From NCBI RefSeq assembly GCF_030384885.1, contig NZ_CP128613.1: a stretch of 64,000 bases of DNA. One strand, given 5' to 3'. The notes beneath the pieces are model-generated. The model had not been told where the DNA came from and made no database searches. It was given only the letters and a program-made list of their open reading frames with translations. The stretch is from Escherichia coli (GTDB lineage Bacteria; Pseudomonadota; Gammaproteobacteria; Enterobacterales; Enterobacteriaceae). The translations under genes and the position numbers were made by a program. Shown in pieces: positions 1-64,000 of this stretch; positions within the stretch are counted from its first letter, which is position 1, and the number at the start of each line of letters is the position of its first letter.

Positions 1-11700: not shown

Positions 11701-11793
11701 CGTTTTGCTCGCAAACTCGTCACTTGAACAAAATTGCACGGACAGGGACTGTTAAAATGCCAAATTTCCTGGCATCATGGCAACCATCTGAAC

Positions 11794-11883
11794 GGAGAGA
11801 TGCCGGAGCGGCTGAACGGACCGGTCTCGAAAACCGGAGTAGGGGCAACTCTACCGGGGGTTCAAATCCCCCTCTCTCCGCCA
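11794..11883 (+). tRNA. serU: tRNA-Ser
   Basis: 90 nt GGAGAGATGCCGGAGCGGCTGAACGGACCGGTCTCGAAAACCGG...CTCTCCGCCA, long variable arm typical of tRNA-Ser. Confidence 0.9.
11870..11883. repeat. attL core: serU 3' end (CCCTCTCTCCGCCA)
   Basis: 14 bp identical to the copy at 34279-34292. Confidence 0.6.
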
Positions 11884-12161
11884 ATCATTCAACAAAATCA
11901 ATCACTTACAAAGCGTTTTTGATTTTGTCATGCATAAATCCCTGCATTAAAATTCCTTTCGCTCGCTCGATTTTTCTTACTACTGATGCTGTTTTTTACC
12001 ATTTTGCTGCGCGTCGGGCATCCACTTTTATGCTCTCGAGTTCACACTCTTAACAACAACTTAGCCATTCCCCCGTTTCTAATGACAAAACAGTTGAACT
12101 TCAATTGTTCCAAACGGATCCTGTGAAGATATATCAAAGGAAATGGATTGTTGGAGGATGG

Positions 12162-13007
12162 ATGAAAAGAAGTGAAATCAGGAAAGCACTGGAAGCATGG
12201 TTTGATGTAGAACGCTATGAGGCGATAGAGAAACTCACCTTACAGCAGTTTTATGTTGAGGTTGAGCGGCGCATCTTGGCTTACAGAATGTTGTTGAGCC
12301 GGAAAACCATACCTACCTTTAACCGATTAATGCTGGATGATTACCGCAACAAGATCCTCAGCGGTGAAATCTTTTTCAGTGGTGATACTGCCACCATTGG
12401 ACATGAGCTTGCCAGAACCTATGCGGTAAACCCTACGACACGAAGCCATGCGCAATTTTATGCGAAAACCCTGTCATTAACCGAAGCCACGCCTGAACTC
12501 TCTGGGTTAAGCCAGTCTGAATTTCTGTCCGAGTATCTGAAAGAGACATCCCTTAATAATCTTTCACGCATTACTGTCGATATTCATCTGGAAGAAGCAT
12601 CAACCGAAGAGATCATTGAACATCTGAAAGTGCTGCTCCCCCAATGGAAGAGACAGCTCAAGATGAAGTCTCCAGCTCCAAGAGAGTATCGTTTTGGTAA
12701 AAGCACATTCAGAAAAATCATTGAATATCGTCTTATCCCGATGATGGACCTGATCTTCTGGGGAGAAGATAATGGCATTAAAATCCCGCTTTCACTGATT
12801 TCTTCGTTGCTTCACGAGGACAGTGACAACGATCGTGATGAAGGAATGCTCAAGGCTACAGATTACCCGTTAGCAATGGCTTTTCTGACTGACGCGAGCT
12901 ATCTGAAATCGCTTGAAGATTACATGATGGAAAACAACCACTTGAGAGACTCCCCGGTTGAAAAGCATGTAGAAGACGACAGGAATAAGAAAAAAGAAGC
13001 CAAGTAA
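12162..13007 (+). CDS. Hypothetical protein (island-borne)
   Basis: ORF 12105..13007; ATG at 12162 (MKRSEIRKALEAWFD...); no recognisable motif. Confidence 0.4.
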   Translation: MKRSEIRKALEAWFDVERYEAIEKLTLQQFYVEVERRILAYRMLLSRKTIPTFNRLMLDDYRNKILSGEIFFSGDTATIGHELARTYAVNPTTRSHAQFYAKTLSLTEATPELSGLSQSEFLSEYLKETSLNNLSRITVDIHLEEASTEEIIEHLKVLLPQWKRQLKMKSPAPREYRFGKSTFRKIIEYRLIPMMDLIFWGEDNGIKIPLSLISSLLHEDSDNDRDEGMLKATDYPLAMAFLTDASYLKSLEDYMMENNHLRDSPVEKHVEDDRNKKKEAK

Positions 13008-13213
13008 AAAGGGTTACGTTCGCTCCGTGCGAACGTGATCGCATCCAGTGTTAACCGTTATCTTTCCATTCGCTTCCCTTCGACATTTTCAAAAAAAACT
13101 TCTTTGAACGTCCCTAAATTGTCATAAGCAAAATCGCTATCATTGTTCACGTCGAAACAACATAGAGAAAACAAAATCTCATAGAGATTACTTACAATAA
13201 TAGAGGACAGACA

Positions 13214-13432
13214 ATGAAAGAAAATATTGAAACCAGCGTAAAACGATTTATCCGCGTTCCTGATGTTTTAAATCGGGTGGGATTCAGTCGCACGACCTTA
13301 TATGAGCGTATTAAGGAAGGAAACTTTCCAGACAGAGTAAAAATAGGTCCGAGGTGTGTCGCTTTTGTTGAAAGTGAGATTGATGAATGGATTGAAGCAA
13401 CTATTCGGAACTCACGCCAGAACGCTGCATAA
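13214..13432 (+). CDS. alpA: AlpA-family phage/island transcriptional regulator
   Basis: 72 aa with MerR-like HTH (RFIRVPDVLNRVGFSRTTLYERIKEGNFP), typical of P4/CP4-57-type elements. Confidence 0.75.
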   Translation: MKENIETSVKRFIRVPDVLNRVGFSRTTLYERIKEGNFPDRVKIGPRCVAFVESEIDEWIEATIRNSRQNAA

Positions 13433-13513
13433 AAACAGAAACAAGATCTCGTGTCGAACAGGTAACTGTTAGCACAGGGCATCTTTTTACCCTTAACAAT
13501 AATGGAGAAGATT

Positions 13514-13804
13514 ATGAAGATTGAACTTATTACGACAAAACAGTTTATTGAACAAGCCGAATGTTATTTCAGGAACTATATGGACGGATTGCGGAGGAAT
13601 GCACCAGATGATTTTTATTATTTTCTCAACAATAAATACAATATGAATGACATTATGGAAAGTATCATTAAAAAAACACGGTATCATTTTTATGATGACA
13701 CCGAAGAAGGCAAAAGGAATCGGATTTATGGAGAAGTAAGCCACAGTAAGGTAAAGCAACACCTTCATCAGCTTTGGATTGTCTATAAGTGTGTATATCG
13801 CTAA
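13514..13804 (+). CDS. Hypothetical protein
   Basis: ORF in same orientation downstream of alpA; no recognisable motif. Confidence 0.3.
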   Translation: MKIELITTKQFIEQAECYFRNYMDGLRRNAPDDFYYFLNNKYNMNDIMESIIKKTRYHFYDDTEEGKRNRIYGEVSHSKVKQHLHQLWIVYKCVYR

Positions 13805-13847
13805 TACTACAGCATTTTATTTTAATATTAACCAAAAGGAAAAGCCA

Positions 13848-14144
13848 ATGAATACATTTAAAAATAAAAATACTGAAATCTTTTATGTTGTGTCCTTGCA
13901 TATCTACGCAGAGCTTTTTAACTCAAAGGATAAAACGACCAGTAATATGATTATAACGCATGTAATGGATTATGAGTTTGTCTGTAGGCTAATCGATCTG
14001 GCGATGAGGAATGCTGAGAAGCATCTTCTGAAAAAAGCATGGAAAAAAAACGCTGCTGAAAAACTGTCTGAGGTGGATTTTAAAGGGGTTAAGCAGGCAT
14101 TAGCCAAAATGCATTATACGGTTCTGGCGGAATCAATATGTTGA
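13848..14144 (+). CDS. Hypothetical protein
   Basis: ORF 13779..14144 with internal ATG 13848 after RBS-like aaggaaaag. Confidence 0.3.
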   Translation: MNTFKNKNTEIFYVVSLHIYAELFNSKDKTTSNMIITHVMDYEFVCRLIDLAMRNAEKHLLKKAWKKNAAEKLSEVDFKGVKQALAKMHYTVLAESIC

Positions 14145-14216
14145 TATGTTCTGACGTCTATCAGCCCCTTCTTGGGGCTGATAATAAATCTTATTTATCT
14201 ATCCAAGGAGCAAAAA

Positions 14217-14459
14217 ATGATTGATGAATTTCATGTGATGTATATGTATAAAAAAATCCAAGCAGAAGCCGCAACCACTGACATCAAAACACTTGAACAG
14301 CTTTTGAAAAAGTTCAGGAGCGTGGTTAACGAACGTCGTGAAGAATACTATCAGGAGATTGGTGAGAAAAAAGCGCGTAAGTTGAAAATGAAAAGAGCAC
14401 AAAGATTACTTGAGAAAATGGTATGTGACCGGGTTTCGCCAGAAGATCTCATTGACTGA
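14217..14459 (+). CDS. Hypothetical small protein
   Basis: ATG at 14217 preceded by aaggag RBS; charged, helical-looking 80 aa. Confidence 0.35.
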   Translation: MIDEFHVMYMYKKIQAEAATTDIKTLEQLLKKFRSVVNERREEYYQEIGEKKARKLKMKRAQRLLEKMVCDRVSPEDLID

Positions 14460-14831
14460 TAAGTGTTCAACCAAAATTTTTTAGAATGTAGTATTACGAC
14501 CAATCGCAATAACATGTGGCATTTATGTATTCAGAAATCTGCTGATATGGAGGTCAACAGTTGTCTCGTGCATCTGCAACCCCCGTGGGATAATGGTGGG
14601 TGTTAACATCTGATTATCAAGAGAATGAGCATTCCCGAAGAAAACATAGAGTCTTTAAACGCGGTTTCGTTTGGTCATTGATGAAGATCTTCACGGGTAT
14701 GGCAGCCTATTTGTTTGTGAAAGAAAACATTATTTTTCAAATGGTTAGTGTAAATGATGATAACACGTCATGTGATCATAACTTATTGATCTTCTAGTTT
14801 TTTTGTGCATAATCCATAATATGAGTACTTA

Positions 14832-16682
14832 GTGGAACTTATGATGGATTTTTTATATCAGGAATTAGCAAAAGCAGGGATAGCACTTTCTGTCAAAGAG
14901 CTTTTCACTCGCGTGGTATCTGCATGGGATAAAAAAAATTTAAGTGGGAAGCAACTTGTTAGAGAGTTGACTGGTTCAGAGGTATATCTGAACTATCTTG
15001 AGAAACATGTAGCAAGAGTGGTCCGACTAAGAACGATCCATAGTGCTGATTATGATATTCTGCTGACTAATTTATATCATCCATTAGGTATCACATCTTT
15101 ATCTCCCGGTGCAACTGAACATAAAGTCAATGACGGCTTCTATATAGAAAATCAACATATTACTAATATCATAGGAATAGCAGGGCAAGGGAAAAGTACT
15201 ATTTTAAGAAAACTGTTCATAGAACAAATAAAGAATGGAACAAAAATACCATTTTTTATTGAATTACGTAGAACTGGAAATGATGGGATCATTAAATCTC
15301 TTGAAAATACATTAATCAATCTTGGATTATACCCGACGTCCCAAGCAATTGATGAATTGTTATTTAGTAATAAAATATCTTTAATGTTAGATGGATTTGA
15401 TGAGGTCAACTCAAAGCAAAAAGATATTTTACTAAGTGAGATATTGATGCTAAACGTAAAATATGCATTGCAAGTAATAGTTACGTCGAGACCGGGTACA
15501 ACTGTTTGCAATGAACCATCAATTGTTAATTATAAAGTCGAAAAACTTAAAGAAAAAGACATACTGGCAATTATAGAAAAACTCAATACTAACAATGGAG
15601 TTATAGACAAAGAACAATTGCCGAAAATAAAAGATACAATTAAAAATAACAAAAATCTTGTTTCTGTGATGACTTCACCTATTCTGGTAACGCTTTTTCA
15701 TGTCTGTTATCCATTCATGGATATTATCCCCAATAATACAGTAGAATTTTATTCAAATCTGTTTATGACATTATATCTTCGACATGACAAAGTTAAAAAC
15801 TTTGACCGCGAAAAATCTTCCTCTTTAAGTCATAATGAAGCATATGACTGTTTCTGTACATTATGTTTTTACTCAATTTATACGAATAATCATGAATTTA
15901 CAGAGCAGTCACTAAATGAATATACAGAAAAATCAATGAAGTTAAAGGGACGGTTTGGTGAATGCAAAGCGGAGTCATTAGCTCAGGATTTTATTAATGT
16001 AACTTGTTTAATTCAGCGAGAAGGCTTTAATAAATATATCTTTATTCATAAATCGATTCAAGAGTATCATGCAGCAGAATTTATAAAAAATATATCATCA
16101 GATCAGAAAAATAAATTTTATAGTTTTCTTGTTGAAGATATTAAAAAAAATGAATTACGATTTTCTAATGTTATAGTATTCCTTAAAGAAATAGATGTCA
16201 TAGATTGTGCTAAATTCTTAATTATTCCACTGTGCGAATATTTTGGCGTTTCAAAATGGAATGCTTTGACCCCATTGGAATACAAGGATTTATTACGTAC
16301 ATTTTTCTCCGATACCTACATTCATTTATTTAATGACATTAATGATAAAGATATAATGGGGTTCAGTTCATTATCAGGGGTTAGTGGCTGGATGCAATTA
16401 TTAGATATCAGCGGCAATAATGATTTATATACGCCTGTGTTTGAAGTGTTAATAGATGAATCATTGTCAAGTGCGAATTTTAAAGATGTTGTAACCAGTC
16501 AAGATCGGCAAATGGTAAAAGTTTCATTTATGAAGGCAATAATACAATTAGGGATTGAAGACAAAATAGTTGAAGTGTTTATCAAAAATATTAAGAAAAT
16601 ACATAACGAAGTATATTGTGAAGCCATTAATAAAGTAAATAACGAGGATGTTAGTATTAAGGAGTTCTTTGATCTGATTTAA
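14832..16682 (+). CDS. NACHT-family STAND NTPase (bacterial NLR-like), short form
   Basis: Walker A GIAGQGKST, Walker B LMLDGFDEV, sensor-1 VIVTSRP; about 115 aa N-terminal and about 300 aa C-terminal regions unassigned. Confidence 0.7.
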   Translation: MELMMDFLYQELAKAGIALSVKELFTRVVSAWDKKNLSGKQLVRELTGSEVYLNYLEKHVARVVRLRTIHSADYDILLTNLYHPLGITSLSPGATEHKVNDGFYIENQHITNIIGIAGQGKSTILRKLFIEQIKNGTKIPFFIELRRTGNDGIIKSLENTLINLGLYPTSQAIDELLFSNKISLMLDGFDEVNSKQKDILLSEILMLNVKYALQVIVTSRPGTTVCNEPSIVNYKVEKLKEKDILAIIEKLNTNNGVIDKEQLPKIKDTIKNNKNLVSVMTSPILVTLFHVCYPFMDIIPNNTVEFYSNLFMTLYLRHDKVKNFDREKSSSLSHNEAYDCFCTLCFYSIYTNNHEFTEQSLNEYTEKSMKLKGRFGECKAESLAQDFINVTCLIQREGFNKYIFIHKSIQEYHAAEFIKNISSDQKNKFYSFLVEDIKKNELRFSNVIVFLKEIDVIDCAKFLIIPLCEYFGVSKWNALTPLEYKDLLRTFFSDTYIHLFNDINDKDIMGFSSLSGVSGWMQLLDISGNNDLYTPVFEVLIDESLSSANFKDVVTSQDRQMVKVSFMKAIIQLGIEDKIVEVFIKNIKKIHNEVYCEAINKVNNEDVSIKEFFDLI

Positions 16683-16893
16683 TATTTGAAATATGTTTTA
16701 ATTAAGTTGATCTGTTTTTATCTGGTTAACTATACAGAAATATCAAGGCACTATTACTTGGCAACAACCCATATAAAAAGGTATGTCCGTAATAAGATTT
16801 GAAAGAGTATTAATAGATTAATATGTATAATATTATTTTGTAACGAGGCTGACATAGTGAGAACAGGCAACCTCGGATCGTATACATAAAATT

Positions 16894-17298
16894 TTAGATG
16901 GCAAAGTCTTCCAGTGTCTTACCAGCTTCGATAGCAGCAGCGATTGCTTTAGGAGTACGGCCCTGACCCGTCCAAGTCTGCTCATTACCGTTTTCATCTG
17001 TATATTTGTATTTAGCAGGACGAGGAGCACGAGTTGATTTGGTTTTAGGCTGGGATGAACCAACTGAAGCGAGTAGTTCTGTAGGATCGATACCGTCTTC
17101 TAATAATTTCTGGCGGAAGGCTTCAAGTTTAGCCTGACGTTCTTCTTGTTCTTTACGGGCTGAATTTTCTTCCTCACGGCGATCTTCAACGATTGTGGTG
17201 AGTTTTTCCAGCATCTCTTCCAGAGTTGCCAGATCTGTTTCACGAGCCTGTGCGCGAAGTGTACGAATATTGTTCAGTGCCTTAAGAGCTTCACTCAT
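16894..17298 (-). CDS. hfp: H-NS family nucleoid-associated protein (Hfp/H-NS paralogue)
   Basis: C-terminal DNA-binding motif [10 protein letters not shown] and H-NS-like coiled-coil N-terminus; 134 aa. Confidence 0.8.
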
Positions 17299-17454
17299 AG
17301 TATGTCATCCGGTGTTTTAAAATGGGCGATTAATAAAAATAATGCTTACGGTGCTGTTGGAAAAGTCAAAAAAACAGTCAGTAAATAATATAGTAAACAT
17401 TATCGTTTAAGCAATCTAATACATCTCATTTCACACGAATAGCATAGGGTCGTT

Positions 17455-17934
17455 TTACAGAGATATTTTCCTGCGCTTGTGGCTTGATGGTTCAAACTCT
17501 GACGAGATACGAGATAGTTGCTCAAGACTCTGTTCAATTGAACGCTGGAACTCCATAGCGGCTTCTGTACGCTGTTTTATGACCAAGGCAACTATTTCTT
17601 CATCAGTCTTTTCTGAAATAGCCTTACGGTATAACACGCGTTCGTTAAATAAATCGAGATTACCAGTTGATCTCGCTGATGTGTTAGCTTTTGAACTGCT
17701 GATAGGATTTAACTCGTCAATAAAGTATTCAATAAGAGATCCTCTCTTTTTTTCAAGTCTGCGAAGTTCGGTATGTGCAGACTTAAATTTTTGAGCCTTA
17801 ACCAATGGAATGTCATCGGAACGCAGTTTGCGATATTCATTTCTGTATTCTTCTATAGAAATATGATTTTTTAGTTCTTTGACTGTATTTACGTATTCGA
17901 TTAAATCACTGTTGTCTGTTTTTACTTTTCTCAT
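17455..17934 (-). CDS. Hypothetical coiled-coil protein
   Basis: 159 aa ORF upstream of hfp on the same strand. Confidence 0.4.
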   Translation of the reverse strand: MRKVKTDNSDLIEYVNTVKELKNHISIEEYRNEYRKLRSDDIPLVKAQKFKSAHTELRRLEKKRGSLIEYFIDELNPISSSKANTSARSTGNLDLFNERVLYRKAISEKTDEEIVALVIKQRTEAAMEFQRSIEQSLEQLSRISSEFEPSSHKRRKISL

Positions 17935-17997
17935 AAGAATACCTCGTTAATAAATGATGGATATATTTATATTACGAGATATGGTGTTAGTGTCAAA

Positions 17998-18045
17998 TTA
18001 GCTCTTTAGCTCTTTAGCTCTTTAGCTCTTTAGCTCTTTAGCTCT
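17998..18045. repeat. Perfect octanucleotide tandem repeat (TTAGCTCT)x6
   Basis: Six exact copies counted directly, 64-111 bp upstream of the 17934 start codon. Confidence 0.95.
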
Positions 18046-18126
18046 GTTTCTCTCTTGGTAAGAAAATCCCTTTAGTGTAATAGGAGGTTATTACGGAGAT
18101 ATTTTTGCCTGTTTTTCCGCTGGTAA

Positions 18127-18684
18127 TTAATTTTTGTTATTCACTGTTTTCTTTTTGTCCTTCAAGTAATAAGTTTTCATGAAAGTTAAACGATCACCAT
18201 TAAACATATAGTCTGGATTAATAAAATAATAGTTCTGTATCATGGTCTCAGCAATAAATTTCTTGTCAGCAAGTTCTTTCATCCCTTTGAAATATGTCGT
18301 TCTTGATATTTTTACAATCTCTTGATCAACAATATCGAATGACATTAATATCGTATCTGTATCTTTATTGTCTCTAATAGCAAGATACAGTATCTTAAAT
18401 ACTTTCTTACCTGATGAGGATAAACCCTCAATAGCTGATACGCCATCCACATAAAGCTTCACGAACTGTGTCTTGTCTACTTCCATTGACTGAAAGAAAC
18501 CACCATGCCCAACCTGTTCTCCTGTATTTTCATTTACTACGGCTAAGCGGTCTTTTCCTGTTGTGATACGTCTGATACCTGTTTTTGTATGTATATTTGT
18601 ATCATTAAGGAATGGGTTTTTTACATGGCGAGGTAGACCTCTTCTTGATTTCTTTACTTCCGTTTGTATCTTATTTTCTATCAT
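18127..18684 (-). CDS. Hypothetical protein
   Basis: 185 aa ORF, basic N-terminus; no motif recognised. Confidence 0.4.
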   Translation of the reverse strand: MIENKIQTEVKKSRRGLPRHVKNPFLNDTNIHTKTGIRRITTGKDRLAVVNENTGEQVGHGGFFQSMEVDKTQFVKLYVDGVSAIEGLSSSGKKVFKILYLAIRDNKDTDTILMSFDIVDQEIVKISRTTYFKGMKELADKKFIAETMIQNYYFINPDYMFNGDRLTFMKTYYLKDKKKTVNNKN

Positions 18685-19096
18685 GGTACTTACTCCTTTA
18701 TTTTTTTAGTTATACATTTAAGTAAATACTATATTTTGCGTGCAAGTCAATACTTAAAGTTTATATTTTTTAAAATAACTAACACTTGATGTTTTTACGT
18801 ATAAAACTTGTAGTGCTACAGAATATATACAAATAACACTTTATTATTTTTATTTGAGAATAGTTATCAACTTAAGTACCGGGATTCGGGACTTTAACTC
18901 CCGAGAGTGCGTACTTTGTTTTAAGCTATAGCTGGCTTGAGAGCAGTTTTCTTCTTCATTATTCAAATAGCGAAGCTTTGGATGACATTTTAAAGAATAT
19001 AATATTGGAAATAGTTCTTCTTTTTAGTTGATTGGTGCCTTATCAAAATGGCACCAGTGGTGTTATCTGTGTTATTTTTCCTACTATGTTATTACA

Positions 19097-19276
19097 GCGA
19101 AGTGATTGTTGTATACAATCACGAACCGCTGCTACTATCGGGACTGCTTGATTAATTTTACTTTAACTTTATATGCGTCTACGACGCGATCTTTTTTGGA
19201 TAAATCCAATATTAACAGGGGCAAGCCCTGTTCAGCAGAGTGATTGTTCGCAACAATCACGAAGTGCTGCTATCAA
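19097..19276. promoter_or_regulatory. Pair of related ~40 bp elements, each containing a 21 bp palindrome (GTGATTGTTnnnAACAATCAC), with intervening hairpins
   Basis: Palindromes at 19102-19122 and 19240-19260 followed by the conserved tail GAA(C/G)(C/T)GCTGCTA; hairpin plus T-run 19171-19195; hairpin 19216-19230. Confidence 0.5.
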
Positions 19277-19602
19277 GGATATAGTTTTCCTATACGTTTA
19301 AGAGCAAATGCTATATGTCTAAAGGGAAAAACTATGTTTAAACATAGGATCTAAATTCAGCATCATGAGGAAAAGAGATCAAACAATGATCGAGTACTTT
19401 TCTTTTTATTTAAAAAACAGGAGATGAATAAAATAAAAATATCAGCGTCAGGGCGTAGCCGTGCGTAAGCACAGAGATAAAGATCTTTTCAATAAGAAGT
19501 TTAATAATCAGTAGTGAAATCATAAATAAAATAAAAATATATTTGATTTTTACGCCTGCGATAGAGTATTAAACAGTAATAAAATAATAAAAGGAAAATA
19601 TA

Positions 19603-19872
19603 ATGAACAATACCAAAATGATCACTCTCTTCCATCCACATGACAAAACACCATTTATAATCTGTATTGTAAACAAAGTAGAAGATACAGACCACGGATT
19701 GAAATTAACCCTTGAAAACGGCAACAATATTTGTGTCAATAATTATAGTCATTATCTGTTATCAGAGTCTGTAAGTCGTTGCGATAAACACAGGTTAAAA
19801 AATATTTATATTCGCTTGGTTTCAGAACTCACGCAGATGAGTGAAAAAACTATAAATTCGCAAATGTTATAA
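19603..19872 (+). CDS. Hypothetical protein
   Basis: 89 aa ORF after a long AT-rich non-coding region. Confidence 0.3.
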   Translation: MNNTKMITLFHPHDKTPFIICIVNKVEDTDHGLKLTLENGNNICVNNYSHYLLSESVSRCDKHRLKNIYIRLVSELTQMSEKTINSQML

Positions 19873-19950
19873 AATATCTATAAAGACATAATAAATATTT
19901 TTGATATTATGATTAGTTGCATGGTATTAAATAAAAACAGGAAAAATATC

Positions 19951-20355
19951 ATGCTAAAAATAAAAACAAAGATCTATATACCTACAACTTTAACAGGAAA
20001 CATGGATAAACACTATATCCCTGTTTTAGAGGATTTAAGAAAAGCGATATACAGCGACAGAATGTTATCAAGGCTTGCAGATAGCGGCAATATTGTTATC
20101 CATAGTTCAGTTGGGTATCCGGTTGCTAAATACAAAAATACGGGTATTAGCATAGGTATAGAACCATTGAATCCAATGATAAGACAAAATCTGACTCTTG
20201 GATATATTATGGTTGTCAGAAACGGAAAAGCATCACAGGAGATTAATGGTTTACTTAACAGGTCATTGCCAAAAGCAATAAGCACTTTTAAGGATCACAT
20301 CAATGAATATGAAGCAGTAAAAAGTAAAATGCGACAACAAACTATGATCTGGTAA
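19951..20355 (+). CDS. Hypothetical protein
   Basis: ATG 19951 preceded by agga RBS; 134 aa. Confidence 0.35.
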   Translation: MLKIKTKIYIPTTLTGNMDKHYIPVLEDLRKAIYSDRMLSRLADSGNIVIHSSVGYPVAKYKNTGISIGIEPLNPMIRQNLTLGYIMVVRNGKASQEINGLLNRSLPKAISTFKDHINEYEAVKSKMRQQTMIW

Positions 20356-20469
20356 AATATTTAGTCTGATAACTACAGGAGAAGGATGAGCAATGGAAGG
20401 TAAGTTAATTTTTGTTCCGATGCAATACTACGGTTTCAATCCAATTACGATGAAACCGCTGCCGTTCCA

Positions 20470-21432
20470 TTGCTATCCATCCAGAACGTCATAGCCAATA
20501 CCGATCCGTTCTTTCTTCTCCGGTTCTTCCACCATACCGTTCTGATTGAAGAAGGAACAACGCTGGCAAGTATCTTTCTGGCAATAGAACCATGGAAGGC
20601 TTTGTTAGCAGCTTATCTGGACAGAGATGTTGGTGCTTATATAGATGAGGTAAGAAAACCGTCCGGGCCAACGGCATGGGATATTGAATGGATCGGAATT
20701 GACCGTCGAAGTTCGGTTTATCGCGCTTACAAGCGTCAGGATATGGAAGAAGGGGAGGATTTTTCGACCTATTTTAATCGCGAGCGCTTCCCGACTGATG
20801 AGCTTGACATAGAAAGTAGCTGTGATGCTTCCGGCTTTATCAAAGGAGATAAAGAACGCTGGAGTATCAGCGGCGATATTCAACAAATTAAAAATCTTCC
20901 TGTAATCCTCTATAGCAAACAGACATTAATGACTTCACCGAAAGACGGTTTGCTGAAGAAAAACGTATCGGGTGTGAAGAGTTCCAAGCACAGTTGCTTT
21001 GTTTATGGCGATACCTCGTTTTCTTTTAGAGAGGTTATGGAAGCCATCTTCATTAGTAGGCTGTTCTTCTATGCACCAAAAGACGCAGCCAGCAGCCTTG
21101 ATGAGCTGAAAGCGAGTCTGGCTGAACTGGAAGAAGAACGTGCTGAAAGCACAAATACGGAGTCGATCGGCAATGAAACAGGTGAAGAACCTACCATCGT
21201 CGTAGCCGACGGTGCTTTTGATTCGCTCGCTGCTCACATGGAGTCTGAAAAGCGGAGTGGCAATCCATTAAGAAGTTGTGCCAGCAGGAAGGAGGGCTGC
21301 CCATACGTATTGGCAACATCAAAATGGCTGAGCCTCCAGCGTTATAGCTATTTTAAGAAAAGAAATGATGTAAATATGCATCTGGTTTTTCTTTATAATG
21401 TAAGGATGTCCGATGAAACATCAGCATCGTGA
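20470..21432 (+). CDS. Hypothetical protein (non-ATG start, higher GC than neighbours)
   Basis: 320 aa ORF beginning at TTG; acidic helical segment (DELKASLAELEEERAE); start uncertain. Confidence 0.3.
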   Translation: MLSIQNVIANTDPFFLLRFFHHTVLIEEGTTLASIFLAIEPWKALLAAYLDRDVGAYIDEVRKPSGPTAWDIEWIGIDRRSSVYRAYKRQDMEEGEDFSTYFNRERFPTDELDIESSCDASGFIKGDKERWSISGDIQQIKNLPVILYSKQTLMTSPKDGLLKKNVSGVKSSKHSCFVYGDTSFSFREVMEAIFISRLFFYAPKDAASSLDELKASLAELEEERAESTNTESIGNETGEEPTIVVADGAFDSLAAHMESEKRSGNPLRSCASRKEGCPYVLATSKWLSLQRYSYFKKRNDVNMHLVFLYNVRMSDETSAS

Positions 21433-21640
21433 ATGTTATCTGGTTAATAATTTTCTTATGTAATATTATCTATGCCATCTGGCTATGTTTTCAATTGTTT
21501 TAGTTCTCGACAACTGTTTTTATATCCAGTATGATTTTACTCGTATCCGGCAGAATATTTTTAGATGCTGTTTCATGAACTCCGGTTGAAAGGTTTATTC
21601 TCTACTTTTGGGAATAATAGTTAAAATGGAGATAAGTGTA

Positions 21641-64000: not shown

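Follow-up and report, generated by a model that had tools for sequence, protein, structure and literature searches.

Within the window analysed here, a 64,000-nt stretch of the Escherichia coli contig NZ_CP128613.1, the gene at 14844..16682 on the plus strand is, with a probability of roughly 85%, an intact anti-phage NACHT gene of the bNACHT01/bNACHT12 type (clade 14) that is carried as cargo by a serU-type mobilizable island. The open reading frame listing gives a 616-aa ORF from a GTG (14832..16682, plus strand) that lies four codons upstream of the ATG at 14844. This ATG, which yields 612 aa plus a stop codon and the N-terminus MDFLYQELAKAG, is most likely the real start, since the N-terminus then agrees both with that of bNACHT01 (MDIIQELTKAG) and with the family-wide 'MD/ME' start; the product annotated in public records has 612 or 613 aa. 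A reading frame of 1.85 kb at 30.5% GC far exceeds what is expected by chance, and full-length homology and the dN/dS ratio (see below) also identify it as a gene. Numbered from the ATG at 14844, the Walker A motif GIAGQGKST is found at aa 111-119 (nt 15174-15200), the Walker B motif LMLDGFDEV at aa 180-188 (nt 15381-15407) and the sensor-1 motif VIVTSRP at aa 211-217 (nt 15474-15494), so that all three motifs quoted in an initial annotation of this DNA were recovered. In an alignment of 40 family sequences, G111 and A113-T119 of Walker A, D183, G184, D186 and E187 of Walker B, and R216 are invariant, and the motifs are therefore not degenerate. The protein thus carries the GxxGxGK[ST] and hhhhDGhDE patterns and the sensor-1 arginine of a clade-14 NACHT, and it matches the Pfam NACHT model (PF05729) with E=6e-10. 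The initial annotation was right to see a genuine NACHT-family STAND NTPase, and judging from its homologues the gene very probably serves in defence.

With regard to family membership, the protein is homologous and colinear over its full length to the clade-14 references (bNACHT01, 02, 11, 12 and 23), with identities of 58% to bNACHT01, 61.5% to bNACHT12 and 39-41% to bNACHT11 and bNACHT02-like proteins. Clade 14 has been described as the most abundant bNACHT clade and consists of single-gene systems encoding proteins of about 600-640 aa. The initial annotation had considered the protein shorter than the known bacterial NLR-like proteins, a view that is contradicted by the size range of this clade and by the 58-62% identity to two of its tested members. 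bNACHT01, 02, 11 and 12 each defend as a single cloned gene, and the operons listed for the tested homologues contain one gene each. The gene adds one allele to a defence family of NLR-like single genes that is already characterised and abundant, and its importance in this respect is limited.

The founding clade-14 member (NACHT plus SNaCT), bNACHT01 of Klebsiella pneumoniae MGH 35 (WP_015632533.1; the entry P0135, as confirmed from the published Table S2), shares 58% identity and 76% similarity with the present protein along 611 colinear residues. It functions alone from its own promoter and defends E. coli against T4, T5 and T6 as a single gene, for which K115 is required. The two proteins share this Walker A lysine (K117 in the present protein), the MDxxxQEL-KAG N-terminus and a C-terminal FFDL, but their SNaCT domains agree at only 29% of positions, and at 22% across the final 126 aa. 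They also differ in context, as bNACHT01 is located beside a type II CBASS on IncFII Klebsiella plasmids, with neither H-NS genes nor the small ORFs nearby. bNACHT12 from E. coli HVH 41 (WP_021519735.1, also found on plasmid pEC012-4), a clade-14 single gene that defends E. coli against T4, T6 and MS2 (Kibby et al.), is likewise 612 aa long and colinear, with identities of 63% in the N-terminus, 72% in the NACHT module and 36% in the SNaCT domain. Its gene adjoins IS elements on an IncFII-type plasmid, whereas the present one is chromosomal and located in a serU island. An Avs/AVAST identity was rejected: proteins of that kind combine an N-terminal enzymatic effector with a long TPR-like sensor at the C-terminus, whereas the present one has only 612 aa, lacks both a repeat sensor and an enzymatic domain, and is not matched by any PADLOC Avs model. 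Neither PADLOC nor NCBIfam matched the protein; the PADLOC result is uninformative, since bNACHT01 and bNACHT12 themselves give no meaningful match.

The protein divides into three parts. The first (14844..15041, plus strand, aa 1-66, starting MDFLYQELAKAG) is an N-terminal helical region. An AF2 model contains four helices here, with pLDDT values of 85-94 at aa 11-60, and hhalign aligns the region with the N-termini of the MDPIT group at 98.9% (E=1e-17). In the 40-sequence alignment the protein has kept M-D at positions 1-2 and the E7/K10/G12 pattern, while the consensus residues P3 and T5 are replaced by F and Y, in keeping with the bNACHT01/12 sub-branch, in which position 3 is I or L. It may be added that bNACHT01 (I at position 3) and bNACHT12 (L) are both active although neither has the conserved P3 of bNACHT11. 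The region is a putative membrane-acting effector by analogy with bNACHT11, the one homologue for which this role has been demonstrated. The initial annotation had stated that no recognisable effector domain is fused to the NTPase; this is correct for enzymatic domains, none of which was detected by Pfam or in the AF2 model, but the same N-terminus is homologous to the effector extension of bNACHT11 (hhalign, 98.9%).

The second part, the NACHT module (15042..16184, plus strand, aa 67-447, with boundaries mapped from Table S1 for bNACHT01), is 70-72% identical to those of bNACHT01 and bNACHT12. A single-sequence search of PDB sequences gave no match, and the family profile retrieved only NLRC4/NLRP entries (NLRC4, E=5e-9) from PDB copies that lack the bNACHT11 structure 9ORF. 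The AF2 model as a whole (pLDDT 84.8) has its best structural matches in NLRC4, NOD2, NLRP3 and NAIP, the best Foldseek match being NLRC4 (4kxf, E=3e-13), and the fold is accordingly predicted to be NLR-like. These eukaryotic proteins have the fold of the NACHT module in common with the present protein at about 16% identity, but they possess an LRR sensor and a CARD/PYD effector, which are absent from the much shorter bacterial protein.

The third part (16194..16679, plus strand, aa 451-612) is a C-terminal sensor domain of the SNaCT type, short (about 160 aa), without repeats and more variable than the NACHT module (column entropy of 2.77 versus 1.52 bits). The Pfam model SNaCT1 (PF22710) does not match the protein, and among the 40 family members it matches only the eight of the Vibrio/Aeromonas branch; homology was therefore established by pairwise and profile-profile comparison. 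The C-terminus alone is 29% identical to the bNACHT01 SNaCT (E=2e-27), 29-36% identical to the corresponding region of the tested relatives, and aligned by hhalign with bNACHT11/02-like C-termini at 97.3%. It is also the least confident part of the AF2 model (pLDDT 59-73 at aa 491-560). The gene evolves under purifying selection, its sensor part changing faster than the NACHT part: compared with the Salmonella orthologue, dN/dS is 0.09 overall, 0.02 in the NACHT region and 0.14-0.22 in SNaCT, which fits the published rapid diversification of SNaCT. Since identity to the bNACHT01/12 sensors is only 29-36%, the phage targets probably differ from theirs and a different phage range is expected. 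Moreover, the combination of such a divergent sensor with a core of about 70% identity makes the protein a natural domain-swap partner for mapping how SNaCT recognises phage proteins.

The most likely function of the gene is abortive-infection phage defence, and the model that we propose for its mechanism is taken from bNACHT11 (WP_114260439.1, cryo-EM 9ORF), a protein only about 39-41% identical to the present one. In bNACHT11, SNaCT binds phage proteins by beta-augmentation, the protein forms a heptamer, and a short N-terminal MD... extension acts as effector, plasmolysis being dependent on it. bNACHT11 has the same three-part layout, with N- and C-termini homologous by profile comparison, and the best PDB matches of its fold are NLRC4 and NAIP, as is also the case for the AF2 model described above. 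It differs in length (639 aa), in insertions in SNaCT, and in its N-terminal motif, MDPIT as compared with MDFLY, so that P3 is not conserved. From such homologues we infer that the gene confers defence, that its product senses phage proteins directly and oligomerises, and that its effector acts on the membrane. In the uninfected cell the protein would be a monomer with nucleotide bound. Upon infection, one or more phage proteins would be bound by the variable SNaCT domain, and this binding would release NTP-dependent oligomerisation of the NACHT module. The oligomer would cluster the short helical 'MD...' N-termini, which might then harm the inner membrane or upset osmotic homeostasis, so that the infected cell would die or be arrested ahead of phage release. 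It should be underlined that the known activators of bNACHT11 (T2 gp6, gp9 and gp57) cannot be assumed to activate the present protein.

The element that carries the gene is a serU-type integrative mobilizable island of 22.4 kb (11870..34292), delimited by the direct (att) repeat CCCTCTCTCCGCCA, of which one copy is the 3' end of a tRNA-Ser (11870-11883) and the other lies at 34279-34292. It encodes an integrase (32897-34114) and a MobQ relaxase (26888-28369), and its GC content is 37.7% as opposed to 50% in the core; an Rfam scan of the island returned the tRNA-Ser only. The tRNA flank, integrase, att repeat, genes for H-NST and H-NSB, and low GC are together the features of the serU/EARL (ROD21-like) islands, which are also situated at the tRNA-Ser adjoining mtfA and measure about 22.4 kb. 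The backbone (DUF6387, AlpA, two small ORFs and hnsT on one side, hnsB, DUF4756 and RepL on the other) is about 94% identical to that of the UPEC islands of CFT073, 536 and Nissle. These islands hold two hypothetical genes between hnsT and hnsB, and it is there that the NACHT gene is found in the present island. Homology to the UPEC and other serU islands stops at 14468 (or 14184) and restarts at 16894, and this break defines a swapped cargo cassette (14469..16893, 31% GC) that extends from the hnsT stop to the hnsB stop and takes in the NACHT gene and its upstream region alone. The position of the gene thereby gives exact limits to a cargo slot that adjoins the H-NS paralogues in serU-type islands.

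Sister islands have other cargo in the slot between hnsT and hnsB: a type I CBASS, a protein with a NucC-like nuclease domain, or a NACHT of another kind. Across E. coli at least six alternative gene sets occupy it, namely two NACHT types, type I CBASS, the nuclease-domain protein and two sets without assigned function. The latter (138+249 aa, and DUF6404) are reasonable candidates for new defence genes, because the same slot otherwise holds NACHT, CBASS and nuclease-domain cargo. The context is that of a defence island in other respects too, as the same island encodes a type I Thoeris (ThsA, E=9e-203; ThsB, E=1e-85) and the TIR protein PDC-S35 (E=6.5e-68).

The position of the gene could also be taken to mean that it is functionally coupled to the H-NS paralogues, for instance that this AT-rich defence gene is silenced by H-NS/H-NSB or other H-NS-type proteins of the element and switched on by H-NST or when phage inhibitors inactivate H-NS. 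If so, disturbance of H-NS would belong to the way in which infection is sensed, and a transcriptional 'guard' layer would be added to the NLR-like sensor. The gene is located between hnsT (14217..14459, plus strand), which encodes a truncated H-NS of 80 aa (H-NS N-terminal match in NCBIfam, E=8.5e-8) with 89% identity to UPEC H-NST, reported as an H-NS antagonist, and the convergent hnsB/hfp (16894..17298, minus strand), known from the literature as a full-length H-NS paralogue (NCBIfam H-NS, E=8e-53). Its GC content of 30.5% is typical of an H-NS target, and on IncX plasmids, an independent context, hha-hns is immediately followed by a bNACHT02-type gene. However, no H-NS gene is found near bNACHT01, bNACHT12 or the homologues at 18 other loci (too few for adjacency statistics), and bNACHT02 retained defence in a clone that included no more of hns than its final 71 codons. 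In addition, the slot adjoining hnsB accepts unrelated cargo, and both hnsT and hnsB are missing from the island with the other NACHT, so that a cargo hotspot adjoining backbone genes accounts for the adjacency. We therefore regard a dedicated coupling as unlikely; H-NS probably silences this DNA as it does AT-rich DNA in general, which would not amount to a dedicated mechanism. The hnsT gene is a backbone or semi-variable gene of the island and not a partner of the NACHT gene. As a separate observation, clade-14 NACHT genes stand beside H-NS-family genes in two independent contexts, the serU/EARL-type islands of E. coli and Salmonella and the IncX plasmids.

Upstream of the gene, the layout given in the initial annotation was confirmed, with an AlpA-like HTH regulator followed by three small ORFs on the same strand; the third of them proved to encode H-NST. 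The regulator (13214..13432, plus strand) is island backbone, identified by a Pfam Phage_AlpA match of its Salmonella orthologue and by HTH annotation in E. coli islands. The other two small ORFs (13514..14144, plus strand) encode 96 aa (13514-13804) and 98 aa (13848-14144); they are 86-92% identical in islands without this NACHT, and their PHROG families carry no functional assignment. The initial annotation had suggested that the three ORFs could provide the NACHT protein with an effector or regulator in trans. Their closeness to the gene on the same strand would agree with this, as would the conservation of the whole block from AlpA through the small ORFs and hnsT to the NACHT gene in Salmonella, at 90.6% nucleotide identity. 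Nevertheless, in E. coli serU islands the small ORFs, at 86-96% identity, also accompany five other cargo sets, namely two hypothetical genes, DUF6404, DUF6602, CBASS and another type of NACHT. Related loci were scanned in a genome collection with one genome per species, which yielded 18 loci, and together with the bNACHT01 and bNACHT12 plasmids there are 20 other distinct homologue loci. At none of the 18 do the small ORFs occur within 8 kb of the NACHT homologue, nor do they occur on the two plasmids, and they are thus consistently unlinked to the family. The other neighbours of the homologues are not conserved across the 20 loci either. Furthermore, the tested homologues are active alone, and hnsT and the NACHT gene are 384 bp apart, with a promoter-like site in between. 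These findings identify the small ORFs as backbone genes that accompany other cargo elsewhere, and a role for them in trans is very improbable. By comparison of these loci, the NACHT gene is probably a single-gene system without an obligate partner.

The promoter-like site, TTGATC-16-CATAAT (14786..14813, plus strand), lies within the cassette, precedes the start by 30 nt and was found by consensus scan only. As the sites returned by the promoter and terminator scan are no commoner than in shuffled sequence, its use as a promoter is only suggestive, and the NACHT gene might still be co-transcribed with hnsT. A 65-aa ORF in the same region (14600-14797) was rejected as a gene; it has no family match and no Salmonella counterpart called there, and it lies inside the upstream region of the cassette.

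Among 5,426 complete RefSeq E. coli genomes the gene is absent, the only matches being the plasmid gene for bNACHT12, at 70% identity, and short stretches around the Walker A region. Although this absence implies that the gene is dispensable, there is hardly any case for regarding it as a decaying or non-defence remnant, such as a housekeeping or MGE-maintenance NTPase, given the intact ORF, the invariant NTPase motifs, the dN/dS of 0.09, the anti-phage activity of close tested homologues, and the occurrence of the identical protein in several E. coli assemblies and of a 98% orthologue with a wide distribution in Salmonella and Klebsiella oxytoca. In public annotation the exact protein is described as a 'NACHT domain-containing protein'.

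The open reading frame at 14832-16682 (+) opens with GTG and encodes 616 aa, and at a gene GC content of 30.5% a reading frame of such length is implausible by chance. Translation more probably starts at ATG 14844, giving a product of 612 aa; the translation from this codon reads MDFLYQELAKAG, in agreement with the bNACHT01 N-terminus MDIIQELTKAG, an 'MD/ME' start is common to nearly the entire family in an alignment of 40 homologues, and public records give lengths of 612 or 613 aa. Counted from this ATG, the three motifs quoted in the initial annotation are all present, namely Walker A GIAGQGKST (aa 111-119), Walker B LMLDGFDEV (aa 180-188) and VIVTSRP (aa 211-217), and Pfam places a NACHT domain in the protein (E=6e-10). 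The motifs also hold on alignment, with G111 and A113-T119 of Walker A, D183, G184, D186 and E187 of Walker B, and R216 invariant across the 40 sequences. Relative to the Salmonella orthologue, the gene has a dN/dS of 0.09.

A search of 5.8 billion proteins showed that NACHT proteins of 600-650 aa form a large family in Enterobacterales, Vibrionales, Aeromonas, Pseudoalteromonas and others, the closest relatives (98% identical) being from Salmonella enterica and Klebsiella oxytoca. One match, P0135 (609 aa), is bNACHT01 (WP_015632533.1), its sequence being the one that Kibby et al. give in Table S2. Over 611 colinear residues the window protein shares 58% identity and 76% similarity with bNACHT01, and its identity to bNACHT12 (WP_021519735.1), encoded on E. 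coli plasmid pEC012-4, is 61.5%. Kibby et al. assign bNACHT01 (NACHT 65-445 and SNaCT 449-608; Table S1) to clade 14, which is monophyletic and has short C-terminal extensions without a fused enzymatic effector (bioRxiv 10.1101/2022.07.19.500537), and which a later preprint describes as the most abundant bNACHT clade (bioRxiv 10.1101/2024.12.17.629029). A length of 600-650 aa is the norm of this known family, so the protein is not unusually short for a bacterial NLR-like protein, as had been proposed. Judged by sequence, it qualifies as a clade-14 bNACHT in every respect examined except its exact N-terminal motif. It is a further, not yet assayed member of a known family, and a generic annotation is already public, since NCBI lists an identical protein from several E. 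coli assemblies as 'NACHT domain-containing protein'. One E. coli record of this identical protein sits on a 4.7-Mb contig.

The three regions of the protein differ in conservation. Identity to bNACHT01 and bNACHT12 is 56% and 63% in the N-terminus (aa 1-62), 70% and 72% in the NACHT module (aa 63-447), and 29% and 36% in the C-terminus (aa 448-612). Mean column entropy in the 40-sequence alignment is 1.52 bits for NACHT versus 2.77 bits for the C-terminus, and comparison of the E. coli gene with its Salmonella orthologue gives a dN/dS of 0.02 in NACHT and 0.14-0.22 in the C-terminus. This pattern reproduces the rapid diversification published for the C-terminal sensor domain, SNaCT (Kibby et al., bioRxiv 10.1101/2022.07.19.500537), and indicates relaxed or diversifying selection, with dN/dS staying below 1. 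The two alleles (14844-16679 versus 8004-9839 of the Salmonella locus) differ by 16 amino-acid-changing substitutions, 12 of them within the final 126 residues (SNaCT) and just two within the 385-residue NACHT module. With regard to synonymous sites, dS is higher in the 3' part (0.18-0.22 versus 0.10), and the sensor region may therefore have recombined.

Homology to the bNACHT01 SNaCT persists when the C-terminus is compared by itself (E=2e-27), and hhalign also relates it to the bNACHT11/02-like C-termini (97.3%, E=2e-11) and, less strongly, to those of the branch matching Pfam SNaCT1 (71%). The first 66 residues match the 'MDPIT' branch (hhalign 98.9%) and have D2, E7, K10 and G12 in common with it, but position 3 is F rather than P, and the N-terminal motif is of the bNACHT01/12 type (MD-hydrophobic), not MDPIT. 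An AlphaFold2 model built from the same alignment (mean pLDDT 84.8, pTM 0.82) shows four N-terminal helices and an NBD-helical-WHD core; the C-terminal domain comprises a beta-hairpin (aa 491-509), another strand and a long terminal helix, confidence being lowest in the C-terminal sheet. Foldseek against the PDB ranked NLRC4 highest (4kxf, E=3e-13), followed by NOD2, NLRP3 and NAIP, the same matches that are reported for the bNACHT11 cryo-EM structure (bioRxiv 10.1101/2024.12.17.629029).

What is shown here for the window protein (its architecture, its motifs, the predicted fold, the pattern of selection and the genomic context) is best accommodated if it acts as a single-protein abortive-infection sensor in phage defence, a reading to which we assign, by analogy with assayed relatives, a probability of roughly 0.85. 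bNACHT01 and bNACHT12, each cloned as a single gene with native upstream DNA, protected E. coli, the former against T4, T5 and T6 and the latter against T4, T6 and MS2, and in bNACHT01 defence depended on the Walker A lysine K115 (Kibby et al., bioRxiv 10.1101/2022.07.19.500537), the counterpart of K117 in the window protein. In bNACHT11, SNaCT binds several unrelated phage proteins via beta-augmentation and a hydrophobic patch, this binding drives heptamer assembly, and an N-terminal extension of ~45 residues (MDPIT), in which D2 and P3 are needed, causes plasmolysis-type cell death (bioRxiv 10.1101/2024.12.17.629029); Bell/Hell membrane-targeting domains and Avast2 have a similar helix, 'MEPIS', at the N-terminus (bioRxiv 10.1101/2024.11.07.622273). 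The window protein would likewise sense a trigger, then oligomerise and finally act on the membrane. Its phage range probably differs from theirs, since the sensor is just 29-36% identical to those of the tested alleles.

The gene lies on an island inserted next to core genes (hypF, hypE and mtfA, 100% identical to E. coli). GC drops from ~50% to 38% immediately past tRNA-Ser(cga) (11794-11883), whose 3' end, the 14-bp direct repeat CCCTCTCTCCGCCA (11870-11883), recurs at 34279-34292; the two copies set the island limits at 22.4 kb. The tyrosine integrase adjoining the second copy (32897-34114, -) and the MobQ relaxase (26888-28369, -), both within these limits, define an integrative mobilizable element, which also encodes RepL. 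The backbone is ~94% identical to the published UPEC serU island (CFT073, 536, Nissle). On the left side the order is DUF6387, an AlpA-like HTH gene, ORFs of 96 and 98 aa, hnsT and the NACHT gene, beyond which hnsB/hfp, DUF4756 and RepL are all convergent; according to the serU-island literature, hnsT encodes a truncated H-NS that antagonises H-NS, and hnsB/hfp a full-length H-NS paralogue. Moreover, a complete type I Thoeris (21608-23705) is present, comprising ThsA (21608-23077; SIR2/STALD, 489 aa, PADLOC E=9e-203) and ThsB (23094-23705; TIR, 203 aa, PADLOC E=1e-85), and a TIR-domain protein of PADLOC candidate family PDC-S35 (31967-32797, -; E=6.5e-68) adjoins the integrase. The serU-type island carrying the NACHT gene is a defence island. 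A ThsA_Macro gene is present too on the Salmonella sister island, and the TIR protein weakly resembles the CBASS NADase Cap12.

That the three small ORFs between alpA and the NACHT gene supply effector or regulatory functions in trans, as initially suggested, is contradicted by their distribution: they are kept with other cargo and are not linked to homologues elsewhere. The AlpA gene and the 96- and 98-aa ORFs are 86-96% identical among E. coli islands whatever the cargo. At 18 species-representative loci with NACHT homologues, on the bNACHT01 IncFII plasmids, where the NACHT neighbour is a type II CBASS, and on the bNACHT12 plasmid, no copy of the small ORFs, hnsT, hnsB, AlpA, DUF4756 or RepL occurred within 8 kb of the NACHT gene. 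By sequence comparison the small ORFs are island backbone and the NACHT gene swappable cargo. The observation in the initial annotation stands and its interpretation in part, without the trans partners and the unusual shortness. The whole AlpA-to-DUF4756 block was otherwise found only in the Salmonella island, at 90.6% identity, and is thus the same module. A search of 5,426 complete RefSeq E. coli genomes did not find the NACHT gene in any of them, although E. coli assemblies with the identical protein are on record, and an orthologue at 98% identity is widespread in Salmonella enterica (a cluster of 636 sequences) and Klebsiella oxytoca, which suggests that the module moved between genera recently.

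Nucleotide homology to UPEC islands ends at 14468, 9 bases past the hnsT stop, and restarts at 16894, the final base of the hnsB stop codon. Across comparisons the left junction is 14184/14185 or 14468, and the right one is 16894 in three of four. The junctions recur, and the interval from the 98-aa ORF/hnsT to the hnsB stop is a recurrent cargo-exchange slot of E. coli serU islands, for which at least six different gene sets, the present NACHT gene among them, were seen. Two hypothetical genes (138 and 249 aa) fill it in UPEC islands; in other complete E. coli genomes with the same backbone the slot holds a DUF6404 gene, a 129-aa gene with a DUF6602 protein bearing a NucC/PD-(D/E)xK-like domain, a type I CBASS (cyclase E=2e-167, 2TM effector E=2e-82), or another type of short NACHT (656 aa), 28% identical to the window protein and ~48% to bNACHT04/22. 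The slot sets of obscure role, the 138- plus 249-aa pair and DUF6404, are candidate defence genes. Of modest interest are the divergent sensor and the clear-cut limits of this defence-cargo slot next to hnsT and hnsB.

Clade-14 genes have H-NS paralogues as neighbours on two independent kinds of element: besides the serU-type islands, a clade-14 NACHT of the bNACHT02 type lies directly downstream of topB-hha-hns on IncX-type plasmids of ~47 kb. On one of these (5167-7599) the NACHT gene is broken into ORFs of 374 and 213 aa. We read this adjacency as cargo hotspots beside 'stealth' backbone genes, and generic silencing of the AT-rich NACHT gene by H-NS is plausible. A dedicated H-NS/NACHT coupling, possible given the repeated adjacency, is unlikely: most homologues have no nearby H-NS paralogue, and the cloned bNACHT02 fragment (Kibby et al. 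Table S2), which starts within the hns of the topB-hha-hns plasmid (98% identity) and holds just its last 71 codons, nevertheless protects from MS2 and T7 (Kibby et al., bioRxiv 10.1101/2022.07.19.500537), so the paralogue is not required.

Elsewhere on the island, a 478-aa ORF (30323-31759, +) is similar to phrog_523, the PHROG family 'tail collar fiber protein' (E=8e-44), and no other phage structural genes were found there. Between the DUF4756 gene and repL, at 17990-18053, the 8-bp unit TTAGCTCT occurs six times in tandem; these repeats are iteron-like and may be a RepL binding site or a site of island replication or maintenance.

Follow-up and report, generated by a model that had tools for sequence, protein, structure and literature searches.

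Three names, hnsB, hfp and hns2, are in use for a single, distinct and horizontally mobile clade of H-NS paralogues (PMC7544231). The primary accounts describe Hfp/H-NSB/Hns2 from Escherichia coli 536, CFT073 and 042 (Williamson & Free 2005, via PMC7074111; Mueller et al. 2010, PMC2814080). In strain 536 the protein is 134 aa long, is encoded on a 23-kb serU island of 38% GC, and was published as being 57.7% identical to H-NS and 52.2% identical to StpA; it forms heteromers with H-NS via its N-terminal domain and is stable in cells devoid of H-NS (PMC2814080). Expression of hfp is repressed by H-NS and autorepressed by Hfp (PMC2814080, PMC7074111), is high at 25-30 C and in stationary phase and is low at 37 C (PMC2814080). 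Single deletion of hfp has little or no phenotype, and hns-hfp double mutants show phenotypes in growth at 25 C, capsule, bgl and aggregation (PMC2814080). The targets that Hfp adds to repression by H-NS, namely bgl, the K15 capsule and fimbrial genes, are mainly visible in hns mutants (PMC2814080, PMC7074111). Purified Hfp binds DNA weakly in vitro (PMC2814080). In S. Enteritidis the ratio of H-NS, StpA and Hfp is about 30:10:1, and deletion of hfp there leaves hns and stpA expression and hilD all unchanged (PMC7544231).

Hfp has the two-domain architecture and the QGR DNA-binding motif of H-NS and StpA, and differs from both in being accessory and island-borne and in carrying Thr in place of Cys21. 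It is also of low abundance, and its temperature profile is the opposite of StpA's (PMC2814080, PMC7544231). Another full-length H-NS paralogue on an AT-rich mobile element is Sfh of the IncHI1 plasmid R27/pSf-R27, which is thought to buffer the titration of H-NS (PMC7544231); unlike Hfp, it belongs to the HppH clade, is plasmid-borne and is highly expressed. Both the serU islands and the ROD21-like (EARL) islands have been described as excisable and mobilisable, and most of them carry Hfp (PMC7544231, PMC7074111, PMC10763509).

The serU island and its hfp gene

The locus studied here lies in a 64-kb stretch of E. coli DNA, referred to as the window. The features that frame the island and its hfp gene are:

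11794-11883: serU, tRNA-Ser(cga), attL
11884-34292: serU island proper, 22.4 kb, delimited by direct repeats, integrase and a gene order as in 536
16894-17298, minus strand: hfp (= hnsB/hns2), full-length third H-NS paralogue, 134 aa, from the ORF, both H-NS Pfam domains and identity to 536 Hfp
26888-28369: MobQ relaxase, serU island gene
29713-31759: PilS/PilV, serU island genes
32897-34114: tyrosine integrase, serU island gene
34279-34292: attR repeat, copy of the serU 3' end

A stretch of the serU 3' end forms a 14-bp direct repeat with copies at 11870 and at 34279, the second just past the integrase and before zinT, and the island is therefore placed at 11884-34292. The island has a GC content of 0.377; the left core flank (5279-11883) and the segment at 49-64 kb stand at about 0.50, and the first 7.7 kb to the right of the island at 0.437. 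To the left lie tRNA-Asn (10727-10802), mtfA and then serU, and several E. coli chromosomes match bases 5279-11883 with 100% identity. The island opens with DUF6387 and AlpA, and the order serU, DUF6387, AlpA, two small ORFs, an 80-aa ORF, a cargo gene, hfp, DUF4756 and a RepL-like gene is common to 536 and the window, as is the subsequent series of lipoproteins, MobQ relaxase, pilin/PilV and integrase. Insertion at tRNA-Ser, flanking repeats, an integrase of its own, a size of ~22-23 kb, ~38% GC and the joint presence of hnsT and hfp all mark it as a serU island. The RepL-like/DUF4756/hfp module was found in 651 of 5426 complete E. coli genomes, invariably on the chromosome.

The serU island is an integrative mobilisable element related to the EARL islands. 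With ROD21, ICEKp258.2 and IE3 it shares a backbone of DUF6387, an AlpA-type RDF, short and long H-NS homologues, DUF4756, a RepL-like winged-helix protein (wHTH), MobQ relaxase, type IV pilus genes and TIR proteins. EARL islands are, however, recognized by a conserved integrase/RDF module and a tRNA-Asn site, whereas the serU island is inserted at tRNA-Ser and uses another integrase (PMC7074111), and it is therefore a relative of the EARL islands and not a member.

The translated hfp ORF carries the Pfam domains Histone_HNS_N (PF22470; residues 1-78, E 5.4e-25) and the Histone_HNS C-terminal DNA-binding domain (PF00816; residues 95-134, E 2.8e-17). In PDB comparisons its N-terminus was aligned to the H-NS 1-83 structure 3nr7 (3.2e-25) and its C-terminus matched 2lrx and 2l93, which are C-terminal structures of StpA and H-NS; the DNA-binding motif TWTGQGRTP, of the Q/RGR minor-groove type, is present. 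Against the NCBIfam equivalogs the protein scores 178 bits for H-NS (cut-off 211) and 163 bits for StpA (cut-off 202), and since it stays under both cut-offs it is a third paralogue. It is identical in 134 of 134 aa to Hfp of strain 536 (ECP_1927, WP_001287374.1; NC_008253 1966487-1966891), which places it in the Hfp clade, delimited by more than 90% aa identity to 536 Hfp (ABG69928; PMC7544231) and by being neither a core H-NS nor a StpA orthologue, as the NCBIfam scores indicate. At the nucleotide level the gene is 99.0% identical between the window and 536. The core H-NS and StpA genes fall outside the 64 kb, and against K-12 sequences Hfp is ~62% identical to H-NS and ~53% to StpA. As in 536, CFT073 and 042, hfp follows DUF4756 on the serU island, opposite the H-NST side. 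The ORF is thus an already characterised gene in its published island, and the paralogue as such adds no novelty; the earlier note, which had seen in it an H-NS-family paralogue on an AT-rich island, was correct on both counts.

Several observations concern the rest of the window. Beside tRNA-Asn, at 10368-10667 (minus strand), lies an N-terminal (Arm DNA-binding) integrase remnant, which an asnT island, since lost, probably left behind. The best-matching E. coli genomes are not collinear with the window over bases 1-5278, and an ORF of 1347 aa at 1208-5251 (minus strand) contains ten Big_1/invasin repeats and resembles part of a YeeJ-like inverse autotransporter. Between hchA and a porin gene, a patch of low GC (~35-40%, 42806-45235) holds ORFs of 465, 138 and 125 aa, of which the first two gave no match in Pfam and all three gave none in PADLOC; this patch may be a small uncharacterised insertion.

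Defence genes and cargo slots

Putative and predicted defence genes of the island, together with the truncated H-NS that precedes the first of them, are:

14217-14459, plus strand: H-NST, 80-aa truncated H-NS, oligomerisation domain only (Pfam Histone_HNS_N, PF22470, 1.4e-11)
14832-16682, plus strand: NACHT NTPase, 616 aa, putative single-gene defence (Pfam NACHT 3.8e-10)
21608-23705, plus strand: type I Thoeris, ThsA (SIR2-SLOG) and ThsB (TIR), by PADLOC and Pfam
21608-23077, plus strand: ThsA (PADLOC 8.9e-203; Pfam SIR2_2 and STALD)
23094-23705, plus strand: ThsB (PADLOC 1.1e-85; Pfam ThsB_TIR)
31967-32797, minus strand: TIR-domain protein, 276 aa, PADLOC candidate system PDC-S35 (PADLOC 6.5e-68; Pfam CAP12-PCTIR_TIR 2.3e-37)

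Defence genes had also been claimed as neighbours of the paralogue, and this holds. The NACHT gene is convergent with hfp at a distance of 211 bp; PADLOC 2.0 matched no model to its protein, and we infer a defence role from its family and context. Thoeris lies 4.3 kb from hfp and, with ThsA adjoining ThsB, is clearly of type I, and the PDC-S35 TIR gene adjoins the island integrase. In 536 the slot of the latter is occupied by a different 1.8-kb gene, and TcpC/TIR/macro genes are found elsewhere in the 536 island.

Comparison across islands shows how these genes relate to hfp. Homology between the window and 536 ceases precisely at the hfp stop codon, identity being 55% over the following 200 bp, and the 3' DNA that is the NACHT gene in the window is instead DUF6404 in 536. 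The interval concerned, the hnsT-hfp slot, spans 14460-16893 in the window, 4838-7882 in the related island L002 and 7372-9817 in the Salmonella locus L078. It holds DUF6404 in 536, ATCC 25922 and others, a PD-T4-6-like Ser/Thr kinase in E. coli D7 (3.3e-47), and small ORFs only in EARL-type islands. In ROD21, SLATT and CD-NTase genes (SEN1994/SEN1995) come next in locus numbers after the H-NS-like SEN1993, a placement that follows the numbering (PMC10655114). A second slot further along the island contains Thoeris, ComEA or DUF2971/PDC-S31. The NACHT gene itself had no match in 5426 complete E. coli genomes; a Salmonella protein 98% identical to it in aa sequence occupies the same slot after H-NST (L078), and its homologues in Serratia and Citrobacter, 64-70% identical, lack H-NS-family neighbours and are solitary genes. 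The defence genes are interchangeable cargo in backbone slots and not dedicated partners of hfp. Because the contents of the slots change between islands on a fixed backbone, the finding of hfp close to defence genes, a recurrent pattern among the islands examined, reflects a cargo hotspot.

On its other side the slot is bordered by H-NST. No C-terminal H-NS domain was found in the 80-aa protein by Pfam, and it is 91% identical to the 536 copy. Ala16 is essential for H-NST, the Val16 form of UPEC being inactive, and Arg60 and Arg63 have a part in DNA binding (PMC3897749); Leu30 has been cited as important (PMC7074111). The window protein has A16, L30, R60 and R63, against V16 in the 536 copy. 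Given that it retains the residues reported as necessary for activity, it is probably an active anti-silencer beside the silencer Hfp, encoded directly upstream of the NACHT gene. The earlier note made no mention of H-NST, at 14217-14459, which is a known H-NS antagonist and the anti-silencer of this island.

The hfp upstream region and its 8-bp repeat

The region 5' of hfp comprises, in order of increasing distance:

17299-17710, minus strand: hfp promoter region as mapped in 536 (-70 to -412; TSS -339 and -87; PMC2814080), 412 bp 5' of hfp with 93.7% identity between window and 536
17368-17374 (-76 to -70 from the ATG), minus strand: poly-T tract in the hfp promoter/5' region (poly-A on the plus strand), read from the sequence
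17455-17934, minus strand: DUF4756 gene, just upstream of hfp (Pfam DUF4756 9.1e-65)
17969-17996, minus strand: predicted sigma-70 promoter of DUF4756, TTGACA-16-TAATAT, 10/12 match
17998-18045, minus strand: hypermutable 8-bp microsatellite (AGAGCTAA)6 (TRF, perfect x6, score 96)
18127-18684, minus strand: winged-helix protein annotated 'RepL', SEN1990-like (Pfam RepL 2.6e-05)

DUF4756 adjoins hfp in every related locus with hfp that was examined, and in the exceptional L082 it is kept with a hypothetical gene in place of hfp. It has 969 homologues; among the 120 listed, all are at least 84% identical and those with a source name are all from Enterobacterales. The RepL-like gene lies upstream of the 8-bp repeat on the same strand as hfp, and its likeness to SEN1990 of ROD21, a predicted wHTH dispensable for island replication (PMC10655114), consists in a shared RefSeq 'RepL' annotation. 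In 536, hfp is described as monocistronic, transcribed mainly from -339 relative to the ATG and to a minor extent from an RpoS-type start at -87 (PMC2814080); the main start maps within the DUF4756 coding sequence. A terminator scan found no minus-strand site, including between the RepL-like gene, DUF4756 and hfp; the hfp 3' spacer folded no better than shuffles (z 0.15), and Rfam gave no RNA family in 14.0-19.7 kb. The promoter scan was not enriched overall (21 hits against 22.8 in shuffles), and only the 10/12 site of DUF4756 is used, as a prediction; its sequence is conserved in L001, L002, L004, L005, L010 and L018, and the match in every related island examined.

Two length polymorphisms are present in this region. 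The poly-T tract measures T7 in the window, T8 in two islands, T9 in ATCC 25922 and T11 in 536, the last two strains having identical Hfp and DUF4756 proteins; by its position, it is a candidate better placed than the 8-mer for tuning hfp. The second is the microsatellite to which the earlier note had drawn attention as lying upstream of the paralogue. It is indeed there, reported by TRF as a perfect (TTAGCTCT)x6 at 17998-18045, though at the promoter of DUF4756, its nearest target: it precedes the hfp ATG by 700-747 bp, is separated from hfp by the DUF4756 gene and falls outside the hfp promoters mapped in 536. On the minus strand the layout is GAGAGAAAC (AGAGCTAA)x6 T TTGACA-16 nt-TAATAT ... 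GAGG ... ATG(DUF4756), so that a single base separates the array from the -35 hexamer of the predicted promoter. It is intergenic, and a stop in every frame each 24 nt means that no ORF crosses it. The 536 locus differs here in having an extra gene and no 8-bp array 5' of DUF4756. Copy numbers were as follows:

Window: 6 copies, the reference
GCA_904842275.1 (L086/L090): 5 copies, 0 mismatches in 6.5 kb, one 8-bp unit being the sole difference
Metagenome ERZ28643599 (L087/L091): at least 7 copies, two scaffolds, each with 1 mismatch in 3.5 kb
GCA_022907975.1 (L088) and ERR9390370 (L089): array incomplete, contigs begin within the array
L005, L010 and L018: 4, 5 and 6 copies, respectively, pure, in islands 84-92% identical
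L002-type islands: imperfect 2-copy form, ~96% nt identical in the RepL-like/DUF4756/hfp module
L001-type islands: no array, ~95% nt identical
536: no array, other gene inserted there, diverged
Sampled complete E. coli genomes: span constant at 513-514 bp in 14 of 14 full-length matches

The scaffolds of ERZ28643599 break inside the array, with at least 55 nt of repeat at their ends. Variation of the array was seen only through exact-protein look-ups of the DUF4756 and RepL-like proteins of the window. The fixed span, by contrast, comes from a spread selection of 60 complete E. coli genomes, and its constancy in all 14 full-length matches means that the array is not general to hfp islands. A scan of the whole collection for three copies of AGAGCTAA returned 73 loci, mostly unrelated environmental arrays, with only L005, L010 and L018 homologous, and a scan of viral contigs for the 8-bp repeat found nothing. 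The array is real and far beyond chance, and in this island lineage it changes faster than point substitutions accrue. To our knowledge E. coli is not noted for repeat-based phase variation, and an 8-bp repeat that changes length between otherwise identical islands is unusual for it. The nearest likeness is with the promoter-proximal TAAA repeats at nadA of Neisseria meningitidis, a contingency locus in which a tandem repeat just 5' of the -35 likewise varies in copy number among near-identical strains; the array of the window differs in its 8-bp unit and in residing in E. coli. As in a contingency locus, copy number differs between otherwise identical sequences (5 against 6, and at least 7), but the array lies neither in an ORF nor between -35 and -10. 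That the 8-mers are iterons for the RepL-like protein was considered and rejected as a general feature, since islands with a closely related RepL-like gene (~93-96% nt) lack them.

There is an even chance, in our judgement, that the array is a slippage-prone relic with no regulatory role, left at a junction between DUF4756 and the RepL-like gene into which cargo is inserted. This junction holds a 681-bp gene in 536, a 792-bp gene in L082/L083 and CoiA with another gene in L085, with conserved sequence picking up again at AATTTGACAC; L002 carries a likely 2-copy proto-repeat, ATAGCTAAAGAGCTAA, and L001 none. Mismatch repair corrects 8-bp loops poorly, and the instability of the array may therefore be neutral. 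Against such a relic stand the perfectly pure arrays in four lineages whose flanks have diverged by 8-16%, which require continual turnover or selection, and the constant position of the array end, always one base from the -35 hexamer.

Proposed silencing of the island and its cargo

Published work on the identical protein of 536 places Hfp in the H-NS silencing network, and to that extent bears out the earlier note (PMC2814080, PMC7074111). The reading that we favour, with a probability of about 0.75, is that hfp is a horizontally acquired third paralogue and a backbone gene of the serU island that acts as an auxiliary or 'stealth' silencer, and that the defence genes are swappable cargo. In such a role Hfp would add H-NS-like capacity for ~22 kb of AT-rich DNA and would help H-NS to coat an island of 31-38% GC, defence cargo included; the NACHT and Thoeris genes, at 31-33% GC, would be natural H-NS/Hfp substrates if judged by base composition only, and the island's own H-NST could counteract silencing by H-NS and Hfp. 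Being scarce and a weak DNA binder in vitro, Hfp may contribute negligibly as long as H-NS is there. The high-affinity H-NS motif published by Lang et al. (TCGATAAATT, at most 1 mismatch) had no site in the island and is not used as evidence. A literature search for control of Thoeris or of serU-island defence genes by H-NS or Hfp returned only general statements that H-NS can repress defence genes. The likelihoods we attach to this reading, to a relic array and to the switch discussed below refer to statements that are not mutually exclusive.

A possible but rather unlikely alternative is that Hfp serves mainly the maintenance or transfer of the island, by silencing integrase, RDF or relaxase or by protecting host fitness on acquisition, as for Sfh of R27, and that its adjacency to defence genes is incidental. 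The constancy of hfp, DUF4756 and the RepL-like gene in a backbone whose defence genes are swapped is in line with this, as are the excision and mobilisation described for the Hfp-bearing EARL and serU islands and the stealth function documented for the plasmid paralogue Sfh (PMC7544231). On the other hand, the cited literature on Hfp and EARL islands reports no effect of hfp on excision or transfer, and such a role is compatible with co-silencing of the cargo and overlaps the auxiliary silencer that we favour.

We consider it improbable that the repeat works as a switch of the kind suggested in the earlier note. In a model of this kind the array would set Hfp dosage through a DUF4756-hfp transcript and so toggle the silencing of defence genes, giving phase-variable immunity. 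What speaks for the switch is that the array is hypermutable, with 5, 6 and at least 7 copies in islands otherwise 0-1 base different over 3.5-6.5 kb, that arrays of 4-6 copies have stayed pure in islands whose identity is only 84-92%, and that the array touches the -35 of a conserved, strong-looking predicted promoter on the hfp strand. For hfp to be affected, transcription would have to read through from the DUF4756 promoter, and as no terminator is predicted from the RepL-like gene through DUF4756 to hfp, read-through into hfp is possible; in ROD21, deletion of the RepL-like gene tended to raise the downstream gene, a hint of an operon (PMC10655114). However, an array outside both the -35/-10 spacer and any ORF cannot give a classical on/off effect by changing copy number, and with three or more copies at least 24 bp beside the promoter stay constant. 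The monocistronic transcription described for 536 hfp from -339 and -87 (PMC2814080) and the lack of the array in most hfp islands, with a fixed span in 14 of 14 sampled matches and an inserted gene in 536, likewise argue against the switch.

We give very little credence to a wider version, in which the backbone brackets the defence slot with the anti-silencer H-NST and a silencer module (RepL-like wHTH, DUF4756 and Hfp) while the array varies Hfp/DUF4756 dosage from cell to cell, and we know of no precedent in E. coli for a repeat-driven contingency locus of such a kind; if it were true, costly abortive-infection genes (NACHT, Thoeris) would be expressed heterogeneously, as bet-hedging immunity.

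With Hfp read as an auxiliary silencer and the defence genes as exchangeable cargo, the modest interest that remains lies in the hypermutable repeat and in the slot between hnsT and hfp. In the small number of islands compared, defence or defence-like genes recur in this slot, between a silencer and an anti-silencer, and for this reason the islands offer a convenient natural system in which to ask whether xenogeneic silencing gates anti-phage immunity.

What the first reader, a model, noticed from the sequence alone, without database searches (positions are those of the whole stretch)
17998..18045. Perfect octanucleotide microsatellite (TTAGCTCT)x6 in the promoter region upstream of the hfp-containing transcription unit
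Six exact tandem copies lie 64-111 bp upstream of the start codon of the gene preceding the H-NS paralogue. E. coli chromosomes rarely contain perfect SSRs of this length. In other bacteria such tracts cause phase variation by slipped-strand mispairing that changes promoter geometry. Copy-number change here could switch expression of an H-NS-family silencer and so toggle the island's defence genes.
Basis: seen in the sequence. Interest (0 to 1): 0.55.

Follow-up and report, generated by a model that had tools for sequence, protein, structure and literature searches.

The report
Hypervariable 8-bp repeat beside a promoter
A perfect six-copy 8-base repeat on an E. coli genomic island changes copy number (0 to at least 8) between almost identical strains, but it sits next to the promoter of an unknown-function gene and not the H-NS-like gene hfp, and nothing yet shows that it switches any gene on or off.

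Summary
(TTAGCTCT)x6 lies at 17998-18045, is perfect, and is the only such array in the window. On the coding (minus) strand it reads (AGAGCTAA)x6 and ends one base upstream of a consensus -35 hexamer (TTGACA) of a conserved sigma-70-type promoter for a DUF4756 gene. That gene lies between a repL-like gene and the H-NS paralogue hfp on a serU-inserted EARL/ROD21-type island carrying Thoeris and NACHT genes.

Islands differing from the window by 1-3 SNPs in 16-20 kb carry 3, 5, 6 or 8 copies, and more diverged relatives carry 0, 1, 2, 4, 5 or 6. Every unit is perfect. It is therefore a slippage-driven hypermutable VNTR.

- The tract is outside the -35/-10 spacer.
- The DNA upstream of -35 is unrelated in other island variants that keep the same promoter.
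- In UPEC 536, hfp has its own mapped start site 339 bp upstream of its ATG, and that region is 97% identical here.

A switch of hfp or of the defence genes is conjecture. The most likely reading is a near-neutral or weakly modulating VNTR. A true contingency locus is possible (about 25%).

The parts
17998..18045 (-). Perfect octanucleotide array, (AGAGCTAA)x6 on the minus (coding-sense) strand and (TTAGCTCT)x6 on the plus strand
   Evidence: Copy number is polymorphic in homologous loci.
18046..18053 (-). Degenerate flanking unit AGAGAAAC (5 of 8 positions match the repeat unit). It is present in 0-copy relatives and is probably part of the proto-repeat from which the array grew.
   Evidence: Alignments. 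The repeat finder family D1.
17991..17996 (-). -35 hexamer TTGACA (6/6 consensus) of the DUF4756 gene promoter. The array ends one base upstream of it.
   Evidence: Invariant in all island variants examined, including DUF4756 loci with only 72-95% protein identity.
17969..17974 (-). -10 hexamer TAATAT with a 16-nt spacer
   Evidence: Invariant in all variants. This is a prediction; no transcription start has been mapped.
17942..17945 (-). Shine-Dalgarno GAGG, 7 nt before the ATG of the DUF4756 gene
   Evidence: Read from the sequence.
17455..17934 (-). DUF4756 gene (159 aa, all-helical, function unknown). This is the gene directly downstream of the array and promoter.
   Evidence: Pfam PF15948; PHROG 38784, unknown function; AF2 model; no fold match.
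17633..17634 (-). Position homologous to the mapped major hfp transcription start of UPEC 536 (a T, 339 bp upstream of the ATG in 536; 335 bp here because of a 4-nt deletion in a T-run)
   Evidence: PMC2814080 and the alignment. Inferred by homology, not mapped in this strain.
16894..17298 (-). hfp-type H-NS paralogue (134 aa)
   Evidence: Pfam Histone_HNS.
18127..18684 (-). repL-like gene (185 aa). Its stop codon lies 81 bp upstream of the array, with no predicted terminator in between.
   Evidence: RefSeq name; weak Pfam RepL hit, E 3e-5, 24 bits.

Best explanation
The tract is a hypermutable, slippage-driven octanucleotide VNTR. It grew from a one- or two-unit proto-repeat (AGAGAAAC / ATAGCTAA + AGAGCTAA) immediately upstream of the -35 hexamer of the conserved sigma-70-type promoter of the DUF4756 gene, on a serU-inserted EARL/ROD21-type island.

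Shown: the array is perfect, and its copy number differs (3, 5, 6, 8, and at least 8) among islands that are otherwise nearly identical. It ranges from 0 to 6 in more diverged relatives, always with perfect units. It therefore gains and loses 8-bp units much faster than point substitutions accumulate.

Inferred mechanism of change: slipped-strand mispairing during replication. An 8-nt loop is larger than the roughly 4-nt insertion/deletion loops that MutS-dependent mismatch repair handles well (established knowledge), so such tracts are unstable even in repair-proficient E. coli. The self-complementary AGCT core allows small hairpins that may help.

Inferred consequence: the tract leaves the -35/-10 core untouched. 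From 3 copies upward, the DNA from -37 to -60 is the same array sequence. Length changes therefore only move and rotate the DNA further upstream (the repL 3' region with its phased A-tracts) by 8 bp, or 274 degrees, per unit. The expected effect on DUF4756 transcription is nil to modest and graded, not ON/OFF. hfp is affected only through possible read-through, because it has its own promoter.

The most probable status is a near-neutral or weakly modulating VNTR, useful as a strain marker, and not a proven contingency switch.
For: - Array and its perfection.
- Copy-number alleles in near-identical islands (blastn against the window; counts): GCA_904842275.1, 3 SNPs in 20.5 kb, 5 copies; Logan SRR16760859, 2 SNPs in 17.2 kb, 3 copies; GCA_025828115.1, 1 SNP in 16.3 kb, 8 copies; GCA_029997195.1, 74 SNPs in 20.5 kb, 6 copies; two SUNS21-1 metagenome scaffolds with at least 8 copies and an N-gap in the array; three short-read contigs end inside the array.
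- Diverged relatives: 0 copies (MCJCHV-1, L052); 1 perfect plus 1 imperfect (D7, L034); 2 (EC42405, L035, L037); 4 (L031); 5 (L032); 6 (L033)..
- In lineages whose flanks differ by 8-16%, every unit is still perfect. A static 32-48 nt stretch would stay clean with a probability of only about 0.02-0.27 per lineage. This implies ongoing turnover.
- Promoter: -35 TTGACA, 16 nt, TAATAT, invariant across all variants.
- The sequence directly upstream of -35 is unrelated in at least 4 other island contexts that keep the promoter, so no conserved upstream element is required.
- hfp has its own mapped promoter (PMC2814080).
- Single-stranded DNA mini-hairpins: dG -7.3 kcal/mol, z -1.95.
Against: - The tract sits exactly against a consensus -35 hexamer, which is a position where upstream SSRs are known to modulate promoters (nadA, vlhA, hmw1A). 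This could be more than coincidence.
- The same unit persists at the same site, with 2-6 perfect copies, in island lineages 8-16% diverged. Selection for a mutable tract could explain that as well as a mutational hot spot could.
- No expression data exist for any allele.
- The switching rate per generation and variation within a single culture were not measurable here.
- Copy numbers come from assemblies, mostly short-read. Arrays of 24-64 nt fit within single reads, and a k=31 assembly can only traverse arrays shorter than about 39 nt, which is consistent with what was seen.
Confidence: 0.6

Rival explanations
1. It is a true contingency locus. Reversible slippage of the tract produces subpopulations with different DUF4756 expression, and by read-through different Hfp expression. 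The mechanism would be a change in the spacing and helical phase between the core promoter and upstream elements (curved A-tract DNA, an H-NS nucleation site or an unknown operator in the repL 3' region), as in the nadA-type distal-promoter mechanism.
For: Hypermutability is shown. The tract abuts the -35 hexamer. No terminator is predicted between repL, the array, DUF4756 and hfp. Each unit rotates the upstream DNA by 274 degrees, so alleles differ strongly in phase. Tract purity is maintained across diverged lineages. The precedent is nadA: TAAA repeats upstream of the core promoter, flanked by NadR operators (PMC2791445).
Against: The tract is not in the -35/-10 spacer. DNA upstream of -35 is completely different in other island variants with the same promoter, so no conserved flanking operator is evident. 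Most related islands have 0-2 copies: none of 5,426 complete E. coli genomes has more than 2. hfp has its own promoter and is reported to be monocistronic. No SSR evolved at this position in other DUF4756 loci. No expression data exist.
Confidence: 0.25
2. It is an array of protein-binding sites: iteron-like sites for the neighbouring RepL-like protein, or operators for DUF4756 or Hfp. Copy number would set the amount of bound protein and so act on replication, copy control or autoregulation of the excised island.
For: The array lies 81 bp downstream of a gene that RefSeq names replication/maintenance protein RepL, which has a weak Pfam RepL match. Direct repeats next to rep genes are typical of iteron origins (established knowledge).
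Against: The homologous repL-DUF4756 regions in 343 complete genomes have only 0-2 units, so the sites are not conserved. The unit is 8 bp, not about 17-22 bp, and is not phased with the helix. The octamer occurs nowhere else in the island. The same unit forms arrays in unrelated taxa with no shared genes. Better operator or origin candidates exist upstream of repL, namely two 21-nt palindromes.
Confidence: 0.05
3. The copy-number differences are assembly artefacts, and the tract is stable.
For: Several short-read contigs and scaffolds break in the array, which shows that assemblers have trouble with it.
Against: Four independent assemblies traverse the array with intact unique flanks on both sides and give four different lengths (24, 40, 48 and 64 nt), all shorter than a read. 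Metagenome contigs of diverged variants give further values. The breaks are what de Bruijn assemblers are expected to produce once the array exceeds k.
Confidence: 0.03

Closest known systems
Neisseria meningitidis nadA promoter TAAA tract (Metruccio et al. 2009, PMC2791445)
   Same: It is an SSR upstream of the core promoter and not in the -35/-10 spacer. Length changes alter the spacing of distal promoter elements and give graded expression states.
   Different: nadA has defined NadR operators flanking the tract plus an IHF site. Here no flanking operator is known, and the upstream DNA is not conserved among island variants. The unit is 8 bp against 4 bp. No expression data exist.
Haemophilus influenzae hmw1A/hmw2A 7-bp promoter repeats (PMC8262952) and Mycoplasma gallisepticum vlhA GAA repeats (PMC6258824)
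   Same: These are promoter-region repeats with units longer than 3 bp whose copy number tunes or gates transcription.
   Different: Those tracts are long (often more than 10 copies), are conserved features of their gene families and are experimentally tied to expression. Here most relatives have 0-2 copies and function is untested.
VNTR loci used for MLVA typing of E. coli (own knowledge; no paper holding this repeat was found)
   Same: It is a perfect short tandem repeat that is polymorphic in copy number among closely related strains, generated by slippage, with no demonstrated function.
   Different: It is located on a mobile EARL-type island and directly abuts a consensus -35 hexamer. It has an 8-bp unit. 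It was not found in the searched literature.
Iterons of Rep-dependent plasmid or phage origins
   Same: Direct repeats next to a rep-like gene.
   Different: The repeats are not conserved among homologous islands, the unit length and phasing are wrong, and no dispersed copies exist.

Membership tests
SSR-mediated phase-variable (contingency) locus | Hypermutable tract: repeat number differs among otherwise near-identical genomes | tested here: met
   3, 5, 6 and 8 copies in islands 1-3 SNPs apart over 16-20 kb. At least 8 copies in metagenome scaffolds.
SSR-mediated phase-variable (contingency) locus | Tract placed where a length change alters expression: inside an ORF, or between the -35 and -10 hexamers | tested here: not met
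   All six frames are closed and the tract is intergenic. The tract ends one base upstream of -35, outside the spacer.
SSR-mediated phase-variable (contingency) locus | High, reversible switching rate within a clonal population (about 1e-5 per division or higher) with a phenotypic ON/OFF or graded change | not testable with these tools
   This needs read-level data or culture experiments. Only assemblies were available.
nadA-type distal-promoter SSR | Tract upstream of the core promoter, flanked by regulator operators whose spacing it changes | tested here: inconclusive
   The position upstream of -35 is met. No conserved flanking element was found: the upstream context is unrelated in at least 4 island variants that keep the promoter. 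Within the repL-adjacent variant an operator cannot be excluded.
VNTR (polymorphic tandem repeat, MLVA-type marker) | Head-to-tail identical units with copy-number polymorphism among strains | tested here: met
Iteron origin of a RepL-type replicon | Repeats conserved in homologous replicons next to the rep gene | tested here: not met
   0-2 units in the related repL-DUF4756 regions of complete E. coli genomes.
Iteron origin of a RepL-type replicon | Unit of about 17-22 bp, in phase with the helix, bound by the Rep protein | tested here: not met
   The unit is 8 bp, or 0.76 of a turn. Binding is not testable. The Rep assignment itself is weak (Pfam 24 bits; no NCBIfam HMM hit).
hfp promoter region | Lies within the mapped hfp promoter region (-70 to -412 from the ATG; transcription start at -339 in UPEC 536) | tested here: not met
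   The array is 700-747 bp upstream of the hfp ATG. The mapped region is 97% conserved in the window.

The most novel reading that the evidence does not exclude
E. coli, a species not known for SSR-based phase variation, carries on a mobile EARL-type defence island a genuine octanucleotide contingency tract. By changing the phase and spacing of DNA upstream of the DUF4756 promoter, the tract would stochastically set the level of a DUF4756-Hfp (H-NS paralogue) transcript. It would thereby diversify xenogeneic silencing, island excision or Thoeris/NACHT expression within a clone.
Probability: 0.12. Interest if true: 0.75.

Novelty: new member of a known kind. Interest (0 to 1): 0.4.

Why it matters
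If the tract only marks strains, it is a convenient high-resolution VNTR for tracking this rare serU island variant. It also warns that short-read assemblies break at this point.

If copy number does tune the DUF4756 promoter, and hfp by read-through, it would be a rare case of SSR-based expression heterogeneity in E. coli, located on a mobile island that combines H-NS-family regulators with anti-phage systems. That question is directly testable with simple reporter fusions and amplicon sequencing.

Tried and rejected
1. Iteron or RepL-binding reading: rejected. The repeats are not conserved in homologous islands, the unit size is wrong, and the octamer is absent elsewhere in the island.
2. 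Conserved motif shared with other taxa: rejected. A scan for three copies of the unit found 18 loci in GTDB species representatives and 3 in IMG/VR, but none shares flanks or genes with the window, so these arrays are coincidental.
3. Known RNA family over the region: none.
4. Literature: no paper contains two consecutive units of the repeat. The single-unit search returned only primer noise.
5. Function of DUF4756: no NCBIfam or PADLOC hit, and the PHROG family has unknown function. There is no PDB sequence relative. The single-sequence AF2 model is all-helical (pLDDT 77) and has no significant Foldseek match in the PDB. This line led nowhere.
6. Convergent SSRs at the same promoter position in distant DUF4756 loci: none found.
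7. The window's own genome in the complete-genome set: the core flank is 100% identical to strain 2013C-4282, but that genome lacks this island. No complete E. coli genome has the array variant.
8. Coding or frameshift role: rejected, because all six frames are closed.

Full report
**Observation**

The window contains TTAGCTCT repeated exactly six times at 17998-18045 (TRF score 96, 100% matches). A regex scan for perfect arrays of period 4-12 with at least 4 copies finds only this one in 64 kb, and none in a 49 kb chromosomal stretch of another E. coli. The chance expectation is about 1e-19. The octamer occurs nowhere else in the window. The observation and its coordinates are confirmed, including the stated distance of 64-111 bp from the ATG (17934) of the next gene on the minus strand.

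**Context**

The core flanks are E. coli. The fli genes are 100% identical to strain 2013C-4282, although that genome lacks this island. The low-GC segment starts at tRNA-Ser(CGA), serU (11794-11883), and runs to about 34.9 kb.

The island carries the following genes:
- DUF6387 and AlpA genes
- an 80-aa truncated H-NS (H-NST type)
- a NACHT protein
- the H-NS paralogue hfp (16894-17298, minus strand)
- a DUF4756 gene (17455-17934, minus strand)
- a repL-like gene (18127-18684, minus strand)
- Thoeris ThsA/ThsB (PADLOC 672 and 285 bits)
- a MobA/MobL relaxase
- an integrase

This matches the serU island described for UPEC 536 and CFT073 and the EARL/ROD21-like island family, in which DUF4756 and hfp are neighbours (PMC2814080; PMC10763509).

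**Anatomy**

All three neighbouring genes are on the minus strand, where the array reads (AGAGCTAA)x6. All six frames through it are closed by TAA or TAG, so it is non-coding.

One base downstream of the array lies TTGACA (17996-17991), followed by a 16-nt spacer, TAATAT (17974-17969), a GAGG Shine-Dalgarno (17945-17942) and the ATG (sequence). The string TTTGACAC-N5-CCATATCTCGTAATATAAATATATC is invariant in every island variant examined. Some DUF4756 loci of only 72-95% protein identity keep the hexamers and most of the string. The promoter is therefore very probably real, though it has not been mapped. No terminator is predicted between repL and the array, or between DUF4756 and hfp. No Rfam family matches.

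**Copy-number comparison**

Exact-protein look-ups retrieved independent assemblies of essentially the same island. Copy counts are and blastn comparisons with the window.

| Assembly | Difference from the window | Copies |
|---|---|---|
| GCA_904842275.1 | 3 SNPs in 20.5 kb | 5 |
| Logan SRR16760859 | 2 SNPs in 17.2 kb | 3 |
| GCA_025828115.1 | 1 SNP in 16.3 kb | 8 |
| GCA_029997195.1 | 74 SNPs in 20.5 kb | 6 |

Two metagenome scaffolds carry at least 8 copies followed by an N-gap. Three short-read contigs end inside the array.

More diverged homologous loci give these counts:
- 0 copies: MCJCHV-1 type, which reads AGAGAAAC-ATCACCAA at this position
- 1 perfect plus 1 imperfect: D7
- 2: complete genome EC42405, L035 and L037
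- 4: L031
- 5: L032
- 6: L033

Among 5,426 complete E. coli genomes, 630 hold a related repL-DUF4756 region. In none of them does the alignment extend more than about two units into the array.

In lineages whose flanks differ by 8-16%, every unit is still perfect, which a static 32-48 nt sequence would rarely be. The tract therefore gains and loses units far faster than substitutions accumulate, and it is a hypermutable VNTR. Assembly artefact is an unlikely explanation, because four assemblies traverse the array with intact unique flanks and give four different lengths, all shorter than a read.

**How it changes (inferred)**

The likely mechanism is slipped-strand mispairing. Loops of 8 nt are poorly recognised by MutS-dependent repair (established knowledge), so instability does not need a mutator background. 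The AGCT core allows 4-bp mini-hairpins in single-stranded DNA (dG -7.3 kcal/mol, z -1.95). The flanking degenerate unit AGAGAAAC and the 1-2 unit alleles show the proto-repeat from which the array expanded.

**What it can and cannot do**

- The tract is not in the -35/-10 spacer, so the classical change in promoter geometry does not apply.
- From three copies upward, the -37 to -60 zone is the same array sequence. Further length changes only displace the DNA further upstream by 8 bp (0.76 turn, 274 degrees) per unit.
- That further-upstream DNA does not appear to be required by the promoter. In the 536-type islands, and in at least three other contexts, homology stops exactly at the -35 hexamer and unrelated DNA lies upstream. 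None of those contexts has evolved a repeat there.
- A nadA-like mechanism, with operators flanking the tract (PMC2791445), therefore has no visible support. It cannot be excluded for the repL-adjacent variant.

**Link to hfp**

In UPEC 536 the main hfp transcription start is a T located 339 bp upstream of the ATG. A second start is predicted at -87. Reporter fusions placed the promoters within -70 to -412, and the authors concluded that hfp is monocistronic and repressed by H-NS (PMC2814080). This region is 97% identical in the window, and the start maps to about 17633-17634, inside the DUF4756 ORF. The array is 700-747 bp upstream of the hfp ATG, so it is not in the hfp promoter. Only read-through from the DUF4756 promoter could connect the two. 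Nothing links Hfp level to the Thoeris or NACHT genes.

**The gene directly concerned**

DUF4756 remains of unknown function:
- no NCBIfam or PADLOC hit
- a PHROG family of unknown function
- no PDB relative by sequence
- an all-helical AF2 model with no significant fold match

**Rivals**

- The iteron or binding-site reading is rejected. The repeats are not conserved in homologous islands, the unit is 8 bp and out of phase with the helix, and there are no dispersed copies. The same unit forms arrays in unrelated taxa with no shared genes. Two 21-nt palindromes upstream of repL are better operator or origin candidates.
- A genuine contingency locus remains possible (about 25%). The tract is hypermutable, abuts a consensus -35 hexamer and has kept its purity across diverged lineages.

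**Comparison and novelty**

Mechanistically the closest known cases are upstream-of-promoter SSRs: nadA TAAA, hmw1A 7-mers and vlhA GAA. By what has actually been shown, it is a VNTR of the kind used for MLVA typing. No paper in the searched library contains the repeat. I file it as a new member of a known kind.

**Verdict**

The regulatory interpretation is only partly supported, and the specific link to hfp and the defence genes is not supported. Interest is 0.4. A perfect, demonstrably unstable octanucleotide tract against a -35 hexamer is unusual for E. coli and easy to test, but current evidence favours a near-neutral or weakly modulating repeat.

Noticed in passing
window 19095-19134 and 19233-19272: There are two copies of a 40-nt element (80% identical, 138 bp apart) in the 920-bp intergenic region upstream of the repL-like gene. 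Each is centred on a 21-nt palindrome (GTGATTGTTGTATACAATCAC / GTGATTGTTCGCAACAATCAC). They are candidate operator, origin or oriT sites.
   Followed up: no
window 17996/17997 boundary; loci L047-L057, L059-L066: Homology between island variants stops exactly at the -35 hexamer of the DUF4756 promoter. At least four unrelated sequences, including an inserted opposite-strand gene in UPEC 536, lie directly upstream. The site of the array therefore coincides with a module junction of EARL-type islands.
   Followed up: partly
L026 562-649 (Erwinia sp. JUb26), L024 (Akkermansiaceae UBA2381), L019/L020 (Flammeovirgaceae MAG): The same octamer unit AGAGCTAA forms perfect arrays of 11, 8 and 6-7 or more copies in unrelated genomes, with no shared flanks or genes. 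In the Flammeovirgaceae MAG two contigs end in the array.
   Followed up: partly
window 17444-17469 and 18080-18105: A 26-nt direct repeat (77% identical) lies just after the stop codon of the repL-like gene and overlaps the stop codon of the DUF4756 gene. A related CGTAATAAC-like motif also occurs at 19088-19100, next to the palindromes. It may be a shared regulatory or 3'-end element.
   Followed up: no
L058 1018-1500 (E. coli EC42405, complete genome): In this strain the DUF4756 gene is annotated as a pseudogene with an internal stop, hfp is not annotated next to it, and the array allele has 2 copies.
   Followed up: no
window 14832-16682; loci L038-L046: The NACHT gene product is called at 612, 613 or 616 aa in assemblies that differ from the window by only 1-3 SNPs and no indels outside the array. 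The start codon call is probably ambiguous (GTG start in the window).
   Followed up: no
window 21641-23705: A complete type I Thoeris pair is present: ThsA (SIR2-STALD, 478 aa, PADLOC 672 bits) and ThsB (TIR, 203 aa, 285 bits). It lies on the same serU island as H-NST, Hfp and a NACHT protein, and other variants of the island carry different TIR/ThsA_Macro cargo at the same place.
   Followed up: partly

Follow-up and report, generated by a model that had tools for sequence, protein, structure and literature searches.

Composite-hairpin units in the replication module of a ROD21-like mobilizable island as candidate signals for single-strand DNA processing

The DNA analysed here (the window, 64 kb of Escherichia coli sequence) contains an island in which tRNA-Ser is accompanied by genes for DUF6387, AlpA, H-NS, a replication protein (Rep), MobQ, TraD, PilV and a P4-type integrase. 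This gene set fits the description of the EARL family (PMC6035254), and the assignment of the island to the ROD21-like (EARL) integrative mobilizable islands at tRNA-Ser, as the E. coli serU island, is strongly supported. EARL islands occupy a tRNA gene, with a P4-type integrase gene at one end and an AlpA-type directionality factor and a conserved gene at the other (PMC6035254, PMC10763509). Likewise, in the window tRNA-Ser(cga) (11794-11883) is adjoined by DUF6387 and AlpA homologues, and the integrase is encoded at 32897-34114. The mobilization genes typical of the family are represented by mobQ and by PilV-like and pilin ORFs; a traD-like sequence is present in the window but is interrupted. 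Among its known members are ROD21 of Salmonella Enteritidis, ICEKp258.2 from the epidemic Klebsiella ST258 and, in uropathogenic E. coli, the serU island that bears TcpC. EARL islands move between species.

The 918 bp that separate rep from the small conserved ORF orf89 appear, on strong evidence, to be the non-coding half of a plasmid-type replication module. All ORFs inside this stretch are of 48 aa or less, and in the listed hits, drawn from 343 E. coli genomes that match it over its full length, RefSeq annotates no feature in it, which upholds its description as gene-free in an earlier sequence-only reading of this DNA. Promoter-like sites are not enriched in the region (four found, 5.5 expected). 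Its features and those of the neighbouring genes are listed in Table 1.

Table 1. Features of the gene-free region and of neighbouring island genes (window coordinates)
Feature	Position	Strand	Basis
rep, 185 aa, RepL/pHW126-family winged-helix, group II-b	18127..18684	-	Pfam RepL E = 3.2e-5
Best sigma-70-like rep promoter candidate, TTGATA-16-AATAAT	18843..18870	-	10/12 hexamer matches; consensus match only
Hairpin TCGGGA-CTTTAAC-TCCCGA	18886..18904	.	within separately conserved segment 18846-18975
Hairpin GGTGCC-N10-GGCACC, upstream of first unit	19033..19056	.	minimum-energy DNA fold
Promoter-like hexamers ATTACA-17-TACAAT, overlapping copy 1	19091..19119	+	9/12 matches
Hairpin unit copy 1, A type	19095..19134	+	repeat, palindrome, fold
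hpT, hairpin GCGTC-TAC-GACGC + T-run, first element of B-type unit	19174..19198	+	terminator-like
GGATAAATCC box	19198..19207	.	near-invariant in B-type units
Hairpin hp1, AACAGGG-GCAAG-CCCTGTT	19214..19232	+	fold
Hairpin unit copy 2, B type	19233..19272	+	repeat, palindrome, fold (B-type unit segment 19165-19310, z = -5.0)
Conserved 3' block of distal B units, TATAG-TTTTC-CTATA-CG-TTTAAGAGC	19280..19305	.	conservation
orf89, small conserved ORF 3' of distal hairpin cluster	19603..19872	+	conserved position
mobQ relaxase gene	26888..28369	-	NCBIfam MobQ 249 bits (cut-off 200), E = 2.5e-74
Universal hairpin array upstream of mobQ, probable cognate oriT	28404..28518	+	conserved in 42/43 aligned loci

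The region contains two 40-nt direct repeats, 138 nt apart and 80% identical, which confirms the pair of related palindromic elements seen earlier. The palindrome of copy 1 (19102-19122, GTGATTGTTGTATACAATCAC) has arms of 8 bp around a 5-nt centre and that of copy 2 (19240-19260, GTGATTGTTCGCAACAATCAC) arms of 9 bp and a 3-nt loop. Matches to the 21-bp palindrome pattern number two in the whole 64-kb window, against 0.04 expected, and both are the two repeats; the suggested search for this palindrome elsewhere thus found no more in the window and many in related islands. Around each palindrome lies an outer stem of 5 bp, formed by CAGCG/CGCTG in copy 1 (19095-19099/19127-19131) and CAGCA/TGCTG in copy 2 (19233-19237/19265-19269, with the linker GAAG), and palindrome and outer stem together form a composite hairpin with an internal loop of 2 x 4 nt. 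These outer stems had been overlooked in the earlier reading. The tails end in GCTGC (19128-19132 and 19266-19270), each followed by TA. As for the conserved tail claimed for the two elements, GCTGC is near-invariant across hundreds of homologous copies, but the tail pattern CACGAANNGCTGCTA alone is found twice in the window against 1.33 expected and is therefore not rarer than chance.

Folding of positions 19020-19345 exceeds that of shuffled sequence on both strands (z = -5.2 on the plus and -4.9 on the minus strand). The stem-loops at 19033-19056 and 19214-19232, both of them proposed in the earlier reading, are present in the minimum-energy DNA fold. The former keeps its GTGCC...GGCAC in several island subfamilies; in the latter, hp1, the stem is formed instead by GGAG/CTCC in Yersinia and Serratia and is re-registered or extended in other variants. 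The hairpin with a T-run was also recovered: there are two terminator-like sites (0.4 expected), one of which is the hairpin 19174-19188 followed by ATCTTTTTTG. This hpT element is conserved, and one of its pairs covaries between T-A and G-C (41 versus 73 of 157 unique units). A block of the 19280-19305 type follows most distal B units, in all genera; on the minus strand of this segment we noticed a nut-like boxA/boxB motif. The minus strand at 19195-19203 reads TTATCCAAA, which is DnaA-box-like with one mismatch, but was rejected as a DnaA box: such matches number 19 in the window, with 17.8 expected, and conservation reaches beyond the box. On the rep side, the -35 hexamer of the rep promoter candidate overlaps one copy of the repeat TAGTTATCAACTTAAGTA, and the segment 18846-18975 is found alone in other E. 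coli genomes (hits H59 and H60, query 162-291). In related loci, rep-side clusters are preceded by A-type units homologous to copy 1, and the T by which TACAAT arises is a typical feature of this type. At the other end, members of the orf89/orf111 family lie 3' of the hairpin cluster in most loci; family searches with orf89 gave no match.

The two 40-bp elements are copies of a family-wide composite hairpin, which we call the HP unit. We counted 351 copies at 177 loci in Enterobacterales, in homologous islands that range from E. coli to Yersinia, Serratia, Pectobacterium and Dickeya; the question of conservation in such islands, raised by the earlier reading, is thereby answered positively, and the view that the elements are conserved cis-acting elements and not chance palindromes is supported. 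In the unit, an outer stem of 5 bp (CAGCR/YGCTG) and an asymmetric internal loop enclose the invariant inner palindrome GTGATTGT-N5-ACAATCAC, and the end is GCTGC; the N5 centre is fixed in 76/79 units. Because this palindrome is unchanged beside rep groups that share ~14% identity and have differing iterons, it would be recognised by a conserved backbone or host factor. Selection acts on base pairing, with 93% of cells pairing and eight pairs changed on both sides, compared with 2.3 +/- 1.2 in shuffles (0/500 shuffles reach 8). Symmetric double changes occur at stem positions 4, 7 and 8 of mobQ-proximal copies, their sister distal copies being canonical, and stem mismatches lack a strand bias of the G.U type (28 versus 27, innermost pair excluded). 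The copy number ranges from one to five (two in the window) and the spacings are 138-143, 164, ~300, ~325 and ~495 nt, in which a looped-operator test detected no helical phasing.

Several natural junctions coincide with GCTGC, namely a duplication (copy 2 of locus L002), a deletion (L022/L149) and the end of homology in hit H58 (window 19271), whereas in a hybrid unit at 17223 of L039 the junction precedes the tail; the classifier used to type hybrid units for recombination junctions was too noisy, and these cases are anecdotal only. BLAST searches of 72,556 plasmids and 50,697 phages, with the region and with a 64-nt unit as queries, matched only records that carry the island itself, and no phage record contained the sequence; the unit therefore mimics no known plasmid oriT and is no phage element. 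Metagenome hits that might have been free small plasmids with the unit proved to be short contigs, which are island fragments and not circles. In the EARL-island literature searched we found no description of an oriT, of iterons or of these hairpins, and the HP unit is apparently undescribed.

The orientation of the units follows the transfer module. Wherever units and mobQ occur at one locus (132 units), the polarity is without exception opposite the mobQ coding strand, and none of the 177 loci has units on both strands; rep, on the other hand, lies 5' of the cluster and divergent in 147 cases and 3' and co-directional in 36. The polarity of the HP unit is thus locked to the transfer module and not to rep. 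All 55 multi-copy clusters adjoin a rep gene, while single units occur near mobQ without one. This second location, 680-740 bp upstream of mobQ in the mobQ-traD intergenic region, is occupied in about half of the GTDB islands, and the unit stays put even where traD is displaced by 1-5 kb. The window has no copy in its mobQ-traD spacer. In mobQ-proximal units conservation ends abruptly after GCTGC. Much nearer to mobQ lies the universal array, which comprises a hairpin (28404-28423) and a composite hairpin with an outer stem (28483-28487/28509-28513), an inner repeat (28488-28494/28498-28504), the bulge ATAG and then the core GTGGGCATTG. It is unique in the window, and its inner repeat shows compensatory changes. 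The HP unit (CAGCA - GA - inner repeat - GAAG - TGCTG - C) mirrors the layout of this universal site (CCCAC - inner repeat - ATAG - GTGGG - C).

The Rep encoded next to the units is of the homologue class of ROD21 SEN1990, and its homologues are named 'replication/maintenance protein RepL' in RefSeq. Profile-profile comparison (hhalign) with island group I and plasmid Reps gave E = 4.3e-4 and a probability of 34%. Related island Reps are 27-49% identical to plasmid Reps of the pHW126 family, and one of group I shares 49% identity over 123 aa with the Rep of a 2.8-kb Klebsiella plasmid (E = 4e-42). The island Rep groups have ~14% mutual identity, differing recognition helices and iterons of their own. 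Clear tandem palindromic iterons were found between rep and the hairpins in five other rep types of related islands, in the order HP units, 145-460 nt, four iterons, rep; modules of the pHW126 family have the order ssi-like palindrome, conserved region, four iterons, rep (PMC6854812; bioRxiv 10.1101/2022.12.05.519187). The islands resemble pHW126, pIGRK and pIGMS31 in their homologous winged-helix Rep, in the tandem array of four palindromic iterons, each of ~20 bp, that lies upstream of rep (seen in related islands, not in the window) and in a long AT-rich non-coding control region with an extra palindromic element beyond the iterons. In contrast to these 2-3 kb plasmids, the module here belongs to an integrated chromosomal island, the window Rep is no more than distantly related (Pfam RepL 3e-5; hhalign 4e-4) and lacks tandem iterons, and the HP units have no sequence in common with the ssi-like palindrome or the conserved region. 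Between rep and the units of the window no periodic repeat was detected (the best, with a 24-nt period and 47% identity, equals background). A CCYTGATTTTAYTGG motif that lies beside the iterons of some islands in inverted orientation resembles the plasmid conserved region CCCTTGATATTACT, but no such motif was seen in the window; the 5' flank of the A unit (CTTGATG..TTAT) was rejected as its counterpart, being too short and on the wrong strand relative to rep.

Judged from these sequence comparisons, there is evidence that the 'RepL' genes of the islands are homologous to initiators of pHW126-type plasmids and come with matching iterons, in which case the islands would carry complete, exchangeable replicons. 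A precedent is SGI1, likewise a mobilizable island with its own rep and origin beside mobilization functions, in which replication may be silent without a helper (PMC7433901). Its Rep family and origin differ, and ROD21 does not replicate autonomously under laboratory conditions. ROD21 is present in one copy per chromosome, deletion of its Rep had no effect, and its RepL gene was judged irrelevant to replication; its oriT was described as 'yet unidentified' (PMC10655114).

We consider it probable that the HP units are single-strand DNA processing signals of the transfer or replication machinery, rather than RNAs or plain operators. The specific reading that we favour over the others, though only tentatively, is that they could be accessory hairpin-nick (oriT-like) sites of the MOBQ type on the transferred (plus) strand. 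Once the transferred strand is unwound, the HP hairpin would form and be bound by the island HUH relaxase MobQ, which would cut and rejoin it just after GCTGC, as it presumably does at the universal hairpin upstream of mobQ. The units would then offer additional start and stop points for strand transfer and allow site-specific joining at GCTGC, and such joining would account for the variation in copy number (1-5), for hybrid units and for the exchange of rep/iteron cassettes beside an unchanging hairpin.

Both the universal site and the HP unit have the repeat 5' of the core, on one strand; in copy 2 the palindrome is followed by GAAGTGCTGC, and an inverted repeat directly 5' of the core is common to all 351 units. 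The MOBQ nic consensus is NWACCNNTAAGTGCGCCCTYNN, given also as TAAGTGCGCCCT (PMC3832669). It is matched at 9/12 positions by the universal-site core TAAGTGGGCATT and equally by the commonest B-unit tail TAAGTGCTGCTT; the window copies score below this tail (GAAGTGCTGCTA 8/12, GAACCGCTGCTA lower still), and the TAAGTG similarity is absent from window copy 1 (GAACCGCTGC) and from many mobQ-proximal copies (CTCGCGCTGC). The units share with MOBQ oriTs (RSF1010/R1162 and the NES type of pSK41/pLW1043) an inverted repeat directly 5' of the core on the nicked strand, a MobQ relaxase on the same element and conservation that ends at the putative cut; the resemblance of the core to the consensus is partial and varies between copies. 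Unlike these oriTs, they are multi-copy, have GCTGC and not GCGCC in the core, pair the core with its 5' flank in the 5-bp outer stem, and may lie kilobases from the relaxase gene (7.6 kb from mobQ in the window, although many other islands have an extra copy beside it). More than one oriT-like site per mobile element is also on record for ICEclc (oriT1/oriT2) and R6K (cited in bioRxiv 10.64898/2026.01.13.699239); the HP candidates differ in being tandem, co-oriented and clustered at the replication module. Against the oriT-like interpretation, the universal array is a better-placed oriT candidate that already adjoins mobQ, and co-oriented nick sites on one circle should lead to premature termination and loss of cargo. 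It is odd, too, for a single relaxase that the inner repeat is variable in the universal site and invariant in HP units. The constant company of rep (55/55 clusters) fits a role in replication at least as well, the L039 hybrid junction lies before the tail, and the stem mismatches are without strand bias.

A variant of this interpretation, by analogy with the guide-sequence recognition of the IS608 TnpA transposase, would make the HP unit and the mobQ-proximal site two sequence-unrelated substrates of one HUH relaxase, guided intramolecularly. Base pairing of the 5 nt before the hairpin with the 5 nt destined for cleavage (CAGCA with TGCTG in the HP unit, CCCAC with GTGGG at the mobQ-proximal site) would take the place of a reading of the core sequence. 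We regard this as very doubtful; were it true, oriT specificity would be re-programmable and the hairpins would be docking sites for the capture and exchange of rep/iteron cassettes.

The main rival explanation, possible though on balance unlikely, is that the hairpins are single-strand initiation signals of the ssi/sso type on the transferred or displaced plus strand, which would recruit primase, primosome or RNA polymerase so that complementary-strand synthesis starts after conjugative entry and during rep-driven replication. The layout of the pHW126 family (ssi-like palindrome, iterons, rep) parallels that of the islands, and a priming signal would be useful beside a replication origin and near a transfer origin, the only two contexts in which units were found. 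Polarity locked to the transfer strand, several hairpins conserved as structures and invariance across rep types and genera, for which a conserved host factor would account, agree with such a role. So does the resemblance to the complementary-strand origin of phage G4, where the CTG at which the primer starts (3996-3998) comes after three hairpins: both G4-type origins or plasmid ssi and the HP units have ~100 nt of short one-strand hairpins with CTG 3' of them and are strand-specific, and the G4 origin and the B unit fold with a similar energy excess (z = -4.7 and -5.0, respectively). However, there is no sequence similarity to the G4 origin (3884-4019) or to the ssi-like palindromes of pIGRK, pIGMS31 and pHW126, and the predicted fold pairs the tail CTG within the outer stem, while that of G4 is single-stranded. 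Priming also leaves the GCTGC junctions and the architectural match to the mobQ-proximal site unexplained, and the lack of strand bias in stem mismatches speaks against it. A role as the core (nick or melting site) of a Rep-dependent origin, with type-specific iterons merely binding Rep, appears very unlikely. The units would then be counterparts of the family-wide conserved region of pHW126-like plasmids, as the multi-copy clusters beside rep would suggest. In rolling-circle plasmid families the nick region is conserved and the binding region divergent. Reps of the pHW126 family nick DNA, and tandem origins delete the intervening DNA (PMC2831885; pIGMS31 preprint), a deletion that would also yield junctions and changes in copy number. 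Yet Reps of ~14% identity would need one common cut sequence, the orientation and distance of the units to rep and iterons are unfixed (either side, 145 to ~460 nt), and single units occur in the mobQ oriT region without rep. Nor do the single copy of ROD21 per chromosome and the lack of effect of its Rep deletion favour this role; there is no convincing match to the plasmid conserved region, for which the CCYTGATTTTAYTGG motif, separate from the HP units, is the better candidate.

The sequence-only reading had itself offered two explanations, paired operators for a dimeric regulator or RNA structures such as the immunity RNA targets of P4-type satellites. Double-stranded operators or 'inverted iterons' for a dimeric protein (the adjacent Rep, above all that of the window group II type, some other protein of the island or an activator from a helper plasmid) would control the promoters of rep and orf89, and of traD. 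The fixed N5 centre and invariant half-sites of the 21-bp palindrome do fit a dimer, and Reps of the pHW126 family bind, as dimers, to palindromic iterons and to inverted-repeat operators. The group II iterons of Yersinia (CAATCACGAAGAAAA) have 11 nt in common with the 3' arm and tail of the unit, the window rep type lacks iterons of its own, copy 1 contains the -10-like TACAAT and some mobQ-proximal copies abut TTGACA. But the palindrome is identical beside Reps with unrelated recognition helices and does not co-vary with Rep type, whereas the separate iterons do, and polarity follows mobQ rather than the flanking genes. The outer-stem spacing is asymmetric (3 versus 5 nt), hpT and hp1 are conserved by structure (compensatory changes) and not by sequence, and neither helical phasing of the units nor an excess of promoter-like sites was observed. 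Deletion of the ROD21 Rep homologue changed only oafB and no neighbouring transcript (PMC10655114). The simple paired-operator reading is therefore disfavoured, and operators of any such kind are quite unlikely. A structured RNA, either a short transcript from the promoter-like site of copy 1 to the terminator-like hairpin ~70 nt downstream or a repeated leader or antitermination structure, seems extremely unlikely, even though that hairpin is conserved with covariation, the nut-like motif lies on the minus strand at 19280-19305 and pHW126-type origins hold Rep-activated promoters without a downstream gene. The proposed Rfam check, run on 17500-20500 on both strands at a permissive threshold, returned noise, with a best E of 1.6, far below gathering scores; the two strands fold equally well without G.U bias, the 45 nt from putative start to terminator are poorly conserved between subfamilies, and RNA-seq found low transcription of the homologous ROD21 region (PMC10655114). 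The polarity tied to mobQ would be left unexplained, and the P4 comparison found no support, the integrase type being the only P4-like feature of the island.

For EARL islands, these comparisons provide three testable targets: the universally conserved MOBQ-like hairpin beside mobQ as the probable oriT, the 'RepL' genes as putative pHW126-type initiator homologues with matching iterons, and the multi-copy hairpin unit as a link between the replication module and the transfer module. Should the units be sites of relaxase action or of priming, they would bear on the establishment of islands in new hosts and on module swapping, both of which matter for how virulence and phage-defence cargo spreads. 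The island in the window is chromosomal and 22 kb in size, and its cargo includes Thoeris and a TIR protein.

The island that begins at tRNA-Ser(cga) is the serU island of extraintestinal E. coli, a member of the Enterobacteriaceae-associated ROD21-like (EARL) family of mobilizable islands (PMC6035254, PMC5521745, PMC10763509). Its gene products include DUF6387 and DUF4756 proteins, AlpA, an H-NS paralogue, a pilin and PilV. TraD (100-103 aa) is intact in related islands (L008, 18498-18809; L054, 10413-10718), whereas the copy in the window is broken. A type I Thoeris pair (21608-23705) forms cargo between the hairpin cluster and mobQ, and the TIR-domain protein encoded further right is probably the protein of TcpC type that the serU island is noted for.

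Features of the island in the window and iterons (tandem repeats beside rep) of related island loci
Feature	Position	Strand	Remarks
tRNA-Ser(cga)	11794-11883		island start
'RepL' protein gene (rep)	18127-18684	-
Hairpin	18886-18904		TCGGGA-CTTTAAC-TCCCGA; inside segment 18846-18975
Palindrome of copy 1	19102-19122		21 bp, GTGATTGTTGTATACAATCAC
Palindrome of copy 2	19240-19260		21 bp, GTGATTGTTCGCAACAATCAC
ThsA, type I Thoeris	21608-23077	+	PADLOC, 672 bits
ThsB, type I Thoeris	23094-23705	+	PADLOC, 285 bits
MobQ relaxase gene	26888-28369	-	249 bits (cut-off 200)
Hairpin array upstream of mobQ	28404-28518	+	AGTTTTTC-GTAA-GAAAAACT, GCCTGCGGCAGC, composite hairpin ending GTATAGGTGGGCATTG
traD-like frame	29014-29320	+	interrupted: stop after about 42 codons, then other frame
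TIR-domain protein	31967-32797	-	PADLOC PDC-S35, 227 bits; weak Cap12-like NADase match
P4-type integrase	32897-34114		near island end
Iteron, ROD21/E2348-69 Rep type			CTATGTTCGAACATAG
Iteron, Klebsiella/Serratia Rep type			GTTTCC-N5-GGAAAC
Iteron, Yersinia Rep type			CAATCACGAAGAAAAATCTA
Iteron, Buttiauxella Rep type			GGAC...GTCC
Iteron, Rep paralogue downstream of hairpins			CTGACT-N5-AGTCAG
Iteron sites in related islands	L005 4196-4259; L031 18331-18417; L008 11831-11912; L009 11752-11806; L004 about 6730-6815

Direct reading of the region between rep and orf89 (18685-19602) bore out its description in the sequence-only reading, including the lack of genes: open reading frames do not exceed 48 aa, and the RefSeq matches listed, of 343 E. 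coli genomes with a full-length match, have no annotated feature there. Two 40-nt direct repeats (19095-19134 and 19233-19272; 80% identity, spacing 138 nt) each contain a 21-bp palindrome, whose pattern occurs at these two sites only in 64 kb, against 0.04 expected; the tail pattern taken alone has no significance within the window. The consensus scan and the DNA fold recovered the hairpin with T-run (19174-19198) and two stem-loops (19033-19056 and 19214-19232), and the folding z for 19020-19345 is -5.2 (+ strand) and -4.9 (- strand). Absent from that reading was a 5-bp outer stem that encloses each palindrome (CAGCG/CGCTG in copy 1, CAGCA/TGCTG in copy 2) and makes it a composite hairpin with an internal loop of 2 x 4 nt.

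This hairpin unit (HP unit) belongs to a family conserved in homologous islands, as the sequence-only reading had proposed to check. We collected 351 oriented units from 177 loci in E. coli genomes, 40 GTDB species loci retrieved by means of a MobQ alignment, and 120 metagenome and 20 IMG/VR stretches. Their core is CAGC-N3-GTGATTGT-N5-ACAATCAC-N5-GCTGC, with a palindrome centre that is free in sequence and 5 nt long in 76 of the 79 units of the first set. Pairing is kept (93% of cells pair), and eight pairs are changed on both sides, compared with 2.3 +/- 1.2 in shuffles (reached in 0/500). The rep-side units are of an A type, like copy 1 in the window, and a B type, like copy 2, the latter preceded by a hairpin with T-run (hpT), the box GGATAAATCC and a second hairpin (hp1). 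In hpT, one pair covaries from T-A to G-C (41 versus 73 of 157 unique units), and hp1 has GGAG/CTCC instead in Yersinia and Serratia. Most distal B units are followed 3' by a TTTAAGAGC block.

By sequence comparison, the left-hand gene is a homologue of plasmid replication initiators. Its product matches Pfam RepL at 3.2e-5, and a related island Rep matches phage O-like initiator families at 4.4e-8. With tblastn, the latter Rep also finds Rep genes (27-44% identity) of 2.3-3.1 kb plasmids in Klebsiella, Enterobacter, E. coli and Rahnella, including pIGRK, pIGMS31 and pHW126; the ROD21-type Rep is 49% identical to one such small-plasmid Rep over 123 aa (E = 4e-42). Island Reps fall into very divergent groups (about 14% identity between window and ROD21 types), weakly linked by profile-profile comparison (E = 4.3e-4). 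The pHW126-like module has the order ssi-like palindrome, conserved region, four iterons of about 20 bp, operators and rep; its Reps are dimeric winged-helix proteins with nicking activity, and between two tandem origins the intervening DNA is deleted (PMC6854812, PMC2831885, bioRxiv 10.1101/2022.12.05.519187). In ROD21, a long non-coding region of low transcription lies upstream of SEN1990, the homologue of the window Rep; it was proposed that this region 'could be the yet unidentified transfer origin', and deletion of SEN1990 left island copy number and neighbouring transcripts unaltered (PMC10655114).

In related islands, the interval between rep and the hairpins holds three or four tandem palindromic repeats with a period of 20-23 bp that differ with Rep type. 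Iterons of pHW126-like plasmids are palindromic too, and those of each island Rep type resemble them in being tandem and palindromic. The region therefore belongs to an integrated replication module of pHW126-like kind and is its non-coding half; the type-specific Rep-binding sites would be the iterons and not the palindromes of the HP units. For the window Rep type (also in L001, L006, L024 and L026), no periodic repeat rose above background. Two loci (L006, 4467-6814; L026, 13160-15884) have one hairpin cluster between two different rep genes, the window-type side without iterons and the paralogue side with CTGACT-N5-AGTCAG iterons. In L009 (Yersinia pseudotuberculosis), the iterons at 11752-11806 have 11 nt (CAATCACGAAG) in common with the HP 3' arm and tail, a possible link of group II Reps to the palindrome.

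Where a cluster has 1.6 kb or more of flank to either side, all 55 multi-copy HP clusters adjoin rep, and single units lie beside rep (11), beside mobQ (9) or as orphans (2). About half of the GTDB islands have one unit in the spacer between mobQ and traD, 680-740 bp upstream of the former, at a position unchanged where traD sits 1-5 kb further away; this copy is absent from the window. Units never occupy both strands of one locus, and where mobQ is present in the locus they are without exception (132 of 132) opposite to its coding strand. A divergent rep lies 5' of the cluster in 147 cases and a co-directional rep 3' of it in 36; thus, HP polarity is locked to the transfer module and not to the replication gene. 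Beside Reps with differing recognition helices and iterons the palindrome stays invariant, which, together with this polarity, argues against a Rep-specific operator or origin core. These observations point to recognition on one defined strand by a conserved backbone factor (MobQ) or a host factor.

In 42 of 43 aligned loci a second hairpin array is kept 120-190 bp upstream of mobQ, at the position where Ti-type and MOBQ systems have oriT. Its inner repeat has compensatory variants (ACTGC-GTA-GCAGT, GCTCA-CGAAG-TGAGT, ACTC-GAAG-AGT) and is followed 3' by the invariant core GTATA(A/G)GTGGGCATTG; this stretch is at 28488-28518 and is unique in the window. The core agrees at 9/12 positions with the MOBQ consensus NWACCNNTAAGTGCGCCCTYNN (PMC3832669). 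The array is probably the cognate oriT of this family of islands, that of ROD21 having been given as yet to be identified (PMC10655114); hence the + strand would be the transferred strand. In the predicted folds, the mobQ-proximal site and the HP unit show the same composite design: an outer stem (CCCAC/GTGGG and CAGCA/TGCTG, respectively) around an inner repeat, a bulge of 4 nt on the 3' side (ATAG and GAAG, respectively), and a C after the stem. In addition, the commonest B-unit tail, TAAGTGCTGCTT, likewise matches the MOBQ consensus at 9/12.

We consider it likely that the HP units are DNA-level, strand-specific processing signals of the transfer or replication machinery, and not RNAs or ordinary operators. 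On the best-supported reading, which is more tentative, they may be accessory oriT-like hairpin-nick sites of MOBQ type on the transferred strand, which MobQ would bind, cut and rejoin after GCTGC, with copy-number change, hybrid units and rep-cassette exchange as by-products. Conservation of mobQ-proximal units stops directly after GCTGC, and junctions occur there: copy 2 of L002 is of B type on its left and, beyond GAAGTGCTGC, has the right flank of an A unit (duplication of 138 bp), L022 and L149 pass from an A-type left part through TAAGCGCTGC to the right flank of a B unit (a deletion), and homology with match H58 ends at 19271. The exception is a hybrid in L039 (17223) with its junction before the tail. 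Against nicking stand the distance of the window copies from mobQ, the presence of an oriT candidate in a better position, the burden that multiple nick sites of one orientation would place on a circle, the invariant HP repeat as opposed to the variable repeat of the mobQ site, a core that is imperfect and is missing in copy 1 and many proximal copies, and the constant association with rep.

The main rival, that the units are single-strand initiation signals, is less likely: it fits the place that an ssi-like element has in the homologous modules of plasmids, both contexts found (rep and mobQ) and the layout of the phage G4 origin, with three hairpins before the CTG primer start (3996-3998), but there is no sequence similarity whatever and the CTG of the tail is predicted to be paired. 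Operator or inverted-iteron sites are unlikely; the conserved cis elements of the earlier operator proposal stand, and the operator itself is disfavoured by the mobQ-locked polarity and the invariance across Rep types, which also bear on a Rep-dependent origin core, unlikelier still. A structured RNA is very improbable; HP stems had no strand bias of G.T versus A.C mismatches. Each kind of element concerned here is already known (oriT, ssi and iterons, and also island replicons, of which SGI1 has one); new is their arrangement, a multi-copy unit with polarity tied to the transfer module beside exchangeable replicons. The full-text literature searched contained no description of HP units, EARL-island iterons or SEN1990-pHW126 initiator homology. 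Transfer and establishment of EARL islands thereby become directly testable by experiment.

Of 5,426 complete E. coli genomes, 685 contain parts of the region, distributed as a mosaic: some have query positions 405-587 alone, exactly both repeats, and others the left or right part alone. The region is a mosaic whose modules are exchangeable independently of one another. Segment 18846-18975 also occurs alone in other E. coli genomes (matches spanning query positions 162-291 only). A direct repeat of 19 nt that is rich in AT, ATRAATAAAATAAAAATAT (19424-19442 and 19522-19540, 98 nt apart), is situated between the hairpins and orf89 and could be an unwinding element or promoter region. The - strand from 19305 to 19280, GCTCTTAAA-CG-TATAG-GAAAA-CTATA, resembles a lambda nut site directed at rep, with a boxB-like 5-bp stem and GAAAA loop and with GCTCTTAAA, which we take to be boxA as in nutL. 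The closest E. coli match, MS1170, carries a yersiniabactin island at the tRNA-Asn site, whereas the window is without it; left of this tRNA gene, 1208-9811 encodes an intimin/invasin-like protein of 1347 aa (- strand), a HypF-like carbamoyltransferase (788 bits) and an MFS transporter.

Follow-up and report, generated by a model that had tools for sequence, protein, structure and literature searches.

Positions 19603–21432 of an Escherichia coli contig as a probable backbone segment of a ROD21-like island with an inactivated ORF3

We analyzed a stretch of 64,000 nucleotides of Escherichia coli DNA (contig NZ_CP128613.1; hereafter the window) and conclude, with a probability of about 80%, that its segment 19603–21432 is a conserved part of the backbone of an integrative mobilizable island of the ROD21-like (EARL) type, in which ORF1 and ORF2 are intact and ORF3 is a recently inactivated pseudogene; the estimate applies to this reading as a whole. 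A first-pass annotation of the same DNA had reported three co-oriented ORFs of 89, 134, and 320 aa upstream of thsA, and the ORF list showed that all of them are present on the plus strand. That annotation was right in treating them as real genes, in setting the third apart, and in suspecting a decayed 5′ end, whereas its toxin–antitoxin pair did not hold up and the second frameshift escaped it. The features discussed are collected in Table 1.

Table 1. Coordinates of the island, the three genes, and their surroundings in the window
Feature	Position	Strand	Basis or remark
EARL island	about 11884–34292		integrated at tRNA-Ser
Conserved hairpin-rich non-coding element	19085–19285	.	~320 nt upstream of ORF1
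ORF1 (SEN1988 orthologue), 89 aa, intact backbone gene	19603–19872	+	ORF list; ATG start
ORF2 (SEN1987 orthologue), 134 aa, intact, dispensable backbone gene	19951–20355	+	ORF list
ORF3 pseudogene (SEN1986/c2406 orthologue), true extent	20393–21347	+	alignment to intact alleles; ATG 20393 to TAG 21345–21347
Frameshift 1, T5 run	20409–20413	+	alignment; T6 in intact alleles, codon 7
320-aa TTG ORF, artefact	20470–21432	+	ORF list and alignment; pseudogene middle frame, then ~60 codons out of frame running into cassette DNA
Frameshift 2, A4 run	21248–21251	+	alignment; A5 in closest intact allele, codon ~286
Cargo cassette, type I Thoeris, in the slot adjoining ORF3	21348–23754	+	similarity limits and Pfam
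thsA	21641–23077	+	SIR2_2 (1e-29), STALD/SLOG (6e-72)
thsB	23094–23705	+	ThsB_TIR (6e-12)
125-aa lipoprotein gene (SEN1984 equivalent)	23755–24132	-	conserved right flank of the slot
MobA/MobL (MobQ) relaxase	26888–28369		MobA_MobL
PilV shufflon	30323–31759
P4-type tyrosine integrase	32897–34114	-	Arm-DNA-bind_3, Phage_int_M, and Phage_integrase domains

The island and the place of the three genes

The tRNA-Ser gene lies at 11794–11883, and its last 14 bp (CCCTCTCTCCGCCA) are repeated at 34279–34292, just beyond the integrase gene. Inside these limits, genes for a DUF6387 protein and a 616-aa NACHT protein are followed on the minus strand by those for H-NS, DUF4756, and a RepL-like wHTH protein; then come ORF1–3, Thoeris, the 125-aa lipoprotein, DUF4755, the MobA/MobL relaxase, and the PilV shufflon. 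ORF1–3 have the RepL-like wHTH gene on one side and a cargo slot, which holds Thoeris here, on the other. The features expected of an EARL element were found, i.e. a tRNA gene with a direct repeat, an integrase, and, in the conserved order, genes for an H-NS paralogue, a MobQ relaxase, and a type IV pilus, and synteny with four compared loci supported the H-NS/relaxase/pilus order. The AlpA-type RDF is an AlpA/HTH gene known from the annotation of collinear E. coli islands.

Of the complete E. coli genomes, about 10% carry a collinear island at this site, and the window agrees in gene order with the annotated serU islands of this species. The identity of the island follows from the tRNA repeat, the integrase, the H-NS/DUF4756/RepL-like genes, the relaxase, the PilV shufflon, and the collinearity with the serU islands and with the ROD21 gene table. 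This is the island known as serU/tcpC in CFT073 and Nissle, a published member of the ROD21-like (EARL) group (PMC6035254, PMC10655114); as an integrative mobilizable element, it would be capable of excision and transfer.

In ROD21, the gene order is SEN1990 (DNA-binding), SEN1989 (an extra small hypothetical gene of 300 bp), SEN1988 (270 bp), SEN1987 (423 bp), SEN1986 (963 bp), SEN1985, and SEN1984 (378 bp); SEN1986 is the orthologue of CFT073 c2406, SEN1985 is a SAM-methyltransferase in the cargo slot, and SEN1984 is a lipoprotein, while SEN1988, SEN1987, and SEN1986 are annotated as ‘hypothetical’ in the ROD21 table (PMC3198454, PMC6035254, PMC10655114). The first-pass annotation had listed the three ORFs as unknown. 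They are no unknown module and appear to be the equivalents of SEN1988, SEN1987, and SEN1986 of a known island family, as judged by order, length, and the about 86–88% identity of the Salmonella Enteritidis matches rather than by direct alignment with the ROD21 record. From the RepL-like gene (SEN1990) to the lipoprotein gene (SEN1984), the genes are arranged with the same order and orientation in ROD21, CFT073, and the window; SEN1988 has the length of the 89-aa ORF1, SEN1986 that of the 320-aa intact Nissle allele of ORF3, and SEN1984 that of the lipoprotein gene, whereas SEN1987 is matched by its place in the order to ORF2, which has 405 bp in the window. The tRNA site, integrase, H-NS, MobQ, and type IV pilus genes of the ROD21 scaffold also recur here. 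The window differs from ROD21 and c2406 in the two frameshifts of ORF3, in its insertion site (tRNA-Ser instead of the tRNA-Asn of ROD21), and in its cargo (Thoeris, as opposed to the SAM-methyltransferase of ROD21 and an HhH protein in Nissle). No function was assigned to the equivalents of SEN1986–1988 in the literature searched.

A lack of homologues with conserved reading frames had been named in the first-pass annotation as evidence that would speak against the genes; such homologues were plentiful for all three. Between island alleles, dN/dS was 0.13–0.25 for ORF1, 0.16–0.43 for ORF2, and 0.14–0.18 for the repaired ORF3, and this overall range of 0.13–0.43 indicates purifying selection on all three ORFs. 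Since conserved homologues are many and dN/dS is low, the ORFs are real genes and not chance reading frames. Scans of the three proteins against Pfam, PHROGs, NCBIfam, and PADLOC gave nothing above noise, and an Rfam scan of positions 18000–22000 gave no match.

The non-coding element upstream of ORF1 contains two 40-nt repeats with GTGATTGT-N5-ACAATCAC palindromes. Its fold as single-stranded DNA had z = -6.1, and 91% of the alignment columns were identical from E. coli to Klebsiella, the stems being invariant and the loops variable. The element is a candidate regulatory region for ORF1–3 and for the divergent RepL-like operon.

The family of intact ORF3 and a possible anti-defence role

Close homologues of ORF3 in the databases numbered 205, and full-length relatives with identities of 21–55% about 100. 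The intact protein is acidic (pI 4.6, net charge -25), and its confident AlphaFold model (pLDDT 90, pTM 0.86) consists of a conserved N-terminal α/β domain, which holds nearly all invariant residues, a following β domain with long strands, and C-terminal helices that an acidic, disordered linker divides. A fold search of the PDB with this model found no analogue, the similarities being at noise level, and comparison of the ORF3 profile with PDB sequences gave a best E of 0.087, which was low-complexity or designed-repeat noise. When 81 diverse members of the family alignment were scanned against Pfam, PHROG, NCBIfam, and PADLOC, the outcome was isolated weak matches of single members (E 3e-05 to 9e-03) and no meaningful family.

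The relatives reside mostly on metagenome contigs. Two diverged contigs share the synteny FolE-QueD-dNK-DUF488-N3a-[homologue]-T4_Y16D-PTH2, and in one of them Gad2 is nearby and eight of the ten tested neighbours match PHROGs. Further relatives were found in large phage-like contigs and in defence/MGE islands with ApeA, AbiEi, ART-PolyVal, HipA, and GmrSD, and one stands alone in a Thorsellia chromosome. The phage assignment of some relatives is putative and derives from the PHROG and Pfam matches of their neighbours; tblastn against INPHARED with a relative from a phage context found no relatives, and a scan of IMG/VR with a single protein found no close one. Across the contexts examined there was no constant neighbour. 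A conserved small upstream partner was also considered and rejected: the HicB-like, DUF488-N3a, and PRTase-family neighbours are unlike ORF2 and differ from one context to another.

Plasmids and phages encode acidic anti-restriction or anti-defence proteins, e.g. ArdA, Ocr, and the products of PsiB-type leading-region genes. Intact ORF3 is like them in being strongly acidic and in being carried by mobile elements and phage-like contigs, and ORF2 bears a weak fold resemblance to PsiB and AcrIIA11. Unlike these proteins, ORF3 shows neither sequence homology nor significant structural homology to them, and its family, at 318–370 aa, has a distinct two-domain predicted fold. The proposal that ORF1–3 are anti-defence or establishment genes expressed soon after transfer, intact ORF3 being an acidic protein that inhibits a host defence, is the strongest of the alternatives that we weighed, and we hold it to be unlikely. 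Homology to known anti-defence proteins is missing and structural similarity does not rise above noise; neither for ORF3 nor for ORF2 did the search bring up homology, in sequence or in fold, to an anti-defence protein already described. The oriT was not placed near ORF1–3, its usual site being beside the relaxase ~7 kb away, and a search for a MOBQ nick site gave no result above chance. In addition, ORF3 is commonly found frameshifted, truncated, or replaced, loss of ORF2 is also common, and the neighbours differ in every context, so that guilt by association with one system does not apply. An extended version, equally doubtful, would make intact SEN1986/c2406 a new fold, found in phages, defence islands, and EARL islands, whose part in element–host conflict (anti-defence or superinfection control) would be that of an acidic decoy or inhibitor; ORF1–3 would be an early establishment module downstream of the hairpin element, with only ORF1 and ORF2 active here.

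With low confidence, we suggest that intact ORF3 may be an acidic mobile-element or phage protein that binds a partner in element–host conflict and is not an enzyme, an idea drawn only from its charge, its context, and the absence of enzyme motifs. With about 100 diverged members and no family assignment, the ORF3 family is a reasonable target for surveys of phage and mobile-element proteins.

ORF1 and ORF2

Searches with ORF1 yielded 133 homologues, nearly all of 89 aa and without indels, with identities of 73–91% in Escherichia, Salmonella, Klebsiella, and Citrobacter; AGGA stands 9 nt upstream of its ATG. The 69 homologues of ORF2, a basic protein (pI 9.9), are confined to Escherichia, Salmonella, and Citrobacter. 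The longest mechanical frame of ORF2 has 148 aa from 19909, and the family alignment together with an AGGA Shine–Dalgarno motif favours the start at 19951. Comparison of the ORF2 profile with PDB sequences gave only low-complexity or designed-repeat noise. A weak match to orotate phosphoribosyltransferase (E 0.074) was discounted, since inspection showed that the PRPP-binding motif is absent from ORF2.

The first-pass annotation had suggested that the small pair could be a toxin–antitoxin module, and such an addiction module might stabilise the island. As in type II toxin–antitoxin systems, the two genes are small, adjacent, and co-oriented and lie on a mobile element; ORF2 is basic, and both are under purifying selection. 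Nevertheless, we consider this reading improbable. Neither protein has a toxin or antitoxin domain or fold (four profile libraries, and the ORF2 profile against the PDB), the intergenic gap is 78 nt, which we count as a difference from type II systems, and the genes do not strictly co-occur, each being losable alone: Nissle has a precise deletion of ORF2 and Klebsiella pasteurii lacks the gene, both having kept ORF1, and in SCU-204 ORF1 has an internal stop beside an intact ORF2. Two genes that are dispensable and independent of each other explain the observations better than an addiction pair does. ORF1 and ORF2 could be, again with low confidence, small island-specific regulatory or accessory proteins. 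The DanRI two-gene regulator described in a preprint, which consists of a LytTR regulator and a zinc-finger protein, was found to be irrelevant to these ORFs.

Decay of ORF3 and exchange at the cargo slot

The lesions of ORF3 were read from an alignment of the window to two intact alleles, those of Nissle (320 aa; WP_000398601.1) and of 1504D004 (327 aa). The results confirmed the decayed 5′ end suspected in the first-pass annotation: the loss of one T from the T6 run shifts the frame shortly after the true start, an ATG preceded by the Shine–Dalgarno sequence GGAGAAGG, and translation from this ATG ends after 33 codons at a stop at 20492–20494. A full-length member would have a frame of 318–327 aa that starts with MEGKLIFCSDAILRF and ends near ...PPAL; the copy in the window lacks this form and attains the length only after repair. 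Repair of both frameshifts gives a protein of 318 aa ending in ...PPAL, of equal length and ending to the intact K. pasteurii copy and identical with it at 282 of 318 positions. The first frameshift is shared with MS1657 and is absent from A4, and the second is common to MS1657 and A4, the equivalents in both being labelled ‘frameshifted’ by PGAP. The lesion in the T-run is the younger event, since it is present in MS1657 and not in A4. Other fragments of ORF3 in the database break at a third run, of A residues near codon 88–91; the gene has thus been lost repeatedly.

ORF3 in the window is therefore a recently inactivated pseudogene, and the 320-aa ORF is the longest frame left over. The TTG at 20470, taken as the start in the first-pass annotation, does open that frame; it is a by-product of the first frameshift and not the start of the gene, and no Shine–Dalgarno sequence precedes it. 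The second frameshift scrambles the C-terminus, and through it the last ~60 codons of the frame are read out of register beyond the natural stop. The frame also misses four of the ten nearly invariant residues of the family (F7, D10, L13, and R14), which belong to the lost N-terminus. It is possible that a truncated product arises by reinitiation at TTG 20470 or ATG 20743, and alleles of the kind found in A4, which carry the C-terminal frameshift only, could keep partial activity.

There is very little to recommend the view that the 320-aa TTG ORF represents a gene still intact, acquired horizontally and of different origin, even though the same sequence has been deposited as ‘Uncharacterised protein [Escherichia coli]’ (P0118) and its composition is distinct. 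The higher GC content reported in the first-pass annotation was reproduced (0.457, against 0.319 for ORF1, 0.338 for ORF2, 0.326 for thsA, and 0.307 for thsB; GC3 of the third ORF, 0.448). A different origin of the gene, which the first-pass annotation suggested, is possible; in all contexts examined the homologues have a slightly higher GC content than the DNA around them, and the gene stands at the recombination edge of the cargo slot. Compared with every intact homologue, the TTG ORF lacks the first 26 conserved residues and carries ~60 unrelated C-terminal residues, and no ribosome-binding site precedes the TTG. The annotation should be corrected to a pseudogene at 20393–21347 in place of the 320-aa gene, an artefact that is already in circulation as P0118.

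Programmed frameshifting or phase-variable slippage that would keep ORF3 functional is just as hard to sustain, although both lesions lie in homopolymer runs (T5 and A4) and further database fragments break at the third A-run: the frame would have to be shifted twice, independently, in runs that are too short to slip efficiently, alleles that are intact do without any shift, PGAP calls the gene a pseudogene, and there was no revertant at the A-run among 48 Thoeris-linked genomes.

The cassette next to the pseudogene is a type I Thoeris system by its Pfam domains, with a ThsA of SIR2 and SLOG domains beside a TIR-domain ThsB. Similarity to islands with other cargo ends at 21335–21343 and returns at 23753–23755; with some islands it ends already within ORF3, at 20472 and 20586. 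The slot holds an HhH/AbiTii-like gene in Nissle and a 195-aa gene with a restriction endonuclease in FDAARGOS_536; in SCU-204 a 194-bp stub of ORF3 is followed by a restriction endonuclease, and in F070 about 90 bp of ORF3 are followed by a DUF4238 gene.

Hotspots for defence cargo between conserved genes are known in mobile elements, e.g. hotspot 5 of the SXT ICE and the P2/P4 hotspots. The slot described here is of the same kind, being sharply bounded, with conserved flanks and varying cargo (Thoeris, restriction endonuclease, DUF4238, HhH/AbiTii-like). It differs from them in belonging to another element family and in that its left flank gene, ORF3, is itself eroded by the exchanges. An EARL cargo slot with a defined left edge would be useful for mining defence genes.

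Identity to the A4 and MS1657 islands was 86–96% in ORF1 and ORF2 and, in the case of A4, in the 5′ part of ORF3 as well; from about 20900 to the end of the Thoeris cassette it was 98–100%. Within ORF3 the profile jumps from 86–94% to 98–100%, which places recombination breakpoints inside the gene, and the island comparisons show that it is the left homology arm for exchange of cargo cassettes between islands.

The allele at the A-run of the second frameshift was read from the record spans of a 451-bp query over that run in complete E. coli genomes; counts with shorter queries were distorted by two SNPs private to the window. All 48 Thoeris-linked copies of ORF3 had the four-A allele (gapless 451-bp match), and each of the 12 listed non-Thoeris copies, in which the match ends at the slot edge, had one extra base at the run. 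These counts show that the frameshift hitchhikes with the Thoeris cassette, the linkage in E. coli being explained by the distance of only ~95 bp between the A-run and the cassette edge. An incompatibility of intact ORF3 with Thoeris was rejected as the reason for the frameshift, as K. pasteurii has an intact 318-aa ORF3 beside Thoeris.

Variable cargo within the island

The ends of the ROD21-like island were marked by a direct repeat, CCCTCTCTCCGCCA, giving an island size of about 22.4 kb. The contents of the cargo slot varied by strain among the window and the loci L001–L004, L009, L010, L019 and L022, and comprised Thoeris, an HhH/AbiTii-like protein, restriction endonucleases, DUF4238 and a 232-aa protein that matched PDC-M29B weakly; in ROD21 of Salmonella Enteritidis, the slot cargo was a SAM-methyltransferase. 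The literature search returned no paper connecting ROD21/EARL islands with Thoeris.

The islands of MS1657, Nissle and A4 had no annotated counterpart of the NACHT-domain protein, and in the collinear islands DUF6404 is followed directly by H-NS at this position. The results suggest a second defence-type cargo site within the same island as the Thoeris slot.

Features of the island and its Klebsiella counterpart
Feature	Position	Strand	Remarks
14-bp direct repeat	11870-11883 and 34279-34292		tRNA-Ser 3' end
NACHT-domain protein, 616 aa	14832-16682	+	Pfam E 3.8e-10
H-NS gene	16894-17298		downstream of NACHT gene
Non-coding element, 200 nt	19085-19285		five hairpins as single strand
Cargo slot	21348-23754		between ORF3 and 125-aa lipoprotein gene
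ORF3-Thoeris arrangement, Klebsiella pasteurii	L022 (CP073236.1) 5001-8741		collinear with E. coli

Conservation between E. coli and Klebsiella

The ORF3-Thoeris stretch displayed ~88% nucleotide identity between E. coli and Klebsiella. Despite this, 468 of the 478 amino acids of ThsA were identical, which implies that ThsA is under strong purifying selection.

Across islands from E. coli to Klebsiella, conservation of the hairpin-rich non-coding element was 91%, exceeding that of the flanking genes; its stems were invariant and its loops variable. Its single-strand fold had a z of -6.1, and it contained a pair of 40-nt repeats, both of which carried a GTGATTGT-N5-ACAATCAC palindrome. Rfam gave no match. 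The sequence could be an operator for the RepL-like wHTH protein; alternatively, it could be a single-strand DNA element.

ORF3 homologues and a database artefact

Two diverged T4-like phage-type metagenome contigs (L006 and L017) carried an ORF3 homologue at the same position, directly after a DUF488-N3a protein of 132-136 aa and before T4_Y16D, with 7-deazaguanine synthesis genes upstream. The adjacency of DUF488-N3a to the ORF3 homologue may be meaningful.

The protein database entry P0118 (‘Uncharacterised protein [Escherichia coli]’) was identical to the product of 20470-21432. It is the frameshift-derived 320-aa ORF, an annotation artefact that propagates; its cluster held 74 member sequences.
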